Below are positions 1 to 10,210 of a DNA stretch of 10,210 nucleotides, piece after piece. This stretch comes from a virus. How positions within the stretch are numbered: the first letter of the stretch is position 1; each line of letters begins with the position of its first letter. The stretch lies in the UHGV virus genome UHGV-0225709; one strand, written 5' to 3'. The notes beneath the pieces were generated by a model. The model had not been told where the DNA came from and searched no databases. It saw only the letters and a program-made list of their open reading frames with translations. The translations under genes were made by a program, and so were the position numbers.

Positions 1-369
1 TTTTGTCATGACATCAACCCAATTCTTAATACCAGGAATCTCGGTTACTGGACAACTCATATCCCAATAACCAGCCTGTTCCCACGTTAAAACGGGCAAC
101 CGGGCGATGTTGTCACTAATGTAAGGGTACTGATTCAGACGCAGATCATCGGCTTTATCGTGACCGTCCTTTCCATAAAGAATCCATTCAGGAGATTTGG
201 AAAGCAATTTTGACAGTAGATACAAATTCTCACCGTCAGGTTTTGAAGAGCCATTTTCCCATTTTGTTACGGATACACGAGATATGCCGATTGCTTTCGC
301 AACCTGCTGTTGGGTTAATCCAACGTCTTTTCGACGATTCCGAATACGTTCGCTGATAGTGTTTTTCAT
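1..369 (-). CDS. cI: Phage repressor, lambda-cI-like with LexA/S24-type C-terminal domain (partial; the C-terminus lies beyond the window start)
   Basis: Reverse-strand reading frame is open from ATG (complement of 367-369) to the window edge, 123 codons with no stop. The translation begins MKNTISERIRNRRKDVGLTQQQVAKAIGISRVSVTKWENG, a typical XRE/Cro-C1 helix-turn-helix. It continues ...RLPVLTWEQAGYWDMS..., which resembles the lambda cI hinge around its Ala-Gly RecA-stimulated autocleavage site. Absent from the ORF track because it is truncated. Divergent from the downstream cro-like gene. Confidence 0.8.
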   Translation of the reverse strand, partial: MKNTISERIRNRRKDVGLTQQQVAKAIGISRVSVTKWENGSSKPDGENLYLLSKLLSKSPEWILYGKDGHDKADDLRLNQYPYISDNIARLPVLTWEQAGYWDMSCPVTEIPGIKNWVDVMTK

Positions 370-460
370 GTAACCAATGTTACTACCAAGTGATGTTGCT
401 ATGGTTGACATTGTTATGTAACTATTGTTACCCTTTTGCTCGAAATAACAGGAGAGTTTT
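370..460. promoter_or_regulatory. Divergent immunity promoter/operator region between repressor and cro-like gene
   Basis: A 91 bp non-coding gap lies between divergent regulator genes. Two copies of the 14 bp dyad GTAAC-N4-GTTAC occur at 370-383 (gtaaccaatgttac) and 418-431 (gtaactattgttac). A TTGACA hexamer sits at 405-410. The SD ggagag at 444-449 precedes ATG 461. I could not pair the -35 with a convincing -10. Confidence 0.55.
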
Positions 461-676
461 ATGTTCAAAGATGATGTTCTGCGCTATTTCAAAAAAAAGC
501 GACTAGTAGCTGAGGCTCTTGGAATTTCACATGTGGCTGTTGTGCGGTGGAAAGCAGTTATTCCCAAACTTCGCGCAATGGAACTGGATGAAATTACTAA
601 CGGTGAATTGAAATACAACCCAGAACTTTACAAGAAGCAGGATAGCACCTCAAACGAAGGAAAGAATGATTCATGA
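461..676 (+). CDS. cro: Cro-like small DNA-binding regulator (HTH)
   Basis: 71-aa ORF with SD ggagag 12 nt upstream. The motif KKRLVAEALGISHVAVVRWKA is a classic Cro/C1-type HTH. Position immediately divergent from the repressor gene. The stop overlaps the next start (ATGA at 673-676). Confidence 0.75.
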   Translation: MFKDDVLRYFKKKRLVAEALGISHVAVVRWKAVIPKLRAMELDEITNGELKYNPELYKKQDSTSNEGKNDS

Positions 677-1098
677 AAATCAAGCATGAACACATCCGCA
701 TGGCGATGAATGTCTGGGCGCATCCGGACGGCGAAAAAGTACCGGCTGCGAAAATTACCAAAGCGTATTTCGAGCTGGGAATGACGTTCCCGGAACTGTA
801 TGACGACAGCCATCCGGAAGCCCTGGCCCGTAATACCCAGAAAATTTTCCGCTGGGTAGAGAAAGACACCCCTGATGCAGTTGAAAAAATTCAGGCGTTG
901 TTACCAGCGATCGAAAAGGCAATGCCACCTTTGCTGGTGGCCAGAATGCGCAGCCACAGTTCAGCTTATTTTCGGGAGCTGGTGGAGACGCGGGAGCGAC
1001 TGGTGAGAGACGCTGATGATTTTGTCGCAGTGGCAATCGCCGGTTTCAATCAGATGAACCGTGGTGGCCCGGCAGGAAATGCTGTGGCAGTACATTGA
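673..1098 (+). CDS. CII-like phage regulatory protein (YdaT/CP76-like by recollection); function inferred from position
   Basis: 141-aa ORF translationally coupled to the cro-like gene by an ATGA overlap, with SD aaggaaag at 657-664. The product (MKIKHEHIRMAMNVW...) resembles, from memory, the protein encoded after cro-like ydaS in Rac-type prophages. Family assignment not verified. Confidence 0.55.
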   Translation: MKIKHEHIRMAMNVWAHPDGEKVPAAKITKAYFELGMTFPELYDDSHPEALARNTQKIFRWVEKDTPDAVEKIQALLPAIEKAMPPLLVARMRSHSSAYFRELVETRERLVRDADDFVAVAIAGFNQMNRGGPAGNAVAVH

Positions 1099-1169
1099 CT
1101 GACAATAGCCATGTCGAATCGCTTCCGGCAACTCGTGAGTAAAAAGATTCGGTATCAGAAGAGGTGAGT

Positions 1170-2240
1170 ATGGCTAACGCCTGGCTCAGATTATGGCATG
1201 ACATGCCAAATGACCCTAAGTGGCGAACAATTGCCAGGGTGTCAGGGCAGCCAATTGCAACAGTGATGGCAGTATATATCCACCTCCTGGTGAGCGCGTC
1301 ACGAAATGTCACGCGAGGTCACATTGATGTCACGACAGAAGATTTGGCAAGTGCGCTCGACGTGACAGAAGAGGTAATTGATTCAATTTTGCAGACGATG
1401 CAGGGGCGGGTACTTGATGGTGATTTAATCACTGGATGGGAAAAACGCCAGGTGCTGAAAGAGGACAACGGCAATATTTCGCAAACCGCAAAATCTCCGG
1501 CAGAGCGCAAGAGGGCGCAGCGAGAGAGGGAAAGAAAGCGGGAACAAAATGGCGATTGTCACGGCGAGTCACGAAATGTCACGCACATGTCACGACGAGT
1601 CACGACAGATAAAGATACAGATAAAGATACAGATCAAGAAGATCAAAACACTATGGTCCATGGCGTAAAAAACGCCACGAACCAGGCAGGGGATGTTCAG
1701 ACCGTCAATCTCGGTCAGCCAGCAGGCACGACACCGGAAGCCGATTCAGCGTATGCGCTGAAAGCCGATTCGGGCGCTGTGCAGCAGGTGATGACCGCAA
1801 GGCAGGAGCAATCACACCAACTTCAGCAGCCTGAAGCCGATTCCGCCATTCAGCGGGAAGCCGATCGGGTAGTCCCGGAAAACACCGGTCAGTCTGTGGG
1901 ACGAGTGGATTATCCGGATGTGTTCGAACAGGTCTGGCGGGAGTACCCGTTGCGTGCCGGAGCAAACCCGAAGAAATCCGCTTTCAGTGCCTGGAAGGCC
2001 AGATTACGCGAGGGGGTGCCACCAGAGGCCATGCTGGATGGCGTGAGGCGTTACGCAAGATACCTGGCGGCTACCGGGAAAGCGGGAACGGAATTTGTTC
2101 AGCGAGCGACGACGTTTTTTGGACCGGACCGGAATTTTGAGAACCCCTGGTTTCTCCCGGTAAGCGGCACGAACAACCAGCGTTGTGTGAATCATATTAC
2201 TGAACCGGATAACGAAATTCCGCCGGGCTTCAGGGGGTAA
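1170..2240 (+). CDS. Phage replication initiation protein (lambda-O-like organisation, iterons embedded in the gene)
   Basis: 356-aa ORF taking ATG 1170 (the track begins at GTG 1164), with SD gaggtg at 1161-1166. N-terminal region WLRLWHDMPNDPKWRTIARVSGQPIATVMAVY. C-terminal region DYPDVFEQVWREYPLRAGANPKKSAFSAWKARL...GVRRYARYLAATGKAGTEFVQRATTFFGPDRNFENPWFLP matches a motif I recall from phage replication initiator/primosomal-type proteins. Contains iteron arrays and an AT-rich tandem repeat (see repeat features). Sits in the position of P2 gene A. Confidence 0.7.
   Translation: MANAWLRLWHDMPNDPKWRTIARVSGQPIATVMAVYIHLLVSASRNVTRGHIDVTTEDLASALDVTEEVIDSILQTMQGRVLDGDLITGWEKRQVLKEDNGNISQTAKSPAERKRAQRERERKREQNGDCHGESRNVTHMSRRVTTDKDTDKDTDQEDQNTMVHGVKNATNQAGDVQTVNLGQPAGTTPEADSAYALKADSGAVQQVMTARQEQSHQLQQPEADSAIQREADRVVPENTGQSVGRVDYPDVFEQVWREYPLRAGANPKKSAFSAWKARLREGVPPEAMLDGVRRYARYLAATGKAGTEFVQRATTFFGPDRNFENPWFLPVSGTNNQRCVNHITEPDNEIPPGFRG
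1298..1334. repeat. Iteron cluster 1: four GTCAC(G) repeats at 10-11 bp phasing (putative origin element)
   Basis: GTCAC begins at 1298, 1308, 1318 and 1329. An inverted copy CGTGAC lies at 1361-1366. The 17-mer gtcacgaaatgtcacgc at 1298-1314 recurs exactly at 1568-1584. Confidence 0.7.
1558..1650. repeat. Iteron cluster 2 (five GTCACG repeats at 10-11 bp phasing) followed by an AT-rich tandem repeat; putative phage origin of replication inside the rep gene
   Basis: GTCACG at 1558, 1568, 1578, 1589 and 1599. Immediately followed by gataaagataca twice in tandem (1608-1631) and then gatcaagaagatcaaaac. This lies in the region encoding an acidic linker (DKDTDKDTDQEDQ). The arrangement parallels ori-lambda within gene O (iterons followed by an AT-rich unwinding region). 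Confidence 0.7.
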
Positions 2241-2280
2241 GTGTTAATTTCTGGTCATGAGGTAATTTTCAGGAGGGCTT

Positions 2281-2703
2281 GTGGCAAAAGTTTTTACACA
2301 AGAAGAGCGGGAAAAAATTAAAGGGCTGATCGTGGAATTCGTACGCCTTAACGGACGAGGCACGATTCGGCAGTTATCGGATGAAATTGGTGTCAGTCAT
2401 GCGTCTGTCGGTCGTTTATGCATGGAGCTGGCCGCCAGTGGTGATGTTTACAATTCCGGTTACGGAGTATTCCCGTCTGAGCAGGCGCGCAAGGACTGGC
2501 AAAACGCCCGCAAAAAACTCTCAAGGGCAAAGCTGAAGAAACCATCTGTGGTTGATCCGGACCTTATCTGGCTATTACCAGACGGCGAAATACGCCGCTA
2601 CGACAGGCGCCTAAACATAATCTGTCGCGAGTGCCGGAAGAGTGAAGCTATGCAGCGTGTACTGGCTTTCTATCAGGGTAATTTTCAGGAGACGGTACTG
2701 TGA
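2281..2703 (+). CDS. Hypothetical protein with a probable winged-HTH N-terminus and a single C-terminal CxxC
   Basis: 140-aa ORF starting at GTG 2281 with a strong SD aggagg at 2271-2276. GTIRQLSDEIGVSHASVGRLCMELAASG looks like an HTH; followed by a basic stretch (ARKKLSRAKLKK) and CRECRK. No confident family assignment. Confidence 0.6.
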   Translation: MAKVFTQEEREKIKGLIVEFVRLNGRGTIRQLSDEIGVSHASVGRLCMELAASGDVYNSGYGVFPSEQARKDWQNARKKLSRAKLKKPSVVDPDLIWLLPDGEIRRYDRRLNIICRECRKSEAMQRVLAFYQGNFQETVL

Positions 2704-2760
2704 GTGAAATTAGCTATCAGGCTTCAATTACCGCTGGCATTCGCATCAAAGGAGAGGAGC

Positions 2761-3117
2761 ATGGAAATAAAACCAGAGGATGAGTTAAGCAATATCGTTT
2801 TATTTCCGGTAAAAGAGGATGACCCTCGTAATCAGGTTAATTTTCTTTATGAGCCATCGGAAAGACCATATTGTCATCACGCCTCTGTCCGGGTTGACGA
2901 AAAAGAGCGTCAGGTCCGCTGTAAAATCTGCGGTGCAGTTGTGGAGCCGTTTGACTGGATACTCTCTGTGGCGAAAAGAGAAACCAGACTGGCAGATGAT
3001 GTAAGGCTATTGCGCCAGGAGGAACAGGAAAGGCGGAAAAATATAGAAAAGTTAATTCAGATTGAGCGTAACGCGAAAGCGCGGATACGCAGGGCGACAA
3101 AATCCAGAACTGAATAA
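2761..3117 (+). CDS. Hypothetical protein with a putative zinc ribbon (C-x17-CxxC) and a charged, probably coiled-coil C-terminus
   Basis: ATG 2761 preceded by SD aggag at 2750-2754. Product MEIKPEDELSN...CHHASVRVDEKERQVRCKICGAV...RLLRQEEQERRKNIEKLIQIERNAKARIRR. The track ORF starts at GTG 2704 in the same frame; that alternative start is not excluded and is 12 nt downstream of a second copy of the ggtaattttcaggag element. Confidence 0.6.
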   Translation: MEIKPEDELSNIVLFPVKEDDPRNQVNFLYEPSERPYCHHASVRVDEKERQVRCKICGAVVEPFDWILSVAKRETRLADDVRLLRQEEQERRKNIEKLIQIERNAKARIRRATKSRTE

Positions 3118-3167
3118 ATAAATTTAGAGCTGTAAATAAAATCTAATCCTTAACTGGAGGTATATTT

Positions 3168-3380
3168 ATGTTAAATACACAGAAAGCCATTAATGCGGAA
3201 AAATATAACGAGTGGGCAAGAAAATTCTCTGAGCAGATTTTTAAAATTACTGGCGATGAGAATGCGGCAAAAAATGAATTAGAACCGTGGACGCCTGAAG
3301 GAGCCGACTCAAATTATTGCTGGAGGGAGGTTGATCCAGTTGATGCTGCAAATGAAGCTATGAGTTATTACAACGATTAA
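3168..3380 (+). CDS. Small acidic hypothetical protein (70 aa); first gene of the AT-rich cargo segment
   Basis: ATG 3168 with SD ctggagg 6-12 nt upstream. The product has 14 Asp+Glu against 7 Lys+Arg by my count. Lies in markedly AT-rich DNA. Confidence 0.6.
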   Translation: MLNTQKAINAEKYNEWARKFSEQIFKITGDENAAKNELEPWTPEGADSNYCWREVDPVDAANEAMSYYND

Positions 3381-3390
3381 TGTCAGGAGG

Positions 3391-3406
3391 CCGCCCGAAA
3401 GGGCGG
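3391..3406 (+). other. Perfect 6 bp GC stem with GAAA tetraloop (ccgccc-gaaa-gggcgg) directly after an AGGAGG and before two ATGs
   Basis: Seen directly: aggagg 3385-3390, stem 3391-3396 / 3401-3406, ATGs at 3409 and 3413. No U-tract follows, so it is not a canonical intrinsic terminator. May be an RNA processing or translational control element. Confidence 0.5.
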
Positions 3407-3492
3407 TAATGAATGGTCACATTATTTAGAAAAAATATCCGCGAAAGAGTAGAACAACAGAATTTCTGTTTCTCATTCTGTTTATCGTGTTG

Positions 3493-3630
3493 ATGATACC
3501 GATATCCCCGCTAATCCTAGTCTGGATAATCGGAAAAATAATTGAGCCAGTTATTGAATTGTATAACGACGTGGTATGGGCGTCATTCAACACACTGCAC
3601 AATAAAATTAATCCGTATAAGGAAAACTGA
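3493..3630 (+). CDS. Candidate small hydrophobic (single-pass membrane?) peptide, 45 aa
   Basis: ATG 3493 overlaps the stop of a 26-codon upstream ORF (3413-3493) in a TGATG arrangement. Its own stop TGA 3628-3630 sits 1 nt before ATG 3632 of the next gene. Product MIPISPLILVWIIGKIIEPVIELYNDVVWASFNTLHNKINPYKEN has a hydrophobic N-terminal half. Too short for the ORF track. No classical SD of its own, so expression would depend on coupling. Confidence 0.4.
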   Translation: MIPISPLILVWIIGKIIEPVIELYNDVVWASFNTLHNKINPYKEN

Positions 3631-3631
3631 T

Positions 3632-3895
3632 ATGGCAACTTTGACAAAAAAAGAACGGGCATGGTTGAACGAATTACAGGAAGTTCTTGATCGCTGTCCA
3701 TCACCGAAAAAAATTGGCTTTTACACCATTGGCGATAAAAGCATTTACCTGTATGACCTACGCCGCATGGATGAAATCATGGAGGCTCTTGATAATCGTT
3801 CGTCAATGGATTGGTGTGTTGCTGTCCATGATATGAATGCAGGGTTTGATGAAAAGATTTTGTTCCCCTCATCAGTTGAAAGCACAGCAGGATAA
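3632..3895 (+). CDS. Hypothetical small protein (87 aa), last gene before the terminator
   Basis: ATG 3632 with SD aagga at 3619-3623. The track ORF begins at TTG 3542 in the same frame, but the internal ATG with SD is the better start. Product MATLTKKERAWLNELQEVLDRCPSPKKIGFYTIGDKSIYLYDLRRMDEIMEALDNRSS... Followed 37 nt later by an intrinsic terminator. Confidence 0.6.
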   Translation: MATLTKKERAWLNELQEVLDRCPSPKKIGFYTIGDKSIYLYDLRRMDEIMEALDNRSSMDWCVAVHDMNAGFDEKILFPSSVESTAG

Positions 3896-3931
3896 GGACC
3901 CAGCAAATATACACAACCTATAAAACACTAA

Positions 3932-3956
3932 AGCGCCTCAGGGGCGCTTTTTGTTT
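3932..3956 (+). terminator. Rho-independent terminator closing the rightward early/cargo operon
   Basis: Stem agcgcc (3932-3937), loop tcagg, stem ggcgct (3943-3948), followed by tttttgttt. Confidence 0.75.
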
Positions 3957-3982
3957 GCACAAAAGTGCACAAATTTGCACAA
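3956..3982. repeat. Three direct TGCACAA repeats at exactly 10 bp phasing, followed by a T7 tract
   Basis: TGCACAA at 3956-3962, 3966-3972 and 3976-3982. Helical phasing puts the sites on one DNA face. Candidate protein-binding array (small terminase/cosB-like or a regulator). Confidence 0.5.
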
Positions 3983-4052
3983 TTTTTTTGAACGACTTTT
4001 TACCCTTCCGGCCCGCATGGCGGCTGGATCCGTCAAGGATCCGTGCGTGCAC

Positions 4053-4076
4053 AAAAAAACGCGCTTTTTCTGCGCG
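4053..4076 (-). terminator. Candidate Rho-independent terminator for leftward transcription (short stem)
   Basis: On the minus strand: CGCGC-agaaaaa-GCGCG followed by TTTTTTT (plus-strand aaaaaaa at 4053-4059). The stem is only 5 bp, so moderate confidence. Convergent with the plus-strand terminator at 3932-3956. Confidence 0.45.
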
Positions 4077-4353
4077 CAGGTGACGGGGGAACAGCCCGCG
4101 TTTCAGGGGGTAAATAGCATTCCCTGAACGATGTCGCAGAGATACAACAGAATGGCTGTATTTCTCACGCTGAGCGTGAAAAAGACGTGAGGGCTTTTGA
4201 TTTGATGGGGTGAAAGGTAAGGCCGTCAAAATCGCACTGAGACGGCGAGAACATGCAGTCAACGCGGTGGGATTGCGTAAGAGTCTGACTGTCGATGATG
4301 GCAATCAGCAGGAAAGCGTCGTGAAATTATCTGATTGATACAGGAGCTGGAGA

Positions 4354-4382
4354 GCCGGGGCATAAATTTTTTATGCCCCGGC
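4354..4382. other. Inverted repeat / hairpin immediately downstream of the portal gene
   Basis: gccggggcat (4354-4363) pairs with atgccccggc (4373-4382), extendable through flanking A/T. Lies 25 nt past the Q-like stop. No clear U-tract on either strand. Confidence 0.45.
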
Positions 4383-4406
4383 GAAGCAGCAGACAAGCGA
4401 AGCGCG

Positions 4407-5453
4407 TCAGGATGTGGGCTGGGTGTCTAACAGTGCGTAAGGGTTAAAGCGGATCACCTTTTCGCCAAGCCAGTCATTGATGTGCTTCATGGCCTCCATG
4501 ACGGGCATCAGTTCGTTAATTGCGTAAACCCGCGCGGCCTTCTCCACATCACCAAACGCACTTTTTTCGCCCGGCATCGCCCCCATCAGTTGCGGCGGAA
4601 CGCGGTGCGCAGCCAGCACATCATCACGGGATGCCGCCTTAACATTCATGAACTCATCCTTTGCGGTGATCTGCTGGAACGGCAAAATTTGCACCCCCTC
4701 TTTGCCCCCGTTGGGCGCATGAATGAGCACGTTTTTAAACGCACCGCCACCACGCGCACCCTGTAACGTTTCTTTCAGGGAGTCCATGCTTTCGCGGTTT
4801 ACCTGCGCTGCACCGATGTAGATGATGCACCCGGCATGGGATCCGTTGTCGTAATACAGTTTTCTGAACATGTCCGCCGAATGAGACAGGCTGGCCGAGA
4901 GTAATGCGCCAAGATATTCCGGCATGCCGTAGATTTCCTGGTTAATGTCAGGATTCATCAGGTGGCACACTTTGCCTGGGCGAAACTGAAACGCATCCTT
5001 ACCATCCTGCACATACCACCATGATTCAAGATCGCTTCCGCGTCGCATGTATTTCGCTAGGGCGTGCCGTAATTTAAGCGGTTCGCCGAGCATATTGCTT
5101 CGAAGCTCAAGGAATGCGTTACCGAACACAAACCAGTCCAGCGCCAGCGCCGAGAAATCCTGCCGGGAAAGCAGCGGGTGCGGGATGTAGCAACCGAGTA
5201 ATACATTGCGCTTAAAGTAAAGCGCAGACTGATGCCAGGACGTTTGCCGGGCAGCTCTTGCCAGACCGTACCAGTCCACCGGTGTTTCATACCACCGCCC
5301 GTTATCAGCACAGTACATATTGTCCAGCAAATCATGCCCGGTCAGGCGATAAGGACCATCAAATGTGAATGCACTGAGCGATGATTCTTTCCTGAGCGCA
5401 TCAGCGAGATCAATGCGTGAACTCATGCGCACTTTTTTATTTTTTCTGCTCAT
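4407..5453 (-). CDS. Q: Portal protein, P2 gpQ-like
   Basis: 348-aa ORF on the minus strand with SD GGAG 5 nt upstream of its ATG (complement of 5451-5453). Size and position (adjacent to and co-oriented with large terminase, next to the cos region) match P2 Q. The start overlaps the terminase stop (ATGA). Confidence 0.8.
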   Translation of the reverse strand: MSRKNKKVRMSSRIDLADALRKESSLSAFTFDGPYRLTGHDLLDNMYCADNGRWYETPVDWYGLARAARQTSWHQSALYFKRNVLLGCYIPHPLLSRQDFSALALDWFVFGNAFLELRSNMLGEPLKLRHALAKYMRRGSDLESWWYVQDGKDAFQFRPGKVCHLMNPDINQEIYGMPEYLGALLSASLSHSADMFRKLYYDNGSHAGCIIYIGAAQVNRESMDSLKETLQGARGGGAFKNVLIHAPNGGKEGVQILPFQQITAKDEFMNVKAASRDDVLAAHRVPPQLMGAMPGEKSAFGDVEKAARVYAINELMPVMEAMKHINDWLGEKVIRFNPYALLDTQPTS

Positions 5454-7204
5454 CAGAACTCCATAACCGTGAAACGCTCGTTTTCTCCTTCGCCGCCAAT
5501 TGGTTCGTTAATGACAGCAAGCATGGTTGCCCACGCAAGGTCGCCGTGGCTGATCCCCCTCGCGCGGTCCGTTTCGTAAGTGATAAAGCCGCCCGGTGTT
5601 TTCACCTTACGCACGGCGTTAAAGGCTGCGACCAGCTCGCGTTCGGCGCGATCGTATTCCCACCGCCCGGCACGCATTATTTGCAGCATTTTCAGTACCA
5701 GCGACCGTTTTGATGACAGCGTGAAGGTGTACGGAATAGCAGCAGGGAAAAACCGTTTCACTATCTGATAAACAGCCTCCCCGTTCCCGCCTGTCACATC
5801 AATGCCGATGTGTTCCACGTTGTAGCGACACGTGAACTCTTCAATGACTCTGGCCTGTTCTTCAAACTCCAGCCCCTGAACGCGTCGCGTCTCCACCGTT
5901 CGAAAACGGCCTCCAGGAACAGCCGGAGGAACCACCACGGACACAGCGCCGCTGTCGCCGTTTCCACTGCTGCCGTTTGCGTCATACCCAATCCATACCG
6001 GACGATTCCCCATCGGGCGGGGAGCAAAAGGTTTCCAGTCTTTCCAGTCGTCGTATCCGTCAACACCGCAGCCAATCAGGATATTCAGGTTAAATGCCGA
6101 TTCCCCTTCGCGGACAAACTCACACATATAGAGATTGAGGAACTCATCTTCGGTGTTTTCATCACGAATTTCGTCGATATCGGTGTGTTTCCAGCCGTGA
6201 TTAACCACATCTTCCAGCGTGACAATTTGCCGCCACGTCCGGTCAGGGCAGATAAGCCCGTTATGCAGCGTTTTCCAGTCCACAGAAAAACGCTGGCGTT
6301 TATGCGAGGCCTTTTTCTCGTTCCAGCGGTCGCCGTTCCAGTAGGCGTATGCCTCGTGCGTTTCGGTGGATGGCGTGGAAAAGTAGGTGCGCCGCAGTCC
6401 GCTGAGGGTTGCCATAGCGCCAGCCACCTTGCGCAGTTCAGCAAAGCGACTGACCCAGAAAAATTCATCAAAATAAAAATTGCCCGTATAGGACTGTGCC
6501 GACGCAGCAGAAGTGCCGAGAAAATGCAGCTCTGCGCCGTTGGAGAGGATGATTTTATCGCCCCCTTTCAGCTCCACATCAACTTCAGCCGCGGCCTTCT
6601 GAATAATGCTTTTAAACTGGAACGCCTGACGACGCGACGCAGACAAAAAAATCTGGTTACGCTGGTAAGGTTGCGCCACATCGTCACGCAGCGCCATCAG
6701 CAGAGCTTCCTGTGCAAAATACCAGGTCGCCCCAATCTGTCGGGATTTCAGGATCATCCTGTTACGTATCCCGGCTTCCCTGCAAAGGGTCAGGGTGTCA
6801 AACCAGCCCCGCTGATGCCACTCCAGCCTGCTGATGATTTTTTCCCGCAGTGCGGCAATCTGTTCCGGCGTGAAATGATTTTTGAGTTTTTTCGCCCGGC
6901 CTTTCTTTCCTGCGGCCGTCACATCCGGCTGGCCATCATGCAGCTTTTTAAGCTGCCGGGTCAGCAGGTCTATTTCCTTAAAGTCACCGCCTGTTTTATT
7001 CTGTTTTTCAGTAAGCTGGATGAGGCGCGCATCGATGGACTGCGTGACACGCTGCACGGGTGGCGTTTCATCCCACTGGTCGCGTTTTTTCCACGCATAA
7101 ATCGTGTTCGGGTTTATTCCCATCAGACGTGATATTTCTGCGGGCGGATAACCCTGCCAGTAAAGTTGCCGCGCACGCTGGCGCACAAAAGCGTCCTGAA
7201 TCAT
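5453..7204 (-). CDS. P: Terminase large (ATPase) subunit, P2 gpP-like
   Basis: 583-aa ORF. Contains a P-loop-like KSRQIGAT motif and acidic nuclease-domain-like segments. Length and position match P2 P (about 590 aa). SD agggggag upstream of the ATG (complement of 7202-7204). Confidence 0.85.
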   Translation of the reverse strand: MIQDAFVRQRARQLYWQGYPPAEISRLMGINPNTIYAWKKRDQWDETPPVQRVTQSIDARLIQLTEKQNKTGGDFKEIDLLTRQLKKLHDGQPDVTAAGKKGRAKKLKNHFTPEQIAALREKIISRLEWHQRGWFDTLTLCREAGIRNRMILKSRQIGATWYFAQEALLMALRDDVAQPYQRNQIFLSASRRQAFQFKSIIQKAAAEVDVELKGGDKIILSNGAELHFLGTSAASAQSYTGNFYFDEFFWVSRFAELRKVAGAMATLSGLRRTYFSTPSTETHEAYAYWNGDRWNEKKASHKRQRFSVDWKTLHNGLICPDRTWRQIVTLEDVVNHGWKHTDIDEIRDENTEDEFLNLYMCEFVREGESAFNLNILIGCGVDGYDDWKDWKPFAPRPMGNRPVWIGYDANGSSGNGDSGAVSVVVPPAVPGGRFRTVETRRVQGLEFEEQARVIEEFTCRYNVEHIGIDVTGGNGEAVYQIVKRFFPAAIPYTFTLSSKRSLVLKMLQIMRAGRWEYDRAERELVAAFNAVRKVKTPGGFITYETDRARGISHGDLAWATMLAVINEPIGGEGENERFTVMEF

Positions 7205-7358
7205 TGCTCCCCCTGAGTAATTACAGGAAGATTACCCGCGCGCGAAACCGTTCTCCTTAACCCCCTGTTCTGGCCGTTTTCTTACAACAAAAGCCCTTTG
7301 TATCAGCCTGTTACGCTTTGCCATCATGACTGAAGAACCAGTCAGAGGGGCAAAAACT
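7205..7358. promoter_or_regulatory. Divergent intergenic region between the P-like and O-like genes; expected location of divergent late promoters
   Basis: 154 bp non-coding gap between divergently transcribed packaging/head operons, as in P2 (P_P and P_O). I could not find convincing sigma70 -35/-10 pairs nor an exact TGT-N12-ACA dyad (only TGT-N15-ACA at 7266-7286). An 8 bp palindrome gtaattac lies at 7217-7224. Confidence 0.5.
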
Positions 7359-8195
7359 ATGGCTAATGAAAAAAAGACATCCCGCAAAAAGTTTCGCGTG
7401 GCTGTCTCCGGATCAACTGTTGATGGCCGCGAAATCAGCCCGGTACATCTGCGTGAAGCCGCCGAGAACTTCAACCCGGATGTTTACGCTGCCCGCGTGA
7501 ACGTTGAGCACTATCTCTCGCCATGCCCGTCAAGCGAATTTTCCGCAATGGGCGATGTCACCGCGCTGAGTACGGAAGATATTACGGAAGGCCCGCTGGC
7601 CGGACGTACTGCGCTGTATGCAGAAATCGAACCGACCGAGCGCATGAAGCAGCTTGTCGCTGACGGCAAGAAAATCTATTCCAGTATCGAACTGCACCCG
7701 CAGTTCTCCGTTAACGGGCGCGCCTATCTGGTCGGGCTGGCGATGACCGACACCCCGGCAAGCCTGGGCACTGAGCGCCTGAAATTCACGGCACAGCAGC
7801 GTCAGGCGGTGATGACGTTCAACAGTATTCAGGGTGAAGCACCGCTTATCTCCGAAGCCATCGAGTCTGAAATCATCGAAATGGCAGAACAACGCCAGGA
7901 AGAAGGCACCCAGTGGTTTAACCGCGTAATGGGGATTATTGGTCGTGGCCGCAAAGCGGATGACGCCAGTTTCTCCCGTATTCAGGAAGCGGTGGAAGGC
8001 GTCGCAACGTCACAGGCCGACATTATCGACCGTTTTAATGTGCTGGAAACCCGCCATCAGCAGGACAGCAAGAAAATCACGTCACTGACCACAGAGCTGA
8101 CAGCTCTGACGGAAAAACTGCGCACGCAGGACGGCGATCCGCAGAACCGCTTCACCGCAACGGGCGCAGCCTCCGACCAGCTGGCTGACTTCTGA
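7359..8195 (+). CDS. O: Capsid scaffolding protein, P2 gpO-like
   Basis: ATG 7359 with SD agagggg at 7343-7349 (the track begins at ATG 7326, 11 codons upstream). The segments GSTVDGREISPVHLREAAENFNPDVY and ...GRAYLVGLAMTDTPASLGTERLKF... resemble P2 O as I recall it. Correct size (about 280 aa) and position before the major capsid gene. Confidence 0.8.
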   Translation: MANEKKTSRKKFRVAVSGSTVDGREISPVHLREAAENFNPDVYAARVNVEHYLSPCPSSEFSAMGDVTALSTEDITEGPLAGRTALYAEIEPTERMKQLVADGKKIYSSIELHPQFSVNGRAYLVGLAMTDTPASLGTERLKFTAQQRQAVMTFNSIQGEAPLISEAIESEIIEMAEQRQEEGTQWFNRVMGIIGRGRKADDASFSRIQEAVEGVATSQADIIDRFNVLETRHQQDSKKITSLTTELTALTEKLRTQDGDPQNRFTATGAASDQLADF

Positions 8196-8218
8196 TAAGA
8201 CAAAGGAGCAAATTTTTT

Positions 8219-9271
8219 ATGAATCTGGTGATGTCAGATATTACCCGCAACAAGCTGGGTTGCTATATGGCGCAGCAGGCGTCGCTTAACAATATCCCGG
8301 TATCTGCACTGGTATCGCGATTTACCGTGGAACCCGCGGTGCAGCAGCGTTTTGAAAACGCCTCAAAGGAAAGTACCGAATTTACGAAAAGAATTAACGT
8401 GATCGGCGTGACCGACCAGAAAGGCGAAAAAATCCTCCTGGACACCACCGGGCCAATTGCGCGCACGAATAGCAGTTATGACGGCATCAAACGCCGTAAC
8501 CCGAATAACGTGATCGATATGAACTCTCGTCAGTACCAGTGCGAACAGGTGAACTACGATACCTTTATTTCGTACCCACAGCTTGATACCTGGGCGGCCC
8601 ACAGCGATTTTCAGTCCCGTATCAGTACACAGATCGCCCGGCAGGTAGCGCTTGATCGCATCATGATTGGCTTTAACGGCACATCCCACGCCTACGAGTC
8701 TGATTTTCACACCAACAAGCTGCTTCAGGACGTTAACGTGGGCTGGCTGGAGCACATCAGAACCGATGCCAGCGAGCGCGTAATGAATGACGTGACGCTG
8801 ACCTCCCGCAACATGGACAACACTGTGGCGCACGCGGGTAAGTATGCGAATGCCGATGCTCTGGTACAGGATGCGCGCTCATCCCTGCTGGATGAATGGC
8901 ACAAGGAAGCTGACGACCTTGTGGTGATTATGGGGCGCAACCTGTTTAACTCGCTGCGTCTGCCCGTACTGAACAGCATCAGCGGCCAGAATCCCAATGC
9001 GGAATTACTTGCCGGGCAGCTCATCCTGTCATCGCGCACCATTGGCGGGCTGGGCGTGTTCCTTGCGCCGTTCTTCCCGGATGCAACGATGCTGATCACC
9101 TCGTTCAACAACCTGTCGATTTACTGGCAGAAAGGTTCAATGCGTCGCCTGATGAAAGACGAGCCGGAATACAACCGCATCGCCACCTACCAGTCCATCA
9201 ATGACGCTTATGTCGTTGAAGACTATGGCAAGTGCGCGATGGTCACTGGCTTGAAGTTCGCCGACAGCTAA
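8219..9271 (+). CDS. N: Major capsid protein, P2 gpN-like
   Basis: 350-aa ORF with SD aaaggagc at 8203-8210. The segments ...FTVEPAVQQ..., ...IMIGFNGTSHA..., ...VGWLEHIR..., ...DLVVIMGRNL..., ...MLITSFNNLSIYWQ... and ...YVVEDYGKCAMV... match the P2 N family pattern as I recall it. Confidence 0.85.
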   Translation: MNLVMSDITRNKLGCYMAQQASLNNIPVSALVSRFTVEPAVQQRFENASKESTEFTKRINVIGVTDQKGEKILLDTTGPIARTNSSYDGIKRRNPNNVIDMNSRQYQCEQVNYDTFISYPQLDTWAAHSDFQSRISTQIARQVALDRIMIGFNGTSHAYESDFHTNKLLQDVNVGWLEHIRTDASERVMNDVTLTSRNMDNTVAHAGKYANADALVQDARSSLLDEWHKEADDLVVIMGRNLFNSLRLPVLNSISGQNPNAELLAGQLILSSRTIGGLGVFLAPFFPDATMLITSFNNLSIYWQKGSMRRLMKDEPEYNRIATYQSINDAYVVEDYGKCAMVTGLKFADS

Positions 9272-9316
9272 TCAACTCACGGCGGGCATCATGCCCGCCT
9301 GTAACGGAGAGAAAAA

Positions 9317-10117
9317 ATGATTACTCCTGCACAACAACACTGGCAGAACGTGATGGCACAGCGCGCAGGCCGGGCGAATGAAGGTGTGGACCACGCCGCG
9401 CGTACCGCGCATGAAGAGGTGCTGTATCGTCTGCGTCTGGCACAGGCCAGGCTAAAGGGCGTACAGGCCAGAAGCGCGAAAGCCGCCATCAAAAAAGAGT
9501 TGTTGCCGGATTTTTCCGGCTGGATTGAGGGAACGCTGGAAGCTGACGGCGGGCAGCAGGATGAAGTGATTGCCACGCTGATGGTGTGGGCGATTGACTG
9601 TGGCGATCTTCCGCTTGCGCTGCGTATCGGCGCGTATGTGGTCCATCACAACCTCATCATGCCGGATAACTTTGGCCGTACTGCTGCCACGGTACTGACC
9701 GAAGAAATCTGTAATCCGGTACTGACGCAGGCCGGGACGGATGCCGACGCGGATTTGTCCGCCTTTATCGAACCACTGGACACCCTCCGGGAGATTGTCA
9801 CCGACCAGGACATGCCGGACGAAGTGCGCGCCAAATTATGCAAAGCGTGCGCCTTTGCCCGCCGTGGCCTGACCGATGCGGACAGCATGGCCTCATCACT
9901 GAAGCTGCTGCGCGAAGCAATGCACCTGAACCCGAACGCAGGTGTGAAACGCGAGATTGCAACCCTTTCCCGCGCCCTGAAAAAAGCCGATTCCGCAGCC
10001 GCACCAGAAGATGCCAGCACACCGCAGGCGCAGGACGAAAGCAGCAAAAGTAAAAAGACAACGCGGAAGCCTGCAACACGAAAAACCACCGCGACGCAGA
10101 AGGCGAAGCGCGGTTAA
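9317..10117 (+). CDS. M: Terminase small (endonuclease) subunit, P2 gpM-like
   Basis: 266-aa ORF with SD ggagag at 9305-9310. N-terminus MITPAQQHWQNVMAQRA..., ...KKELLPDFSGWIEG... and a basic K/R-rich C-terminal tail are characteristic of P2 M-type small terminases. Gene order O-N-M. Confidence 0.8.
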   Translation: MITPAQQHWQNVMAQRAGRANEGVDHAARTAHEEVLYRLRLAQARLKGVQARSAKAAIKKELLPDFSGWIEGTLEADGGQQDEVIATLMVWAIDCGDLPLALRIGAYVVHHNLIMPDNFGRTAATVLTEEICNPVLTQAGTDADADLSAFIEPLDTLREIVTDQDMPDEVRAKLCKACAFARRGLTDADSMASSLKLLREAMHLNPNAGVKREIATLSRALKKADSAAAPEDASTPQAQDESSKSKKTTRKPATRKTTATQKAKRG

Positions 10118-10132
10118 CGACTGACCCCGTCA

Positions 10133-10204
10133 GCGGGCGGCGTGCGCGGTGTTCCGGTTTGACTCCGTGACCGTTTACACCGCGCACCCACCGCCCGATT
10201 TTTT
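10133..10204 (+). other. Long imperfect inverted repeat followed by a T6 tract between the M-like gene and the next SD (terminator- or attenuator-like)
   Basis: Left arm gcgggcgg-cgtgcgcggtg (10133-10151) pairs with caccgcgcac (10178-10187) and ccgcccg (10191-10197) across a 3 nt bulge. Loop is about 26 nt. tttttt at 10199-10204, then caggag SD at the window edge. Confidence 0.4.
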
Positions 10205-10210
10205 CAGGAG

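What the first reader, a model, noticed from the sequence alone, without database searches (positions are those of the whole stretch)
370..431. Two copies of a 14 bp dyad GTAAC-N4-GTTAC as candidate repressor operators
Identical half-sites with a 4 bp spacer occur twice, 48 bp apart (370-383 and 418-431). One abuts the repressor start codon and one lies near the TTGACA hexamer upstream of the cro-like gene, consistent with an O_R-like bistable switch using a short palindromic operator.
Basis: seen in the sequence. Interest (0 to 1): 0.45.

Follow-up and report, generated by a model that had tools for sequence, protein, structure and literature searches.

The report
P22-type prophage repressor operators
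The two 14-bp dyads are real and are two of three operator sites in an ordinary P22/lambda-style prophage switch, defining the previously undescribed DNA target (GTAAC-N4-GTTAC) of a repressor type common in E. coli and other enterobacteria.

Summary
Both dyads are present exactly as described, at 370-383 and 418-431. They are the only exact GTAAC-N4-GTTAC matches in the window, and no shuffle produced any. They lie between a leftward HTH+S24 repressor gene and a rightward P22-Cro-type gene followed by a YdaT (CII-equivalent) gene.

In 28 loci found through the repressor protein (42-100% identity, more than 15 genera), the intergenic region aligns without gaps as O1, 9 bp, O2, 11 bp, O3, ATG. 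The half-sites are far more conserved than the spacers or third codon positions.

Further dyads flank a PL-like promoter just beyond the repressor gene, outside this window. The 9/11-bp scaffold matches P22 OR1-3. Both proteins' closest helix-turn-helix matches among solved structures are P22 C2 and P22 Cro. A relative with a different recognition helix (mEp390) keeps the scaffold but uses GTAGG/CCTAC.

Verdict: the operator interpretation is supported. This is a new specificity within a known kind of switch. Binding, promoters and start sites remain inferred. RefSeq's repressor start (411) is probably wrong, and 369 is the conserved start.

The parts
370..383 (.). O3 (OR3-like operator), GTAACCAATGTTAC. 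It has perfect 5+5 half-sites, directly abuts the repressor ATG, and contains the candidate -10 of the maintenance promoter.
   Evidence: The site is in the same register in all 28 protein-derived loci, with half-site information of 1.90 bits. P22 OR3 sits in the equivalent place.
395..408 (.). O2 (OR2-like operator), degenerate. It reads GTTGCTATGGTTGA on the + strand, or TCAACCATAGCAAC in repressor sense, matching 6 of 10 half-site positions. It overlaps the -35 of PR.
   Evidence: On its own this is weak (p about 0.02 for at least 6/10 at one fixed position). It is exactly in register with the 8/10 site CAAACAACAGTTAC of relatives. Family half-site information is 1.54 bits, and the conserved positions AAC...AC are retained here. 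The E. coli variant L150 carries G398A, which improves the site to 7/10.
418..431 (.). O1 (OR1-like operator), GTAACTATTGTTAC. It has perfect half-sites and an all-A/T centre, and it overlaps the spacer and -10 of PR.
   Evidence: Family half-site information is 1.86 bits. The centre-to-centre distance is 23 bp to O2 and 48 bp to O3.
405..410 (+). Candidate PR -35 hexamer, TTGACA.
   Evidence: Read from the sequence. Relatives have TTGCTA or TTGACA at the same place. The same -35 / operator / TACnTT layout occurs at the PL-like promoters. The consensus promoter scan did not call it because the -10 is weak.
426..434 (+). Candidate PR extended -10, TGtTACCCT (TG at 426-427, hexamer 429-434, 18-bp spacer). 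TAC is the last three bases of O1.
   Evidence: This is an inference. The three bases after O1 (CTT in relatives, CCT here) are highly conserved. The PL-like promoters use TACCTT or TACATT in the same relation to OL1. No start-site data exist.
377..382 (-). Candidate -10 (TAACAT) of the maintenance, PRM-like promoter, lying inside O3. The predicted start is at or 1 nt before A369, giving a leaderless repressor mRNA.
   Evidence: This is an inference. No Shine-Dalgarno sequence can fit, because O3 abuts the ATG in every relative. The T, A and final T of the hexamer are kept in all O3 variants. P22 has TAAGAT at the same operator positions.
1..369 (-). N-terminal 123 codons of the immunity repressor (HTH_3 domain plus linker). 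The rest of the gene, including the S24 domain, lies left of the window.
   Evidence: Pfam HTH_3 at 1.3e-17. The full gene is in L001. The best helix-turn-helix match among solved structures is the P22 C2 N-terminal domain, E=1.4e-12, ungapped.
461..676 (+). cro-like gene (71 aa) with GGAG at 451-454.
   Evidence: Pfam P22_Cro at 2.9e-16. The solved P22 Cro structure 1rzs matches at E=9e-12 over residues 1-59. A homologue with a conserved helix-turn-helix (ALGISH.AV..W) lies divergent from the repressor in 26 of 28 loci.
673..1098 (+). YdaT-family gene, the CII equivalent.
   Evidence: Pfam YdaT_toxin at 7.4e-10. Its role as a CII equivalent is taken from PMC9986795 and PMC8630535.
666..683 (.). 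Candidate YdaT operator, ATGATTCATGAAAATCAA, at the cro/ydaT junction. This would be a PRE-like control site.
   Evidence: It differs by one mismatch from the footprinted CP-933P YdaT site TTGATT-N6-AATCAA, which lies at the same junction (PMC9986795). Chance expectation is 0.05 per window. Bases 667-700 are 100% identical in thousands of E. coli prophages with other immunity types.

Best explanation
The dyads are the outer two (O3 at 370-383, O1 at 418-431) of three operators of a P22-type right operator. A weaker O2 lies at 395-408. Dimers of the leftward-encoded HTH+S24 repressor, and of the rightward-encoded P22-type Cro, are inferred to bind GTAAC-N4-GTTAC through the conserved recognition helices (repressor SRVSVTKWE, Cro SHVAVVRW). 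As in P22, they probably do not contact the A/T-rich central 4 bp. Repressor at O1 and O2 would cover the -10 and -35 of PR (TTGACA, 18 bp, TGtTACCCT) and so silence cro, ydaT and the replication genes. O3 overlaps the -10 (TAACAT) and start of a leaderless repressor transcript, so occupancy of O3 by Cro or by excess repressor would shut off repressor synthesis. A second operator set, about 75-120 bp beyond the repressor stop and outside this window, controls a PL-like promoter that reads into ydfA-C, dicF and dicB. What is shown: the sites, their significance, their register, their family-wide conservation, their confinement to OR and OL zones, their co-occurrence with the conserved helices, and the shared P22 scaffold. 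What is inferred: actual binding, the order of affinities, the promoters and start sites, any activation from O2, and bistability.
For: The two exact dyads are the only ones in the window, and no shuffle gave any. The repressor is HTH_3 plus S24, the neighbouring gene is P22_Cro and the next is YdaT.

Twenty genome loci and eight metagenome loci, found through the protein alone, align without gaps as O1, 9 bp, O2, 11 bp, O3, ATG. Half-site information is 1.86 bits for O1, 1.54 for O2 and 1.90 for O3. By comparison, the O2-O3 spacer has 0.41 bits, the upstream 25 nt 0.54, and third codon positions 0.72. The recognition helix is invariant in repressors of 42-100% identity, and the Cro helix-turn-helix is conserved.

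In the 20 genome loci (about 104 kb) there are 67 dyads with at most 1 mismatch, where about 3 are expected. All but one lie in the OR zone or in an OL zone after the repressor terminator, flanking a TTGAC(A/C/T), 17 bp, TAC(C/A)TT promoter.

The ORF starting at the ATG carries RVSVTKWE in 119 of them and RVTITKWE in the other.

P22 OR1-3 have the same 9/11-bp spacers, and P22 OR3 is next to the c2 ATG. The closest helix-turn-helix matches among solved structures are the P22 C2 N-terminal domain and P22 Cro.

Specificity controls: mEp390 (helix NRVTVTGWE) has the same scaffold with GTAGG/CCTAC; P22 has no GTAAC dyads; ZF40 (helix SRVTITKWE) has two perfect GTAAC dyads 48 bp apart plus an OL site. 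The central 4 bp are A/T-rich, which fits P22 repressor's preference (PMC4267663). E. coli variants differ at 398, 435, 436 and 439 but never in O1 or O3.
Against: There is no experimental binding, footprint or start-site evidence for this immunity type, and no paper in the searchable library contains the motif. The sigma-70 consensus scan called no promoter in 200-700. Both proposed -10 hexamers are weak: TACCCT matches 3/6 plus an upstream TG, and TAACAT matches 4/6. O2 in this particular window matches only 6/10. If the maintenance transcript starts at A369, O2 is centred near -32.5 rather than lambda's -42, so lambda-style activation from O2 cannot be assumed. Each operator overlaps a promoter element, so part of the conservation could come from promoter constraint. 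The repressor of this lineage has Ala at the catalytic Ser position, so the switch may not be SOS-inducible.
Confidence: 0.88

Rival explanations
1. The operator is bipartite in this prophage. Only the two perfect dyads are functional, and 395-408 is merely the decayed remnant of an ancestral O2, now conserved only as the PR -35 region.
For: O2 matches just 6/10 here, and that match alone has p about 0.02-0.06. Its promoter-proximal end coincides with TTGACA. Natural operators with fewer sites are known from established knowledge; for example, 933W OL has two.
Against: The positions kept here (AAC...AC) are exactly the family-invariant ones. Polymorphism in E. coli moves O2 toward consensus: G398A, and the variants TCAACCATAGTAAC and ...GTGAC. 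The register is strictly preserved in every relative and in P22 and mEp390. In lambda and P22 a weak OR2 is normally filled by cooperativity.
Confidence: 0.15
2. The dyads are conserved as promoter elements or as the target of another factor (YdaT or a host protein), not as repressor/Cro operators.
For: Each site overlaps a predicted -10 or -35 element. A YdaT gene lies next door.
Against: Both half-sites are conserved symmetrically, including the promoter-distal ones that lie outside any hexamer. The known YdaT target is TTGATT-N6-AATCAA, and a near-perfect copy sits elsewhere, at 666-683. The Hamiltonella loci keep the dyads without a YdaT gene. The motif changes when the repressor helix changes, as in mEp390 and P22.
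Confidence: 0.03
3. The dyads are a chance palindrome pair, or an RNA hairpin or terminator-like signal.
For: The stems are short (5 bp), and short two-copy repeats are often chance.
Against: None of 200 shuffles gave even one exact match. The motif is conserved across more than 15 genera in fixed register. A 5-bp stem with a 4-nt loop and no T-run is not a terminator, and the sites lie upstream of both genes.
Confidence: 0.01

Closest known systems
Salmonella phage P22 immunity region (c2 repressor, cro, OR1-OR2-OR3)
   Same: Both have a divergent repressor (HTH plus S24) and a P22-type Cro. Both have three dyads with a 14-bp core, a 4-bp centre and core-to-core spacers of 9 and 11 bp (centre distances 23 and 25 bp). 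OR3 lies next to the repressor ATG, with a -10-like hexamer at operator positions 2-7. The N-terminal domain aligns ungapped with the P22 C2 N-terminal domain, and the Cro aligns with P22 Cro. The centre is A/T-rich, which fits P22 repressor's indirect readout (PMC4267663).
   Different: The half-site is GTAAC/GTTAC instead of TTAAG/CTTAA, so core positions 1 and 5 differ. The recognition helix is SRVSVTKWE instead of SNVAISQWE. O3 abuts the ATG directly, whereas P22 has 2 bp between. The repressor is only 36% identical overall. The gene after cro is a YdaT-type CII equivalent, not P22 c1.
Phage lambda OR (cI, cro, OR1-3, PR/PRM) and OL
   Same: The logic is the same: three operators between divergent repressor and cro genes, centre distances of about 23-25 bp, a leaderless repressor mRNA, and a second operator set at a leftward early promoter. 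The S24 domain aligns with lambda CI, and the QAG cleavage site and the Lys are conserved.
   Different: Lambda has 17-bp sites of unrelated sequence. The N-terminal domains share no specific similarity beyond the fold. In lambda, OR2 is centred at -42 of PRM; here O2 is predicted near -32.5. The OL sites here are about 32-35 bp apart rather than about 24 bp.
CP-933P / Rac-type modules (PaaR2 or RacR, YdaS, YdaT)
   Same: The gene order is the same: repressor, then a divergent Cro-like gene, then YdaT. The repressor gene is leaderless. A YdaT operator lies at the cro/ydaT junction (PMC8630535, PMC9986795).
   Different: The CP-933P repeats have the consensus GTTTAGTAA, and four 18-bp palindromes were reported there. 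PaaR2 and RacR lack the S24 domain. The Cro here is P22_Cro rather than YdaS (weak YdaS hit only).
Phage 434 OR (14-bp ACAA-N6-TTGT operators)
   Same: Both use short 14-bp dyads with conserved outer bases and a variable, uncontacted centre. The HTH_3 fold is shared (E=3.7e-5).
   Different: The half-site and the centre length differ (N6 against N4), and the sequence relationship is much more distant.
Uncharacterised relatives: coliphage mEp390 and Pectobacterium phage ZF40
   Same: mEp390 has the identical 14-9-14-11-14-ATG scaffold. ZF40 has the same GTAAC-N4-GTTAC dyads 48 bp apart plus an OL site.
   Different: mEp390 uses GTAGG/CCTAC with helix NRVTVTGWE. No operator study of either phage was found.

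Membership tests
Lambdoid (lambda/P22-type) immunity switch, OR region | A divergently transcribed repressor (N-terminal HTH, C-terminal S24/LexA-like domain) and a small Cro gene | tested here: met
   Pfam HTH_3. The full-length protein aligns with lambda CI over its S24 domain. P22_Cro at 2.9e-16 and 1rzs at 9e-12.
Lambdoid (lambda/P22-type) immunity switch, OR region | Three related dyad operators in the intergenic region, about 2.2-2.4 helical turns apart | tested here: met
   O1 is at 418-431, O2 at 395-408 and O3 at 370-383, with centre distances of 23 and 25 bp. The register is conserved in 28 loci. O2 is weak in this window (6/10).
Lambdoid (lambda/P22-type) immunity switch, OR region | Operators overlap PR (O1/O2) and the maintenance promoter (O3) | tested here: inconclusive
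   TTGACA, 18 bp, TGtTACCCT and TAACAT are placed as expected and are conserved. The consensus scan called no promoter, and no start-site data exist.
Lambdoid (lambda/P22-type) immunity switch, OR region | A second operator cluster (OL) at a leftward early promoter beyond the repressor gene | tested here: met
   L001 5607-5620 is a perfect dyad and 5639-5652 is a 7/10 site, flanking TTGACT, 17 bp, TACCTT. This lies 381-394 bp left of the window start. Eighteen of the 20 genome loci show the same arrangement.
Lambdoid (lambda/P22-type) immunity switch, OR region | Sequence-specific binding of both repressor and Cro to the operators, and bistability | not testable with these tools
   Only indirect evidence is available: the motif co-varies with the recognition helix.
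Lambdoid (lambda/P22-type) immunity switch, OR region | RecA-stimulated self-cleavage (Ala-Gly site and Ser/Lys dyad) | tested here: not met
   The QAG site and the Lys (TLKK) are present, but the catalytic Ser position is Ala (VEGDAMT) in this lineage. Most relatives have G[DE]SMT there. The residue lies outside the window (L001:5959-5961). This bears on inducibility, not on operator function.
P22 C2 / P22 Cro subfamily | The N-terminal domain and Cro are homologous to P22 C2 and P22 Cro | tested here: met
   The full-length repressor is 36% identical to P22 c2.
P22 C2 / P22 Cro subfamily | Operator geometry: symmetric site with a 4-bp uncontacted centre, 9/11-bp inter-core spacers, and OR3 adjacent to the repressor ATG | tested here: met
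   Direct comparison with the P22 sequence in L029. Contact information comes from PMC4267663.
P22 immunity specificity (imm P22/21) | Same half-site (ATTTAAG) and recognition helix, giving homoimmunity | tested here: not met
   The half-site is GTAAC and the helix is SRVSVTKWE. P22 has no GTAAC dyad. This is therefore a distinct immunity type.

The most novel reading that the evidence does not exclude
This clade of P22-like repressors keeps a rigid operator scaffold (14-9-14-11-14-ATG) while swapping only two half-site positions together with two or three recognition-helix residues. The pairs seen are P22 SNVAISQ with TTAAG, mEp390 NRVTVTG with GTAGG, and this type SRVSVTK with GTAAC. That makes it a natural specificity-swap series from which a recognition code could be read. 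In the E. coli lineage of this window, the repressor has also lost its catalytic serine. The switch would then be a locked, non-SOS-inducible silencer of dicB and other toxic early genes, kept in about 13% of complete E. coli genomes.
Probability: 0.35. Interest if true: 0.5.

Novelty: new member of a known kind. Interest (0 to 1): 0.3.

Why it matters
The result gives the operator motif, site map and corrected gene start for an immunity type found in 702 of 5,426 complete E. coli genomes and in prophages of many Enterobacterales. No published operator for this type was found. In practice it allows three things: prediction of homo- and hetero-immunity among these prophages; correction of a systematic RefSeq start-codon error, in which translated operator and promoter DNA is read as 'MST...NIGY'; and use of a compact, orthogonal repressor/operator pair on the well-understood P22 scaffold for specificity studies or synthetic circuits. 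It does not change the understanding of how lambdoid switches work.

Tried and rejected
1. DNA search of GenBank phages with window 1-700 found no close relative of the repressor/operator region, only short YdaT-junction and CI-fragment hits. A 74-nt operator query found just five unstudied phages.

2. The consensus sigma-70 scan of 200-700 returned no promoter. Promoters were therefore assigned by hand from conservation and are marked as inferred.

3. I considered YdaT as the dyad-binding protein and rejected it. Its footprinted motif differs and is found at 666-683 instead.

4. I considered the PGAP start at 411 and rejected it. Sixty-eight related loci have an in-frame stop at that codon, and many others have no upstream in-frame ATG. 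The 219-aa homologues start at the conserved MK.

5. An Rfam search of the window, L001 and two relatives found only sok and DicF in L001. Nothing matched at the operators or in the conserved stretch after PL.

6. Literature searches for the exact operator strings, for the GTAAC/GTTAC motif, and for ZF40 operators found nothing relevant. A search for the P22 PRM start site found no usable source, so the P22 promoter comparison rests on the sequence alone.

7. Alternative -10 candidates for PR (TATTGT at 423-428, TTACCC) were rejected for wrong spacing or lack of conservation in relatives.

Full report
**Observation**

The window reads GTAACCAATGTTAC at 370-383 and GTAACTATTGTTAC at 418-431. 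These are the only exact matches to GTAAC-N4-GTTAC in the 10,210 bases. None appeared in 200 dinucleotide-preserving shuffles. Relaxing to 2 mismatches adds five scattered sites that look like background: 7 found against 2.25 expected. A minus-strand ATG lies at 369-367, immediately next to dyad 1. TTGACA lies at 405-410, just left of dyad 2.

**Gene context**

- Reading leftward from 369, the ORF has an HTH_3 domain (1.3e-17).
- The complete gene is recovered from a 100%-identical E. coli chromosome (L001). There it continues into an S24/LexA-like domain and is annotated 'LexA family protein'.
- Reading rightward, 461-676 encodes a 71-aa P22_Cro-family protein (2.9e-16).
- 673-1098 encodes a YdaT-family protein, the CII equivalent described in PMC9986795. 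A replisome organiser follows.
- At least 80% of window 1-700 is found, at 98-100% identity in the records sampled, in 702 of 5,426 complete E. coli genomes.

This is the immunity region of a common E. coli lambdoid prophage.

**Start codon**

RefSeq starts the repressor at an in-frame ATG at 411-409, giving 238 aa. That start would bury dyad 1 in coding sequence. Three results argue against it:

- Homologues of 42-46% identity are 219 aa long and begin at the MK that corresponds to 369.
- In 68 related loci an in-frame stop occupies codon -14, exactly where this window has the upstream ATG. Many other loci have no upstream in-frame ATG at all.
- The only 'conserved' residues of the extension are translated regulatory DNA. 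'MST' comes from the PR -35/O2 region and 'NIGY' comes from O3.

The conserved start is 369, so dyad 1 does abut the start codon.

**Comparative test**

The repressor alignment shows the recognition helix SRVSVTKWE invariant from 100% down to 42% identity. I collected 20 loci from different species using protein patterns. They include Yersinia, Buttiauxella, Kluyvera, Erwinia, Rahnella, Edwardsiella, Kosakonia, Klebsiella, Arsenophonus and Celerinatantimonas. Eight more came from closer homologues.

In all of them the upstream DNA aligns without a single gap as: O1 (14 bp), 9 bp, O2 (14 bp), 11 bp, O3 (14 bp), ATG.

| Region | Information content (bits per column, 26 distinct sequences) |
|---|---|
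| O1 half-sites | 1.86 |
| O2 half-sites | 1.54 |
| O3 half-sites | 1.90 |
| O2-O3 spacer | 0.41 |
| 25 nt beyond O1 | 0.54 |
| Third codon positions, start of repressor gene | 0.72 |

The dyads are therefore conserved far above the neutral level.

In this window O2 is 395-408. It reads TCAACCATAGCAAC in repressor sense and matches 6 of 10 half-site positions. In most relatives it reads CAAACAACAGTTAC (8/10). The positions kept here (AAC...AC) are the ones invariant in the family. An E. coli variant carries G398A, which improves O2, while O1 and O3 never vary among the E. coli copies examined.

**Distribution of the motif**

In the 20 genome loci (about 104 kb) there are 67 dyads with at most 1 mismatch, where about 3 are expected. 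All but one fall in one of two places:

- the OR zone; or
- a zone shortly after the repressor terminator, where one to three dyads about 32-35 bp apart flank a TTGAC(A/C/T), 17 bp, TAC(C/A)TT promoter that reads away from the repressor gene.

In L001 this OL/PL-like region has a perfect dyad at 5607-5620 and a 7/10 site at 5639-5652. It lies 381-394 bp to the left of the window and reads toward ydfA-C, dicF and dicB.

I also ran the converse test, a pure DNA-pattern scan of IMG/VR for the tripartite layout. The ORF starting at the ATG carries RVSVTKWE in 119 of them and RVTITKWE in the remaining one. Motif and repressor family imply each other.

**Relation to known systems**

The N-terminal domain's best helix-turn-helix match among solved structures is the P22 C2 N-terminal domain (2r1j/1adr, E about 1.4e-12, ungapped). 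The top hit overall is full-length lambda CI (3bdn), through the S24 domain. The Cro's only hit is P22 Cro (1rzs, 9e-12).

Reading the P22 sequence itself (L029) shows:

- OR1, OR2 and OR3 cores (TAAAG-AACA-CTTAA, TAAAG-GAAT-CTTTA, TTAAG-ATGA-CTTAA) are separated by the same 9 and 11 bp.
- OR3 ends 2 bp before the c2 ATG.
- A -10-like TAAGAT occupies the same operator positions as TAACAT does here.

P22 repressor is reported to bind 18-bp symmetric sites without contacting the central four base pairs, and to prefer A/T-rich centres (PMC4267663). The centres here are AATA (O1), CATA (O2) and ATTG (O3).

Specificity controls:

| Phage | Recognition helix | Scaffold | Half-sites |
|---|---|---|---|
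| mEp390 (42% identical repressor) | NRVTVTGWE | 14-9-14-11-14-ATG | GTAGG/CCTAC; no GTAAC dyads |
| P22 | SNVAISQWE | same 9/11 spacers | TTAAG/CTTAA; no GTAAC dyads |
| ZF40 | SRVTITKWE | dyads 48 bp apart, plus an OL site | two perfect GTAAC-N4-GTTAC dyads |

The half-site tracks the recognition helix on a fixed scaffold.

By contrast, the CP-933P module that shares the YdaS/YdaT layout uses different repeats (GTTTAGTAA) and a repressor without an S24 domain (PMC8630535).

**Mechanism**

The steps below are inferred unless marked otherwise.

- **PR.** The -35 TTGACA (405-410) overlaps O2 by 4 bp. An 18-bp spacer follows, and then an extended -10, TGtTACCCT (426-434). Its TAC is the end of O1.
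- **Support for PR.** The three bases after O1 are strongly conserved. The PL-like promoters are built the same way on OL1. The predicted start is near 441-443, followed by GGAG at 451-454 and the cro ATG at 461.
- **Repression of PR.** Repressor at O1 and O2 would occlude PR.
- **Maintenance promoter.** Because O3 abuts the ATG in every relative, there is no room for a Shine-Dalgarno sequence. The conserved TAACAT (382 to 377, minus strand) sits 6-7 nt from A369. This predicts a leaderless mRNA, as is known for lambda cI and paaR2 (PMC8630535).
- **Autoregulation.** Occupancy of O3 by Cro or by excess repressor would then turn off repressor synthesis.

Three caveats apply. The consensus scan called no promoter. 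Both -10 hexamers are weak. With a start at 369, O2 is centred near -32.5 rather than lambda's -42, so activation from O2 is not assumed.

**Literature**

No paper in the searchable library contains the operator strings or the motif in a phage context. ZF40 papers deal with Aca2, not with cI. Only five GenBank phage records carry this operator region, and none of them appeared in the literature searches I ran.

**Verdict**

This is a new immunity specificity within a thoroughly known kind of switch. It is useful for annotation and immunity prediction but not mechanistically surprising. Interest is 0.3.

**Other observations**

- A near-perfect YdaT operator lies at 666-683.
- The catalytic Ser of the S24 domain is replaced by Ala in this repressor lineage.
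- The lambdoid early region is joined to a P2-like late gene block from about 4400 onward.
- A conserved non-coding stretch lies downstream of PL in relatives and has no Rfam match.

Noticed in passing
window 666-683: ATGATTCATGAAAATCAA, at the cro stop / ydaT start overlap, differs by one base from the footprinted CP-933P YdaT operator TTGATT-N6-AATCAA, which lies at the same gene junction. It is a likely PRE-like control site for repressor establishment. Chance expectation is 0.05 per window. Bases 667-700 are 100% identical in thousands of E. coli prophages that carry other immunity types.
   Followed up: partly
L001:5959-5961 (39-41 bp left of window position 1; same gene as window 1-369): The repressor of this lineage has Ala where S24/LexA-type repressors have the catalytic Ser (VEGDAMT here; G[DE]SMT in most relatives; lambda GNS149MT). 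This holds in L001 and in 37 IMG/VR loci of the window type (38 loci in all). The QAG cleavage site and the catalytic Lys are retained. The repressor is probably not self-cleaving, so the prophage may not be SOS-inducible.
   Followed up: partly
window 367-411: RefSeq/PGAP annotates the repressor (WP_000103686.1 and relatives, 238 aa) from the ATG at 411-409. The 14 extra codons are translated operator and promoter DNA ('MST' from TTGACAT, 'NIGY' from O3). Relatives have an in-frame stop at that codon. This looks like a systematic start-codon mis-annotation.
   Followed up: yes
window about 3900-10210: From 4407 onward the window carries a P2-type late gene block in the classic Q-P / O-N-M arrangement. 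It comprises portal at 4407-5453 (-), large terminase at 5453-7204 (-), GPO scaffold at 7326-8195 (+), P2-family capsid at 8219-9271 (+) and small terminase at 9317-10117 (+). This block is joined directly to the lambdoid early region. L001 continues differently (DUF551, hokD, DUF968). The same DUF4014-portal junction occurs in E. coli UMNF18 and other strains. It is either a mosaic or a P2-like prophage inserted into or next to a truncated lambdoid prophage.
   Followed up: partly
L003-L021, about 100-190 nt after the repressor stop (for example L016 3300-3375); weaker in L001 5440-5560: A stretch of about 70 nt immediately downstream of the PL-like promoter is conserved across genera (…CAGCGAACAGGCAGGACGCCCACGAAGTAGCCGCC..GGCGTATGAAG..GGATGATTCGC). 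It is non-coding in appearance and has no Rfam match. It could be a nutL/put-like antitermination element or a leader RNA.
   Followed up: partly
L001 3843-3894 and 11073-11248: DicF sRNA and the sok antitoxin RNA (with hokD) are present in the same prophage, along with dicB and ydfC. The OL/PL-controlled leftward operon is therefore the Qin-like dicB cell-division-inhibitor operon, here placed under an S24-type repressor instead of DicA.
   Followed up: no
L153 (mEp390) 455-597: Coliphage mEp390 has three dyads, GTAGGATATCTTAC, TCAAGGATTCCTAC and GTAGGATTGCCTAC, with the same 9/11-bp spacers, and O3 abuts the cI ATG. This appears to be another undescribed immunity specificity on the P22 scaffold.
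   Followed up: partly

What the first reader, a model, noticed from the sequence alone, without database searches (positions are those of the whole stretch)
1298..1650. Replication origin apparently embedded in the initiator gene: nine GTCAC(G) iterons in two phased arrays plus an AT-rich tandem repeat
The iterons sit at 10-11 bp (one helical turn) spacing in two clusters about 260 bp apart that share an exact 17-mer. The second cluster is followed directly by tandem gataaagataca repeats, a plausible DNA-unwinding element. This is the lambda O/ori architecture, here attached to P2-type head genes. The DNA repeats also create repeated peptide segments (SRNVTRGH / SRNVTHMS) in the protein.
Basis: partly seen in the sequence, partly recalled or inferred. 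Interest (0 to 1): 0.6.

Follow-up and report, generated by a model that had tools for sequence, protein, structure and literature searches.

The report
Replication origin inside a phage initiator gene
The short repeats are real and are kept by selection on the DNA itself, so this is most likely the prophage's replication origin sitting inside its own initiator gene, a known lambda-like design carried here by a different, little-studied protein family.

Summary
There are nine same-strand GTCAC(G) copies at 10-11 bp spacing in two arrays (1298-1334 and 1558-1604), one inverted copy at 1361-1366, a shared 17-mer, and an A-rich ACAGATAAAGAT run at 1605-1645. All lie inside a 356-aa initiator gene (1170-2240).

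The repeats are not a by-product of coding. They fall in all three codon phases. In 22 homologous genes of 56-75% protein identity, four-fold-degenerate sites inside the repeats are frozen (0.15 versus 1.76 bits).

The design recurs at the same gene offsets in about 50 loci from many bacterial genera, with three repeat classes: GTCACG, GTAACG and CGAACGC. Two unrelated initiator N-domain families show it too. The lowest-GC stretch of the gene, a GATA(A/C)A hexamer run, almost always follows array II.

The best explanation is an iteron-type theta origin. It is lambda-O-like in logic, but the protein is a sub-threshold relative of the phage replisome organizers with a DnaD-like winged helix, not a lambda O homologue. 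No helicase-loader gene follows it.

The link to P2-type head genes is doubtful. That junction appears in no database record searched, and it lies in a 271-bp segment shared by both phage types.

Origin function has not been tested experimentally.

The parts
1170..2240 (+). Initiator gene (356 aa, ATG at 1170). Databases annotate close copies as 'phage replisome organizer' or 'DNA replication protein O'.
   Evidence: ORF. Full-length match to phrog_3729 'replication initiation protein', E 1e-255. Annotation of copies about 98% identical.
1170..1454 (+). Coding region of the N-terminal winged-helix domain (aa 1-95), the presumed iteron-binding domain.
1298..1334 (+). Iteron array I: four GTCAC(G) copies at 1298, 1308, 1318 and 1329. 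It encodes the end of helix 29-45 and the loop at aa 46-55.
   Evidence: Four-fold-degenerate third positions inside these repeats have 0.15 bit entropy against 1.76 bit outside, in 22 homologues. The offsets are the same in about 25 other loci. Structural position.
1361..1366 (-). A single inverted GTCACG copy, 33 bp from the start of the last array I repeat. It may be a tenth site, but the evidence is weaker.
   Evidence: A copy at the equivalent offset (about 192) is present in most class-A loci. It overlaps a conserved D-V-T peptide, and the codon test there is only moderately suggestive.
1558..1604 (+). Iteron array II: five GTCACG copies at 1558, 1568, 1578, 1589 and 1599. It encodes part of the disordered interdomain linker (aa 130-146).
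   Evidence: Linker pLDDT is below 50 for aa 129-158. A second array at the equivalent place is seen in about 50 loci.
1605..1645 (+). A-rich hexamer run (ACAGAT AAAGAT ... GATCAAGAAGATCAA). This is the candidate DNA-unwinding element.
   Evidence: Tandem repeat. GC minimum. In 40 of 52 loci the lowest-GC 36-nt stretch in the first 700 nt of the gene starts within -5 to +40 nt of the last array II repeat. It is a GATA(A/C)A run even in hosts of 60-69% GC, and it is read in different frames.
1872..2165 (+). Coding region of the C-terminal helical domain, the presumed helicase or loader recruitment domain.
2166..2237 (+). C-terminal tail resembling the C-terminus of E. coli DnaT (EPDNxIPPGFRG).
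   Evidence: NCBIfam DnaT positions 156-179 of 179. PDB DnaT chains 6aep, 2ru8 and 9zbt.
1..1098 (.). Immunity and early-operon context: an HTH repressor (1-369, - strand), a P22_Cro/YdaS-like gene (461-676, +) and a YdaT/CII-like gene (673-1098, +). Rightward early transcription would run through the origin.
2281..2703 (+). DUF977 gene immediately downstream of the initiator. It takes the place where relatives carry a lambda-P-like, DnaC-like or DnaB gene.
   Evidence: Relatives. The same Rep-then-DUF977 arrangement, with no loader, is seen in lambdoid phages.

Best explanation
Positions 1298-1645 are an iteron-type (theta) replication origin built into the phage's own initiator gene.

Proposed mechanism:
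1. The initiator's N-terminal winged-helix domain binds the GTCACG cores.
2. The cores sit one helical turn apart, so the bound proteins line up on one face of the DNA. They occupy two arrays: four copies plus one inverted copy, then five copies 229 bp further on.
3. Oligomerised initiator on the arrays, possibly bridging them, distorts the DNA and opens the adjoining A-rich GATA(A/C)A run at 1605-1645.
4. The C-terminal DnaD-like domain with its DnaT-like tail then brings in the host DnaB helicase, presumably with DnaC, because the module has no loader gene of its own.

Shown here: the repeats, their phasing, nucleotide-level selection on them, their deep conservation and class switching, their exclusive association with the N-domain, the low-GC run next to array II, and the replication-gene context.

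Inferred by analogy with lambda O/ori-lambda and SPP1 gp38/oriL: binding by the N-domain, melting at the run, and helicase recruitment.
For: 1. Not chance. GTCACG occurs 16 times against 4.9 expected. There are 9 GTCAC in 302 nt, and 0 of 300 simulations reach that.

2. Not coding.
- The copies lie in codon phases 2,0,1,0 and 1,2,0,2,0.
- In 22 class-A genes from different genera, four-fold-degenerate third positions inside array I have 0.15 bit entropy against 1.76 bit outside (7 versus 10 sites, complete separation, Mann-Whitney p = 3.5e-4).
- Pairwise identity is 94% at the 24 repeat nucleotides against 43% at other third positions.
- Class C shows the same trend: 0.21 versus 1.20 bit, p = 0.024.

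3. Conserved architecture.
- Arrays lie at the same offsets (about 128-159 and about 386-430) in about 25 further loci carrying GTCACG.
- At least 4 copies of the class core, mostly in two arrays at these offsets, occur in 6 loci with GTAACG and 20 with CGAACGC. Spacing is 10 or 11 bp in nearly all cases.
- The three cores share their 3' half, ACG(C).

4. The same design appears in unrelated N-domain families.
- The O157 and Stx-phage 75/02 type has AAGGGGCTT repeats. In the O157 gene (L004) they form two arrays 256 bp apart, followed by a purine run.
- DUF1376/YdaU-type genes have AACAAACGTT or AACGGACGTT arrays about 215 bp apart, followed by CATACAGATACAGATACAG.

5. An unwinding element lies next to array II in 40 of 52 loci, with a median offset of +2 nt. 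GC there falls to 0.17-0.31 even in loci of 0.58-0.69 GC.

6. Partner. Of the window's proteins, only the Rep N-domain co-occurs with the arrays outside Escherichia: 61 loci, against 3 for YdaT, 0 for DUF977, 2 for Cro and 3 for the C-domain. E. coli mosaics keep GTCAC with this N-domain whatever C-domain or loader follows.

7. The fold is a winged helix of the DnaD-NTD/initiator kind. There is remote similarity to replisome organizers.

8. Genomic position. The gene sits directly upstream of lambda-P-type genes, DnaC-like genes or DnaB helicases in relatives.

9. The arrays sit where the protein tolerates change: a loop and a disordered linker. Copy number changes in frame-preserving steps; two extra repeats make 21 nt, giving the 7-aa insert TCHGVSL.

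10. In a complete 31.5-kb phage genome carrying the module, these are the only GTCAC clusters.

11. Precedents. Ori-lambda lies in the middle of gene O, with iterons plus an AT-rich tract, and extra iterons add residues to O (PMC7466680). SPP1 oriL, direct repeats plus an AT-rich unwinding element, lies inside gene 38 and is bound by gp38 (PMC6316719).
Against: - No experiment. Binding, melting and initiator-dependent replication are all inferred.
- No paper on this repeat or this origin was found.
- About 9 evaluable homologues have no obvious phased arrays in the gene (L034, L036, L046, L052, L053, L055, L056, L065, L069). The N-domain can therefore exist without them, and the origin could lie elsewhere in those elements.
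- Array I is also kept, at the DNA level, in short N-domain-HNH fusion genes that lack array II, the A-rich run and the C-domain. This suggests array I may have a role separable from origin firing.
- No residue of the predicted recognition helix was found to co-vary with repeat class. The main class-specific protein difference is the loop that array I itself encodes.
- The distance between the arrays varies (about 215-270 bp), so strict helical phasing between them is not evident.
Confidence: 0.75

Rival explanations
1. The arrays, or array I alone, are control sites rather than the start site. The initiator binds its own coding DNA to repress or block its own expression, to titrate itself, or to pair copies ('handcuffing'). 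Replication starts elsewhere, or only at array II.
For: Array I is kept at the nucleotide level in N-domain-HNH fusion genes that have no array II, no A-rich run and no C-domain. Only array II adjoins the low-GC run. From general knowledge of iteron plasmids, iterons commonly double as control sites.
Against: Array II plus an adjacent unwinding element is the canonical origin arrangement and is conserved in about 40 loci. Array I and array II share the same core in every class, and in the window they share an exact 17-mer. That fits one nucleoprotein complex. A control role and an origin role are not mutually exclusive.
Confidence: 0.12
2. The repeats are sites for another factor and not for the initiator. 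Candidates are a host protein or a neighbouring phage regulator such as YdaT/CII-like, Cro, the repressor or DUF977.
For: Binding by the N-domain has not been shown. The arrays are physically inside the N-domain coding DNA, so their linkage to it is partly trivial.
Against: YdaT, Cro, repressor and DUF977 homologues are absent from nearly all of the 61 non-Escherichia loci that keep the arrays: 3, 2, 6 and 0 loci respectively. The repeat core switches between GTCACG, GTAACG and CGAACGC among relatives, and to unrelated cores in other N-domain families. A conserved host factor would not explain this.
Confidence: 0.05
3. The DNA repeats are a by-product of a repeated or compositionally biased peptide (SRNVT...) that the protein needs.
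For: The peptide SRNVT(R)GH is conserved in homologues down to about 56% identity, and SRNVT recurs in the linker.
Against: - The copies occupy all three codon phases.
- Synonymous sites inside the repeats are frozen while neighbouring synonymous sites are saturated.
- Spacer codons inside the array vary freely.
- The second copy lies in a predicted disordered linker.
- Other classes show a different peptide pair (NATER.. twice) that tracks a different DNA core.
- Some homologues encode the fold without the arrays.
Confidence: 0.02
4. The repeats mainly serve as recombination joints that let initiator domains be swapped between phages.
For: In E. coli relatives, the mosaic boundaries between N-half and C-half fall just after array II and the A-rich run (query positions 528 to 546). 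Extra nuclease domains are inserted at the same place in some homologues.
Against: Ten-bp phasing, strict conservation of a 6-bp core and an adjacent low-GC run are not needed for recombination. Short 6-bp cores are poor substrates for homologous exchange. Domain boundaries in linkers are expected anyway.
Confidence: 0.04

Closest known systems
Phage lambda O protein and ori-lambda (also Stx phages P27 and 933W)
   Same: The origin lies inside the initiator gene, at the junction between the DNA-binding N-half and the C-half. Repeated initiator sites are followed directly by an AT-rich tract. Extra iterons add in-frame residues to the protein (PMC7466680). Here two extra repeats add 7 residues.
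   Different: - No sequence relationship to lambda O was detected (no Pfam hit).
- The repeats are 6-bp direct cores every 10-11 bp. Lambda has four roughly 19-bp sites with internal symmetry (the lambda site structure is from my own knowledge).
- There are two arrays, one of them inside the coding region of the DNA-binding domain.
- No P gene follows.
SPP1 gp38 (G38P) 'replisome organizer' with oriL, and Pfam Phage_rep_org_N (PF09681)
   Same: Direct repeats plus an AT-rich unwinding element lie inside the initiator's own gene and are bound by that protein (PMC6316719). The window's N-domain aligns end to end with PF09681 (profile positions 1-119 of 121) and matches PHROG 'replisome organizer' families at E 5e-6 and 1e-4. 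NCBI names close copies 'phage replisome organizer'.
   Different: The Pfam score is below the curated cut-off: 15.6 against 23.3 bits, and only 7 of 42 homologues match even at E <= 1. The host range is Proteobacteria and Acidobacteria rather than Firmicutes. SPP1 encodes its own loader and helicase; this module encodes neither.
'O-only' lambdoid replication modules
   Same: The replication module consists of a single O-like gene with no helicase or loader gene. This is reported for 34 of 314 Enterobacteriales lambdoid phages and described as unstudied experimentally (PMC12315714). The window and its lambdoid relatives have Rep followed by DUF977.
   Different: Whether the phages counted in that paper carry this particular initiator family was not checked.
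DnaD (Firmicute replication initiation protein) and RepA_N-type plasmid initiators
P2 gpA / P88-type replication endonuclease (rolling-circle start)
   Same: The window carries P88-like (P2-family) portal, terminase, scaffold and capsid genes.
   Different: Phages with these head genes encode a gpA replication endonuclease in the corresponding position. The window has none. Its early region is lambdoid, and the junction is uncorroborated.

Membership tests
Lambda O / ori-lambda type origin | Repeated initiator-binding sites located inside the initiator gene. | tested here: met
   Nine direct copies and one inverted copy lie inside ORF 1170-2240. Binding itself was not tested.
Lambda O / ori-lambda type origin | An AT-rich tract immediately next to the iterons. 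| tested here: met
   Positions 1605-1645 are about 28-33% GC and start 1 nt after the last repeat.
Lambda O / ori-lambda type origin | Initiator homologous to lambda O (Pfam replication protein O family). | tested here: not met
   The whole protein has no Pfam family at E <= 0.01. At E <= 1 the N-domain lists only Phage_rep_org_N, HTH_Crp_2 and DUF7547.
Lambda O / ori-lambda type origin | Iterons of about 19 bp with internal dyad symmetry, in a single array. | tested here: not met
   The core is 6 bp (T)GTCACG with a 10-11 bp period, all direct, in two arrays whose starts are 260 bp apart. The lambda site structure is from my own knowledge.
Lambda O / ori-lambda type origin | A lambda-P-type helicase-loader gene directly downstream. 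| tested here: not met
   The next gene is DUF977. Relatives L003, L009 and L020 do have Phage_lambda_P genes.
Lambda O / ori-lambda type origin | Initiator-dependent replication of the cloned origin. | not testable with these tools
   This needs a mini-replicon experiment.
Phage replisome organizer (Pfam PF09681, SPP1 gp38 type) | N-terminal domain matches the family profile above its cut-off. | tested here: inconclusive
   15.6 bits against a cut-off of 23.3, E 0.017, but covering profile positions 1-119 of 121. Seven of 42 homologues match, best E 3.3e-4. PHROG 'replisome organizer' families 4880 and 5968 match at E 5e-6 and 1e-4.
Phage replisome organizer (Pfam PF09681, SPP1 gp38 type) | Winged-helix, DnaD-NTD-like fold of the N-domain. 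| tested here: met
Phage replisome organizer (Pfam PF09681, SPP1 gp38 type) | Direct repeats plus an AT-rich unwinding element inside its own gene. | tested here: met
   The precedent is described in PMC6316719.
Phage replisome organizer (Pfam PF09681, SPP1 gp38 type) | Specific binding of the protein to the repeats. | not testable with these tools
   Indirect support only: the repeat class tracks the N-domain lineage, and no other neighbouring protein co-occurs with the arrays.
DnaD-like protein (DDBH1 + DDBH2 domains) | C-terminal DnaD-type domain. | tested here: inconclusive
P2-type replication (gpA endonuclease with its origin in gene A) | Presence of a gpA-type replication endonuclease gene. 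| tested here: not met
   None of the window ORFs scanned matched a gpA-type endonuclease. It is present in P88 and PhiR44_2, which share the head genes.

The most novel reading that the evidence does not exclude
The bipartite-array plus GATA(A/C)A-run layout may be a common origin 'chassis' used by at least three unrelated phage initiator families. In it, the hexamer run would be a conserved recognition element and not merely AT-rich DNA. It resembles the single-strand ATP-DnaA 6-mer AGATCT of the E. coli unwinding element, and it could equally be read by a DnaT-like part of the initiator.

The initiator alone, through its DnaT-like tail (or DnaT DNA-binding domain in a sister variant), would load host DnaB without any phage loader. 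That would explain how the so-far unstudied 'O-only' lambdoid modules replicate.

A corollary concerns the N-domain-HNH fusions found next to rival DUF1376-type initiators. They would be origin-directed nucleases used in conflicts between phages.
Probability: 0.15. Interest if true: 0.7.

Novelty: new variant of a known kind. Interest (0 to 1): 0.45.

Why it matters
This module is common. A copy covering at least 80% of the gene region is present in 1646 of 5426 complete E. coli genomes, and relatives occur across Proteobacteria and Acidobacteria. Even so, I found no description of its origin.

It belongs to the class of lambdoid replication modules with a single O-like gene and no loader, which a 2025 survey calls experimentally unstudied (PMC12315714). 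The analysis gives a precise, testable origin: two arrays, a 6-bp core and an adjacent hexamer run. It also gives a clean experimental handle, because synonymous recoding separates the DNA site from the protein.

The three repeat classes form a natural series of specificity changes sharing an ACG(C) half. That makes the family useful for studying how initiator and origin co-evolve when both are written in the same nucleotides.

In practice the signature could be used to predict origins and incompatibility groups of prophages. If the element is simply an ordinary iteron origin, which is the most likely outcome, the gain is annotation rather than new biology.

Tried and rejected
- Protein-level repeat explanation: rejected by the codon-phase and synonymous-site tests.
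- Known RNA element: no Rfam family reaches its threshold anywhere in the window.
- Literature: searches for the repeat and for this origin found nothing specific.
- Rac prophage ydaU (DUF1376), as a possible characterised relative (oriJ): only loose 33-bp-spaced AGATGTTCAA repeats and no phased arrays. I dropped it, although other DUF1376 genes later showed the full design.
- Self-avoidance test: I expected N-domain-HNH fusion genes to avoid the repeat at the DNA level if they were origin-directed nucleases. They keep it, so that test neither supports nor cleanly refutes the idea.
- C-domain: a sequence search against solved structures found nothing for the profile. The large homology search returned mostly fragments and frameshifted products. 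The fold match to DnaD-like domains is weak.
- Specificity residues: a visual comparison of helices 56-77 and the wing across repeat classes showed nothing convincing.
- Junction with the P2-type genes: searched for in phage records, complete E. coli genomes and IMG/VR contigs. No record has both flanks.
- DnaT tail: the 2026 preprimosome paper gave no information on the function of the extreme C-terminus of DnaT.
Full report
**What is in the window**

Positions 1-3898 are a lambdoid-type early region. It holds an HTH repressor on the minus strand (1-369), a P22_Cro/YdaS-like gene (461-676), a YdaT/CII-like gene (673-1098), and a 356-aa gene at 1170-2240. After these come a DUF977 gene (2281-2703) and small ORFs. 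From 4407 onward lie P2-family portal, large terminase, scaffold, major capsid and small terminase genes.

The 356-aa protein matches phrog_3729 'replication initiation protein' over its full length (E 1e-255). Copies about 98% identical are annotated 'phage replisome organizer' or 'DNA replication protein O' in E. coli prophages and in phages Tritos, Evi, 204576 and vB_EcoS-640R1. A copy covering at least 80% of the gene region is present in 1646 of 5426 complete E. coli genomes.

- GTCAC lies on the + strand at 1298, 1308, 1318, 1329 and at 1558, 1568, 1578, 1589, 1599. A tenth copy is inverted at 1361-1366.
- GTCACG occurs 16 times against 4.9 expected, and 0 of 200 shuffles reach 16.
- GTCAC is the most clustered 5-mer in the window, with 9 copies in 302 nt. 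None of 300 first-order Markov simulations reaches 9 for any 5-mer.
- The 17-mer GTCACGAAATGTCACGC is at 1298 and 1568.
- ACAGATAAAGAT is repeated 2.9 times from 1605. That stretch is the GC minimum of the gene.

**The repeats are selected as DNA, not as protein**

The nine direct copies occupy codon phases 2,0,1,0 and 1,2,0,2,0.

I fetched 63 loci encoding relatives of the N-terminal domain, each from the representative genome of a different bacterial species. I then aligned the first 100 codons of 22 genes that carry GTCACG; their proteins are 56-75% identical to the window's. At codons with an invariant amino acid and four-fold degeneracy, third-position entropy is 0.15 bit at the 7 sites inside the repeats and 1.76 bit at the 10 sites outside. 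There is no overlap between the two groups (Mann-Whitney p = 3.5e-4).

Pairwise identity is 94% over the 24 repeat nucleotides and 43% at other third positions. Spacer codons inside the array are as saturated as the rest of the gene. A smaller test on the CGAACGC class gives the same direction: 0.21 versus 1.20 bit, p = 0.024.

**The architecture is conserved and the core switches**

GTCACG arrays lie at the same gene offsets (128, 138, 148, 159, with a second array near 386-430) in about 25 further loci. These come from Aquitalea, Rahnella, Serratia, Bordetella, Pseudomonas, Acidovorax, Stenotrophomonas, Chromobacterium and others.

More distant homologues mostly have two arrays at the same offsets but with other cores: GTAACG in 6 loci and CGAACGC in 20. 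Spacing is 10 bp (96 cases) or 11 bp (28 cases) in class A, and 10 bp (58 cases) or 11 bp (4 cases) in class C. The cores are (T)GTCACG, (T)GTAACG(C) and CGAACGC, so they share the 3' half ACG(C).

Each class produces its own pair of repeated peptides. For example, NATER.. appears both in the domain and in the linker, mirroring SRNVT.. here. This is exactly what a DNA-driven repeat predicts.

Nine evaluable homologues lack obvious arrays. The fold therefore does not require them.

**The A-rich run belongs to the design**

In 40 of 52 loci with arrays, the lowest-GC 36-nt stretch in the first 700 nt of the gene begins within -5 to +40 nt of the last array II repeat (median +2). Several of the exceptions are artefacts of stray motif matches further downstream.

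The stretch is a run of GATAAA or GATACA hexamers even where the locus is 58-69% GC. It is read in different frames in different genes (DKDKD, TDTDTD, LDKRR), so it too looks like a DNA feature.

**The same design appears in unrelated initiators**

E. coli mosaics are informative.
- A prophage with the same N-half, a different C-half (Pfam DnaT DNA-binding domain) and a lambda-P-like gene keeps GTCAC, in arrays of 6 and 5 copies.
- An O157:H7 prophage and Stx phage 75/02 have an unrelated N-half joined to the window's C-half, followed by a DnaC-like gene. They carry AAGGGGCTT repeats instead. In the O157 gene these form two 11-bp-phased arrays 256 bp apart, followed by a purine run.

DUF1376 (YdaU-type) initiator genes found later have AACAAACGTT or AACGGACGTT arrays about 215 bp apart, followed by CATACAGATACAGATACAG.

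At least three N-domain families therefore share this layout: one array in the region that encodes the DNA-binding domain, a second in the linker, and a GATA-type run after it.

**Which protein goes with the repeats**

Outside Escherichia, the loci that keep the arrays almost never contain homologues of the window's YdaT (3 loci), Cro (2), repressor (6), DUF977 (0) or C-domain (3). All 61 contain the N-domain.

Array I encodes the end of helix 29-45 and the loop 46-55, which also accepts insertions in homologues. Array II and the run encode a linker with pLDDT below 50. Copy number changes in frame-preserving steps; two extra repeats make 21 nt, giving the 7-aa insert TCHGVSL. Stx phage O proteins show the same phenomenon (PMC7466680).

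In relatives, the gene sits directly upstream of lambda-P-type genes, DnaC-like genes or DnaB helicases. In a complete 31.5-kb phage genome carrying the module, the two arrays are the only GTCAC clusters.

**Mechanism**

The most likely reading is an iteron-type theta origin. The initiator binds through its winged-helix domain to repeats phased on one face of the helix. It forms a complex on the two arrays and opens the adjacent A-rich run. Its C-terminal half then recruits the host helicase.

The C-half matches a PHROG family called 'DnaD-like helicase loader'. It is shared with the 'replication protein O' of SfV, Stx, Burkholderia, Ralstonia and Vibrio phages. It ends in a 24-residue tail like the C-terminus of E. 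coli DnaT.

No loader gene is present in this module or in its lambdoid carriers. This matches the 'O-only' lambdoid modules that a 2025 survey calls unstudied (PMC12315714).

Binding, melting and recruitment are inferred by analogy with lambda (PMC7466680) and SPP1 (PMC6316719). They are not shown here.

**Comparison with known families**

The element works like lambda O/ori-lambda, but the protein is not a lambda O family member. There is no Pfam hit. The cores are short direct repeats, there are two arrays, and no P gene follows.

It is best described as a distant, sub-threshold relative of the phage replisome organizers. The PF09681 match is end to end but scores 15.6 against a 23.3-bit cut-off, and PHROG replisome-organizer families match at E 5e-6 and 1e-4.

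**The P2 connection is doubtful**

The head genes are P88-like at 96-98% identity. P88 and PhiR44_2 carry a gpA replication endonuclease in the equivalent position.

Similarity to lambdoid prophages runs to 3898, and similarity to P88-like phages starts at 3628. The two halves therefore overlap in a 271-bp gene that both phage types carry.

No record has both flanks. I checked 50,697 phage records, 5426 complete E. coli genomes and the eight IMG/VR contigs that contain an exact 40-mer from 3897-3936, just past the shared segment. The window is either a rare recombinant through that gene or an assembly join.

**An unexplained side result**

Several homologues consist of the N-domain fused directly to an HNH nuclease. 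In three contigs (L084, L085, L086) the stop codon of this gene overlaps or abuts the start of a DUF1376-type initiator gene, which is followed by DUF6475 or a DnaB helicase.

These fusion genes keep array I at the DNA level, in both the GTCACG and the CGAACGC classes, although they lack array II, the run and the C-domain.

They may be origin-directed nucleases aimed at rival replicons. From my own knowledge, that logic is reported for ICP1 Odn; I saw only the title and abstract of PMC8263062. Alternatively, array I may have a role, such as autoregulation, that is separable from origin firing. This is the main reason I keep a control-site rival at about 0.12.

**Verdict**

It is a variant of a known kind of element, not a new kind.

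Noticed in passing
window 2166-2237 (aa 333-356): The last 24 residues of the initiator (GTNNQRCVNHITEPDNEIPPGFRG) resemble the extreme C-terminus of E. coli DnaT (..EPDNHIPPGFRG). A sister variant of the initiator (L003) instead carries the Pfam DnaT DNA-binding domain (E 1e-17). Different C-halves seem to borrow different parts of the host primosome protein.
   Followed up: partly
window 3628-3898, with the junction to 3956: The window is lambdoid up to 3898 and P88-like (P2 family) from 3628. The 271-bp overlap is a small gene that both phage types carry. No phage record, complete E. coli genome or IMG/VR contig examined has both flanks. It may be a rare recombinant or an assembly chimera.
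   Followed up: yes
P0042, P0060, P0073, P0101, P0109; loci L083 5001-5546, L084 2100-2660, L086 399-935, L087 380-919; also L069: Proteins of about 180 aa made of the initiator's N-domain fused to an HNH nuclease. In L084, L085 and L086 the gene's stop overlaps or abuts the start of a DUF1376-type initiator gene. They keep array I at the DNA level. They may be origin-directed nucleases or autoregulated factors.
   Followed up: partly
L084 2660-3487 and L086 935-1639: DUF1376 (YdaU-type) initiator genes have their own two arrays (AACAAACGTT or AACGGACGTT, 11-bp phase, about 215 bp apart), followed by the same CATACAGATACAGATACAG run. The bipartite layout is therefore shared by an unrelated initiator family.
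   Followed up: partly
L004 2160-2500 and L005 2080-2390: Initiators from an O157:H7 prophage and Stx phage 75/02 have the window's C-half but another N-half. They carry AAGGGGCTT repeats, which in L004 form two arrays 256 bp apart, followed by an AAGAACAGGAACAGGA-type run.
   Followed up: yes
window 1605-1645 and the equivalent runs in about 40 loci: The hexamers AGATAA, AGATAC and AGATCA resemble the single-strand ATP-DnaA 6-mer AGATCT of the E. coli unwinding element (PMC4285127). Two GATC (Dam) sites lie at 1631 and 1640. This is a resemblance only and was not tested.
   Followed up: no
L053 2501-3688 and L065 2501-3802: In two homologues (Serratia, Pantoea), an extra domain of about 100 aa that looks like a GIY-YIG-type nuclease (my reading of the sequence; not scanned) is inserted between the N-domain and the linker, and the phased arrays are missing. 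The origin region may be a hotspot for nuclease insertion.
   Followed up: no
window 3933-3982: A hairpin followed by a T run (aaagcgcctcaggggcgcttttt), typical of an intrinsic terminator, is followed by three TGCACAA(A/T) repeats at a 10-bp period (3956-3982). It lies in the P88-like part, upstream of the portal gene.
   Followed up: no
window 2281-2703: The DUF977 gene ('LygF' or 'Ren-like exclusion protein' in some annotations) always follows this initiator in the E. coli carriers seen, yet it is absent from all 61 non-Escherichia loci examined.
   Followed up: partly

What the first reader, a model, noticed from the sequence alone, without database searches (positions are those of the whole stretch)
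2241..3117. Two-gene unit after the replication gene (wHTH/CxxC protein plus zinc-ribbon/coiled-coil protein), each preceded by an identical 15 bp element
The exact 15-mer ggtaattttcaggag occurs at 2261-2275, supplying the SD for GTG 2281, and again at 2677-2691, just before the second gene. This suggests a shared translational operator or a duplicated initiation region. The pair occupies the replication-to-cos interval but has normal G+C, so it may be an older resident or a regulatory/replication accessory pair rather than recent cargo. Neither function is recognisable by eye. The repeat also raises the question of whether the second gene starts at GTG 2704 (12 nt after the repeat) or at ATG 2761 (its own SD).
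Basis: seen in the sequence. Interest (0 to 1): 0.6.

Follow-up and report, generated by a model that had tools for sequence, protein, structure and literature searches.

The report
Duplicated ribosome-binding 15-mer around Ren-like gene
The repeated 15 bases are two ordinary ribosome-binding sites in the early operon of a Rac-type lambdoid prophage: one sits in front of a Ren-like (DUF977) gene, and the other lies in that gene's last codons, where it starts the next, overlapping reading frame, so the repeat is real but not a new regulatory element.

Summary
The exact 15-mer GGTAATTTTCAGGAG is present at 2261-2275 and 2677-2691 and is not a chance repeat. Both copies are best read as ribosome-binding sites (inferred from sequence, not measured).

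Copy 1 serves GTG 2281 of gene 1. Gene 1 is a Pfam DUF977 / YdaW / "LygF" protein, the Rac-type counterpart of lambda Ren.

Copy 2 lies inside gene 1's last codons (GNFQE). Its AGGAG sits 8 nt before GTG 2700, which overlaps gene 1's TGA stop. DUF977 loci with a real downstream gene all use this overlapping start.

Here GTG 2700 opens only a 27-codon relic: the head and tail of an ea22 homologue with the middle deleted. It ends 23 nt inside gene 2.

Gene 2 starts at ATG 2761 with its own Shine-Dalgarno, not at GTG 2704. It is a 118-aa zinc-ribbon plus long-helix protein (PHROG 1621) of unknown function, found across Enterobacterales.

The two copies do not co-vary. Most relatives lack one of them, their presence is independent of gene 1's recognition-helix allele, and no RNA structure is associated. 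An operator role is therefore not supported.

The pair belongs to a lambdoid ren/nin-type early region. Its position next to P2-type head genes reflects a join inside a shared ~480-bp cassette. Ordinary; low interest.

The parts
1164..2240 (+). Replisome-organizer (O-like) gene. This is upstream context. Its 3' end is what brings the spacer carrying copy 1.
   Evidence: PHROG 3729 replication initiation protein, E 1.2e-255. In 118 of 119 viral contigs holding its 3' end, it is followed by the same spacer and a DUF977 start.
2241..2280 (+). 40-nt intergenic spacer between the organizer gene and gene 1. It contains copy 1.
   Evidence: Sequence. The left part of the spacer is found only in this context.
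2261..2275 (+). 15-mer copy 1: the ribosome-binding region (UAAUUUU plus AGGAG) for GTG 2281.
   Evidence: It is present only when DUF977 follows this organizer type. It is absent (6-7 mismatches) when DUF977 follows a DUF1627 gene.
2281..2703 (+). Gene 1: a 140-aa DUF977 / YdaW / 'LygF' protein, Ren-like. It has an N-terminal winged helix, a nearly invariant core (residues 52-131) and a variable tail.
   Evidence: Pfam PF06163, 102.4 bits against a cutoff of 22.1. PHROG 142, E 3.6e-44. Shares a C-terminal motif with lambda Ren, E 4e-7. AF2 model pLDDT 79, above 90 for residues 11-70. Fold hits are to IclR/GntR/MarR/Zalpha-type winged helices.
2677..2691 (+). 15-mer copy 2. It encodes G133-E137 of gene 1 and also supplies the Shine-Dalgarno (AGGAG 2687-2691) for the overlapping start at GTG 2700.
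   Evidence: It is the last conserved block before the mosaic breakpoint, and the GTGA island after it is conserved.
2700..2783 (+). 27-codon relic ORF, an internally deleted ea22 homologue. GTG 2700 overlaps gene 1's TGA stop (GTGA). The ORF ends 23 nt inside gene 2.
   Evidence: It translates to VSEISYQASITAGIRIKGEEHGNKTRG. Lambda Ea22 begins VSEINSQA and ends AGIRIKGE. The ArgO145 Ea22-like protein ends AGIRIKGEEHGNKTRG and overlaps gene 2 in the same way.
2749..2759 (+). Gene 2's own Shine-Dalgarno (AAGGAGAGGAG). The AAGGAG core lies 6 nt before ATG 2761.
   Evidence: Sequence. This block is retained in every upstream context of gene 2.
2761..3117 (+). Gene 2: a 118-aa protein with a small C-x-H...C-x-x-C zinc ribbon and a long, basic, highly conserved C-terminal helix. 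Function unknown.
   Evidence: PHROG 1621, E 5.5e-56, with profile position 1 at this Met. Homologues of 113-132 aa occur across Enterobacterales, all annotated 'hypothetical'. The alignment shows the invariant residues. AF2 model. There is no significant fold or sequence match to solved structures.
3168..3380 (+). Gene 3: a 70-aa protein that travels with gene 2 in both Stx-phage and Rac-type contexts.
   Evidence: PHROG 4659, E 3.2e-48. It is co-linear with gene 2 in ArgO145, E41 and five of the ten contexts shown.

Best explanation
The region is the ren/nin-type stretch of the early-right operon of a Rac-like lambdoid prophage. Gene order is Cro, YdaT/CII, replisome organizer, DUF977, relic ea22, gene 2, gene 3.

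The 15-mer is a ribosome-binding region that is used twice.
- Copy 1, in the organizer-DUF977 spacer, initiates gene 1 at GTG 2281.
- Copy 2 has two roles. It encodes the poorly conserved C-terminal tail of gene 1, and its AGGAG recruits or retains ribosomes for the GTG that overlaps gene 1's stop codon (GTGA at 2700-2703). This is classical translational coupling.

In this lineage the coupled gene, an ea22 homologue, has lost its middle by an in-frame deletion. That leaves a 27-codon ORF which terminates 23 nt past gene 2's ATG. Gene 2 is therefore translated from ATG 2761 using its own AAGGAG, possibly helped by ribosomes finishing the relic ORF.

The identity of the two copies is a historical copying event: a short recombination or conversion patch at the Shine-Dalgarno. 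It is not maintained because the copies need to match.

Shown here: the positions, the reading frames, the start of gene 2, the relic nature of the mini-ORF, the independence of the two copies, and the family membership of the genes.

Inferred: that the sites function as ribosome-binding sites in vivo, that translation is coupled, and how copy 1 arose.
For: - **Universal overlapping start.** In all DUF977 loci with a real downstream gene, that gene starts at a GTG overlapping the TGA stop. Examples are a 164-aa methyltransferase-like protein, an 84-aa protein and a 116-aa protein.
- **SD tracks the coupled ORF.** An SD at the copy 2 position is present in 33/33 junctions with a coupled ORF of 60 codons or more, in 26/31 with 20-59 codons, and in 2/40 with a shorter ORF or none. 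Alleles ending GNVRYLLK*, which have no coupled gene, lack the SD.
- **Conservation profile.** Across 95 distinct junctions, conservation is high through the 15-mer, then collapses to 0.4-0.55 except for a conserved GTGA island.
- **Same architecture in lambda.** The lambda P/ren junction has an SD inside P's 3' end and an ATGA overlap.
- **Mini-ORF is an ea22 relic.** It consists of the head and tail of Ea22. A full Ea22 gene precedes gene 2 in phage 689R5.
- **Gene 2 start.** Supported.
- **One transcription unit.** There is no promoter or terminator between 1164 and 3930.
- **The copies are independent.** Supported.
- **Only two recurrent contexts.** In a viral-contig sample, the 15-mer recurs only in these two contexts.
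Against: - No expression data exist, so ribosome-binding function and coupling are inferred from sequence only.
- The SD/coupled-ORF association is confounded by linkage. The 3' tail and the downstream gene travel together as mosaic blocks, and the junctions are not phylogenetically independent.
- The origin of copy 1 is unresolved. The flanks show no extra homology. No tandem DUF977 intermediate was found in 247 loci. No deletion or duplication products of recombination between the copies were seen.
- A 15/16-nt identity is too long for convergence, so a copying event is required but was not observed.
Confidence: 0.8

Rival explanations
1. The 15-mer is a shared operator. Gene 1's winged-helix protein, or another factor, binds it on DNA or mRNA to co-regulate gene 1 and the gene downstream.
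For: - Gene 1 has a confident winged helix.
- The repeat is exact, non-random and overlaps two initiation regions.
Against: - 36 of 52 unbiased loci lack copy 1, and only 10 have both copies exact.
- There is no co-variation.
- Both recognition-helix allele classes occur with every combination of copies.
- No RNA structure is present (z-scores from +0.2 to -1.2), and there is no Rfam hit.
- The 15-mer has no dyad symmetry.
Confidence: 0.05
2. The 15/16-mer acts as a recombination 'linker'. It would be a short conserved boundary sequence at which accessory cassettes are exchanged, or through which the DUF977 gene can be excised or duplicated.
For: - Copy 2 is the last conserved block before a mosaic breakpoint, with many different downstream genes.
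- Copy 1 sits at the junction between alternative upstream modules and DUF977 alleles.
- The direct repeats flank gene 1 exactly.
Against: - Its conservation is explained more simply by coding plus SD function.
- No deletion product (organizer spacer joined to a GTGA-coupled gene) appeared among 119 organizer ends.
- No tandem DUF977 was found in 247 loci.
- 15-16 nt is at the lower limit for homologous exchange.
- Breakpoints at gene boundaries are expected anyway, because only functional recombinants survive.
Confidence: 0.1
3. Chance or convergent evolution produced two strong ribosome-binding sites with the same sequence.
For: - Both sites need AGGAG and benefit from an upstream A/U-rich stretch.
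- Any exact 15-mer repeat anywhere in a 10-kb window occurs in about 5% of shuffles.
Against: - A repeat within 500 nt occurred in 1/300 shuffles.
- The ten non-SD bases are also identical.
- The motif is not a general RBS consensus of these phages, since it recurs only in these two contexts.
Confidence: 0.04
4. Programmed read-through of TGA 2701-2703 produces a gene 1-gene 2 fusion. This is conceivable because GTG 2704, ATG 2761 and gene 1 are all in the same frame.
For: - Gene 1 and gene 2 share a frame, separated by one TGA and 19 sense codons.
- Rare fusion proteins exist in databases (P0040).
Against: - The 2704-2760 stretch is a mosaic of ea22 head and tail read in another frame. It is not conserved in gene 2's other contexts.
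- Sharing a frame has a one-in-three prior.
- P0040 is a gene 2-DUF977 recombinant in the opposite order, not a read-through product.
Confidence: 0.01

Closest known systems
Lambda ren, and the P/ren junction of phage lambda
   Same: - The position matches: it directly follows the replication genes in the pR operon.
- It has an N-terminal helix-turn-helix-like region and shares the C-terminal motif N-[IL]-[IV]-x-[RK]-E-C-R-x-S-x-A-M-x-R-V-L-A-x-Y (E 4e-7).
- PHROG 142 groups the two proteins.
- The lambda P/ren junction uses the same device as copy 2: an SD inside the upstream gene's 3' end plus a 4-nt stop/start overlap.
   Different: - Lambda Ren is 96 aa. It lacks the 44 extra residues and does not reach the Pfam DUF977 threshold.
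- Ren ends 4 residues after the conserved Y, so it has no tail that hosts an SD for a following gene.
- Resistance to Rex exclusion was not tested for gene 1.
YdaW of the E. coli K-12 Rac prophage (Pfam DUF977, annotated 'LygF' in phage records)
   Same: - Same family, with a full-length match.
- Same operon context: ydaS/cro, ydaT, replication genes, then ydaW.
- The identical protein is recorded in 884 blocks of the public assembly index.
   Different: - In many Rac-type prophages DUF977 follows a DnaC/IstB-like gene and a DUF1627 gene, and has an ATG start without copy 1.
- No function is established. The only experimental note found is an overexpression hit as a blocker of the retron-Sen2 toxin (bioRxiv 10.1101/2020.06.22.160242).
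ea22 - ea8.5 of the lambdoid exo-xis region
   Same: - The mini-ORF carries the Ea22 N-terminus and C-terminus.
- Gene 2 sits where ea8.5 sits in lambda, as the next gene after ea22. Like Ea8.5, it is a small Cys/His zinc protein.
- Yeast two-hybrid links between Ea8.5/Orf63 and Ren are reported in PMC8614690.
   Different: - Gene 2 is not detectably homologous to Ea8.5 (hhalign probability 5%). Only a 13-residue motif is similar.
- The predicted fold is a zinc ribbon plus a long helix, not a homeodomain/zinc finger.
- Here the cassette lies in the pR operon rather than the pL operon.
Translational coupling through overlapping stop/start codons (ATGA/GTGA) with the SD inside the upstream gene. 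This is textbook in E. coli operons such as trp, and in phage operons (my own knowledge).
   Same: - A 4-nt GTGA overlap, with an SD 8 nt upstream inside the preceding ORF.
- A strong association between the SD and the presence of a coupled ORF.
   Different: - The coupled ORF here is a 27-codon relic.
- The same SD-bearing 15-mer also appears in front of the upstream gene.

Membership tests
Pfam PF06163 (DUF977) - gene 1 | Score above Pfam's gathering threshold over the full-length profile | tested here: met
   102.4 bits against a cutoff of 22.1. Residues 1-136 align to profile positions 1-134 of 134.
Ren-like proteins (PHROG 142; lambda Ren) - gene 1 | Significant match to the PHROG profile and sequence similarity to lambda Ren itself | tested here: met
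   PHROG 142, E 3.6e-44. BLASTP against lambda Ren gives 12/20 identical residues in the C-terminal motif, E 4e-7.
Ren-like proteins (PHROG 142; lambda Ren) - gene 1 | Position immediately after the replication genes in the early-right operon | tested here: met
   Window gene order. The same order occurs in E41, 813R8, Tritos and the ten contexts. Lambda O-P-ren order.
Ren-like proteins (PHROG 142; lambda Ren) - gene 1 | Confers resistance to Rex exclusion (the phenotype that defines ren) | not testable with these tools
   Requires phage genetics. No data were found for any DUF977 protein.
PHROG 1621 - gene 2 | Significant full-length profile match starting at the family's N-terminus | tested here: met
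   E 5.5e-56. Residues 20-136 of the 2704 ORF align to profile positions 1-120, so the profile starts at ATG 2761.
Zinc-ribbon proteins - gene 2 | Four conserved metal ligands in two knuckles flanking a beta-hairpin | tested here: met
   C38, H40, C54 and C57 are invariant in 29 sequences. Strands 43-46 and 51-54 lie between them. The best fold hit is the TFIIB zinc ribbon but is not significant (E 0.44). Metal binding itself was not tested.
Lambda Ea8.5 family (hybrid homeodomain/zinc finger) - gene 2 | Detectable sequence or profile homology to Ea8.5 | tested here: not met
   hhalign probability 5.3% over 13 columns. There is no PDB sequence hit to the solved Ea8.5 homologues.
ead/Ea22-like family - mini-ORF 2700-2783 | Central coiled coil and C-terminal domain, in addition to the conserved termini | tested here: not met
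   Only 11 N-terminal and 16 C-terminal codons remain. It is a relic, not a functional family member.
Zalpha (Z-DNA/Z-RNA binding) domains - gene 1 N-terminus | The K...N...Y triad of the recognition helix that contacts Z-DNA | tested here: not met
   In the phmmer alignment to PKZ Zalpha, the triad positions K/N/Y are H/G/M in gene 1. The similarity is generic winged helix.
Translational or transcriptional operator shared by two genes - the 15-mer | Obligatory co-occurrence with the regulated genes and co-variation of the copies (or with the regulator) | tested here: not met
   Both copies are exact in 10 of 52 unbiased loci. There is no co-variation. Presence is independent of the recognition-helix allele.
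Translational or transcriptional operator shared by two genes - the 15-mer | A defined RNA structure or dyad symmetry | tested here: not met
   Fold z-scores are +0.21 and -1.22. No Rfam family matches. The sequence is not palindromic.
Translationally coupled gene pair (overlapping stop/start) | Start codon overlapping the upstream stop, with an SD 5-10 nt upstream inside the upstream ORF | tested here: met
   GTGA at 2700-2703, and AGGAG at 2687-2691 with an 8-nt spacer. The GTGA island is conserved.
Translationally coupled gene pair (overlapping stop/start) | Downstream translation depends on upstream translation | not testable with these tools
   Needs reporter fusions with premature stops in gene 1.

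The most novel reading that the evidence does not exclude
The 16-mer GGTAATTTTCAGGAGG is a portable ribosome-binding cassette that also acts as a preferred crossover point for swapping accessory genes behind and in front of the Ren-like gene. In the same reading, the 27-codon ea22 relic is retained because it bridges translation from the Ren-like gene into gene 2. That would tie a Ren-like protein functionally to an exo-xis-type zinc protein, echoing the reported two-hybrid link between lambda Ren and Ea8.5. The evidence here does not exclude this. Breakpoints do cluster right after the 15-mer, and the relic keeps an open frame and its SD in 26 of 31 junctions. Every one of these observations, however, is also expected from plain coding and SD constraint plus shared ancestry.
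Probability: 0.1. Interest if true: 0.4.

Novelty: already known. Interest (0 to 1): 0.15.

Why it matters
**Practical value for annotation**
- It fixes the start of a widespread hypothetical gene at ATG 2761 (118 aa).
- It identifies a 27-codon ea22 relic that gene callers miss or merge into a 137-aa ORF.
- It shows that the AGGAG inside the last codons of DUF977 genes is the ribosome-binding site of whatever gene follows.

**A general caution**
Exact short repeats at gene starts in mosaic prophages can be shared ribosome-binding or junction sequences rather than operators.

**What remains open**
- The biological roles of the Ren-like DUF977 protein and of the PHROG 1621 zinc-ribbon protein are still unknown. 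Both are common in E. coli prophages, including Stx phages.
- The only functional hints are indirect: lambda Ren's anti-Rex phenotype, a retron-toxin blocker screen hit for YdaW, and Ren-Ea8.5 two-hybrid data.

Tried and rejected
- **Extended homology around the two copies, as a relic of a DUF977 3' end upstream of gene 1.** Local alignment of 25-60-nt flanks against shuffles gave p 0.3-0.96 on both sides. Rejected.
- **Intermediates for the origin of copy 1.** No tandem DUF977 was found in 247 loci. The left part of the spacer is not found in any other context. Nothing but DUF977 follows this organizer end, in 118 of 119 cases.
- **Co-variation of the copies**. None found.
- **RNA element.** Folding and Rfam at E <= 1 gave nothing.
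- **Zalpha lead for gene 1** (PDB phmmer E 0.0055). Rejected because the signature residues are absent.
- **Lambda Ea8.5 homology for gene 2.** Rejected.
- **Function of gene 2.** Pfam gives only a sub-threshold Zn_Ribbon_TF match. NCBIfam, PADLOC and PDB sequence searches are empty. The PDB fold search is not significant.
- **Defence-system models for genes 1-3 and the 87-aa ORF.** Nothing found.
- **Exact look-up of the organizer protein, to find the source contig.** Not on record.
- **The hybrid lambdoid/P2 joint in public data.** Absent from 5,426 complete E. coli genomes and from the phage collection.
- **Start at GTG 2704.** Rejected. The longer database forms (132-143 aa) are gene-caller extensions in other contexts.
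Full report
**Observation.** The exact 15-mer GGTAATTTTCAGGAG is at 2261-2275 and 2677-2691. An exact 15-mer repeated within 500 nt appeared in 1 of 300 dinucleotide-preserving shuffles of the window, and any exact 15-mer repeat appeared in about 5% of shuffles. The repeat is therefore real and not chance. It is sharply bounded: 25-60-nt flanks on either side show no similarity beyond shuffled controls. In most relatives the shared block is the 16-mer GGTAATTTTCAGGAGG; in this window copy 2 is followed by A instead of G.

**Context.** Bases 1-3898 are the early-right region of a Rac-type lambdoid prophage. The genes are:

| Coordinates | Gene |
|---|---|
| 461-676 | P22-type Cro |
| 673-1098 | YdaT/CII-like |
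| 1164-2240 | Replisome organizer |
| 2281-2703 | Gene 1 |
| 2761-3117 | Gene 2 |
| 3168-3380 | 70-aa gene |
| about 3410-3630 | Frameshifted DUF4014 |
| 3632-3895 | 87-aa ORF |

E. coli E41 carries bases 2100-3400 at 99.6% identity inside an ordinary lambdoid prophage. The exact gene 1 protein is recorded in 884 blocks of the public assembly index. All ten contexts shown are Rac-like prophages, and five have this same left arm followed by DUF551, RusA and Q.

From 3419 onward the window matches P2/186-type prophages: portal, terminase, scaffold, capsid and small terminase. Lambdoid homology runs to 3898 and P2-type homology starts at 3419. The two modules therefore meet inside a shared ~480-bp cassette. 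No complete E. coli genome or phage record in the collections has the joint. It is not the native setting of the gene pair.

**Gene 1.** This is a full-length DUF977 protein (102.4 bits against a cutoff of 22.1). Phage records annotate the family as LygF and E. coli K-12 as YdaW, and PHROGs groups it with 'Ren-like exclusion protein' (E 3.6e-44). I tested the Ren label directly. Lambda Ren shares the C-terminal motif (12 of 20 residues identical, E 4e-7) and the position right after the replication genes. Ren is shorter and does not reach the DUF977 threshold.

The AF2 model has a confident winged helix (pLDDT above 90 for residues 11-70) and a less certain C-terminal half. Fold hits are generic IclR/GntR/MarR/Zalpha winged helices. 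A weak PDB sequence hit to Zalpha domains was rejected, because the K/N/Y contact triad is H/G/M in gene 1.

In an alignment of 16 DUF977 proteins, the recognition-helix region falls into two allele classes, residues 52-131 are almost invariant, and the tail after Y131 is variable. Copy 2 encodes part of that tail. No function is established. The only experimental note found is that ydaW was an overexpression hit as a blocker of the retron-Sen2 toxin (bioRxiv 10.1101/2020.06.22.160242).

**What copy 2 does.** In every DUF977 locus with a real downstream gene, that gene begins at a GTG overlapping the DUF977 TGA stop (GTGA), 8 nt after the AGGAG of the 15-mer. Examples include a 164-aa methyltransferase-like protein, an 84-aa protein and a 116-aa protein.

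Across 104 distinct junctions, an SD at this position tracks the coupled ORF:

| Coupled ORF length | Junctions with an SD |
|---|---|
| 60 codons or more | 33 of 33 |
| 20-59 codons | 26 of 31 |
| Under 20 codons, or none | 2 of 40 |

Alleles ending GNVRYLLK*, which have no coupled gene, have no SD there. A per-column profile of 95 junctions shows conservation through the 15-mer, a collapse to 0.4-0.55 right after it, and a conserved GTGA island. The lambda P/ren junction has the same architecture, with an SD inside P and an ATGA overlap. One caveat applies: the tail and the downstream gene are inherited together, so these counts are not independent events.

**The relic ORF.** In the window GTG 2700 opens a 27-codon ORF, VSEISYQASITAGIRIKGEEHGNKTRG, that ends at 2783. 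Lambda Ea22 begins VSEINSQA and ends AGIRIKGE. The Ea22-like protein of Stx phage ArgO145 ends AGIRIKGEEHGNKTRG and overlaps the start of the gene 2 homologue by the same 23 nt. Phage 689R5 has a full Ea22 gene before gene 2. The mini-ORF is therefore the head and tail of an ea22 homologue after an in-frame internal deletion, with the junction near 2732.

**Gene 2 and its start.**
- The PHROG 1621 profile begins at the Met encoded by ATG 2761.
- All 28 aligned homologues, from Escherichia, Salmonella, Klebsiella, Kluyvera, Yokenella, Erwinia, Serratia, Pluralibacter and Yersinia, begin at that Met with the conserved motif E-ELSNVV-FP.
- Gene 2 occurs behind at least five different upstream sequences, whose similarity starts only about 30 nt before the ATG and includes AAGGAGAGGAG.

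GTG 2704 is therefore rejected. The longer database forms are caller extensions in other contexts.

The protein has invariant C38, H40, C54 and C57 and an almost invariant C-terminal helix (LR-EE--RR-NIEKLIQIERNAKARIR). AF2 gives a small beta-hairpin zinc ribbon and one long helix at residues 63-117 (pLDDT 72.6 overall, about 90 in the distal helix). Pfam, NCBIfam, PADLOC, the PDB sequence search and the PDB fold search give nothing significant. Gene 2 is the positional analogue of lambda ea8.5, the gene after ea22, but it is not detectably homologous (hhalign probability 5%).

**Copy 1.** DUF977 has two main upstream contexts.
- Behind this organizer type, the 40-nt spacer with copy 1 and a GTG start is found in 118 of 119 organizer 3' ends.
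- Behind a DnaC/IstB-like gene and a DUF1627 gene, the start is ATG and the equivalent position differs from the 15-mer at 7 of 15 bases.

In a sample of 120 viral-contig stretches holding the exact 15-mer, it recurs only in these two settings. All other hits are singletons in unrelated DNA.

**Operator test.**
- In the unbiased set of 52 distinct loci, both copies are exact in 10, and copy 1 is absent in 36.
- Loci with a variant copy 1 (L233, L210, L256, L209) have an unrelated or canonical copy 2, and the reverse also holds.
- Both recognition-helix classes occur with all four presence/absence combinations.
- RNA folding around either copy is unremarkable, and Rfam finds nothing.
- There is no promoter or terminator between 1164 and 3930.

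An operator shared by the two genes is not supported.

**Origin of the identity.** Sixteen identical bases, ten of them outside the SD, are too many for convergence, so a copying event is inferred. The simplest version is a short recombination or conversion patch at the GGAGG shared by the two initiation regions. I could not find the donor or an intermediate. There is no flank homology, no tandem DUF977 in 247 loci, and no deletion or duplication products. This step remains inference.

**Verdict.** The 'duplicated initiation region' reading is right in substance, the 'operator' reading is not supported, and the start-codon question is settled (ATG 2761, with copy 2 serving GTG 2700). Both genes belong to known, widespread families and are identical to sequences in many public genomes. 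Translational coupling through an SD embedded in the upstream gene is textbook. Interest is low. What remains unknown is what the Ren-like protein and the zinc-ribbon protein actually do.

Noticed in passing
window 3419-3898 (joint zone), with 1-3898 lambdoid and 3419-10210 P2/186-type: The window joins a Rac-type lambdoid early region to a P2-type cos/head module, inside a ~480-bp cassette (DUF4014 plus an 87-aa ORF) that both prophage types carry. No complete E. coli genome or phage record in the collections has this joint. It is either a rare inter-prophage recombinant (or hybrid phage) or an assembly chimera at a repeat.
   Followed up: partly
window 1294-1314 and 1564-1584: A 21-nt direct repeat GCG[C/A]GTCACGAAATGTCACGC lies inside the replisome-organizer gene, with a 17-nt exact core and 270-nt spacing. 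Zero of 200 shuffles gave two matches. Each copy contains GTCACG twice. These are candidate origin iterons, by analogy with ori-lambda inside gene O.
   Followed up: partly
window 3386-3430: The DUF4014 homologue is disrupted (ATG 3410 ... TAG after 6 codons; the gene is also annotated as frameshifted in E. coli E41). A G+C-rich hairpin (GCCGCCC-GAAA-GGGCGG, 3392-3408) sits between an AGGAGG and that ATG. Folding of the hairpin could bring the SD closer to the start.
   Followed up: no
window 3930-3950: A perfect 9-bp-stem hairpin (AAAGCGCCTCAGGGGCGCTTT) with T-runs on both strands looks like a bidirectional terminator. It lies right after the 87-aa ORF, at the boundary with the P2-type cos region.
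   Followed up: no
window 2257-2265: A start-one-codon-stop mini-ORF (ATG AGG TAA) overlaps the 5' end of copy 1 in the organizer-DUF977 spacer. It is present in most relatives but not in the divergent locus L233.
   Followed up: no
window 2866-2904 (gene 2 residues 36-48) versus lambda Ea8.5 residues 25-37: There is a short local similarity around the Cys/His ligands (PYCHHASVRVDEK versus PCRHHEGVYVDEG, 7 of 13 identical), although overall homology is absent. It could be a remnant of a shared zinc knuckle or a coincidence.
   Followed up: partly
proteins P0040, P0002, P0015; locus L202: Public databases hold rare fusion or recombinant proteins: gene 2 N-terminus fused to DUF977 (P0040, 201 aa), Ea22 fused to gene 2 (P0002, 202 aa), and gene 2 with DUF1133 (P0015). 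One viral contig (L202) has two DUF977 genes 3.7 kb apart. Together these are signs of frequent rearrangement among these cassettes.
   Followed up: no
window 1734-1769 and 1830-1865; 1600-1640: The central part of the organizer gene has imperfect coding repeats (PEADSA... and DKDTDKDTD). This suggests a low-complexity linker between its N- and C-terminal domains.
   Followed up: no

What the first reader, a model, noticed from the sequence alone, without database searches (positions are those of the whole stretch)
3118..3956. AT-rich cargo island of small genes just upstream of cos, the P2 tin/old-equivalent hotspot: candidate undescribed defence, exclusion or anti-defence module
Hand counts of 60-nt blocks give about 25-43% G+C here, against about 50% in the flanking replication and structural genes. 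The island opens with an AT-rich promoter-like stretch and ends at a strong intrinsic terminator. It holds only short ORFs: an acidic 70-aa protein, a possible 26-codon leader, a 45-aa hydrophobic peptide and an 87-aa protein, the last three linked by overlapping or abutting stop/start codons. It sits between the replication gene and cos, where P2-like phages are known to carry variable anti-phage cargo (established knowledge). None of the products resembles a family I can name.
Basis: partly seen in the sequence, partly recalled or inferred. Interest (0 to 1): 0.85.

Follow-up and report, generated by a model that had tools for sequence, protein, structure and literature searches.

The report
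Ordinary lambdoid accessory genes beside cos
The AT-rich "island" is the tail end of a common lambda-type early operon: two intact small genes of unknown function and one broken gene. It lies next to a P2-type packaging site only because the sequence switches phage type inside a shared gene, so it is not a new defence module.

Summary
The AT-richness (39% G+C against 50-55% in the flanks), the small ORFs and the terminator at 3930-3950 are real.

The "26-codon leader" and the "45-aa hydrophobic peptide" are not separate genes. They are the two halves of one 72-codon DUF4014 gene, broken by a one-base contraction of an A-run. NCBI marks the same allele as frameshifted in E. coli O26:H11.

All three genes belong to catalogued but uncharacterised phage families:
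- Gene A: phrog_4659.
- Gene B: DUF4014 / phrog_1832.
- Gene C: phrog_1714, the family of ST64T Orf-87.

The whole block is about 99% identical in 216 complete E. coli genomes. There it lies in the nin-like region of Rac/Qin-type lambdoid prophages, far from any cos site.

- Window 1-3898 is 99.87% identical to such a prophage.
- Window 3628-10210 is up to 99.6% identical to P88-like (P2-type) phages.
- The switch falls inside the shared gene C, between 3719 and 3804.
- No collection searched holds this junction, so it is either a rare recombinant or an assembly chimera.

I found no match to any defence model. The scan found no promoter of its own for the block. Relatives of gene C also occur in Chi-like phages, which I know as virulent. 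Defence is therefore unlikely. A role that benefits the phage early in infection remains possible but is untested. Interest is low.

The parts
3098..3167 (+). Leader of module A. This AT-rich stretch travels with gene A whichever gene lies upstream, and it carries GGAGG 6 nt before the ATG.
   Evidence: Homology to loci where A follows DUF977 directly (L010, L013, L014, L016) starts at 3098. No sigma-70-like site was found on the + strand.
3168..3380 (+). Gene A: a 70-aa acidic protein of family phrog_4659, predicted as three helices. Function unknown. Found only in Escherichia and Shigella.
3390..3407 (+). GC-rich hairpin with a GAAA loop and no U-tail, between A and B. In related phages it is repeated at the edges of inserted gene cassettes.
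   Evidence: Folding energy -16.9 kcal/mol, z = -4.0. Two copies each in ArgO145 (L003) and in L017, bracketing extra genes.
3413..3630 (+). Gene B: a DUF4014 / phrog_1832 small membrane protein (72 aa when intact), here a pseudogene. One base is missing from the A-run at 3430-3435 (A7 in the closest intact alleles). This splits the gene into a 26-codon ORF and a 45-47-codon ORF.
   Evidence: Alignment with 933W L0067 and ArgO145. Allele comparison. Pfam PF13198 scores 78.4 bits for an intact homologue (ArgO145) and 56.8 bits for the window's own 47-aa fragment, against a cut-off of 23.2. PGAP notes 'frameshifted' in O26:H11 11368. An intact allele is annotated in RM14723.
3632..3895 (+). Gene C: an 87-aa protein of family phrog_1714 (the family of ST64T Orf-87), with a confidently predicted small alpha/beta fold that has no structural neighbour. 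Function unknown. It is shared by lambdoid, P22-like, P88-like, Chi-like and other phages.
3719..3804 (.). Crossover interval inside gene C, where the window switches from lambdoid-type to P88-like-type sequence.
   Evidence: The lambdoid locus L035 has no mismatch from 1 to 3804, then mismatches at 3805, 3826, 3886, 3889 and 3892. P88-like loci mismatch at 3655-3718 and then not again until about 4016-4150.
3930..3950 (+). Intrinsic terminator ending the early operon. It belongs to the P88-like backbone that carries gene C last.
   Evidence: The stretch 3890-3947 (the end of gene C through most of the terminator hairpin) is found exactly in 8 P88-like IMG/VR contigs. Lambdoid homology ends at 3898.
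3957..4406 (.). cos-proximal non-coding region of the P88-like backbone. It includes a conserved 42-codon ORF (4210-4338) and a long hairpin at about 4352-4385.
   Evidence: 96-98% identity to P88 and relatives from 3956 onward. The record of Xuanwuvirus P884B11 begins at window position about 4001, which hints at the genome end (inference).
2281..3117 (+). Upstream context in the same operon: a DUF977 / 'Ren-like' gene (2281-2703) and a phrog_1621 zinc-ribbon-like gene (2761-3117).
   Evidence: The same gene order occurs in lambdoid prophages.
4407..5453 (-). P2-type portal gene (gpQ homologue), the far border of the cos-proximal locus.

Best explanation
The island is the AT-rich distal end of a Rac/Qin-type lambdoid early-right operon. 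The gene order is: cro-like, YdaT/cII-like, replication, DUF977, phrog_1621, A, B, C. It holds three independently mobile, non-essential accessory genes:
- A: phrog_4659.
- B: DUF4014, dead here because of a one-base deletion.
- C: phrog_1714, the family of ST64T Orf-87.

The island touches a P2-type cos site only because the window changes from lambdoid to P88-like sequence inside gene C. Both phage types carry gene C, and in P88-like phages it is the last gene before the terminator and cos.

**Shown**
- The family memberships and the frameshift.
- The near-identity of each half of the window to a different phage type.
- The crossover interval.
- The lack of any defence hit.

**Inferred**
- The genes are read through from the upstream early promoter, with B and C translationally abutting.
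- Transcription stops at the 3930-3950 hairpin.
- Expression therefore comes in lytic growth or induction, not in the lysogen.
- A and C most likely act as small binding proteins that serve the phage, through host takeover, counter-defence or tuning of the lysis-lysogeny choice, as reported for exo-xis region ORFs. They are unlikely to protect a lysogen.
For: **Families**
- The frameshift is shown, and by the PGAP 'frameshifted' note.

**Where the block normally lies**
- Window 3000-3898 is 98.8-99.4% identical in 216 complete E. coli genomes.
- There it always sits between DUF977 or phrog_1621 and DUF551, hok, DUF968, RusA and Q.

**The two halves of the window**
- Window 1-3898 is 99.87% identical to L035, L037 and L038, with 5 mismatches, all at 3805 or later.
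- Window 3628-10210 is 95-99.6% identical to P88-like loci, whose gene C mismatches all lie at 3718 or earlier.

**Gene C in P88-like prophages**
- Gene C is the last gene before cos in gpA/ParM-type prophages such as E. coli 55989 and PhiR44_2.
- In UMNF18, DUF4014 and C are followed by one further gene before cos.

**The genes are not a unit**
- A occurs with other genes between it and B in ArgO145.
- B occurs without C in 933W and in an epsilon15-like phage.
- C occurs without A or B in 55989, 689R5, ST64T and FSL SP-030.

**Other points**
- A and C are under purifying selection.
- The scan finds no + strand promoter at the island. It lists only weak + strand terminator-like sites before 3930: one upstream of the operon at 308-325 and a 5-pair stem at 2427-2439.
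- There are no PADLOC hits for A, B or C.
- Lambdoid exo-xis ORFs are early genes that affect the lysis-lysogeny choice (PMC3824215 and PMC7093339, listed).
Against: - No experiment bears on the function of any of the three families, and literature searches found nothing.
- The promoter scan is crude and also misses the operon's own early promoter. An internal promoter in 3098-3167 is therefore not excluded, and that leader does travel with gene A.
- The exact A-B-C-cos junction was found in no other sequence. The arrangement rests on this one window.
- Timing of expression is inferred from gene order alone.
Confidence: 0.75

Rival explanations
1. The block is a prophage-borne defence or superinfection-exclusion module. 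It would occupy the P2 old/tin-equivalent hotspot, be expressed in the lysogen and block incoming phages.
For: - It lies next to cos and the portal gene, which is the hotspot of Rousset et al. 2022.
- Its composition is AT-rich.
- B, when intact, is a small membrane protein, as some exclusion proteins are (inference).
- The gene content at this locus varies among P88-like phages.
Against: - There are no PADLOC hits for A, B or C.
- The scan found no promoter of its own.
- The usual home of the block is the lytic early-right operon of lambdoid prophages.
- Relatives of gene C occur in Chi-like phages and in 120-141-kb phages, which have no lysogen to protect. That these phages are virulent is my own knowledge.
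- The candidate membrane component is a pseudogene here and in 30 of the 40 best E. coli matches.
- The three genes do not travel as a unit.
- The accessions searched are absent from the supplementary files of Rousset et al. held as text.
Confidence: 0.05
2. Gene C, and perhaps the acidic gene A, is a counter-defence or host-takeover protein. It would be a small early protein that binds and blocks a conserved host enzyme or immune sensor.
For: - Gene C is placed early in temperate and in Chi-like phages.
- Its distribution is wide, across Enterobacterales, Vibrio and Aeromonas phages.
- It is under purifying selection.
- It has a compact, confidently predicted fold with an invariant CPS motif plus conserved G, YD and P positions.
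- A has a net charge of about -7, as some inhibitor and DNA-mimic proteins do (sequence; inference).
Against: - There is no similarity by sequence or fold to any known inhibitor.
- No anti-defence library was available to search.
- No informative domain fusions were found.
- Most small early phage genes have no known role, so the prior for any one function is low.
Confidence: 0.2
3. The position next to cos is an assembly artefact. A lambdoid contig and a P88-like contig from one genome would have been joined through the shared 271-nt gene C segment.
For: - Each half of the window is nearly identical to a different, common phage type.
- The switch lies in an 86-nt stretch where the window matches both parental types exactly.
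- The junction is absent from 5,426 complete E. coli genomes, 50,697 phage records, IMG/VR, JGI metagenomes and GTDB representative genomes.
Against: - Homologous exchange between prophages at shared genes is common in E. coli (established knowledge).
- An 86-nt identical stretch is enough for such exchange in vivo.
- The window shows no sequence anomaly at the joint.
Confidence: 0.3
4. The frameshifted allele of B still makes protein. One route is a -1 ribosomal slip on the A AAA AAT heptamer at 3430-3436, which would restore the 72-aa frame. The other is re-initiation at the overlapping TGATG at 3491-3495, which would give a 45-aa peptide.
For: - The heptamer lies in the zero frame, and a -1 slip there gives MVTLFRKN-YPRKSR..., matching intact alleles except for K to N (sequence).
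- The frameshifted allele is widespread.
- L033 differs from the window at only one other position in 3.9 kb, yet it has the intact run.
Against: - No significant downstream structure is predicted (z = -1.2).
- No Shine-Dalgarno sequence lies ahead of 3487 or 3493 (sequence).
- The heptamer is an automatic by-product of shortening A7 to A6.
- PGAP treats the allele as a pseudogene.
Confidence: 0.1

Closest known systems
nin-type and ea/exo-xis-type accessory ORFs of lambdoid and P22-like phages. One example is ST64T Orf-87 in the ea region. Another is the pair 933W L0067/L0066 between exo and xis.
   Same: - Small, AT-rich, abutting ORFs in early operons.
- Non-core and shuffled gene by gene among phages.
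- Gene C is a homologue of ST64T Orf-87 (58.6% identity).
- Gene B is a homologue of 933W L0067.
- The whole block sits in the nin-like region of Rac/Qin-type prophages.
   Different: - Here the block ends at a P2-type cos site instead of continuing to DUF551, hok, RusA and Q.
- B is frameshifted.
- None of the three families is among the exo-xis ORFs that have been studied (orf60a, orf61, orf63, orf73, ea8.5, ea22; papers listed).
The cos-proximal gpA-gpQ hotspot of P2-like phages (P2 old and tin; Rousset et al. 2022, PMC9122126).
   Same: - The block lies next to cos and the portal gene.
- Content at this locus varies among P88-like relatives.
- Gene C with its terminator is a frequent last gene at this locus in gpA/ParM-type prophages.
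   Different: - There is no gpA in the window; the replication module is lambdoid.
- No defence model is hit by A, B or C.
- The products are 70-87 aa, with no nuclease, ATPase or other enzymatic domain.
- The scan found no promoter of its own.
Pfam DUF4014 (PF13198) / phrog_1832. Some records label members 'released from the phage upon host infection' or 'acetyltransferase inhibitor'.
   Same: Gene B matches over the full model once the missing base is allowed for. Homologues are present in Stx phages, ES18, epsilon34, g341c, HK225 and D6.
   Different: The copy in the window is interrupted. I could trace neither functional label to any experiment, so I treat both as unverified.

Membership tests
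Pfam DUF4014 (PF13198) / phrog_1832 | Profile match above the curated cut-off | tested here: met
   An intact homologue (ArgO145) scores 78.4 bits and the window's own 47-aa fragment scores 56.8 bits, against a cut-off of 23.2. phrog_1832 E = 2.5e-42 for the ArgO145 homologue and 4e-28 for the window's fragment.
Pfam DUF4014 (PF13198) / phrog_1832 | An uninterrupted reading frame of about 72 codons | tested here: not met
   One base is missing from the A-run at 3430-3435, and the frame breaks after codon 7-8. PGAP flags the same allele as frameshifted.
phrog_4659 | Full-length profile match | tested here: met
   E = 3.2e-48, residues 1-70 against model positions 1-70.
phrog_1714 (family of ST64T Orf-87) | Full-length profile match and homology to Orf-87 | tested here: met
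   E = 9.5e-51, residues 1-87 against model positions 1-87. tblastn gives 58.6% identity to ST64T over 100% of the query.
Lambdoid nin-like early-right accessory region | Lies downstream of the replication genes on the same strand, as small abutting ORFs shuffled among lambdoid phages | tested here: met
   Gene order in the window. Identical order in lambdoid prophages. Mosaic matches to different phages for each gene.
P2-like gpA-gpQ cos-proximal hotspot cargo (Rousset et al. 2022) | Bordered by portal gene gpQ and adjacent to cos | tested here: met
   Portal gene at 4407-5453 on the - strand. 96-98% identity to P88-like phages from 3931-3956 onward.
P2-like gpA-gpQ cos-proximal hotspot cargo (Rousset et al. 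2022) | Bordered on the other side by the gpA replication endonuclease | tested here: not met
   The replication gene at 1164-2240 is phrog_3729 (a lambdoid replication initiation protein type), and no gpA is present in the window. Window 1-3898 is lambdoid.
Known anti-phage defence systems (PADLOC-DB v2) | At least one protein matching a defence model | tested here: not met
   No hit for A, B or C at E up to 1. The only hit in the neighbourhood is a chance-level one for DUF977 (Csa3, E = 0.011).
P2 Old / Tin | An OLD-family ATPase-nuclease, or a Tin homologue | tested here: not met
   No Pfam, NCBIfam or PADLOC match of that kind. The products are only 70-87 aa.
Known anti-defence proteins (Ocr, ArdA, Gad, Tad, Acb and similar) | Sequence or fold similarity to a characterised inhibitor | tested here: inconclusive
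   There is no Pfam hit, no PDB sequence hit and no fold neighbour for C. A gives only generic helical matches. No dedicated anti-defence library was available.
Multi-gene system (operon acting as a unit) | The genes co-occur and are swapped together | tested here: not met
   A-B-C co-occur in one prophage lineage, but each gene is found without the others elsewhere.

The most novel reading that the evidence does not exclude
Gene C belongs to the phrog_1714 family (ST64T Orf-87). It is an 87-aa protein with a confidently predicted fold that matches no solved structure. It is conserved in the early regions of lambdoid, P22-like, P88-like, Chi-like and large myovirus-size phages of Enterobacterales, Vibrio and Aeromonas. 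The most novel reading my evidence does not exclude is that it is an uncharacterised counter-defence or host-takeover factor aimed at a conserved host target. Because it is shared across phage types, it would also act as a recombination bridge that lets lambda-type early regions be joined to P2-type late regions.
Probability: 0.15. Interest if true: 0.45.

Novelty: already known. Interest (0 to 1): 0.18.

Why it matters
It matters little as a discovery. The exact proteins are already on hundreds to thousands of public contigs and sit in catalogued families of unknown function.

The useful outcomes are corrective:
- A supposed leader-plus-peptide pair is one broken gene.
- A supposed hotspot island is a junction between two phage types.
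- The case shows how one shared small gene can link lambda-type and P2-type genomes, either in vivo or in an assembler.

Gene C is a reasonable low-cost candidate for screens of phage early proteins. It is widespread, under purifying selection and structurally unlike any solved structure.

Tried and rejected
- **Defence models.** PADLOC gave nothing for A, B or C.
- **Curated families.** NCBIfam gave nothing above cut-off. Pfam gave only DUF4014 for B, and DUF977 for an upstream neighbour.
- **RNA families.** An Rfam scan of 2900-4500 returned only a chance-level SprD match, 17.7 bits against a gathering score of 100.
- **Structure route for A.** Only generic three-helix matches appeared, so I drew no inference.
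- **PDB profile searches.** Nothing was found.
- **Guilt by fusion for C.** The few longer proteins that contain the domain have no Pfam domain and look like fused gene calls.
- **Literature.** There were no papers on DUF4014, the RefSeq accessions or the PHROG ids. The 'acetyltransferase inhibitor' label could not be traced.
- **Rousset et al. supplements.** The accessions and the term DUF4014 do not occur in the files held as text.
- **Search for the same junction elsewhere.** It is absent from phage records, complete E. coli genomes, IMG/VR, JGI metagenomes and GTDB representative genomes.
- **Frameshift stimulator.** The stretch downstream of the slippery site does not fold better than shuffled sequence.
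- **Antisense ORFs.** I judged the 92-aa ORF at 3426-3704 and the 128-aa ORF at 3918-4304, both on the - strand, to be spurious. Both run antisense to conserved sense-strand features. The two promoter-like sites on the - strand are no more than chance gives.
Full report
**Layout of the window**

Genes 461-3895 all lie on the + strand. They form a lambda-type early-right operon:
- 461-676: a P22-Cro-like gene.
- 673-1098: a YdaT/cII-like gene.
- 1164-2240: a replication initiation gene, phrog_3729.
- 2281-2703: a DUF977 gene, which PHROGs labels 'Ren-like exclusion protein'.
- 2761-3117: a zinc-ribbon-like gene, phrog_1621.
- 3118-3956: the island under review.

From 4407 onward the genes are P2-type head genes: portal and large terminase on the - strand, then scaffold, capsid and small terminase on the + strand. 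They are 95-98% identical to P88-like phages (genus Xuanwuvirus).

**Check of the observation**

- The fall in G+C is real. The island has 39.3%, against 50.3% upstream and 54.5% in the head genes.
- The 70-aa ORF lies at 3168-3380 and the 87-aa ORF at 3632-3895. The terminator hairpin at 3930-3950 is also real.
- The scan finds no + strand promoter-like site in 2900-4500. The scan is crude and also misses the operon's own early promoter, so this carries limited weight.

**The 'leader' and the 'hydrophobic peptide' are one broken gene**

I aligned 3381-3660 with 933W L0067 and with its ArgO145 homologue. Both encode a 72-aa protein, and the window lacks one base.

- The closest intact alleles read AGA AAA AAA TAT, giving MVTLFRKKYPRK.
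- The window has six As at 3430-3435, so the frame breaks after codon 7-8.
- The intact protein and the window's downstream fragment both match Pfam DUF4014 and phrog_1832.
- NCBI's pipeline marks the identical allele as 'frameshifted' in E. coli O26:H11 11368. It annotates an intact DUF4014 protein in strain RM14723.
- Among the 40 best E. coli matches, 30 are 899 nt long (frameshifted) and 10 are 900 nt long (intact).

**The other two genes**

Gene A is a full-length member of phrog_4659.
- Its homologues are confined to Escherichia and Shigella, and all are labelled hypothetical.
- The predicted structure is three helices, with only generic structural matches.

Gene C is a full-length member of phrog_1714.
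- Its model is confident (pLDDT 91.7), with the order helix, strand, strand, helix, helix, strand.
- A profile search finds 209 clusters at 50% identity. Nearly all are stand-alone proteins of 80-95 aa, and the few longer ones carry no known domain.
- The conserved core is RCPSPxKIGFYTIGD ... YD ... FP.

Both genes show purifying selection. dN/dS is 0.27-0.40 for A and 0-0.38 for C. Distant C alleles have saturated synonymous change but dN of only 0.22-0.35.

The exact protein sequences are already public on many contigs: A on 380, C on at least 1,000.

**Where the block normally lives**

Window 3000-3898 is 98.8-99.4% identical in 216 complete E. coli genomes. In every context I examined, A, B and C lie in the nin-like region of Rac/Qin-type lambdoid prophages. 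They come after DUF977 or phrog_1621 and before DUF551, hok, DUF968, RusA and the Q antiterminator.

The three genes are not an obligate unit:
- ArgO145 has three other genes between A and B, and an HNH gene after B.
- 933W has L0066 after B.
- An epsilon15-like phage has DUF551 after B.
- C follows an Ea22-like gene in 689R5 and in ST64T, where it is Orf-87 of the ea region.
- C is gp43 among the early and nucleotide-metabolism genes of the Chi-like phage FSL SP-030.
- C relatives also occur in genomes of 120-141 kb and in Vibrio, Aeromonas and Yersinia phages.

**Why the block touches cos here**

- Window 1-3898 is 99.87% identical, with 5 mismatches and no gap, to lambdoid prophage segments L035, L037 and L038. 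All five mismatches lie at 3805-3892.
- Window 3628-10210 is 95-99.6% identical to P88-like prophages and IMG/VR contigs. Their mismatches in gene C lie at 3655-3718, and none follows until about 4016-4150.
- The window therefore changes parent inside gene C, between 3719 and 3804.
- Genuine P88-like prophages, with gpA, ParM and ParR, often carry gene C and the same terminator as their last gene before cos. E. coli 55989 and PhiR44_2 are examples. UMNF18 carries DUF4014 plus C, followed by one further gene.
- So gene C does belong to the gpA-gpQ hotspot of Rousset et al. 2022. A and B do not.
- The A-B-C-cos junction is absent from 5,426 complete E. coli genomes, 50,697 phage records, IMG/VR, JGI metagenomes and GTDB representative genomes.
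- It is therefore either a rare in-vivo recombinant or an assembly chimera across a 271-nt shared segment. I cannot tell which without the reads.

**Function**

- No defence model matches A, B or C, and no curated family beyond DUF4014 does either.
- The genes follow the replication genes on the same strand with short or no gaps.
- Before 3930 the scan lists only weak + strand terminator-like sites: one upstream of the operon at 308-325 and a 5-pair stem at 2427-2439.
- I therefore infer expression by read-through during lytic growth, not in the lysogen.
- Chi-like phages are virulent (my own knowledge). The presence of C relatives there argues for a role that serves the phage, not a lysogen.
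- The best-studied parallels are the exo-xis ORFs of lambda and Stx phages. These are early genes that shift the lysis-lysogeny choice (PMC3824215, PMC7093339, listed).
- A specific counter-defence role for C or A is possible but has no direct support.

**Verdict**

It is unsupported as to defence. The block is an already catalogued set of uncharacterised phage genes, one of them dead, lying at a junction between two phage types. Interest is low. Only gene C merits a place in a screen of early phage proteins.

Noticed in passing
window 3719-3804 (whole window as context): The window is a mosaic of two phage types. Positions 1-3898 are lambdoid (Rac/Qin-type). Positions 3628-10210 are P88-like (P2-type). 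The switch lies inside the shared gene C. No other sequence with this junction was found, so it may be a rare recombinant or a chimeric assembly.
   Followed up: yes
window 3390-3407; L003 3157-3175 and 4229-4247; L017 4757-4775 and 5821-5839: A GC-rich hairpin with a GAAA loop and no U-tail recurs at the edges of gene cassettes in related phages. ArgO145 carries three extra genes between two copies of it. It may be a module-boundary or recombination linker, or an RNA processing or stability element.
   Followed up: partly
window 3430-3436: The one-base loss in the DUF4014 gene leaves a zero-frame A AAA AAT heptamer. A -1 slip there would restore the full-length frame. Locus L033 differs from the window at only one other position in 3.9 kb, yet it has the intact A-run. 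The run length therefore flips between very close relatives, or is miscalled in some assemblies.
   Followed up: partly
window 2281-2703: A DUF977 gene just upstream of the island matches phrog_142, labelled 'Ren-like exclusion protein', and is called LygF in some phage records. It is the only gene near the island with an exclusion-related label, and I did not study it further.
   Followed up: no
window 4413-4432; L001 6788-7418; L007 5460-6090: Between the cos region and the portal gene stop, PhiR44_2 and vB_EcoM-705R2 carry about 630 extra bases with a 525-nt ORF ('FIG00643476'), which the window lacks. This is a second small variable spot in P88-like phages.
   Followed up: no
window 4210-4338 and about 4352-4385: A 42-codon ORF is conserved and annotated in P88 and its relatives. 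It is followed by a long perfect inverted repeat (GCCGGGGCATAAA/TTTATGCCCCGGC) placed between it and the convergent portal gene, probably a two-way terminator. Some RefSeq genomes annotate an 'XF1762 family protein' in this stretch.
   Followed up: no
window about 4001: The record of Xuanwuvirus P884B11 starts at the position that aligns with window 4001. This suggests that the cos cut lies about 50 nt downstream of the island's terminator.
   Followed up: no
window 461-1098: The cro-like and cII-like genes match the Pfam families named YdaS/YdaT 'toxin' (P22_Cro, YdaT_toxin). This ties the early region to Rac-type prophages, not to lambda itself.
   Followed up: no

What the first reader, a model, noticed from the sequence alone, without database searches (positions are those of the whole stretch)
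3168..3380. Small acidic protein at the head of the cargo island: possible DNA-mimic or anti-defence candidate
The 70-aa product has a net charge of about -7 by my count (14 D/E against 7 K/R) and is encoded in AT-rich accessory DNA with its own strong SD. Small acidic phage proteins are often inhibitors of host nucleic-acid-targeting systems (for example restriction or CRISPR inhibitors). That is an analogy only, with no sequence match claimed.
Basis: inference. Interest (0 to 1): 0.55.

Follow-up and report, generated by a model that had tools for sequence, protein, structure and literature searches.

The report
Small acidic prophage early protein, uncharacterised
The 70-codon gene is real and encodes a small, mildly acidic three-helix protein carried in the early accessory regions of many E. 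coli prophages; its function is unknown, a DNA-mimic role is unlikely, and an anti-defence role is possible but untested.

Summary
ORF 3168-3380(+) encodes 70 aa with 14 D/E against 7 K/R (pI 4.4, net -7.5). A GGAGG lies 7 nt upstream, and the DNA is 39% GC. The gene is real: dN/dS is 0.14-0.34, it occurs in 661 of 5426 complete E. coli genomes, and it has remote relatives in Klebsiella, Salmonella, Serratia and a Mu-like phage. The AF2 model is confident (pLDDT 86).

It belongs to PHROG 4659 (unknown function). It has no Pfam, NCBIfam, PADLOC or PDB sequence match and no significant fold match. The only recurring resemblance, to ECF sigma-factor sigma2 domains, is not significant.

The high acidity is not a family trait. 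Net charge runs from +1.5 to -9.5, and the invariant residues are mainly aromatic core positions. ORF70 ranks sixth of 64 small neighbouring proteins for acidity. DNA mimicry is therefore disfavoured.

Members sit in early accessory regions of temperate phages (lambdoid nin and exo-xis regions, the Mu early region; also P1-like plasmids), with no conserved partner gene. This fits a host-takeover or counter-defence binder, but only by association.

The "cargo island" is misread. The window joins a Rac-like lambdoid prophage (1-3898) to a P88-like prophage (3628-10210) inside a shared 87-aa gene. ORF70 is native to the lambdoid nin block.

The parts
3130..3167 (+). Conserved 5' leader of the ORF70 cassette (CTGTAAATAAAAT...CTGGAGGTATATTT), including the Shine-Dalgarno GGAGG at 3156-3160, 7 nt before the ATG
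   Evidence: Near-identical in E. coli loci even where the upstream gene differs, for example IS1 in L024. No sigma-70-like promoter was scored on the + strand here.
3168..3380 (+). ORF70: 70-aa acidic protein (pI 4.39), PHROG 4659. Predicted helices are 2-28, 31-38 and 57-66, with an aromatic loop at 39-56.
   Evidence: phrog_4659, E 3.2e-48, full length; pLDDT 86.3; dN/dS 0.14-0.34; invariant W16 F20 T28 E37 W41 P57.
3385..3415 (+). 3' end of the cassette. It holds AGGAGG (3385-3390), a 7-bp hairpin with a GAAA loop (3390-3407), and the next start codons (3409 and 3413). A 9-codon mini-ORF (3380-3409, MSGGRPKGR*) spans the hairpin.
   Evidence: The hairpin is 100% conserved in 8 loci with three different downstream genes. 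Folding the 54-nt stretch 3372-3425 that contains it gives -19.7 kcal/mol, z = -4.0 against shuffles. There is no T-run, so it was not scored as an intrinsic terminator.
2761..3117 (+). Upstream neighbour: 118-aa zinc-ribbon plus coiled-coil protein (phrog_1621). It often travels with ORF70 in E. coli but is not an obligate partner.
   Evidence: It is absent directly upstream in the P0041-type loci and in other genera.
3413..3630 (+). Downstream neighbour: DUF4014 gene, frameshifted in this window (pseudogene)
   Evidence: Annotated as frameshifted in the near-identical E41 locus. Intact 72-aa versions occur in L015 and L023. The window needs a frame change.
3632..3895 (+). 87-aa gene (phrog_1714). 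It is shared by Rac-like lambdoid prophages and P88-like phages and is the site of the hybrid joint (overlap 3628-3898).

Best explanation
ORF70 is a genuine accessory gene under purifying selection. It belongs to a small family confined to temperate phages of Enterobacterales: PHROG 4659 plus remote relatives. Its native place is the nin region of Rac-like lambdoid prophages, between the replication genes and the Q antiterminator. It has no promoter of its own, so it would be transcribed with the delayed-early operon.

The product is a soluble 8-kDa three-helix protein built around an aromatic core (Y13, W16, F20, W41, W52). A conserved polar and acidic edge is formed by the end of helix 2 and by helix 3 (E37, E39, D56, D59, E63).

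I commit to the following mechanism. Early in lytic growth the protein binds a host protein stoichiometrically and blocks or redirects it. That makes it a host-takeover or counter-defence factor acting by protein-protein contact, not a mimic of the DNA backbone.

Shown here: the gene is real, the family and its limits, the genomic contexts, the predicted fold, and the lack of any known homologue. Inferred: the expression timing, the binding mode, and the class of target.
For: - The gene is real and selected: dN/dS 0.14-0.34; 661 of 5426 complete E. coli genomes carry it; remote relatives exist in Klebsiella, Salmonella, Serratia and a Mu-like phage.
- The model is confident and compact: pLDDT 86.3, pTM 0.75.
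- The context is an early accessory region wherever it was mapped. Ten of ten contigs with the identical protein show DUF977, 118 aa, ORF70, (DUF4014), 87 aa, DUF551 ... Q. In Stx phage ArgO145 it lies in the Ea22/exo-xis region. In Klebsiella it lies in the nin region. In Salmonella and Serratia it lies in the pL operon near int. In the Mu-like phage it lies between DUF3164 and GemA/Mor. It also occurs in a P1-like phage and in P1-sized non-mobilizable plasmids.
- The lambda nin region is dispensable for plaque formation (PMC10695390), which fits an accessory role.
- No partner gene is conserved across genera, so the protein acts alone or on a host factor.
- There is no + strand promoter or terminator between the upstream genes and ORF70.
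- The protein has no long hydrophobic stretch (reading of the sequence) and is acidic, which makes direct DNA binding unlikely.
Against: - There is no homology or significant fold match to any characterised inhibitor.
- The argument from context is guilt by association, because early accessory regions also hold recombination, regulatory and exclusion genes.
- Most conserved residues could be purely structural, so no binding surface is demonstrated.
- No expression or interaction data were found.
Confidence: 0.4

Rival explanations
1. DNA mimic. The acidic surface imitates the phosphate backbone and occupies the DNA-binding site of a restriction enzyme, a CRISPR effector or another nucleic-acid-targeting enzyme.
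For: - Net charge is -7.5 and pI is 4.39.
- 18 of 23 family members have pI of 5.1 or below.
- Five acidic positions are conserved or nearly so: E37, E39, D56, D59, E63.
- The gene sits in early accessory regions.
Against: - Charge density is -0.107 per residue, which is modest. Three small ORFs in related loci, two of them adjacent to the ArgO145 homologue, reach -0.20 to -0.26.
- Acidity is not conserved: P0128 is +1.5, P0162 is +1.5, P0164 is -0.5, and P0124 and P0137 are -2 to -3.
- D56 and D59 fit a helix N-cap box (D-P-V-D), which is a structural role (inference).
- No aca-like HTH gene is adjacent.
Confidence: 0.07
2. Phage-internal modulator. Like the small exo-xis and nin ORFs of lambda, it tunes the phage's own replication, recombination or lysis-lysogeny decision rather than countering host defence.
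For: - It has the same genomic compartments as those lambda ORFs: nin region and exo-xis/Ea22 region.
- It lies next to replication genes (DUF977/Ren-like, replisome organiser) in E. coli, and next to RecT/YqaJ and an MT-A70 methylase in Salmonella.
Against: - It occurs in phages with unrelated replication and recombination modules (lambda-P type, DnaC/IstB type, Mu transposase; also a P1-like phage), so no phage partner is common to them.
- There is no sequence or PHROG link to the lambda ORFs.
Confidence: 0.25
3. Sigma2-domain look-alike. As a stand-alone copy of the sigma-factor region-2 fold, it competes for the RNA polymerase beta-prime clamp helices or titrates an anti-sigma factor, redirecting host transcription.
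For: ECF sigma-factor sigma2 domains recur as the best structural resemblance in three independent searches.
- In Foldseek against the PDB, 7 of the 10 listed hits, including the top four, are ECF sigmas, with TM(query) 0.52-0.60.
- Foldseek against BFVD returns several phage ECF sigmas.
Against: - hhalign of the family profile against E. coli RpoE 1-99 gives probability 0.4%.
- No Sigma70_r2 hit appears for any of 18 members, even at E up to 10.
- Three-helix bundles match many folds by chance.
Confidence: 0.07
4. Lysogen-benefit or exclusion gene. It is expressed from the prophage to protect the host against other phages or to alter host physiology.
For: - It is kept intact in degraded prophage remnants, for example Shigella sonnei with IS1, ORF70, DUF4014, ompW.
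- It has a low-GC, cassette-like structure with a conserved leader and a 3' hairpin.
Against: - No promoter was detected upstream.
- There is no match to PADLOC defence models.
- It is carried by plaque-forming phages (ArgO145, Ro157c2YLVW) inside early lytic operons.
- Retention in a clonal remnant may be hitch-hiking.
Confidence: 0.1

Closest known systems
PHROG 4659 (phage protein family, function unknown)
   Same: Full-length match over 70 of 70 positions, E 3.2e-48. ORF70 is a member.
   Different: The family carries no functional annotation. The remote Klebsiella, Salmonella, Serratia and Mu-like relatives found here may lie outside it.
Small early ORFs of the lambda exo-xis and nin regions (Orf60a, Orf61, Orf63, Orf73, Ea8.5, NinD/E/F/H)
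   Same: Same genomic compartments, similar sizes (about 60-90 aa), dispensable accessory status, and co-transcription with the early operons (PMC10695390).
   Different: No detectable sequence relationship: only phrog_4659 and a weak phrog_25725 hit were found. No lambda early protein was recognised among the listed PDB fold matches.
DNA-mimic inhibitors (T7 Ocr, ArdA, AcrIIA4, AcrIF2, Ugi, lambda Gam)
   Same: Small, acidic, phage-encoded and early-expressed.
   Different: Lower and non-conserved charge density. No fold similarity. No sequence similarity to any PDB chain.
ECF sigma-factor region 2 (sigma2) domain
   Different: All scores are non-significant. hhalign probability is 0.4% and there is no Pfam Sigma70_r2 signal. 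The protein is a single 70-aa domain without region 4.

Membership tests
PHROG 4659 | Significant full-length match to the family HMM | tested here: met
   E 3.2e-48, 162.6 bits, residues 1-70 on profile positions 1-70 of 70
DNA-mimic proteins (Ocr/ArdA/AcrIIA4 type) | Very high negative charge density, conserved among homologues | tested here: not met
   -0.107 per residue here. The family ranges from +0.025 to -0.135 and three members are neutral or basic. ORF70 ranks sixth of 64 small neighbouring proteins.
DNA-mimic proteins (Ocr/ArdA/AcrIIA4 type) | Structural similarity to a solved mimic, or carboxylates arrayed like B-DNA phosphates | tested here: not met
DNA-mimic proteins (Ocr/ArdA/AcrIIA4 type) | Competes with DNA for a DNA-binding protein | not testable with these tools
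   Needs biochemistry
Anti-CRISPR (Acr) loci | Adjacent aca (HTH regulator) gene, or similarity to a known Acr | tested here: not met
   The neighbours are a zinc-ribbon/coiled-coil protein, DUF4014 and an 87-aa protein. No HTH gene is adjacent. There is no Acr fold or sequence match.
Known anti-phage defence systems (PADLOC) | Match to a defence-protein HMM | tested here: not met
   No hit for ORF70 or its two neighbours at E up to 1
Sigma-70/ECF sigma region 2 | Sequence-profile match to Sigma70_r2 or to an ECF sigma | tested here: not met
   No Pfam hit for any of 18 members at E up to 10. hhalign against RpoE gives probability 0.4%.
Sigma-70/ECF sigma region 2 | Same fold | tested here: inconclusive
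Moron (autonomously expressed prophage cargo gene) | Own promoter upstream and terminator downstream | tested here: not met
   No + strand promoter or intrinsic terminator was scored around 3100-3450. The 3' hairpin lacks a T-run.

The most novel reading that the evidence does not exclude
The ORF70 family is a previously unrecognised class of counter-defence or host-takeover inhibitor. It has a fold not represented among solved structures, spreads as a roughly 280-bp cassette among lambdoid, Mu-like and P1-like temperate phages of Enterobacterales, and targets a host immune or nucleic-acid-handling protein. A more exotic variant is that it acts as a stand-alone sigma2-like decoy on RNA polymerase or an anti-sigma factor.
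Probability: 0.25. Interest if true: 0.6.

Novelty: new member of a known kind. Interest (0 to 1): 0.3.

Why it matters
About one in eight complete E. coli genomes carries this gene, including many Shiga-toxin-producing O26, O103, O111, O121 and O145 strains and Shigella sonnei. It also rides in inducible Stx2a phages.

If it proved to be an inhibitor of a host defence or a host-takeover factor, it would add a small, easily expressed tool. It would also help explain how Stx and Rac-type phages establish infection.

As it stands it is one more well-folded phage ORFan. It is a reasonable but not outstanding candidate for anti-defence screens. Three more acidic small ORFs in related loci, two of them next to its ArgO145 homologue, would be better DNA-mimic candidates.

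Tried and rejected
- **Family and sequence searches on ORF70.** Pfam, NCBIfam and PADLOC gave nothing. A Pfam scan of 18 family members at E up to 10 gave only scattered chance hits.
- **PDB sequence searches.** Searches with the single protein and with the family profile gave only chance hits: a GST and an alphavirus E2.
- **First AF2 run.** The shallow E. coli-only alignment gave pLDDT 58.6 and was not used. The second run, with remote homologues, gave 86.3.
- **Sigma2 lead.** I tested it by hhalign against E. coli RpoE, whose sequence I verified against 1or7. Probability was 0.4%, so I kept it only as a low-probability rival.
- **Long proteins in the exhaustive HMMER search.** The 1038-3770 aa hits with multiple stretches are spurious; the three retrieved are repetitive, partly acidic low-complexity sequences.
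- **Conserved partner gene.** The genes upstream and downstream differ between genera. The zinc-ribbon neighbour is not obligate.
- **Literature.** Searches by accession, by PHROG id and for DUF4014 found no paper.
- **Source of the hybrid junction.** There were no exact matches in IMG/VR or the GTDB representative genomes. No complete E. coli genome spans it. None of the 24 contigs read with the identical portal protein shows it among the distinct arrangements listed.
- **Rfam.** No RNA family was found in the window.

Full report
**1. The observation**

The ORF at 3168-3380 on the + strand starts with ATG and encodes 70 residues. That gives pI 4.39 and net charge -7.5 at pH 7. A GGAGG lies at 3156-3160, 7 nt before the ATG. 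The ORF is 39% GC. It opens a tract of 38-41% GC (about 3000-3900) flanked by 50-60% GC. Nothing of 40 aa or more is open on the opposite strand across it.

**2. Is it a real gene?**

Yes, on four lines of evidence.
- The DNA (3100-3450) is found in 661 of 5426 complete E. coli genomes, with up to five copies per genome.
- The protein has about 120 clusters of close relatives in Escherichia and Shigella.
- Six distinct nucleotide alleles give pairwise dN/dS of 0.14-0.34, which indicates purifying selection.
- An exhaustive HMMER search and two profile searches found remote relatives at 35-50% identity. These are Klebsiella (75 aa), Salmonella (73 and 91 aa), Serratia (76 aa), a Mu-like phage (62 aa), and unnamed assemblies.

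All relatives keep W16, F20, T28, E37, W41 and P57. Nearly all keep Y13, W52, D56, A60 and A61. The consensus is KY..W...FS.RI...T.S..AVKAELE.WPF......YNWR..DPVDAA.EALSYYGD.

The long proteins that also scored in the exhaustive search are repetitive, low-complexity sequences (three were retrieved) and are spurious.

**3. What it is not**

ORF70 is a full-length member of PHROG 4659, annotated 'unknown function' (E 3.2e-48). The searches gave the following results.

| Search | Result |
|---|---|
| Pfam, ORF70 alone | No match |
| Pfam, 18 members at E up to 10 | Chance hits only |
| NCBIfam | No match |
| PADLOC defence models | No match |
| PDB sequence, single protein and profile | Chance hits only |
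| Foldseek against BFVD | Best E 0.59 |
| Foldseek against PDB | Best E 1.8 |

The first structure prediction used only the near-identical E. coli sequences and was poor (pLDDT 58.6). With the remote relatives added, the model became confident (pLDDT 86.3, pTM 0.75). It shows helices at 2-28, 31-38 and 57-66, and an aromatic-rich loop at 39-56.

No anti-restriction protein, anti-CRISPR or DNA mimic appears in the fold-search lists. The one recurring resemblance is to the sigma2 domain of ECF sigma factors. SigL, SigH, SigE, SigR, SigK, SigW, RpoE and phage ECF sigmas appear in all three searches, with TM(query) 0.52-0.60. I tested this lead directly. hhalign of the family profile against E. 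coli RpoE residues 1-99 gives 0.4% probability; I had verified that sequence against PDB 1or7. The resemblance is therefore at most a gross three-helix topology.

**4. Is acidity the point?**

Only weakly.
- Among 64 distinct small proteins (120 aa or fewer) from seven related phage loci, ORF70 is the sixth most acidic per residue (-0.107). Twenty per cent of them have pI below 5.
- Two ORFs next to its homologue in phage ArgO145 are far more acidic: 60 aa at net -15 and 58 aa at net -12.
- Within the family, net charge runs from +1.5 to -9.5. Eighteen of 23 members have pI of 5.1 or below, but the Salmonella-type 91-93 aa forms carry only -2 to -3, and three members are neutral or basic.
- What is invariant is mainly the aromatic and hydrophobic core, not the carboxylates. 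Of the conserved acidic positions, D56 and D59 sit in a D-P-V-D helix N-cap box (inference). E37, E39 and E63 could form a small functional patch.

A backbone-mimicking array of charges is therefore unlikely to be the conserved mechanism.

**5. Context: where the gene really lives**

All ten distinct contigs that carry the identical protein show one arrangement. It runs: repressor and Cro, YdaT/CII-like, replication genes, DUF977 (Ren-like), 118-aa zinc-ribbon protein, ORF70, (DUF4014), 87-aa protein, DUF551, hokD ... RusA/Q. This is the nin region of Rac-like lambdoid prophages. Other contexts are listed below.

| Host or phage | Position of the homologue |
|---|---|
| P0041 allele (E. coli, Shigella) | Directly after DUF977; survives in IS-flanked remnants |
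| Stx2a phage ArgO145 | Ea22/exo-xis part of the early-left operon |
| P1-like phage Ro157c2YLVW and P1-sized non-mobilizable plasmids | Present, near Ea22-like genes in the phage |
| Klebsiella | Between lambda-P-type replication genes and NinB...Q |
| Salmonella (91-aa form) | Among Bro-N/antirepressor genes before NinG and Q |
| Salmonella (73-aa form) | pL operon: KilR, GamL, RecT, YqaJ, MT-A70, ..., xis, int |
| Serratia | pL operon near int |
| Mu-like phage | Between DUF3164 and GemA/Mor |

No upstream or downstream gene is conserved across genera. No promoter or terminator separates ORF70 from the upstream early genes. The lambda nin region is dispensable for plaque formation (PMC10695390, read).

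The picture is a stand-alone, early-transcribed accessory gene that moves as a small cassette. A roughly 38-nt leader (3130-3167) and a 3' hairpin are conserved even where the flanking genes differ.

**6. The 'cargo island' is a junction**

Window 1-3898 is 99.8-99.9% identical to Rac-like lambdoid prophages (L015, L017, L019). Window 3628-10210 is 99.9% identical to a P88-like (Xuanwuvirus, P2-type) prophage (L031). The two matches overlap by 271 bp, inside the 87-aa gene that both phage types carry.

I did not find the joint elsewhere.
- It is in none of the 5426 complete E. coli genomes (best coverage 63%).
- It is not in IMG/VR or the GTDB representative genomes.
- None of the 24 contigs read that encode the identical portal protein shows it: the distinct arrangements listed have the normal gpA, ParM, StbB ... 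portal layout, most with the 87-aa gene next to the portal.

The window is therefore either a rare recombinant or an assembly chimera across a 271-bp repeat. The joint lies in the gpA-gpQ hotspot next to cos that Rousset et al. describe for P2-like phages (bioRxiv 10.1101/2021.01.21.427644). Either way, ORF70 is not cargo of a P2-type island. It is a standard nin-block gene.

**7. Most likely mechanism**

I commit to a soluble early protein that binds and blocks or redirects a host protein through protein-protein contact, that is, a host-takeover or counter-defence factor (confidence about 0.4).

- Shown: the gene is real, the family and its limits, the contexts, the fold, and the absence of known homologues.
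- Inferred: the expression timing, the binding mode and the class of target.

The rivals and their confidences are:
- a phage-internal modulator like the lambda exo-xis and nin ORFs (0.25);
- a lysogen-benefit or exclusion gene (0.10);
- a DNA mimic (0.07);
- a sigma2-like decoy on RNA polymerase or an anti-sigma factor (0.07).

**8. Novelty and verdict**

The sequence family is already catalogued as hypothetical (PHROG 4659) and no function is known. I file it as a new, uncharacterised member of a known kind: small early accessory proteins of temperate phages.

It is a fair candidate for anti-defence screening because it is common in pathogenic E. coli prophages and is predicted to fold well. 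Nothing about it is surprising, and the specific DNA-mimic analogy is not supported. Interest is 0.3.

Noticed in passing
window 3628-3898 (joint), parents 1-3898 and 3628-10210: The window is a two-parent hybrid. The left part is 99.8-99.9% identical to Rac-like lambdoid prophages and the right part is 99.9% identical to a P88-like (P2-type) prophage. They overlap by 271 bp inside a shared 87-aa gene. The junction was found in no other genome or contig examined, so it is either a rare recombinant in the gpA-gpQ hotspot next to cos or an assembly chimera.
   Followed up: yes
window 3380-3415: A fully conserved 7-bp GC hairpin with a GAAA loop (3390-3407) lies directly after the ORF70 stop. AGGAGG abuts its 5' side and the next gene's ATG lies 5-7 nt from its 3' side. 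A 9-codon mini-ORF (MSGGRPKGR*) overlaps both stops as TAATG. The arrangement is kept with three different downstream genes. It looks like a split Shine-Dalgarno site or a termination-reinitiation device that controls translation of the following gene.
   Followed up: partly
window 3413-3630 (+) and 3426-3704 (-): The DUF4014 gene downstream of ORF70 is frameshifted here but intact (72 aa) in sister loci. The 92-aa minus-strand ORF over it matches phrog_20982 (E 1.4e-28), which is probably a family built from shadow ORFs antisense to DUF4014.
   Followed up: partly
L002 5682-5864 and 5857-6033 (phage ArgO145 gp15, gp14); L023 6486-6662: Tiny ORFs much more acidic than ORF70 sit in related early regions: 60 aa at net -15 and 58 aa at net -12, immediately downstream of the ORF70 homologue in ArgO145, and 58 aa at net -11 in L023. 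They are better DNA-mimic candidates than ORF70.
   Followed up: no
window 2704/2761-3117: The upstream neighbour is a zinc-ribbon (CxH...CxxC) plus coiled-coil protein of unknown function (phrog_1621). The mechanical ORF starts at GTG 2704 (137 aa), but homologues are annotated from ATG 2761 (118 aa). It frequently travels with ORF70 in E. coli, including into Stx-phage early-left operons.
   Followed up: partly
window 3930-3950 and 3896-4407: A perfect bidirectional terminator-like hairpin (AAAGCGCCTCAGGGGCGCTTT) and about 500 bp without convincing genes separate the 87-aa gene from the portal gene. By position this should hold the P2-type cos region.
   Followed up: no
L006/L007 5792-6004 (Klebsiella prophage): In Klebsiella the ORF70 homologue overlaps by 4 nt (ATGA) the end of a 70-aa cysteine-rich ORF (MGITEGFCADLYCDCDGCQ...) that is unrelated to the E. 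coli zinc-ribbon neighbour. This may be a second, independent pairing with a small metal-binding protein.
   Followed up: no

What the first reader, a model, noticed from the sequence alone, without database searches (positions are those of the whole stretch)
3385..3415. Hairpin placed exactly between a consensus SD and its candidate start codons
AGGAGG (3385-3390) is followed by a perfect 6 bp stem and GAAA tetraloop (3391-3406), then ATGs at 3409 and 3413. Linear SD-to-start spacing is too long (19-23 nt), but the folded hairpin would bring the SD within normal distance. A similar structure-dependent arrangement has been described for some phage T4 genes. Alternatively the hairpin is an RNA processing or stability element separating the acidic-protein gene from the micro-ORF chain.
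Basis: inference. Interest (0 to 1): 0.4.

Follow-up and report, generated by a model that had tools for sequence, protein, structure and literature searches.

The report
Hairpin-split ribosome binding site, lambdoid prophage
A very stable small RNA hairpin sits between a strong ribosome-binding sequence and the start of a small, here frameshifted, phage membrane-protein gene. The same 26-base unit precedes at least five unrelated genes in E. coli/Shigella lambdoid prophages, so it is probably a portable "split" translation start of the kind known from phage T4, though this is untested.

Summary
AGGAGG (3385-3390) abuts a perfect 6-bp G+C stem with a GAAA loop (3391-3406; a G3390·U3407 pair could make it 7 bp; -12.4 to -15.5 kcal/mol), and ATGs lie at 3409 and 3413.

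- ATG 3413 is the real start. It belongs to a DUF4014 gene (3413-3630).
- The "micro-ORF chain" is that gene, broken by a one-base loss in an A-run (3430-3435).
- ATG 3409 is incidental.

The unit TCAGGAGG-CCGCCCGAAAGGGCGG-TA recurs in well over 100 Escherichia/Shigella lambdoid prophage contigs. It follows two different upstream contexts and precedes at least five unrelated gene families. Their start codons lie 6-11 nt after the stem, and all but one family lack an SD of their own.

The key natural control is that DUF4014 genes without the hairpin carry AAGGAG + 6 nt + start, while those with it carry AGGAGG + 16-nt hairpin + 6 nt + start. That matches T4 gene 38 (22 nt reduced to 5).

Stem substitutions are all wobble-preserving, but there are no double compensatory changes, so structure is not proven by covariation.

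Best reading, at about 0.5: a split ribosome binding site that also serves as a mosaic junction. A 3' stability hairpin or a mere recombination linker is not excluded. It would be a new member of a known kind, of moderate interest.

The parts
3168..3380 (+). Upstream 70-aa acidic-protein gene with no Pfam match. Its stop codon TAA is at 3378-3380. This is one of two alternative left-hand contexts of the element.
   Evidence: ORF list. PGAP annotates the identical gene in E. coli E41. There is no Pfam hit. The family is restricted to Escherichia/Shigella.
3385..3390 (+). Shine-Dalgarno sequence AGGAGG, directly abutting the stem. G3390 may pair with U3407.
   Evidence: Sequence. Bases 3385-3389 are 0.68-0.91 unpaired in the ensemble. 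Variants in relatives (GGGAGG, AGGGGG, AGGAGA, CGGAGG) mostly keep a core of at least 4-5 nt.
3391..3406 (+). Hairpin: 6-bp stem CCGCCC/GGGCGG closed by a GNRA tetraloop GAAA (3397-3400).
   Evidence: -12.4 to -15.5 kcal/mol, pairing probability about 1. It is retained in 76 of 80 loci chosen through the upstream protein and 77 of 80 chosen through DUF7167. Wobble variants still fold.
3407..3412 (+). 6-nt A/U-rich spacer UAAUGA between the stem and the start codon. It contains no SD. U3407 is a possible 7th pair partner. This is where the module junction lies in relatives.
   Evidence: Sequences diverge immediately after GGGCGGTA in loci with different downstream genes.
3413..3415 (+). ATG start codon of the DUF4014 gene.
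   Evidence: PGAP places the start at this position in E41. Intact alleles give a 72-aa protein from this ATG. The N-terminus MxTLFRK is conserved in relatives.
3413..3630 (+). DUF4014 (PF13198) gene for a small single-pass membrane protein, frameshifted here. The A-run 3430-3435 is A6 where intact alleles have A7 or AAAAGAA.
   Evidence: Pfam hit of the second half, E = 2.6e-14. Inserting one A restores a 72-aa ORF. PGAP labels it "DUF4014 family protein, frameshifted". Allele table.
3409..3411 (+). Incidental out-of-frame ATG opening a 6-codon ORF. Not a gene start.
   Evidence: MNGHII*. It is absent from most alleles, which read TAAGAAATG.
3380..3409 (+). 9-codon micro-ORF (MSGGRPKGR*) spanning the SD and hairpin. 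Its ATG overlaps the upstream stop (TAATG) and its stop overlaps ATG 3409. Considered as a coupling relay and judged not general.
   Evidence: Sequence. It is open in all variants that follow the 70-aa gene, but its ATG is absent in the spacer context, which reads ACATCAGGAGG.

Best explanation
The 26-nt unit TCAGGAGG-CCGCCC-GAAA-GGGCGG-TA is most likely a split (noncontiguous) ribosome binding site on the early polycistronic mRNA of Escherichia/Shigella lambdoid prophages.

Proposed mechanism:
- The hairpin forms essentially all the time and loops out 16 nt.
- AGGAGG pairs with the 3' end of 16S rRNA while the start codon, 6 nt beyond the stem in this window, sits in the P site. The effective SD-to-start distance is then about 5-6 nt rather than 22.
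- In this window the gene served is DUF4014 (start 3413), which is itself inactivated by a frameshift.
- The unit ends exactly where modules are exchanged. It therefore also acts as the conserved junction at which different cargo genes have been joined, each inheriting a ready-made initiation signal.

What is shown: the anatomy, the predicted stability, the recurrence in front of unrelated genes, and the SD + 6 nt arrangement of hairpin-less DUF4014 genes.

What is inferred: that ribosomes actually use the upstream SD across the hairpin, and that the hairpin helps rather than hinders.
For: 1. Geometry. There are 22 nt between the SD and ATG 3413, and 6 nt remain once the 16-nt hairpin is formed (5 with the G·U pair). 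T4 gene 38 goes from 22 to 5 nt and gene 25 from 27 to 11, and there stem-destabilising mutations lower initiation (review PMC3014915; also PMC7297116).

2. Stability and accessibility. Stem pairing probability is about 1 and the SD is mostly unpaired. The fold is -15.5 kcal/mol, z = -3.6.

3. Recurrence in front of different genes. The same SD+hairpin precedes DUF4014 (start 6 nt after the stem), DUF7167 (7 nt), Ea22-like MTELTKE/MQDIKEN proteins (9 nt) and an MGITKERLLEI protein (11 nt), in both upstream contexts. Except for the 11-nt family, the spacers (TAAGAA, TAGTTAA, TAATGAAAA, TAATAAATA) contain no SD.

4. De novo initiation is needed in the spacer context. There the nearest upstream ORF stops about 90 nt away, so the downstream gene cannot be served by termination-reinitiation, and the only SD is the one 5' of the hairpin.

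5. Natural control. DUF4014 genes not preceded by the hairpin, in at least 5 different upstream contexts including P2-like prophages, read AAAGGAGAGTGA(T/G)-(G/A)TG. That is an SD, 6 nt, then the start, the same 6-nt distance that follows the hairpin.

6. The one lineage that lost the hairpin (L035/L044; -3.7 kcal/mol, z = -0.66) has also lost the upstream SD (GGAAGA). It has GAGAGG, derived from the 3' arm, 9 nt before its ATG.

7. Substitutions.
- All four kinds of single stem substitution seen are C-to-T changes that give G·U on the + strand RNA: 5' arm positions 2, 4 and 6, and 3' arm position 4.
- G3390A gives an A-U pair with U3407.
- No G-to-A change that would break a pair was seen.
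- The wobble variants keep the fold at -12.8 to -13.6 kcal/mol.
- Loop variants GAGA and GGAA remain GNRA.
Against: - No experiment bears on this element, and no paper mentions it.
- There is no compensatory double change. The covariation score equals its shuffled controls. Four of four wobble-preserving changes is only p of about 0.06, and one loop variant (TAAA) is not GNRA.
- The family is shallow. Among 24 haplotypes the SD hexamer is as variable (0.108) as third codon positions (0.087), and the arms (0.03-0.04) are not significantly more conserved.
- One downstream family has its own GGAG at normal spacing after the hairpin (TGGAGATAATAATG), so the hairpin persists where bridging is unnecessary.
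- A few copies are followed by no co-oriented gene (L087, L096, L188).
- A/U-rich spacers could support SD-independent initiation.
- In this particular window the served gene is frameshifted.
- G3390, the last SD base, is predicted to be paired.
Confidence: 0.5

Rival explanations
1. Intercistronic stability or processing hairpin. The stem-loop blocks 3'-to-5' exonucleases, or marks a processed end, so that the upstream part of the early transcript (replication genes, the 137-aa gene and the 70-aa gene) outlives the variable cargo downstream. On this reading the adjacent SD and the nearby start codon are incidental, or are served by ordinary A/U-rich initiation.
For: - The hairpin travels with the upstream sequence, not with any one downstream gene.
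- It is kept where the next gene has its own SD.
- It is kept where a convergent cassette follows.
- It is a very stable GNRA-capped G+C stem in an A+T-rich region (GC 0.39).
- The same 16-mer serves as the stem of genuine terminators, followed by T-runs, in unrelated phage contigs.
Against: - There is no U-tract, so it is not an intrinsic terminator.
- A 6-7 bp stem is short for an exonuclease barrier. This rests on established knowledge of REP-type stabilisers, not on a test here.
- It does not explain why an SD always abuts the stem.
- It does not explain why at least five unrelated genes start 6-11 nt after the stem without an SD of their own.
- It does not explain why hairpin-less DUF4014 genes have an SD at exactly 6 nt.
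- The copies with no downstream gene were found by searching for the exact hairpin, so their retention of it is ascertainment.
Confidence: 0.22
2. Recombination linker only. The unit is a short conserved boundary sequence at which lambdoid phage modules are exchanged by homologous recombination. It is conserved because it spreads with recombinants, and the hairpin as such has no RNA-level role.
For: - Unrelated sequences flank the unit on both sides, with joints exactly at its edges or inside it (L287-L289 have a breakpoint in the 5' arm).
- Phage ArgO145 carries two copies 1.07 kb apart that bracket three genes.
- A second conserved linker (TAAATTTAG...AATCCTTAACCGGAGG) recurs likewise.
- The boundary-sequence model is established for some phages (PMC3233612).
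- Diversity data cannot show purifying selection on the stem.
Against: - Substitutions in the stem are strand-asymmetric: only C-to-T changes that give G·U on the sense RNA, never the mirror G-to-A. That is expected for an RNA structure, not for a DNA homology patch, although n = 4.
- A linker need not be a perfect palindrome with a GNRA loop placed between an SD and a start.
- This reading is compatible with the best explanation rather than exclusive of it.
Confidence: 0.15
3. Protein-binding regulatory hairpin. A phage or host protein would recognise the GNRA stem-loop next to the SD, acting either as a translational repressor or as a boxB-like antitermination site.
For: - It is a G+C stem with a GNRA loop, as in the lambda boxB fold. 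This is established knowledge, not tested here.
- Its position abutting an SD would allow occlusion.
- Two of the three loop variants remain GNRA.
Against: - It lies far from the early promoters, after the replication genes, and no boxA precedes it in the window.
- No candidate binding protein is linked to it.
- No Rfam match.
- Nothing in the data requires a protein.
Confidence: 0.08

Closest known systems
Split (noncontiguous) ribosome binding sites of phage T4 genes 38 and 25 (Gold 1988; Nivinskas et al. 1999; Malys & Nivinskas 2009; summarised in PMC3014915 and PMC7297116)
   Same: An SD lies too far from the start in linear sequence (22 nt here, 22 nt in gene 38). A stable hairpin lies wholly between them and leaves about 5-6 nt (5 nt in gene 38, 11 in gene 25). 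The location is intercistronic on a phage polycistronic mRNA.
   Different: - No sequence relationship to the T4 sites.
- The host phage is a temperate lambdoid prophage.
- The unit is portable, preceding at least five unrelated genes rather than one orthologous gene.
- The hairpin is a minimal 6-7 bp GNRA stem-loop abutting the SD with no gap.
- No mutational, probing or toeprint evidence exists.
Conserved boundary (linker) sequences at module junctions of mosaic phage genomes
   Same: A short conserved non-coding sequence at gene boundaries, flanked by unrelated modules, present in two copies in some genomes. Joints fall at its edges.
   Different: Here the conserved patch has a specific RNA-like anatomy (SD, perfect hairpin, GNRA loop) and a strand-asymmetric substitution pattern. 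That suggests a function beyond providing homology.
Intrinsic (Rho-independent) terminators and intercistronic stabiliser hairpins
   Same: A G+C-rich stem with a tetraloop. The identical 16-mer is used as a terminator stem, followed by T-runs, in unrelated phage contigs.
   Different: No U-tract follows here (UAAUGAAUGG), a gene starts 6 nt downstream, and the terminator scan does not call it.
Lambda boxB (nut site) hairpin
   Same: A short G+C stem closed by a GNRA-type loop on an early phage transcript.
   Different: It has a true tetraloop rather than a pentaloop, a 6-7 bp rather than 5 bp stem, and no boxA. Its position is after the replication genes rather than just downstream of an early promoter.

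Membership tests
Split / noncontiguous RBS (T4 gene 38/25 type) | An SD complementary to the 16S 3' end lies at a linear distance from the start codon too long for normal initiation (more than about 13 nt). | tested here: met
   AGGAGG is at 3385-3390 and ATG at 3413, with 22 nt between them.
Split / noncontiguous RBS (T4 gene 38/25 type) | A stable hairpin lies entirely between the SD and the start codon and reduces the effective spacing to about 5-11 nt. | tested here: met
   The 16-nt hairpin at 3391-3406 folds at -12.4 to -15.5 kcal/mol with pairing probability about 1, leaving 6 nt (5 with the G·U pair). In relatives 6-11 nt remain.
Split / noncontiguous RBS (T4 gene 38/25 type) | There is no alternative SD at canonical distance from the start. 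| tested here: met
   The spacer UAAUGA has no SD. The same holds for TAAGAA, TAGTTAA and TAATGAAAA in relatives. The one exception is a family with TGGAGATAATA. The 3' arm GGGCGGU is a weak SD-like sequence but is sequestered in the stem.
Split / noncontiguous RBS (T4 gene 38/25 type) | Stem-disrupting mutations lower translation, and compensatory mutations restore it. | not testable with these tools
   This needs reporter fusions or toeprinting. The only natural proxy is lineage L035/L044, where loss of the stem coincides with a relocated SD.
Split / noncontiguous RBS (T4 gene 38/25 type) | The structure is conserved phylogenetically, with covariation. | tested here: inconclusive
   97% of cells are paired. 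There are 4 one-sided wobble-preserving changes, 0 double compensatory changes, and the score equals its shuffled controls.
Intrinsic terminator | A G+C-rich hairpin is followed immediately by a U-tract. | tested here: not met
   The hairpin is present, but the tail is UAAUGAAUGG. The scan does not call it, while it does call 3930-3950.
nut site (boxA + boxB) | A boxA motif lies a few nt upstream of a GNRA-like hairpin, just downstream of an early promoter. | tested here: not met
   No CGCTCTTA-like motif appears in 3340-3390. The element lies after the replication genes.
Mosaic boundary / linker sequence | A short conserved sequence at gene boundaries is flanked by unrelated modules in different genomes. 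| tested here: met
   There are two upstream contexts and at least five downstream gene families, with joints at the edges of the unit. ArgO145 has two copies.
Any Rfam RNA family | A match to a curated covariance model. | tested here: not met
   There is no hit overlapping 3385-3415 at E <= 10.

The most novel reading that the evidence does not exclude
The SD+GNRA-hairpin unit is a natural portable expression adaptor. On this reading a single 26-nt cassette does two jobs.
- It is the homology patch at which lambdoid phages swap cargo genes.
- It is a context-insulated split RBS that gives any gene joined to its 3' edge a defined initiation signal, because the hairpin stops neighbouring sequence from sequestering the SD.

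That would be a phage-evolved equivalent of the insulated RBS parts used in synthetic biology, and a mechanistic reason why mosaic joints fall where they do.
Probability: 0.2. Interest if true: 0.55.

Novelty: new member of a known kind. Interest (0 to 1): 0.38.

Why it matters
If ribosomes do use the SD across the hairpin, this would be the first split RBS described outside the T-even phages and a few host genes. It is also present in thousands of E. coli/Shigella prophage copies, including Stx-converting phages.

It would show that such sites can be modular and can be inherited by unrelated genes through recombination. That would link two classic topics: non-canonical initiation and phage mosaicism.

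Practically, it fixes annotation. The start of DUF4014 is ATG 3413, the gene here is a frameshifted allele, and there is no chain of micro-ORFs.

If it is only a linker or a stability hairpin, it is an ordinary feature.

Tried and rejected
- Intrinsic terminator: rejected, because there is no U-tract and the scan does not call it.
- Known RNA family: none in Rfam at E <= 10.
- Micro-ORF relay: the idea was that ATG 3380 overlaps the upstream stop, the ORF is read through the hairpin, and reinitiation follows at 3409/3413. It is open in every variant that follows the 70-aa gene. I rejected it as the general mechanism because its ATG is missing in the equally common spacer context.
- Hairpin as the coding 3' end of an upstream gene: in the spacer context no ORF of 40 aa or more covers it.
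- Covariation proof: not obtainable. The 70-aa protein family is confined to Escherichia/Shigella. The single genome-contig scan, run with DUF4014, returned only 3 loci. Formal pair counting shows no double changes, and diversity is too low to show selection.
- Other SD-hairpin-ATG arrangements in 1.5 Mb of related loci: a script found essentially only this element and its variants.
- Literature: no hits for the hairpin sequence or for DUF4014, and no lambdoid split RBS. The Pas sRNA preprint concerns other loci.
- Origin from a P2-like terminase gene: one contig (L134) carries a 30/31-nt identical stretch in frame, but a codon-degenerate scan found no other such case.

Full report
**1. The observation.**
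The sequence is as described.
- AGGAGG is at 3385-3390, CCGCCC at 3391-3396, GAAA at 3397-3400 and GGGCGG at 3401-3406.
- G3390·U3407 is a possible seventh pair.
- ATGs lie at 3409 and 3413, with 18 and 22 nt between the SD and the two ATGs.

The hairpin folds at -12.4 kcal/mol (6 bp) or -14.4 (7 bp). In a 200-nt context its pairing probability is about 1, while SD bases 3385-3389 are 0.68-0.91 unpaired. The 34-nt SD-to-start stretch folds at -15.5 kcal/mol, z = -3.6, with 0 of 200 shuffles as stable.

It is the only perfect 6-bp stem with a GNRA loop in the window, against 0.10 expected. It is not terminator-like because no U-tract follows, whereas a canonical terminator is called at 3930-3950. 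Rfam has nothing.

**2. What surrounds it.**
The left part of the window is the early-right region of a lambdoid prophage.
- YdaT-like gene at 673-1098.
- Replisome organizer at 1164-2240.
- DUF977 gene at 2281-2703.
- A 137-aa zinc-ribbon protein gene at 2704-3117.
- A 70-aa acidic protein gene at 3168-3380.

This part is 99% identical to a prophage of E. coli E41.

Downstream of the hairpin, 3413-3630 is a DUF4014 gene (PF13198, E = 2.6e-14 for the second half). It has lost one A from the run at 3430-3435. Restoring the A gives a 72-aa single-pass membrane protein identical in length to intact alleles. PGAP annotates the E41 copy as "DUF4014 family protein, frameshifted", starting at the equivalent of 3413.

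From about 3628 rightwards the window is 97% identical to P2-like phages such as PhiR44_2 and P88 relatives.

**3. The hairpin is part of a recurrent unit.**
I fetched 80 IMG/VR loci through the 70-aa protein, so the set is unbiased with respect to the hairpin.
- 76 have the identical stem-loop right after the stop codon.
- 2 have CCGCCT (a G·U pair) and 1 has a GAGA loop.
- 2 (L035, L044) have a degenerate version.
- What follows the hairpin differs. Sequences diverge immediately after GGGCGGTA.

A scan for the exact 16-mer found a second and commoner left-hand context. This is a ~90-nt non-coding spacer, AATCCTTAACCGGAGGGATTTCTGCACCCTCAGAACATC. It follows the 137-aa gene or an Ea22-like gene. 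No ORF of 40 aa or more covers it.

Phage ArgO145 has both kinds of copy, 1.07 kb apart.

Across all lambdoid instances the next gene belongs to one of these families:

| Downstream gene family | Start codon, nt after the stem |
|---|---|
| DUF4014 | 6 |
| DUF7167 | 7 |
| Ea22-like MTELTKE / MQDIKEN | 9 |
| MGITKERLLEI | 11 |

Only the MGITKERLLEI family has an SD of its own (TGGAGATAATAATG). In a few cases nothing co-oriented follows.

Of 80 loci fetched through DUF7167, 77 carry the intact unit and 3 have a breakpoint inside the 5' arm.

**4. The most informative comparison.**
Loci fetched through DUF4014 itself fall into two classes (also UMNF18).
- With the unit: AGGAGG, then the 16-nt hairpin, then 6 nt, then ATG.
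- Without it, in at least five different upstream contexts including P2-like prophages: AAAGGAGAGTGA(T/G) followed by GTG or ATG. That is an SD, 6 nt, then the start.

The hairpin therefore behaves like an insertion between an SD and an otherwise normal 6-nt spacer. This is what a bridged SD predicts.

The one lineage that has lost the hairpin (-3.7 kcal/mol, z = -0.66) has also lost the upstream SD (GGAAGA). It has GAGAGG, derived from the 3' arm, 9 nt before its ATG.

In the spacer context the nearest translated ORF ends about 90 nt upstream. Termination-reinitiation cannot serve the downstream gene there, and the only SD is the one 5' of the hairpin.

**5. Is the structure under selection?**
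The evidence is suggestive only.
- Every single stem substitution found is a C-to-T change that gives G·U on the sense RNA. These are 5' arm positions 2, 4 and 6, and 3' arm position 4.
- G3390A gives an A-U pair with U3407.
- No pair-breaking G-to-A change was seen.
- The wobble variants keep the fold at -12.8 to -13.6 kcal/mol.
- Two loop variants (GAGA, GGAA) stay GNRA and one (TAAA) does not.

Formal counting gives 97% of cells paired, no double compensatory change, and a score equal to its shuffled controls. Among 24 haplotypes, diversity is 0.087 at third codon positions, 0.108 in the SD, 0.03-0.04 in the arms and 0.02 in the loop. The family is too shallow for a verdict, and the SD hexamer is not strictly conserved, although most variants keep a core of at least 4-5 nt.

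The 70-aa protein family is confined to Escherichia/Shigella, so deeper comparison was not possible.

**6. Mechanism.**
My preferred reading, at about 0.5, is a split RBS of the T4 gene 38/25 type. In T4, 22 and 27 nt are reduced to 5 and 11 nt by an intervening hairpin, and destabilising mutations lower initiation (PMC3014915; PMC7297116). Here 22 nt are reduced to 5-6.

The unit also marks the joint at which cargo genes are exchanged, so it doubles as a boundary sequence in the sense discussed for mosaic phages (PMC3233612).

The rivals are these.
- A stability or processing hairpin belonging to the upstream transcript (about 0.22). In its favour, the hairpin travels with upstream sequence and persists where bridging is not needed. 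Against it, there is no U-tract, the stem is short, and the SD adjacency and constant start distance go unexplained.
- A mere recombination linker (about 0.15). In its favour are the joints at its edges and the two copies per genome. Against it are the strand-asymmetric substitutions and the specific RNA-like anatomy.
- A protein-binding hairpin (about 0.08). Nothing requires it.

The first two are compatible with the preferred reading rather than exclusive of it.

**7. Novelty and verdict.**
No paper in the searchable library mentions the sequence, DUF4014, or a lambdoid split RBS. If confirmed, this would be a new, widespread and unusually modular member of a known kind. In this particular window it stands in front of a frameshifted gene.

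Interest is moderate at 0.38.

Noticed in passing
window 3428-3436 (A-run 3430-3435): The DUF4014 frameshift sits in AGA AAA AAT. A_AAA_AAT is a classic -1 slippery heptamer, and a -1 slip there would yield a full-length 72-aa product (RKNYPRKS). The A6 allele appears in 24 fetched instances, in 4 sequence versions, with the downstream frame intact. It could be a plain pseudogene, a phase-variable homopolymer, or programmed frameshifting.
   Followed up: partly
window ~3628-3956: The window is a lambdoid/P2-like hybrid. Left of about 3628 it matches lambdoid prophages (E41, 99%), and right of it P2-like phages (PhiR44_2, 97%). The DUF4014 gene and the 87-aa gene (3632-3895) occur in both phage types and could be the crossover homology. 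No phage record or complete E. coli genome in the collections covers 80% or more of 3100-4400.
   Followed up: partly
window 3118-3160; L002 4296-4336; L083 3289-3330: A second conserved intercistronic linker, TAAATTTAG...AATCCTTAAC(C/T)GGAGG, recurs after unrelated genes (the 137-aa gene and an Ea22-like gene). It supplies the SD of the 70-aa gene in the window.
   Followed up: partly
L083 3320-3345 (spacer context, not in the window): Where the 70-aa gene is absent, its orphan SD GGAGGG is followed by CACCCTC, an anti-SD-like sequence predicted to pair with it (5 bp, 9-nt loop). This gives two hairpins in tandem before the downstream gene.
   Followed up: partly
L134 11454-11484: A P2-like terminase small-subunit (gpM-like) gene from a metagenomic viral contig contains CAGGAGGCCGCCCGAAAGGGCGGCAATGAA, 30 of 31 nt identical to the element. 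It lies in frame (QEAARKGGNE) and is followed 10 nt later by an in-frame ATG. A codon-degenerate scan found it to be the only such case. Its origin and meaning are unknown.
   Followed up: partly
L096 9404-10899: A convergent two-gene cassette (a 184-aa membrane protein and a 310-aa protein, minus strand) is inserted exactly at the 3' edge of the hairpin. The SD there has decayed to AGGAAG. It may be a moron or defence cassette.
   Followed up: no
related loci, e.g. sequences GGC-GGGGGA-GAAA-TCCCTC: Another recurrent GNRA hairpin in these prophage contigs shows apparent compensatory variation: GGGGGA/TCCCTC, GAGGGA/TCCCTC, GGGGGA-GTAA-TCTCCC and GGGAGA-GTAA-TCTCCC. It is always preceded by CC[ATCG]GGC. 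Its identity was not determined.
   Followed up: no
window 4354-4382: A perfect 13-bp inverted repeat, GCCGGGGCATAAA / TTTATGCCCCGGC, with a 3-nt loop, lies just beyond the end of the minus-strand portal gene (4407-5453). It is probably that operon's terminator or a cos-proximal element.
   Followed up: no
window 3930-3986: A bidirectional terminator-like hairpin at 3930-3950, AAAGCGCC...GGCGCTTT with T-runs on both sides, is followed by overlapping palindromes (GTGCAC repeats) at 3956-3986. This is at the lambdoid/P2-like transition.
   Followed up: no

What the first reader, a model, noticed from the sequence alone, without database searches (positions are those of the whole stretch)
3956..3990. 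Helically phased TGCACAA triple repeat next to the early terminator
Three exact 7-mers at 10 bp spacing, followed by a T7 tract (intrinsic bend or IHF-like context), lie at the edge of the presumed cos region. Such phased arrays are typical binding platforms (small terminase cosB-type sites, or a regulator). I do not recognise the motif from P2.
Basis: seen in the sequence. Interest (0 to 1): 0.5.

Follow-up and report, generated by a model that had tools for sequence, protein, structure and literature searches.

The report
Distal repeat boxes of P2-type cos site
The three TGCACAA repeats are real and form the conserved outer edge of this P2-like prophage's DNA-packaging (cos) signal, most likely a docking array for the phage terminase, so this is an ordinary kind of element whose fixed layout across the P2 family seems under-described.

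Summary
Observation confirmed. TGCACAA occurs at 3956, 3966 and 3976 (+), followed by T7. None of 3000 dinucleotide shuffles of the window gives such an array.

It lies 72 bp after copy 3 and about 31 bp before a homolog of the P2 cohesive end (GGTGACGGGGGAACAGCCC, 4079-4097).

The window is a P88-like (Xuanwuvirus) E. coli prophage: lambdoid early genes joined to P2-type Q, P, O, N, M.

In portal-anchored relatives from about 20 enterobacterial genera the layout recurs: unrelated left flank, three phased boxes, a variable spacer, and a fourth box exactly 72 bp on, then cos. Close relatives carry about 20 unrelated left flanks, all joined at box 1.

P2, 186, PSP3 and the satellite P4 keep the geometry with TGCAT boxes. 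phiCTX uses GCAG boxes. Distal and proximal boxes change together.

Box 4 is the left edge of the published 55-bp P2-family cos core. The triplet lies outside it and is not annotated in the P2, 186 or P4 records.

Best reading: a cosB-like terminase recognition array. No binding data exist. It is a new member or variant of a known kind.

The parts
3930..3955 (+). Intrinsic terminator (hairpin plus T-run) of the upstream cargo or early genes. It is the last piece of the variable left flank and is not part of cos.
   Evidence: MFE -13.5 kcal/mol, z = -3.06. This segment is replaced by unrelated DNA in relatives.
3956..3962 (+). Box 1 (TGCACAA). It is the first base of the DNA conserved with all relatives.
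   Evidence: alignments start at 3956; about 20 unrelated left flanks are joined here. Variants seen are TGCACGA and CGCACAA.
3966..3972 (+). Box 2 (TGCACAA)
   Evidence: a conservation island; position -82 from box 4 in 126 of 143 distinct cos regions.
3976..3982 (+). Box 3 (TGCACAA), the best conserved of the distal three
   Evidence: It lies exactly 72 bp before box 4, as it does in P2, P4, 186, PSP3 and SEN4.
3983..3989 (+). T7 tract after box 3. It is conserved in TGCACAA-type phages only.
   Evidence: It is absent in P2, 186 and P4.
3990..4047 (.). Spacer of fixed length and variable sequence. Here it holds GC-rich dyads, including GGATCC-N5-GGATCC at 4026-4042.
   Evidence: low information content; an inverted repeat is frequent but not universal.
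4048..4059 (+). Box 4 (TGCACAA) plus A-run. It corresponds to the left edge of the P2-family 55-bp cos core.
   Evidence: P2 TGCATTAAAACC...GCGCGC is 29+19+7 = 55 bp. The 55-bp core is cited.
4060..4077 (.). GC hairpin (CGCGC-N7-GCGCG) between box 4 and cos. On the minus strand it looks like a terminator.
   Evidence: P2 has an equivalent CCGCCC..GGGCGG hairpin.
4079..4097 (+). Predicted cohesive-end segment (GGTGACGGGGGAACAGCCC), the homolog of P2 GGCGAGGCGGGGAAAGCAC
   Evidence: Stacked sequences. 13 of 19 bases are identical to P2 without gaps (read). The SEN4 sticky ends ggcgaggcgggggaacgag lie at the same position (PMC5261728). The physical ends were not determined.
7016..7189 (-). N-terminal helix-turn-helix domain of large terminase P (residues 6-63). 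It is a candidate reader of the boxes.
   Evidence: PF06056 Terminase_5, HTH_23. (the recognition helix tracks box type).
9317..10117 (+). Small terminase M (PF05944), the other candidate reader
   Evidence: It is 37-40% identical to P2 M, depending on the method.
4407..5453 (-). Portal gene Q, used as the anchor for the unbiased set of relatives

Best explanation
The three TGCACAA boxes are the distal part of the cos packaging signal of a P2-family (P88-like) prophage. With a fourth identical box at 4048 they form a same-orientation array that the phage terminase recognises.

Proposed mechanism:
- The three boxes sit one helical turn apart, so they present on one face of the DNA.
- Box 4 lies a fixed 72 bp (about seven turns) further on.
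- One terminase assembly could hold both sites by looping or wrapping the variable spacer. This would place the nuclease on the nick sites about 30 bp right of box 4 (predicted cohesive end 4079-4097).

Shown here: the array, its geometry, its conservation, its position as the border of the conserved cos block, and the joint change of all four boxes between lineages.

Inferred: that terminase binds it, which subunit does so, and the loop or wrap.
For: 1. The array is non-random: 0 of 3000 shuffles.
2. In portal-anchored relatives, chosen without regard to repeats, from Salmonella, Citrobacter, Edwardsiella, Serratia, Kosakonia, Brenneria, Pantoea, Klebsiella, Morganella and others, the same order recurs: variable flank, three boxes, spacer, box 4, hairpin, cos.
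3. The information profile of 32 non-redundant sequences is about zero left of box 1 and peaks on the boxes.
4. Of 143 distinct TGCACAA-type cos regions, 126 have boxes exactly at -92, -82 and -72 from box 4. Of 67 TGCAT-type regions, 66 have them at -95 or -94, -82 and -72.
5. About 20 unrelated left flanks join exactly at box 1 in relatives with 99-100% identical portals. BLAST alignments start at 3956.
6. In 80 P4-like satellites the hypervariable DNA starts 7 bp right of the cohesive end, while the boxes stay conserved down to 62% Psu identity. The only block shared by phage and satellite is therefore box 1 to cos+7.
7. The boxes change together. All four are TGCACAA here, TGCAT in P2, P4, 186 and PSP3, and (T/C)GCAG(A/G)(A/G) in phiCTX. 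All but phiCTX infect E. coli or Salmonella, which argues for a phage-encoded reader.
8. P carries an N-terminal HTH. Its recognition helix is NT[IVL]Y.W[KR][KR]R in all TGCACAA-type phages, PTVQSWKQR in P2 and 186, and KTLHSWKDR in phiCTX.
Against: - There are no binding or packaging data for this or any P2-family distal box in the literature I could read. Papers cite only a 55-bp core.
- From memory, Ziermann and Calendar (1990) found about 125 bp sufficient. That might exclude boxes 1-2, so the triplet could be stimulatory rather than essential. I could not read that paper.
- The helix-to-box correlation rests on three lineages and follows phylogeny. M diverges in parallel.
- Distant marine P2-like prophages and a Klebsiella Elveevirus showed no recognisable array or cos.
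- The boxes lie on the right-end side of the genome. Whether that end enters the capsid first is not settled here.
Confidence: 0.7

Rival explanations
1. The array is a packaging-termination or end-recognition element, analogous to lambda cosQ, rather than the initiation binding site. It lies on the right-end side of the mature chromosome and would be met last if packaging runs from the Q-side end.
For: The boxes lie left of the cohesive end, on the side away from Q and P. The direction of P2 packaging could not be established from the papers held.
Against: P4-like satellites have no conserved DNA beyond 7 bp on the other side of cos, so no other candidate binding site exists. Lambda cosQ is a single short element, not a phased array (my own knowledge).
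Confidence: 0.12
2. The boxes bind a host architectural or replication protein (IHF, Fis, DnaA), or act only as intrinsically bent DNA through phased A/T tracts, helping cos fold without being read by terminase.
For: ATTTGCACA and GTTTGCACA match the relaxed DnaA box TTWTNCACA at 8 of 9 positions (read; the consensus is from memory). A/T tracts follow each box in phase. The phiCTX record annotates an IHF site roughly 290-320 bp before cosR.
Against: P2, 186 and P4 infect the same host yet use TGCAT boxes that lack the CACA of a DnaA box. A host protein would not need lineage-specific boxes. The T7 tract is not conserved outside the TGCACAA group. The conserved positions are the TGCA cores, not the A/T tracts.
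Confidence: 0.08
3. The array is transcriptional: operator sites for a phage regulator of flanking genes, or part of a tandem terminator after the early or cargo operon.
For: It directly follows a terminator. Boxes 2 and 3 can pair (GTGCA/TGCAC) ahead of T7. In P2 the equivalent boxes lie upstream of the old promoter.
Against: The fold is no better than shuffles (z = 0.14). No sigma-70 promoter was found in 3900-4450. There were no meaningful Rfam matches (two chance-level matches far below their gathering scores). The array persists next to wholly different left-hand genes and with three different early-gene sets: lambdoid here, P2-type and 186-type. It is also present in P4. It travels with cos, not with regulators.
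Confidence: 0.05
4. The sharp boundary at box 1 marks a recombination hotspot that promotes exchange of the adjacent cargo or defence region. It would then not be a packaging element.
For: Many unrelated left flanks join at the same base. The cos-proximal locus is a known hotspot of variation in P2-like phages (PMC9122126).
Against: A boundary of conservation is expected at the edge of any essential site. This idea does not explain the fourth box, the 72-bp invariance, or the presence of the boxes in P4, whose hotspot lies on the other side of cos.
Confidence: 0.05

Closest known systems
P2 / P4 / 186 cos site: 19-nt cohesive ends within a 55-bp conserved core (Ziermann and Calendar 1990, as cited in PMC9594776, PMC5694545 and PMC3931495)
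   Same: Same gene context (next to portal Q), a homologous G-rich cohesive-end segment, a GC hairpin, and a proximal TGCA box with an A-run at the left edge of the core. P2, P4, 186 and PSP3 also have three distal boxes, with box 3 at -101 from the nick and 72 bp before the proximal box.
   Different: The box is TGCACAA, not TGCAT. The period is an exact 10+10 bp rather than 12-13+10. A T7 tract follows box 3. The cohesive-end homolog is 13 of 19 identical to P2. Box 4 sits 31 rather than 29 bp from the predicted nick. The distal triplet is outside the published 55-bp core and is not annotated in the P2, P4 or 186 records.
Lambda cosB: three gpNu1 R sites plus an IHF site beside cosN
   Same: Several copies of a short terminase-subunit recognition sequence next to the nicking site, with DNA bending proposed to bring them together (my own knowledge).
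   Different: The lambda R sites lie on the terminase-gene side and flank an IHF site. Here all boxes are direct repeats on the side away from the terminase genes, split 3+1 by a fixed 72-bp spacer. No IHF site was shown. The terminase proteins are unrelated in sequence to gpNu1.
phiCTX cos-region repeats (R3 and R4-R6 repeat regions and an IHF site annotated in NC_003278)
   Same: A P2-family phage in which repeats around cos were already noted by the depositors. Boxes lie at -109, -99, -83, -37 and -28 from cosR, and -99 to -28 is 71 bp.
   Different: The box sequence is (T/C)GCAG(A/G)(A/G). There are extra copies, and the spacing of the distal copies is less regular.

Membership tests
P2-family cos site | G-rich segment of about 19 nt homologous to GGCGAGGCGGGGAAAGCAC, next to the portal gene Q on the side away from P | tested here: met
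   4079-4097 GGTGACGGGGGAACAGCCC is 13 of 19 identical to P2. It aligns in register with P2, 186, SEN4 and 30 other relatives. Q lies at 4407-5453.
P2-family cos site | 55-bp conserved core: proximal box plus A-run, GC hairpin, cohesive end, then a GCGC-rich tail | tested here: met
   4048-4100 has all four elements in the same order. The spacing is 31 bp instead of 29.
P2-family cos site | Physical 5' cohesive ends produced at this site in virion DNA | not testable with these tools
   No virion end data are available. The LR595891 record starts at window 4001, which looks arbitrary.
P2-family cos site | Terminase of the gpP and gpM type encoded nearby | tested here: met
   PF03237, PF17289 and PF06056 in P, and PF05944 in M.
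Terminase recognition array (cosB-like) | Specific binding of a terminase subunit to the repeats | not testable with these tools
   The support is indirect only: conservation, joint change of the boxes, and sharing with satellite P4.
Terminase recognition array (cosB-like) | Repeats are needed for, or stimulate, packaging | not tested
   This needs cosmid transduction assays. PMC9594776 only notes that longer cos flanks may contribute to higher transduction efficiency.
DnaA-box cluster | Match to TTWTNCACA kept across homologous sites | tested here: not met
   The match is 8 of 9 in this lineage only. The P2, 186 and P4 boxes (TGCAT) lack CACA.
Intrinsic terminator or structured RNA | Stable hairpin followed by a U-run, folding better than shuffles | tested here: not met
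   The array folds at -7 kcal/mol with z = 0.14. There was no meaningful Rfam match.

The most novel reading that the evidence does not exclude
The 3+1 box array is a lineage-specific 'address code' for P2-family packaging. It would be read by the N-terminal helix-turn-helix of the large terminase gpP, not, or not only, by the small subunit. The invariant GCA core would pair with the invariant T..SW..R residues of the recognition helix. The variable 3' bases (CAA, T, or GR) would pair with the variable helix residues (N..Y, P..Q, or K..H).

The fixed 72-bp spacer would set a defined DNA loop or wrap. The code would decide which helpers a P4-like satellite can exploit. P4, with TGCAT boxes, would then not be packaged by P88-like phages, which use TGCACAA.
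Probability: 0.3. Interest if true: 0.7.

Novelty: new member of a known kind. Interest (0 to 1): 0.5.

Why it matters
P2 and P4 are the classic helper-satellite pair, and P2/P4 cosmids are now used to deliver antimicrobials. Yet the papers I could read define cos only as a 55-bp core.

If the distal boxes are part of the signal, three things follow:
- The functional cos is about 150 bp, here 3956 to about 4105.
- Cosmid design and the annotation of cos in prophages should include the boxes.
- Box sequence, together with terminase type, would predict which phages can package which satellites.

This cos type is common. It was found in 1205 of 5426 complete E. coli genomes.

The exact edge of the array also marks where the variable cargo (defence-hotspot) region of these prophages begins.

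Tried and rejected
- Ziermann and Calendar 1990 and the Christie and Calendar P2 review are not held. I could not check whether the deletion endpoints cover the triplet. Eight literature searches returned only the '55-bp core' statement.
- A scan of IMG/VR for the exact triple pattern looked for satellites with TGCACAA boxes. Of the 80 matches read, 70 have a P2-type portal about 0.4-1 kb to the right. Five are cut off by a contig end before the portal. Five are unrelated arrays on contigs with no portal (L235, L237, L242, L268, L283). No TGCACAA-type satellite was found. All 80 Psu-anchored P4-like elements are TGCAT-type.
- Distant relatives gave nothing. Shewanella, Colwellia, Pseudoalteromonas and Porphyrobacter prophages (portal 31-42% identical) have no recognisable cos or phased array within 1.8 kb. 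The cos of Klebsiella Kp4872-2 was not found. The Ralstonia YO089_2 record lacks the portal side. Mannheimia PHL101 has three GTGTGCA boxes (spacing 13 and 10 bp) but about 180-200 bp from its end and next to int, so its homology is unclear.
- A GC inverted repeat in the spacer is frequent but not universal. It is absent in P2 and weak in many others, so I do not claim it as a part.
Neither has a solved relative.
- LR595891 starting at window 4001 was considered as a physical end. It was rejected because it matches no conserved feature.
- DnaA-box, terminator and Rfam readings were rejected.

Full report
**What is in the sequence**

The stretch 3950-3995 reads TTTGTTTGCACAAAAGTGCACAAATTTGCACAATTTTTTTGAACGA. 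Exact TGCACAA copies start at 3956, 3966 and 3976 on the + strand, followed by T7 at 3983-3989. Just to the left, 3930-3950 is a strong hairpin with a T-run, so it is a real intrinsic terminator (fold z = -3.06).

The array is not chance. None of 3000 dinucleotide-preserving shuffles of the window holds three exact 7-mers at equal 9-12 bp spacing.

A fourth same-strand copy, TGCACAAAAAAA, starts at 4048, 72 bp after the third. No further copies with up to one mismatch lie between 4055 and the portal gene.

**Context**

The window is a mosaic.
- Bases 1-3900 match lambdoid early and replication genes.
- From 3956 rightwards it matches P88-like phages (genus Xuanwuvirus, Peduoviridae) at 95-98%.
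- The P2-type genes are portal Q (4407-5453, -), large terminase P (5453-7204, -), O, N, and small terminase M (9317-10117, +).

In P2 the cohesive-end site lies just beyond Q, so 3956-4400 is the expected cos region. This cos region occurs in 1205 of 5426 complete E. coli genomes. Most alignments begin at query base 57, which is window 3956.

**Conservation test in close relatives**

- P88 and P88_4B11 keep all three 7-mers. The first spacer differs (TAG instead of AAG), and the DNA to the left is unrelated.
- Of 79 IMG/VR relatives with 99-100% identical portals, 78 keep the three-box array at the same place. The other has IS1 in its cos.
- In those relatives, about 20 unrelated left flanks are joined exactly at box 1.
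- The only box changes seen are TGCACGA or CGCACAA in box 1, and single cases of CGCACAA in box 2 and TGCATAA in box 3.

**Conservation test in distant relatives**

I collected P2-like prophages by portal similarity alone, from one genome per species. In the 39 enterobacterial loci the order is always the same:
- a variable flank;
- three (T/C)GCA-type boxes with a 10-bp period;
- a spacer of variable sequence;
- a fourth box, TGCACAAAAA;
- a GC hairpin;
- GCGCGCAGG(C/T)GA..CGGGGG, the homolog of the P2 cohesive end.

These loci span Salmonella, Citrobacter, Edwardsiella, Trabulsiella, Serratia, Symbiopectobacterium, Kosakonia, Brenneria, Enterobacter, Pantoea, Mixta, Klebsiella, Yokenella, Erwinia and Morganella. 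Portal identity runs from 99% down to 54%. Two loci are degenerate: L030, and L047, the latter from an endosymbiont genome.

An information profile of 32 non-redundant sequences is near zero left of box 1. It peaks on boxes 1-3, falls in the spacer, and rises again from box 4 through the cohesive end. The box 4 peak is partly an artefact, because the sequences were stacked on box 4.

Over all distinct sequences in hand:
- 126 of 143 TGCACAA-type regions have boxes exactly 92, 82 and 72 bp before box 4.
- Most of the rest have one degenerate box.
- Two regions carry a 1-bp deletion.

Many of these sequences are close relatives, so the counts are not independent events.

**The same geometry in P2, 186, PSP3 and P4, with another box**

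TGCA core positions, counted from the first base of the cohesive end:

| Element | Box 1 | Box 2 | Box 3 | Box 4 | Source |
|---|---|---|---|---|---|
| Window (from predicted 4079) | -123 | -113 | -103 | -31 | |
| P2 | -123 | -111 | -101 | -29 | |
| 186 | -124 | -111 | -101 | -29 | |
| PSP3 | -120 | -111 | -101 | -29 | |
| SEN4 | -134 | -111 | -101 | -29 | |
| P4 | -124 | -111 | -101 | -29 | |

- The P2 right end reads gtTGCATTcaagggTGCATgagatTGCATTaag ... ggTGCATTaaaaccgccccgtgaagcgggcg, followed by GGCGAGGCGGGGAAAGCAC.
- SEN4 mixes TGCACAA and TGCATTG boxes. Its reported sticky ends start at the predicted place (PMC5261728).
- P4 is a satellite that shares only cos with P2 (PMC9122126). It reads caTGCATcgataaggTGCATggcttTGCATGcg, then acTGCATTaaaacc 72 bp later.
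- In every one of these elements, box 3 to box 4 is 72 bp.

**Evidence from P4-like satellites**

In 80 P4-like satellites found through Psu:
- The three TGCAT boxes are kept even at 62% Psu identity.
- The spacer between box 3 and box 4 diverges.
- The DNA becomes hypervariable 7 bp after the cohesive end. This is the known P4 defence hotspot.

In P2-like phages the hypervariable DNA is on the other side, left of box 1. The only block common to helper and satellite therefore runs from box 1 to cos+7, about 150 bp.

**phiCTX**

phiCTX has (T/C)GCAG(A/G)(A/G) boxes at -109, -99, -83, -37 and -28. Its GenBank record already labels repeat regions R3 and R4-R6 and an IHF site around cos.

**Relation to the literature**

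Papers I could read describe the P2-family cos as a conserved 55-bp core, citing Ziermann and Calendar 1990. In P2, TGCATTAAAACC...GCGGGCG (29 bp) plus the 19-nt end plus TGCGCGC (7 bp) is exactly 55 bp. So box 4 appears to be the left edge of that core. This is my inference from the sequence.

The distal triplet lies outside the core. It is not annotated in the P2, P4 or 186 records, although the 186 record is very richly annotated.

The 1990 paper is not held. From memory it reported that about 125 bp suffice. If so, the triplet may be stimulatory rather than essential, and the paper may already mention it. One paper notes that longer cos flanks may contribute to higher P2 cosmid transduction (PMC9594776).

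**Mechanism**

All four boxes point the same way. They change together between lineages: TGCACAA, TGCAT or GCAGR. P88-like phages and P2, 186 and P4 share E. coli as host. A host protein would not need different boxes, so a phage-encoded reader is the simplest explanation.

The array also stays with the packaging genes while the early genes differ. They are lambdoid here, P2-type in P2 and 186-type in 186. It is present in P4 as well. That argues against a transcriptional regulator.

There are two candidate readers.
- The small terminase M (PF05944) is one.
- The N-terminal helix-turn-helix of the large terminase P is the other (PF06056 and HTH_23, residues 6-63).

The second helix of the P motif varies with box type:
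- NT[IVL]Y[AST]W[KR][KR]R in every TGCACAA-type phage. This includes SEN4 and Morganella, whose domain is otherwise only about 37-40% identical to the window.
- PTVQSWKQR in P2 and 186.
- KTLHSWKDR in phiCTX.

This is a lead, not proof. It rests on three lineages, it follows phylogeny, and M diverges in parallel. Neither protein has a solved relative.

The 10-bp period puts the three boxes on one face of the helix. The invariant 72 bp (about seven turns) puts box 4 on the same face. The fixed length with free sequence suggests a loop or wrap held by one terminase assembly. That geometry is inferred.

**Rivals**

- Terminator or RNA structure. The array folds no better than shuffles (z = 0.14), and Rfam gives nothing meaningful.
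- Promoter or operator. No sigma-70 match was found in 3900-4450, and DNA right of cos+30 is not conserved across genera.
- DnaA boxes. The 8-of-9 matches exist only in this lineage, and the TGCAT boxes lack CACA.
- Recombination hotspot. A sharp edge of conservation is expected beside any essential site. This idea does not explain box 4, the spacing, or P4.
- A termination (cosQ-like) role cannot be excluded. I could not establish which end of P2 DNA is packaged first.

**Limits**

- There is no biochemical or genetic evidence here.
- The cohesive end at 4079-4097 is predicted by homology only.
- Marine P2-like prophages (portal 31-42% identical) and a Klebsiella Elveevirus showed no recognisable array. 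The layout is therefore shown only for enterobacterial P2-like phages, P4-like satellites and, loosely, phiCTX.

**Verdict**

The element is an ordinary kind of thing: repeats that form part of a cos packaging signal, in a well-known phage family.

What seems under-described is the constant 3+1 layout, its lineage-specific box sequence, and the possible role of the large terminase helix-turn-helix.

Noticed in passing
window 7016-7189 (-), residues 6-63 of P: The large terminase carries an N-terminal helix-turn-helix (PF06056, HTH_23). Its recognition helix differs between phage lineages in step with the cos box type.
   Followed up: partly
window 4059-4077 (minus strand): The GC hairpin between box 4 and the predicted cohesive end, followed by the T-run complementary to the box 4 A-run, scores as a terminator on the minus strand. 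P2 has an equivalent hairpin followed by TTTTAAT. It may stop leftward read-through into cos.
   Followed up: no
one of L061-L140 (IMG/VR relatives): One close relative has an IS1 end inserted immediately left of AGGTGACGGGGG. This is inside the predicted cos, between box 4 and the cohesive end, so it is probably a packaging-dead prophage.
   Followed up: no
L247, L253, L257, L296, L302; L003 (PhiR44_2) 2355-2879: Some relatives carry about 620 bp of extra DNA, a 525-bp ORF in PhiR44_2, between cos and the portal gene. This is a second small cargo slot on the Q side of cos.
   Followed up: no
window 1-3900 versus 3956-10210: This is a mosaic prophage: lambdoid cII, O replication and Ea22-like genes are joined to P2-type head genes. 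The join is exactly at box 1.
   Followed up: partly
whole window: TGCACAA with up to one mismatch is rarer than expected: 27 sites against 40.9 +/- 6.6 in shuffles, and all 200 shuffles had at least 27. This may be mild avoidance of the box outside cos, or chance.
   Followed up: no
window 4026-4042: Two BamHI-type palindromes, GGATCC-N5-GGATCC, lie in the spacer. Related phages often have a GC-rich inverted repeat (CCGCGCC..GGCGCGG) at the same place, but P2 and several others do not.
   Followed up: partly
L344 (Mannheimia phage PHL101), about 180-200 bp before the record end: Three GTGTGCA boxes spaced 13 and 10 bp apart, the same spacing as in P4 and 186. They lie further from cos and next to int, and no proximal box was seen. 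Homology is uncertain.
   Followed up: partly
L237, L242, L268, L283 (IMG/VR contigs): Unrelated viral contigs carry TGCACAA-containing 10-bp tandem arrays with no P2-type portal nearby. Their nature is unknown.
   Followed up: no
L349 (Klebsiella phage Kp4872-2) 12300-12860: An ORF lies directly beside the portal gene where cos would be expected. It is cargo on the Q side, and no P2-type cohesive-end motif occurs anywhere in the record.
   Followed up: partly

What the first reader, a model, noticed from the sequence alone, without database searches (positions are those of the whole stretch)
3957..4406. Probable cos region bracketed by convergent terminators, with a candidate cohesive-end sequence near 4079-4097
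This roughly 450 bp stretch has no credible ORF and lies between the end of the rightward early operon and the end of the leftward Q-P operon, where P2-type phages carry cos. A minus-strand terminator-like hairpin with U7 is at 4053-4076. A GGATCCGT direct repeat occurs at 4026-4033 and 4037-4044, and a perfect palindrome CTGCGCGCAG at 4070-4079. The GC-rich 19-mer ggtgacgggggaacagccc (4079-4097) shares roughly two thirds of its positions with the P2 cohesive end as I recall it (GGCGAGGCGGGGAAAGCAC). That sequence is quoted from memory and may be wrong.
Basis: partly seen in the sequence, partly recalled or inferred. Interest (0 to 1): 0.45.

Follow-up and report, generated by a model that had tools for sequence, protein, structure and literature searches.

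The report
Packaging (cos) site of P2-like prophage
This non-coding stretch is almost certainly the DNA-packaging (cos) site of a P88/P2-like prophage, an expected feature whose cut-site sequence is a common but apparently unmapped variant of the classic P2 one.

Summary
Its interpretation holds, but not for its reason: 13/19 identity to P2 is chance level, with two other such hits in the window.

The real support is comparative.
- The window is a P88-like (Xuanwuvirus) prophage. It has a P2-type portal, TerL, scaffold, capsid and TerS beside a lambdoid early module.
- Four TGCACAA boxes lie at -123, -113, -103 and -31 from the 19-mer. P2 and P4 carry TGCAT boxes at about -123, -111, -101 and -29 from their mapped ends.
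- Intermediate phages link GGTGACGGGGGAACAGCCC to GGCGAGGCGGGGAAAGCAC.
- With an anchor independent of the core, 4071-4100 is the most conserved block across 13 lineages.
- 99 of 107 viral-contig copies have a portal gene 0.2-1 kb to the right.
- The site occurs in 1140 of 5426 complete E. coli genomes.

The functional cos is about 3954-4130, not the whole 450 bp. The exact nicks are unresolved: 4079-4097 is the best single guess, and 4077-4095 or 4079-4095 fit equally well.

The GGATCC repeat and the minus-strand terminator-like hairpin are lineage-specific. The annotated 42-aa ORF is not coding.

Verdict: an ordinary new member of a known kind.

The parts
3930..3950 (+). Rho-independent terminator closing the rightward early operon. 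It marks the left mosaic boundary of the packaging module.
   Evidence: Scan found a 9-bp stem followed by TTGTTT. Homology with most P88-like phages starts at 3931-3956.
3956..3982 (+). Three TGCACAA boxes at 3956, 3966 and 3976, phased at 10 bp. They are the proposed terminase-binding array.
   Evidence: Boxes lie at -123, -113 and -103 from the 19-mer, against P2 at -123, -111, -101 and P4 at about -124, -111, -101. They are conserved across lineages.
3983..4013 (+). T7 run plus GA, then a conserved block TTTTTACCCTTCC-GCCC.
   Evidence: Conservation profile across 13 class-2 lineages. TGCACAATTTTTTTGA retrieves cos-like loci in 96 of 117 hits.
4026..4044 (.). GGATCCGT direct repeat (two BamHI palindromes). 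It is lineage-specific spacer sequence.
   Evidence: family D5. Other lineages carry GCGGTCTGAG-type sequence here. The spacer is not more structured than shuffles.
4048..4059 (+). Fourth TGCACAA box plus an A-tract. It is the counterpart of TGCATTAAAACC in the P2/P4 55-bp core.
   Evidence: conservation at least 90%.
4059..4077 (-). Terminator-like hairpin (CGCGC/GCGCG stem) followed by T7 on the minus strand.
   Evidence: It is not maintained in type B or type C lineages. P2 and P4 have an analogous GC hairpin at this place.
4071..4100 (.). cosN-like core, tGCGCGCAGGTGACGGGGGAACAGCCCgCG. Terminase nicking is predicted inside it.
   Evidence: It is the most conserved block with an anchor independent of the core. 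A 24-nt stretch is identical in Enterobacter phage phiT5282H amid diverged flanks.
4079..4097 (+). Best single guess for the 5' cohesive end, GGTGACGGGGGAACAGCCC. Alternatives are 4077-4095 and 4079-4095.
   Evidence: The context GCGCGCA|GG is identical to Kp4877-2. The AMSCJX04 variant is 15/19 to P2 without gaps. The box-anchored collinear frame gives 4077-4095 instead.
4102..4128 (.). G-rich right-hand block (GGGGGTAAATAG) within the inverted repeat TTCAGGG/CCCTGAA.
   Evidence: pair I9. A GGGG..TAGGG motif sits at the same distance in class-1 and class-2 lineages.
4354..4382 (.). Perfect 13-bp inverted repeat just past the portal stop codon. It is the probable end of the Q-P transcript and has no U-tract.
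   Evidence: pair I1. It was not called by the terminator scan. P2 has its tQ terminator at the equivalent place.
4407..5453 (-). Portal protein (gpQ homologue).
   Evidence: PF04860. It is 47% identical to P2 gpQ.
5453..7204 (-). Terminase large subunit (gpP homologue) with an N-terminal HTH domain.
   Evidence: PF06056, PF03237 and PF17289.
9317..10117 (+). Terminase small subunit (gpM homologue).
   Evidence: PF05944.

Best explanation
Window ~3954-4130 is the cos (cohesive-end, packaging) site of a P88-like, P2-family prophage.

Proposed mechanism:
1. The phage terminase (gpM small subunit, gpP large subunit) assembles on replicated phage DNA at an array of TGCACAA boxes. Three are phased at 10 bp (3956-3982) and a fourth lies 72 bp further on (4048-4054).
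2. The TerL nuclease then makes two staggered nicks inside the conserved core 4071-4100.
3. This gives G+C-rich 5' single-stranded ends. The best guess is GGTGACGGGGGAACAGCCC, 4079-4097.
4. DNA is threaded through the portal encoded immediately to the right.

Shown here: the gene families, the architecture shared with the mapped P2/P4 sites, the conservation profile, and the constant linkage to a portal gene.

Inferred: that the boxes are the terminase-binding element, which protein reads them, the exact nick positions, and the 19-nt length.

My sub-estimates are about 0.9 that cleavage lies within 4071-4100 and about 0.4 that the overhang is exactly 4079-4097.
For: 1. Context. P2-type portal, TerL, gpO, gpN and gpM genes lie directly to the right. 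The site sits between the early-operon terminator and the Q stop codon, as in P2.

2. Architecture.
- Boxes lie at -123, -113, -103 and -31 in the window, phiT5282H, AMSCJX04 and two viral contigs.
- TGCAT boxes lie at -123/-124, -111, -101 and -29 in P2 and P4.
- P2 and P4 are otherwise dissimilar between the boxes.

3. Intermediates.
- The SEN5 record starts GGCGAGGCGGGGGAACGAG, preceded by TGCACAAAAAAG.
- Kp4877-2 has GCGCGCA|GGCGAGGCGGGGG.
- AMSCJX04 has GGTGACGGGGGGAAAGCCC, 15/19 to P2.
- The mapped phiRSA1 end starts GGTGAGGCGGGG (PMC5694545).

4. Conservation.
- A 24-mer is identical in phiT5282H while the flanks diverge.
- Anchored on the box array alone, 96 of 117 loci have a cos-like core at the fixed distance, and 77 carry the identical 19-mer.
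- The profile over 13 lineages peaks at 4048-4058 and 4071-4100.

5. Linkage. 99 of 107 cos-like viral-contig loci have a portal homologue 197-959 bp to the right. Seven of the other eight lack enough flank to tell.

6. Module behaviour. Homology with phages that carry a different early module starts exactly at the box array, 3931-3956.

7. Assembly breaks. Two genome-length metagenome contigs (32.5 and 31.8 kb) break 3 and 22 nt to the right of the 19-mer.
Against: - No virion termini are mapped for any member of this sequence class.
- None of the phage records that matched starts at this sequence. Nucleotide 1 of P88_4B11 was set by its authors relative to reference genomes (PMC6969025).
- Direct similarity to P2 cos is at chance level.
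- Anchored on the boxes, the core is shifted 2 bp relative to P2. Sequence context and distance therefore predict different nicks.
- Two virion-derived assemblies have 5-7 nt deletions inside the 19-mer: Chuche and P88_4B11. Either that part is dispensable or the assemblies are faulty there.
- The role of the boxes rests on conservation only.
Confidence: 0.88

Rival explanations
1. The stretch is only an intergenic spacer holding the convergent terminators of the early and Q-P operons. The real packaging site lies elsewhere in the prophage.
For: Terminator-like hairpins exist at 3930-3950 (+) and 4077-4059 (-), and a 13-bp inverted repeat lies after Q. Similarity of the 19-mer to P2 is not significant on its own.
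Against: Terminators do not explain several observations.
- A 24-30 bp core stays invariant across genera while the hairpin next to it is not maintained.
- The boxes sit at the same distances as in P2 and P4.
- The site is always linked to a portal gene.
Confidence: 0.03
2. The phased TGCACAA repeats, A/T tracts and GC-rich core are a replication origin (iterons) or an operator array for a regulator, not a packaging signal.
For: Direct repeats at 10-bp phasing flanked by A/T runs resemble iteron origins.
Against: - The array travels with the head and packaging genes. It is shared by phages with unrelated replication modules: lambdoid O-like in the window, and gpA endonuclease plus ParM in P88 and E. 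coli 4/0.
- The same box layout flanks the experimentally defined cohesive ends of P2 and P4. From my own knowledge, not checked here, the origins of those two phages lie elsewhere.
Confidence: 0.04
3. It is a cos site by descent, but this copy is inactive because the prophage is a decayed or cryptic hybrid.
For: The early module is lambdoid or Rac-like (YdaT, DUF977), unlike the inducible type phage P88. Whether this prophage is complete cannot be judged from 10 kb.
Against: - The 186-bp site is 100% identical to a copy in E. coli 4/0 (H118), where it lies in a prophage annotated with integrase, replication, head, lysis and tail genes.
- The 19-mer is the majority form, 77 of 101 array-anchored cos-like loci.
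- The 19-mer and the following 42 nt are identical in the phage records 500465-2, vB_EcoM-569R5, vB_EcoM-705R2 and PhiR44_2. How those phages were obtained was not checked.
- All five packaging and head ORFs in the window are intact.
Confidence: 0.05

Closest known systems
cos site of coliphage P2 and its satellite P4 (19-nt 5' cohesive ends GGCGAGGCGGGGAAAGCAC; 55-bp shared core, Ziermann and Calendar 1990, as cited in PMC3931495 and PMC5694545)
   Same: - Position between the accessory/early region and the 3' end of portal gene Q.
- Same terminase families.
- Three phased TGCAY boxes, plus a fourth box with an A-tract about 30 bp before a G-rich core.
- A GC hairpin between the fourth box and the core.
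- The frame from the fourth box through CGGGG is collinear.
   Different: - The core differs at 6 of 19 positions (GGTGACGGGGGAACAGCCC).
- The boxes read TGCACAA, not TGCATT.
- The left nick context is shifted 2 bp relative to the boxes.
- About 310 bp, not 167 bp, separate the core from Q.
- The ends have not been mapped.
cos of Ralstonia phage phiRSA1 (mapped ends beginning GGTGAGGCGGGG; PMC5694545)
   Same: Both are P2-family cos sites whose cohesive end starts GGTGA rather than GGCGA.
   Different: phiRSA1 keeps the GGCGGGG centre of the P2 class, and its 3' half is unrelated.
Predicted cos of Salmonella phage SEN5 and Klebsiella phage Kp4877-2 (Senquatrovirus, Reginaelenavirus)
   Same: - TGCACAA-type boxes.
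- Identical left context GCGCGCA|GG in Kp4877-2.
- The same right-hand GGGGGTA/TAGGG motif at the same distance from the boxes.
- Portal 53-69% identical.
   Different: Their cores are of the P2 class (GGCGAGGCGGGGG). Their ends are set by analogy, not mapped.
Phage lambda cos (cosQ-cosN-cosB with R sites)
   Same: It works alike: a nicking site flanked by repeated terminase-binding elements, giving 5' cohesive ends.
   Different: There is no sequence or protein-family relationship (Nu1/A versus gpM/gpP). Lambda has a 12-nt overhang. In lambda the binding repeats lie on the terminase-gene side of cosN, whereas here they lie on the opposite side.

Membership tests
P2-type (Peduoviridae) cos site | Lies between the early/accessory region and the 3' end of the leftward portal gene Q, next to the Q-P and O-N-M head genes. 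| tested here: met
   ORF map and Pfam hits. The P2 layout is given.
P2-type (Peduoviridae) cos site | Cognate gpM-type small and gpP-type large terminase subunits are encoded by the same element. | tested here: met
   PF05944, and PF06056 + PF03237 + PF17289. Identity to P2 gpM and gpP is 40% and 47%.
P2-type (Peduoviridae) cos site | Homology to the conserved core around the 19-nt G+C-rich cohesive sequence. | tested here: met
   Not detectable pairwise: 13/19 is chance level and local alignment found nothing. It is established through intermediates and a collinear box-anchored frame.
P2-type (Peduoviridae) cos site | Repeated TGCAY boxes at fixed distances on the early-gene side of the core. 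This feature is derived here from P2 and P4; whether the literature treats it as defining is unknown to me. | tested here: met
   -123, -113, -103, -31 against -123, -111, -101, -29.
P2-type (Peduoviridae) cos site | Terminase cleavage in vivo yields 19-nt 5' protruding complementary ends. | not testable with these tools
   No mapped termini exist for this class. Record starts are arbitrary. The only indirect hint is two genome-length contigs breaking 3 and 22 nt to the right of the 19-mer.
P2-type (Peduoviridae) cos site | The site is sufficient for packaging or transduction of a plasmid by a helper phage. | not testable with these tools
   This needs an experiment.
Rho-independent terminator (minus strand, 4077-4053) | GC-rich stem-loop followed by a U-tract. 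| tested here: met
   6-pair stem (5 G-C pairs) followed by T7.
Rho-independent terminator (minus strand, 4077-4053) | The hairpin is maintained in related elements. | tested here: not met
   Stem positions mutate without compensation within the family. The hairpin is absent in type B and type C lineages, while the A-tract is kept.
Lambda-type cos | Nu1/A terminase and R-site cosB. | tested here: not met
   The terminase families are gpM/gpP. The resemblance is functional only.

The most novel reading that the evidence does not exclude
The GGTGACGGGGG core defines a second packaging-specificity class within the P2 family. It is present in about a fifth of complete E. coli genomes and in Klebsiella and Enterobacter prophages.

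The phased TGCAY box array would be the universal terminase-docking element of Peduoviridae, P2 and P4 included. Nick placement would be set by a ruler from the boxes.
- The 2-bp loss in the core is compensated by 2 extra bp in the spacer, so the distance from the fourth box to CGGGGG and to the right-hand GGGGGTA motif is unchanged.
- On that reading the ends would be 4077-4095.

Satellites would have to match the class of their helper.
Probability: 0.3. Interest if true: 0.45.

Novelty: new member of a known kind. Interest (0 to 1): 0.27.

Why it matters
- It fixes the physical genome ends, and therefore the correct linear map, for a very common E. coli prophage family (Xuanwuvirus and relatives). 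GenBank records of this family currently start at arbitrary points.
- It gives a compact fragment of about 180 bp that should suffice to build cosmids or transducing particles for P88-type capsids.
- It shows that the P2/P4 cos architecture (phased boxes plus core) is conserved far beyond the 55-bp core usually quoted.
- It identifies a distinct core class, which may limit which satellites and helpers can cross-package.

None of this overturns current understanding.

Tried and rejected
1. Direct alignment to the P2 cos junction gave only chance matches.

2. I took the start of the P88_4B11 record (window 4000/4001) as a possible mapped end. I rejected it because the authors chose nucleotide 1 relative to reference genomes (PMC6969025).

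3. I looked for phage records, IMG/VR contigs or metagenome contigs that begin or end exactly at the 19-mer.
- None was found.
- Two genome-length contigs break 3 and 22 nt to its right.

4. A conserved hairpin in the 3983-4047 spacer, including the GGATCC pair, is not supported. Mean z was -0.6 across 39 lineages.

5. The 42-aa ORF 4210-4338 as a real gene is rejected.

6. Rfam gave nothing.

7. A literature search for the core string found no phage paper.

8. I compared terminase segments between core classes to find a specificity determinant. There was no clear signal.

9. I used dyad symmetry and the nick-context consensus to pin the nicks. The GC-repeat context gives several equally good solutions, so I did not rely on it.

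10. An IHF consensus in the T-run region fits only with non-canonical spacing. This was judged by eye and not pursued.

Full report
**Observation**

Reading 3700-4700 confirms every item at the stated coordinates.
- GGATCCGT lies at 4026-4033 and 4037-4044.
- CTGCGCGCAG lies at 4070-4079.
- ggtgacgggggaacagccc lies at 4079-4097.

The consensus scan independently reports three things.
- A plus-strand terminator at 3930-3950.
- A minus-strand stem at 4077-4059 followed by T7.
- No call on the 13-bp perfect inverted repeat at 4354-4382, which repeat finder lists.

NC_001895 annotates GGCGAGGCGGGGAAAGCAC as cosL and cosR.

The ungapped identity is 13/19. The same score occurs at two other plus-strand places in this 10-kb window, and a local alignment to the P2 cos junction finds nothing.

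**What the element is**

The window is part of a P88-like (Xuanwuvirus, Peduoviridae) prophage. To the right of the finding lie these genes:
- a portal (PF04860);
- a large terminase with a gpP-type N-terminal HTH domain plus ATPase and nuclease domains;
- gpO scaffold, gpN capsid and gpM small terminase.

They are 38-47% identical to their P2 counterparts.

To the left is a lambdoid or Rac-type early module (YdaT, DUF977). P88 does not share it. Homology with most P88-like phages begins at 3931-3956, at the terminator and first repeat.

**Architecture**

TGCACAA occurs six times in the window. Four of these are at 3956, 3966, 3976 and 4048. Measured from the first G of the 19-mer, they sit at -123, -113, -103 and -31.

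The same positions are found in Enterobacter phage phiT5282H, in a classical P2-like prophage of E. coli AMSCJX04, and in unrelated viral contigs.

P2 has TGCAT boxes at -123, -111, -101 and -29 from its mapped end. P4 has them at about -124, -111, -101 and -29. P2 and P4 share no other similarity between the distal boxes and the 55-bp core. The window therefore has the P2/P4 layout.

**Intermediate sequences**

- The Salmonella phage SEN5 record starts GGCGAGGCGGGGGAACGAG and ends ...TGCACAAAAAAGCGGGGTTTCTGCGTGCG.
- Klebsiella phage Kp4877-2 (portal 69% identical) reads GCGCGCA|GGCGAGGCGGGGGAGCAAG.
- AMSCJX04 reads GCGCGCA|GGTGACGGGGGGAAAGCCC, which is 15/19 to P2 without gaps.
- The mapped phiRSA1 end begins GGTGAGGCGGGG (PMC5694545).

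**Conservation**

A scan of IMG/VR with the 16-mer GCGCAGGTGACGGGGG returned about 107 cos-like loci in several lineages. Their flanks differ while the core is kept.
- 99 of them have a portal homologue 197-959 bp to the right.
- Seven of the other eight have too little flank to tell.

To avoid ascertainment on the core, I repeated the scan with the box-side motif TGCACAATTTTTTTGA.
- 96 of 117 hits carry a cos-like core at the fixed distance.
- 77 carry the identical 19-mer.
- Some carry P2-class cores.

Across 13 class-2 lineage representatives, conservation peaks at the box array, at 4048-4058 and at 4071-4100. It drops at 4059-4070 and after about 4101.

phiT5282H shares a 24-nt identical stretch, GCGCAGGTGACGGGGGAACAGCCC, and similarity ends right after it.

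Window 3950-4135 is present in 1140 of 5426 complete E. coli genomes.

**What is not part of the conserved site**

- The GGATCC pair is specific to the window lineage. Other lineages, and P4, carry a GCGGTCTGAG-type motif there. The spacer is not more structured than shuffled sequence.
- The minus-strand hairpin with U7 is real in this sequence. Its stem mutates without compensation within the family and is absent in other lineages, while the A-tract is kept.
- The 42-aa ORF 4210-4338 is annotated in P88 and P88_4B11. It has no codon-position bias in its substitutions (17/19/13) and has in-frame stops in some copies.
- Rfam finds nothing.
- The 300 bp between the core and Q differs between lineages. 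In E. coli 4/0 an extra 174-aa gene is inserted at the Q-proximal end of this stretch.

**Exact ends**

Anchored on the boxes, the class-1 and class-2 sequences are collinear. CGGGGG and the right-hand GGGGGTA motif fall in the same columns, and the difference is confined to about 14 bp, 4071-4084.

Relative to P2-class cores, the window has lost GG within the core and gained 2 bp in the variable spacer. Sequence context and distance therefore disagree.
- The sequence context GCGCGCA|GG, identical to Kp4877-2, puts the top-strand nick at 4078/4079.
- The distance from box 4, as in mapped P2, puts it at 4076/4077.
- The bottom-strand nick could be at 4095/4096 or 4097/4098.

I consider 4079-4097 the best single guess, at about 0.4.

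Two genome-length metagenome contigs (32,523 and 31,753 bp) break 3 and 22 nt to the right of the 19-mer. My rough estimate of the number expected by chance is about 0.03, taking about 23 such contigs counted by eye from the locus list. This fits physical ends here but does not fix them.

Two virion-derived assemblies carry different small deletions inside the 19-mer: Chuche 7 nt and P88_4B11 5 nt. None was seen among the prophage copies from IMG/VR listed. I cannot tell whether these deletions are real.

**Mechanism**

By homology with P2, gpM and gpP assemble at the site, TerL nicks both strands within the core to give 5' cohesive ends, and DNA enters the procapsid through the adjacent portal.

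The boxes being the docking element is an inference from three observations.
- Their phasing.
- Their conservation in both P2 and P4.
- Their co-inheritance with the head module rather than the replication module.

Which subunit reads them is unknown. The TerL N-terminal HTH is 82-87% identical among TGCACAA-box lineages over its first 40 residues (72-82% over residues 41-80). The corresponding figures against P2 are 33% and 62%. That is only a hint.

**Novelty and verdict**

No paper in the searchable library contains this core string in a phage context. The P88 paper showed no occurrence of 'cos' in the search table. The records for P88_4B11, P88, phiT5282H and Chuche that I opened carry no cos feature.

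A cos site at this position in a P2-like phage is nonetheless exactly what is expected. The finding is correct and useful for annotation. It is a new member of a known kind, and its interest is low to moderate.

Noticed in passing
window 4354-4382: A perfect 13-bp inverted repeat (GCCGGGGCATAAA / TTTATGCCCCGGC, 3-nt loop) lies 25 nt past the portal stop codon. It is highly conserved in the family but has no U-tract on either strand. It is probably the end or stabiliser of the Q-P transcript, equivalent in position to P2 tQ.
   Followed up: partly
window 4210-4338: A 42-aa GTG ORF is annotated as a hypothetical protein in P88 and P88_4B11. Its substitutions show no third-position excess (17/19/13), and in-frame stops or start loss occur in some copies. 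It is probably not a gene.
   Followed up: yes
L173 (Chuche) and L002 (P88_4B11), equivalent to window 4086-4100: Two virion-derived genome assemblies carry different small deletions (7 nt GGGAACA; 5 nt CCCGC plus A>G) inside the predicted cohesive end. No such deletion was seen in the prophage copies from IMG/VR that I listed. They may be assembly artefacts at physical ends, or real tolerated variants.
   Followed up: partly
L264 (PPYF01370356.1, 32,523 bp) and L280 (ERZ1643251 NODE-1134, 31,753 bp): Two metagenome contigs of phage-genome length terminate 3 and 22 nt to the right of the 19-mer. This is unlikely by chance and suggests physical ends here. Their other ends could not be retrieved.
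   Followed up: partly
L087 around 3250-3310: A P88-like prophage has an 82-bp deletion that joins TGCACAA box 2 directly to box 4. It removes box 3 and the whole spacer. It is a natural test of what the site needs.
   Followed up: no
L046 8735-8850 and flanks: A cos-like site (boxes plus GCGCAGGTGACGGGGGGG) has no portal homologue in the 3 kb to its right. The element encodes an integrase, an MBL-fold protein and a 420-aa P2-family capsid protein whose Pfam match begins at residue 116. It may be a satellite or a rearranged element.
   Followed up: partly
window 1-3900 versus L003, L175: The early region is lambdoid or Rac-like (YdaT-toxin domain, DUF977). P88 and E. coli 4/0 instead have a gpA-type replication endonuclease with ParM. 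The mosaic junction lies at 3931-3956, immediately left of the box array.
   Followed up: partly
L175 20462-21096; L294-L300: Variable small genes sit on both sides of cos in close relatives. A 174-aa ORF lies between cos and the portal in E. coli 4/0. DUF4760, zf-C4_ClpX and 87-153-aa ORFs lie on the other side. This matches the cos-adjacent cargo hotspot described for P2-like phages (PMC9122126).
   Followed up: partly
L132 ~275-290 (P4) and many class-2 loci, equivalent to window ~4018-4035: A GCGGTCTGAG motif in the spacer before box 4 is shared by P4 and most class-2 lineages. In the window's lineage it is replaced by GCGGCTGGATCCG. Its function is unknown.
   Followed up: no
L174 (phage 503458): This record shows single-base losses in several homopolymer runs across the cos region. 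They look like sequencing errors rather than biology.
   Followed up: no

What the first reader, a model, noticed from the sequence alone, without database searches (positions are those of the whole stretch)
10133..10204. Large imperfect hairpin plus U-tract inside the late operon, between the small terminase gene and the next gene
An 18 bp interrupted stem with a 26 nt loop, followed by TTTTTT and then immediately an SD (caggag). This could partially terminate or attenuate transcription after the M-like gene, or act as an RNA stability element. The GC-rich dyad CGGGCGG...CCGCCCG is also a potential protein-binding site.
Basis: seen in the sequence. Interest (0 to 1): 0.4.

Follow-up and report, generated by a model that had tools for sequence, protein, structure and literature searches.

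The report
Conserved RNA hairpin between P2-family genes
The hairpin is real; it is this prophage's copy of a folded RNA element found at the same gene junction in nearly all P2-like phages I sampled, and here, with its run of U's, it probably acts as a leaky transcription stop ahead of the head-completion, lysis and tail genes.

Summary
Window 10134-10197 folds into a 7 + 11 bp interrupted hairpin (-42 kcal/mol) followed by A+U6 and the Shine-Dalgarno sequence of the next gene. No shuffle of 200 folds as well.

The window is a P88-like (Xuanwuvirus, P2 family) E. coli prophage. The hairpin fills the gap between M (small terminase) and L (head completion).

The hairpin is one copy of a family-wide, single-copy element. 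A covariance model finds exactly one sense-strand hit at the M-L junction in 82 of 87 diverse P2-like loci. Stem sequences differ but stay paired (95% versus 68% in shuffles; 11 of 13 pairs show double changes). An internal loop, C opposite CCA/UCA, and its two flanking G-C pairs are invariant in 76 distinct copies. No Rfam family matches, and the curated P2 record leaves the gap unannotated.

The U-tract is not conserved. The window ranks in the top 4 of 82; phages P2 and 186 have weak or no U-tails.

Best reading: in this lineage it is a leaky intrinsic terminator and 3'-end stabiliser. The conserved core has another, unidentified role, such as RNA processing, stability or protein binding. 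All functional statements are inferred; nothing here measures transcription.

The parts
9317..10117 (+). Gene M (small terminase subunit), upstream context. Its stop codon TAA is at 10115-10117.
   Evidence: ORF list. 97-100% identical to proteins annotated as terminase small subunit in P88-like phages and as gpM in E. coli prophages.
10111..10208 (+). Full extent of the family-wide M-L intercistronic element, as matched by covariance model R1.
   Evidence: cmsearch 49.7 bits, E 1.5e-7. It is the only hit in the window and the only hit in the whole P88 genome.
10116..10120 (+). Conserved single-stranded 5' motif. It reads AACGA here; the family consensus is (U)AACCGAR, overlapping or following the M stop codon.
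   Evidence: Nearly invariant G and A columns in alignments A3 and A4 and in the A5 listing.
10121..10133 (+). Small hairpin hp1, CUGAC-CCC-GUCAG (5 bp, C-rich loop).
   Evidence: RNAfold. A 3-6 bp hairpin with a C-rich loop sits at the same position in most of 64 distinct relatives, with different stem sequences. Its energy is only slightly better than shuffles, -3.85 versus -2.83 kcal/mol.
10134..10140 (+). hp2 outer stem, 5' strand, CGGGCGG.
   Evidence: Pairs with 10191-10197. The outer-stem pairs covary in relatives: GGCGG/CCGCC, GGGGG/CCCCC, GACGG/CCGUC, GGAGG/CCUCC, GCCGG/CCGGC. The two G-C pairs next to the internal loop are invariant in 76 of 76 copies.
10141..10141 (+). Unpaired C on the 5' side of the internal loop.
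   Evidence: C in 76 of 76 distinct family members.
10142..10152 (+). hp2 inner stem, 5' strand, GUGCGCGGUGU.
   Evidence: Pairs with 10177-10187. All seven inner pairs analysed show changes on both sides in relatives.
10153..10176 (+). Apical region, 24 nt, with a predicted 5-bp mini-stem. It varies in length and sequence across the family.
   Evidence: Whole-hairpin length across the family is 48-71 nt, median 59.
10177..10187 (+). hp2 inner stem, 3' strand, ACACCGCGCAC.
   Evidence: Rare single mismatches or G:U changes occur in this strand in close relatives.
10188..10190 (+). Unpaired CCA on the 3' side of the internal loop.
   Evidence: CCA in 68 and UCA in 8 of 76 distinct family members. 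Invariant in 79 P88-like contigs.
10191..10197 (+). hp2 outer stem, 3' strand, CCGCCCG.
10198..10204 (+). A + U6 tail. This is the lineage-specific U-tract that makes the hairpin look like an intrinsic terminator.
   Evidence: Sequence. Tail score 4.22, top 4 of 82. The T-run is 6, 7 or 8 long in 79 close relatives. Elsewhere in the family the tail is a weaker motif, RAYYUAUUC.
10205..10210 (+). Shine-Dalgarno sequence CAGGAG of gene L (head completion). The L start codon lies at about 10219, outside the window.
   Evidence: Identical sequence continues ...CAGGAGTGAACCCCATG in P88 and the O157 prophage, where the CDS is annotated head-tail adaptor / head completion protein.

Best explanation
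The hairpin is the P88-lineage copy of a single-copy structured RNA element. This element occupies the untranslated gap between the small-terminase gene M and the head-completion gene L in the late O-operon mRNA of P2-like phages.

Its parts, 5' to 3':
- a short conserved single-stranded motif at the M stop codon;
- a small C-rich hairpin;
- a long hairpin with a 6-7 bp outer stem, an invariant 1 x 3 internal loop (C opposite CCA/UCA) flanked by two invariant G-C pairs, and a variable inner stem;
- a short A/U-containing tail;
- the L ribosome-binding site.

In this phage the tail has become A+U6-8. RNA polymerase that has just transcribed the outer stem therefore meets a canonical-looking terminator signal. 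My reading is that a fraction of transcripts end at about 10203-10206. This yields abundant O-N-M (capsid and packaging) mRNA protected by a 3' hairpin. The remainder read through to L, X, the holin and endolysin genes, R and S, which are therefore made at a lower rate.

Shown here: the structure, its conservation, its covariation, its uniqueness in the genome and the lineage-specific U-tract.

Inferred: that it acts in RNA, that it terminates partially, and that it stabilises the upstream mRNA.

The conserved core must also do something that does not need a U-tract, because most family members lack one. That function is not identified. The candidates are an endonuclease processing or decay barrier that sets segmental mRNA stability, or a binding site for a conserved protein.
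For: Structure and statistics in the window.

Context in a P2-like late operon.

Conserved gap: the M-L gap is 92-112 nt in most of 86 diverse loci, while other late-gene junctions are tight.

Shared architecture: the same architecture is seen in P2, 186, SEN4, PHL101 and about 80 prophages of Gamma- and Betaproteobacteria.

Covariation on a MAFFT alignment:
- 95.1% of cells paired, versus 68% in shuffles and 40-57% when partners are slid.
- Covariation score 0.626 versus 0.125.
- 11 of 13 pairs show double changes.

Invariant internal loop, and G:U 23 versus A.C 9 on the sense strand.

Uniqueness and specificity:
- One hit per locus, and one per whole genome, all on the sense strand.
- 116 of 120 IMG/VR matches to a specific 20-base pattern lie between M and/or L homologues.

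U-tail: top 4 of 82, and kept at 6-8 T in 79 close relatives.

Read-through is required. The curated P2 record places L through S in the O operon, with no promoter annotated after M. Only 21 nt lie between the hairpin and the L start.
Against: - No transcript data were found for any family member.
- The hairpin is atypical for an efficient intrinsic terminator. It is 64 nt long, with an internal loop and a 24-nt apical region, and a standard pattern scan does not call it.
- The curators of the P2 record annotated other terminators and an attenuator, but nothing in this gap.
- Most relatives keep the hairpin without a usable U-tract. The conserved selective reason is therefore not canonical termination.
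- The U-run could instead be an A/U-rich translational enhancer for L.
- A stoichiometry argument would place an attenuator after N rather than after M.
- HP1 does without the element altogether; its M and L genes overlap.
- The invariant C/CCA loop is not explained by a terminator or stabiliser model.
Confidence: 0.5

Rival explanations
1. Processing site or decay barrier only. The hairpin does not stop RNA polymerase. It is a target or barrier for host RNases. Possible routes are RNase III cutting at the internal loop of an about 18-20 bp helix, or RNase E cutting in the A/U tail just 3' of the hairpin. Either way the polycistronic late mRNA is split into an O-N-M segment with a protective 3' hairpin and an L-to-S segment with a different half-life.
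For: - The hairpin is conserved with or without a U-tract.
- The tail has a semi-conserved single-stranded A/U motif, RAYYUAUUC, directly 3' of the stem. K139 keeps that tail behind a different hairpin.
- Total helix length is 13-20 bp with one internal loop. From general knowledge, this resembles phage T7 RNase III sites.
- The sense-strand bias of G:U pairs fits an RNA-level role.
Against: - No cleavage data exist.
- From general knowledge, RNase III and RNase E have loose sequence requirements, so an invariant C/CCA loop with two invariant G-C pairs across Gamma- and Betaproteobacteria is more specific than expected.
- This model does not explain why the P88 lineage keeps a run of at least 6 U.
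Confidence: 0.25
2. Operator for a specific RNA-binding factor. A conserved phage protein, or a conserved host component such as RNA polymerase or the ribosome, recognises the bulged helix (C/CCA loop plus flanking G-C pairs). It would then control translation of L, or read-through into the lysis and tail genes, for example coupling lysis timing to head assembly.
For: - Absolute invariance of the internal loop and the two neighbouring pairs, while all other stem positions vary. From general knowledge, this is the conservation pattern of protein-binding bulged hairpins such as HIV TAR or the MS2 operator.
- Fixed spacing to the M stop (median 20 nt) and to the L start (median 20 nt).
- No alternative cis-pairing partner for the CCACCGCC strand within about 700-900 nt.
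Against: - No candidate protein was identified.
- The basic C-terminal tail of M, an obvious candidate, is confined to enterobacterial lineages.
- The Shine-Dalgarno sequence is not sequestered by the hairpin.
- HP1-type phages lack the element.
Confidence: 0.15
3. DNA-level element. The inverted repeat works as DNA: either as a hairpin on displaced single-stranded DNA during rolling-circle replication (a priming signal), or as a cruciform or dyad site for a DNA-binding protein or for recombination between phage modules.
For: - P2-type phages replicate by a rolling-circle mode and need a dedicated lagging-strand function; gene B is annotated this way in the P2 record.
- The element is single-copy per genome.
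- Base-pair covariation alone cannot tell an RNA hairpin from a single-stranded DNA hairpin.
Against: - The element exactly fills the untranslated space from the M stop to the L ribosome-binding site, with tight spacing on both sides.
- G:U outnumbers A.C 23 to 9 on the mRNA-sense strand, which argues against a double-stranded DNA dyad or a cruciform.
- The asymmetric loop and the C-rich unpaired segments are strand-specific.
- Stem sequences are not conserved, as a sequence-specific double-stranded DNA site would require.
Confidence: 0.05
4. The U-run is not a terminator U-tract. It is an A/U-rich translational enhancer or standby site for L, and the hairpin merely insulates the L ribosome-binding site from GC-rich flanking RNA.
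For: - The run lies 1-7 nt upstream of the Shine-Dalgarno sequence.
- The family tail is A/U-enriched even in GC-rich hosts, where it is not a U-tract.
- From general knowledge, U-rich leaders enhance translation through ribosomal protein S1.
Against: - This does not explain the invariant internal loop.
- A 64-nt, -42 kcal/mol hairpin is far more than insulation needs.
- This reading does not exclude termination, because the two roles can coexist.
Confidence: 0.05

Closest known systems
Rho-independent (intrinsic) terminators used as internal operon attenuators. One example is the 'putative transcription attenuator; O operon' annotated inside lysC of phage P2 (NC_001895).
   Same: GC-rich hairpin immediately followed by a U-run, inside a polycistronic late operon, with essential genes downstream. 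In the window copy the tail is A+U6.
   Different: - The hairpin is about 60 nt long with an invariant internal loop and a variable apical domain, rather than a compact 5-14 bp stem with a 3-8 nt loop.
- The U-tract is missing in most family members.
- The conservation is focused on the internal loop, not on the stem base and U-tract.
Intercistronic mRNA-stabilising stem-loops, such as REP sequences in the malE-malF spacer (from general knowledge).
   Same: A stable stem-loop in an untranslated gap between a highly needed upstream gene set and less needed downstream genes. It would be expected to block 3'-to-5' exonucleases.
   Different: - It is single-copy per genome and syntenic across a virus family, whereas REPs are dispersed repeats.
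- It has sequence-invariant loop nucleotides.
RNase III processing sites of phage T7 early and late mRNAs, and lambda sib (from general knowledge).
   Same: A phage polycistronic mRNA, an about 20-bp irregular helix with an internal loop between cistrons, and an upstream product that would keep a 3' hairpin.
   Different: No cleavage has been shown here. The helix is often shorter, with 13-20 bp total. A strictly invariant C/CCA loop is not a known RNase III determinant.
Protein-binding bulged RNA hairpins, such as HIV-1 TAR (a 3-nt pyrimidine bulge flanked by G-C pairs) and the MS2 or T4 translational operators (from general knowledge).
   Same: An invariant pyrimidine-rich bulge flanked by invariant G-C pairs, in a helix whose other pairs vary freely.
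   Different: No partner is known. The ribosome-binding site is not inside the hairpin.
HK022 put RNA, a cis-acting antiterminator made of two stem-loops (from general knowledge).
   Same: Two adjacent hairpins in a phage transcript that could act on the transcribing polymerase.
   Different: put sites lie just downstream of promoters and upstream of terminators. This element lies about 3 kb into the operon, and in this lineage it looks like a terminator itself. No sequence or model match to any Rfam family was found.

Membership tests
Intrinsic (Rho-independent) terminator | Stable GC-rich RNA hairpin | tested here: met
   -42.2 kcal/mol for 10134-10197; z = -5.3 for the region.
Intrinsic (Rho-independent) terminator | U-tract of about 5-8 nt starting within 0-2 nt of the stem | tested here: met
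   A + U6 at 10198-10204; tail score 4.22. This is not met in most relatives: 186 scores 0.46, P2 1.88, and many score below 1.5.
Intrinsic (Rho-independent) terminator | Compact hairpin (short stem, loop of 3-8 nt) | tested here: not met
   64-nt hairpin with a 1 x 3 internal loop and a 24-nt apical region. It is not reported by the pattern scan.
Intrinsic (Rho-independent) terminator | RNA 3' ends produced at the U-tract by RNA polymerase alone | not testable with these tools
   No transcript-end data were found in the paper library.
Internal operon attenuator (partial terminator) | Essential co-transcribed genes downstream with no intervening promoter, so that read-through is obligatory | tested here: inconclusive
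   By homology, the P2 record assigns L, X, Y, K, lysA, lysB, R and S to the O-promoter transcript. There are 21 nt between the hairpin and the L start, and no promoter-like site on the + strand there. Nothing is shown experimentally for this phage.
REP-like or intercistronic stabiliser hairpin | Stable stem-loop in an intercistronic gap | tested here: met
REP-like or intercistronic stabiliser hairpin | Member of a dispersed repeat family in the genome | tested here: not met
   One hit per locus, and one per complete P2 and P88 genome.
REP-like or intercistronic stabiliser hairpin | Upstream mRNA segment is more stable or more abundant than the downstream segment | not testable with these tools
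   Needs RNA-seq or half-life measurements.
RNase III processing site | About two helical turns of double-stranded RNA, often with an internal loop that directs a single cut | tested here: inconclusive
   18 bp here, and 13-20 bp across the family, with one internal loop. Cleavage cannot be tested with these tools.
Any described RNA family (Rfam 15) | Match to a curated covariance model | tested here: not met
   Only far-sub-threshold hits to unrelated miRNA, snoRNA and riboswitch models in window 9000-10210 (best: a miRNA model, E = 0.033, 22 bits against a gathering score of 100). No hit at E <= 1 in six relatives' loci.
Conserved structured cis-RNA, defined here as the P2-family M-L intercistronic element | Same position, same architecture, and base pairs kept through compensatory changes | tested here: met
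   82 of 87 loci have one sense-strand hit at the M-L junction. 95.1% of cells are paired versus 68% shuffled, and 11 of 13 pairs show double changes. The C/CCA loop is invariant. The window scores 49.7 bits.

The most novel reading that the evidence does not exclude
The M-L element is a previously undescribed class of cis-acting regulatory RNA of the P2 family (Peduoviridae). Its invariant C/CCA bulged helix would be the docking site for a specific conserved factor. That factor could be a phage late protein, RNA polymerase or a host ribonuclease such as RNase P or RNase III. It would gate expression of everything downstream (head completion, holin, endolysin, tail completion) relative to the capsid genes, acting as a built-in switch or timer between head assembly and lysis. 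The terminator-like U-tract of the P88 lineage would then be a secondary elaboration.
Probability: 0.2. Interest if true: 0.75.

Novelty: new variant of a known kind. Interest (0 to 1): 0.5.

Why it matters
P2 and 186 are classic model phages, and P88-like prophages carrying this sequence sit in about one fifth of complete E. coli genomes (1055 of 5426). Even so, the only long non-coding gap in this first part of the late O operon (O to K) is unannotated in the curated P2 record and matches no Rfam family.

The gap holds a deeply conserved, covarying RNA structure with an invariant internal loop. That gives a concrete, mutable handle on an open question: how these phages set the ratio and timing of capsid versus lysis and tail gene expression from a single promoter.

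For annotation, the element is a near-diagnostic marker of the M-L junction: 116 of 120 pattern hits fall there.

For this window specifically, it predicts a measurable 3' end at about 10200-10206 and lower transcription of the genes beyond it.

Tried and rejected
1. A loose pattern scan, GGCGGC-N30-60-CCACCGCC, in IMG/VR returned unspecific GC-rich hits and was discarded. A stricter 20-base pattern worked.

The capsid-protein alignment was used instead.

3. Rfam searches of the window and of six relatives found nothing relevant.

4. Five full-text literature searches and two targeted readings found no description of the element and no transcript-end data for P2-like late operons. The original P2 sequence paper and the Psu paper are not held.

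5. I searched for an alternative cis-pairing partner for the conserved CCACCGCC strand, as an attenuator-type switch would need. No conserved partner lies within about 700-900 nt.

6. I considered the basic C-terminal tail of M as the binding partner. It is rejected as a general explanation, because the tail exists only in enterobacterial lineages.

7. Mimics of a Shine-Dalgarno / anti-Shine-Dalgarno duplex, of an RfaH ops site and of nut/boxB were each considered from the sequence and rejected. The key positions do not match, or are not conserved: the middle outer-stem pair is C-G in 65 of 76 copies.

8. hp1 is only weakly supported by energy (-3.85 versus -2.83 kcal/mol in shuffles). It is reported as probable, on the grounds of position and varied stems.

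9. The four pattern hits without M or L neighbours were checked in part. Two look like chance matches in GC-rich sequence; the script failed before the other two were examined.

Full report
**What is in the sequence**

The window ends with the 3' end of an ORF at 9317-10117 and a 93-nt non-coding stretch. Reading the bases gives these features:
- A small hairpin CTGAC-CCC-GTCAG at 10121-10133.
- A long hairpin at 10134-10197. Its 7-bp outer stem is CGGGCGG/CCGCCCG.
- An asymmetric internal loop, C10141 opposite CCA 10188-10190.
- An 11-bp inner stem and a 24-nt apical region.
- A10198, T6 at 10199-10204, and CAGGAG at 10205-10210.

RNAfold gives -48 kcal/mol for 10118-10210, against -30.4 +/- 3.3 for 200 dinucleotide-preserving shuffles (z = -5.3, none as stable). 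The long hairpin alone gives -42.2 kcal/mol.

The toolkit's consensus terminator scan misses the hairpin only because that scan demands a 3-8 nt loop.

**Context**

The 311 bases around the feature are 97-100% identical to P88-like phages (genus Xuanwuvirus, Peduoviridae). The last 111 bases occur in 1055 of 5426 complete E. coli genomes.

In phage P88 and in an O157 prophage the upstream ORF is the small terminase subunit (gpM). The next CDS, starting 101 nt after the M stop (window ~10219), is the head completion / head-tail adaptor protein, the P2 gpL homologue. It is followed without gaps by X, holin, endolysin and further late genes.

The window itself carries Q and P on the minus strand and O, N and M on the plus strand, which is the P2 arrangement.

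**The gap and its structure are family-wide**

The M-L gaps are 99 nt in P2, 92 nt in 186, 102 nt in SEN4 and 111 nt in Mannheimia phage PHL101. Their other late-gene junctions are tight.

Folding those gaps gives the same architecture each time.

I then fetched 80 prophage loci from one genome per species, using a capsid-protein alignment. They cover Enterobacterales, Halomonas, Pseudomonas, Aeromonas, Pasteurellaceae, Burkholderiales and others.
- The M-stop to L-start distance clusters at 92-112 nt.
- Nearly every locus shows the two-hairpin element.

A covariance model built from 72 of these (R1) gave the following results:
- Exactly one hit, always on the sense strand and always at the M-L junction, in 82 of 87 loci.
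- One hit only in the complete P2 and P88 genomes.
- No hit in HP1 or K139.

In HP1, M and L overlap by 8 nt, so there is no gap. K139 has a 106-nt gap with a different long hairpin but the same kind of tail, ACCUAUUU.

As an independent specificity test, I scanned IMG/VR with a 20-base pattern taken from the conserved core. In 116 of 120 hits the pattern lay between an M homologue and/or an L homologue in the sense orientation. Of the four odd hits, two look like chance matches; the other two were not examined.

**Covariation**

On a plain MAFFT alignment of 71 sequences, RNAalifold predicts 13 pairs, and 11 of them have compensatory double changes. With that structure:

| Measure | Observed | Shuffled partners | Partners slid 1-3 columns |
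|---|---|---|---|
| Cells forming standard pairs | 95.1% | 68.0% (0 of 500 shuffles reach observed) | 40-57% |
| Covariation score | 0.626 | 0.125 | 0.06-0.10 |

(All.)

An anchor-based tally of 76 distinct copies gives the following:
- The closing pair of the inner stem is G-C 29, A-U 26, U-A 17, C-G 4.
- The basal outer pair is A-U 28, C-G 19, G-C 15, U-A 10.
- The bulged 5' C is invariant (76 of 76).
- The 3' bulge is CCA in 68 and UCA in 8.
- The two G-C pairs flanking the loop on the outer side are invariant.
- Among non-Watson-Crick cells, G:U (23) outnumbers A.C (9) on the mRNA-sense strand. This modestly favours a structure formed by the sense strand, most simply the mRNA.

The small 5' hairpin is weak in energy (-3.85 versus -2.83 kcal/mol for shuffles). 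It recurs at the same place with many different stem sequences.

Spacing is tight on both sides:
- M stop to long hairpin: median 20 nt (range 14-42).
- Hairpin to L start codon: median 20 nt (range 9-69).

Where an extra ORF has been inserted before L, the element stays next to the M stop.

**The U-tract is lineage-specific**

I scored the 15 nt after the stem with a standard decaying U-tail score.
- The window scores 4.22, in the top 4 of 82.
- P2 scores 1.88 and 186 scores 0.46.
- Most copies from GC-rich hosts score below 1.5.
- Only 19 of 76 copies have a T-run of 4 or more.

Elsewhere the tail is a weaker, semi-conserved A/U-containing motif, RAYYUAUUC, that runs into the Shine-Dalgarno sequence.

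Within the P88 lineage (79 IMG/VR contigs) the run is 6, 7 or 8 T and never shorter. The outer stem and both bulges do not vary. Only a few single inner-stem changes occur, some giving G:U and some giving mismatches.

**What it most likely does**

Four things are shown:
- It is a selected, strand-specific, single-copy structure.
- It fills the untranslated gap after M.
- In this lineage it is followed by a canonical-length U-run.
- Essential late genes lie downstream with no room for a promoter. There are 21 nt to the L start, no promoter-like site there, and the P2 record assigns L through S to the O-promoter transcript.

From this I infer that here the element works as a leaky intrinsic terminator. 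Some polymerases would stop at the U-run, leaving O-N-M mRNA capped by a very stable 3' hairpin. The rest would continue, so head completion, lysis and tail completion genes are expressed at a lower rate. I put this at about 0.5.

This cannot be the whole story. 186, P2, PHL101 and most other members keep the hairpin without a usable U-tract, and the strongest conservation sits on an internal loop that a terminator does not need.

The family-wide role is therefore more likely one of two things:
- An mRNA processing or decay-barrier function (about 0.25 as the sole function here).
- Recognition of the bulged helix by a specific factor (about 0.15).

A DNA-level role (a single-stranded DNA hairpin or a dyad site) is disfavoured by the G:U bias, the strand asymmetry and the exact fit to the untranslated gap (about 0.05).

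The U-run may also, or instead, serve as an A/U-rich translational enhancer for L.

**Comparison with known elements**

The element works like an internal operon attenuator or intercistronic stabiliser hairpin. Three points keep it apart from known families:
- It fails the compact-hairpin criterion of typical intrinsic terminators, and as a family it fails the U-tract criterion.
- It is not a dispersed repeat like REP.
- It matches no Rfam 15 family.

The curated P2 RefSeq record annotates several terminators and an attenuator inside lysC, but nothing in the M-L gap. The PHL101 record labels part of its gap 'terminator' and 'promoter'; I take these to be computational calls, although the record does not state their basis.

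Five full-text searches found no description and no transcript-end data for these operons. The primary P2 sequence paper is not in the library, so an early mention there cannot be excluded.

**Verdict**

The finding is more interesting than a lone terminator-like hairpin. It is one member of a deeply conserved, apparently undescribed structured RNA element of the P2 family, with an invariant internal loop of unknown purpose. The mechanism remains inferred, and the most ordinary reading (attenuator plus stabiliser) is also the most likely one for this phage.

Interest 0.5; novelty: new variant of a known kind.

Noticed in passing
window 3930-3950: A perfect hairpin AAAGCGCC-loop-GGCGCTTT flanked by T-runs on both strands. 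The scan lists it as terminator-like in both orientations, so it is a likely bidirectional terminator in the accessory region upstream of gene Q.
   Followed up: no
L003-L082 (P88-like IMG/VR contigs), position equivalent to window 10199-10204: The T-run after the hairpin is polymorphic in length: 6 in most, 7 in about 24 and 8 in 3 contigs. It is never shorter than 6. A few contigs also vary in the C-run just before the L start codon.
   Followed up: partly
Relatives such as L086, L087, L209, L236, L240, L249, L260, L268, L269, L271 and L286: distal 5' part of the inner stem: A GATC (Dam site) recurs in the upper part of the hairpin in many lineages. It is absent from the window and from P2. 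It was not tested against chance or shared ancestry.
   Followed up: no
L249 ~4439-4731, L269 ~4470-4773, L275 ~4440-4674: In three prophages (Stutzerimonas, Pseudomonas and a Burkholderiales MAG) an extra 335-396 nt, apparently an inserted ORF, lies between the element and L. The element stays directly after the M stop codon.
   Followed up: partly
L290 (HP1) 16588-16595; L291 (K139) 18285-18390: HP1 has no M-L gap; the genes overlap by 8 nt. K139 has a 106-nt gap with a different long hairpin that lacks the C/CCA loop, but it ends in the family-type tail ACCUAUUU.
   Followed up: partly
window ~10030-10114 (C-terminus of M) and relatives: M ends in a Lys/Arg/Thr-rich basic tail in enterobacterial lineages: 9-12 K/R in the last 30 residues. 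It does not in Pseudomonas, Halomonas or Burkholderiales relatives, whose M ends soon after the conserved GVKKDIERLER motif.
   Followed up: partly
window 9272-9316: The N-M junction is a 45-nt gap in this phage, versus 3 nt in P2. It was not examined.
   Followed up: no
L213, L214, L219 (Symbiopectobacterium prophages): These copies carry A.C mismatches in the inner stem. This may reflect decay of prophages in symbiont genomes.
   Followed up: no
L292 (P2) 8399-8417: The curated P2 record annotates a 'putative transcription attenuator; O operon' inside lysC. Internal attenuation of this operon has therefore been proposed at another site. The equivalent region lies outside the window.
   Followed up: no
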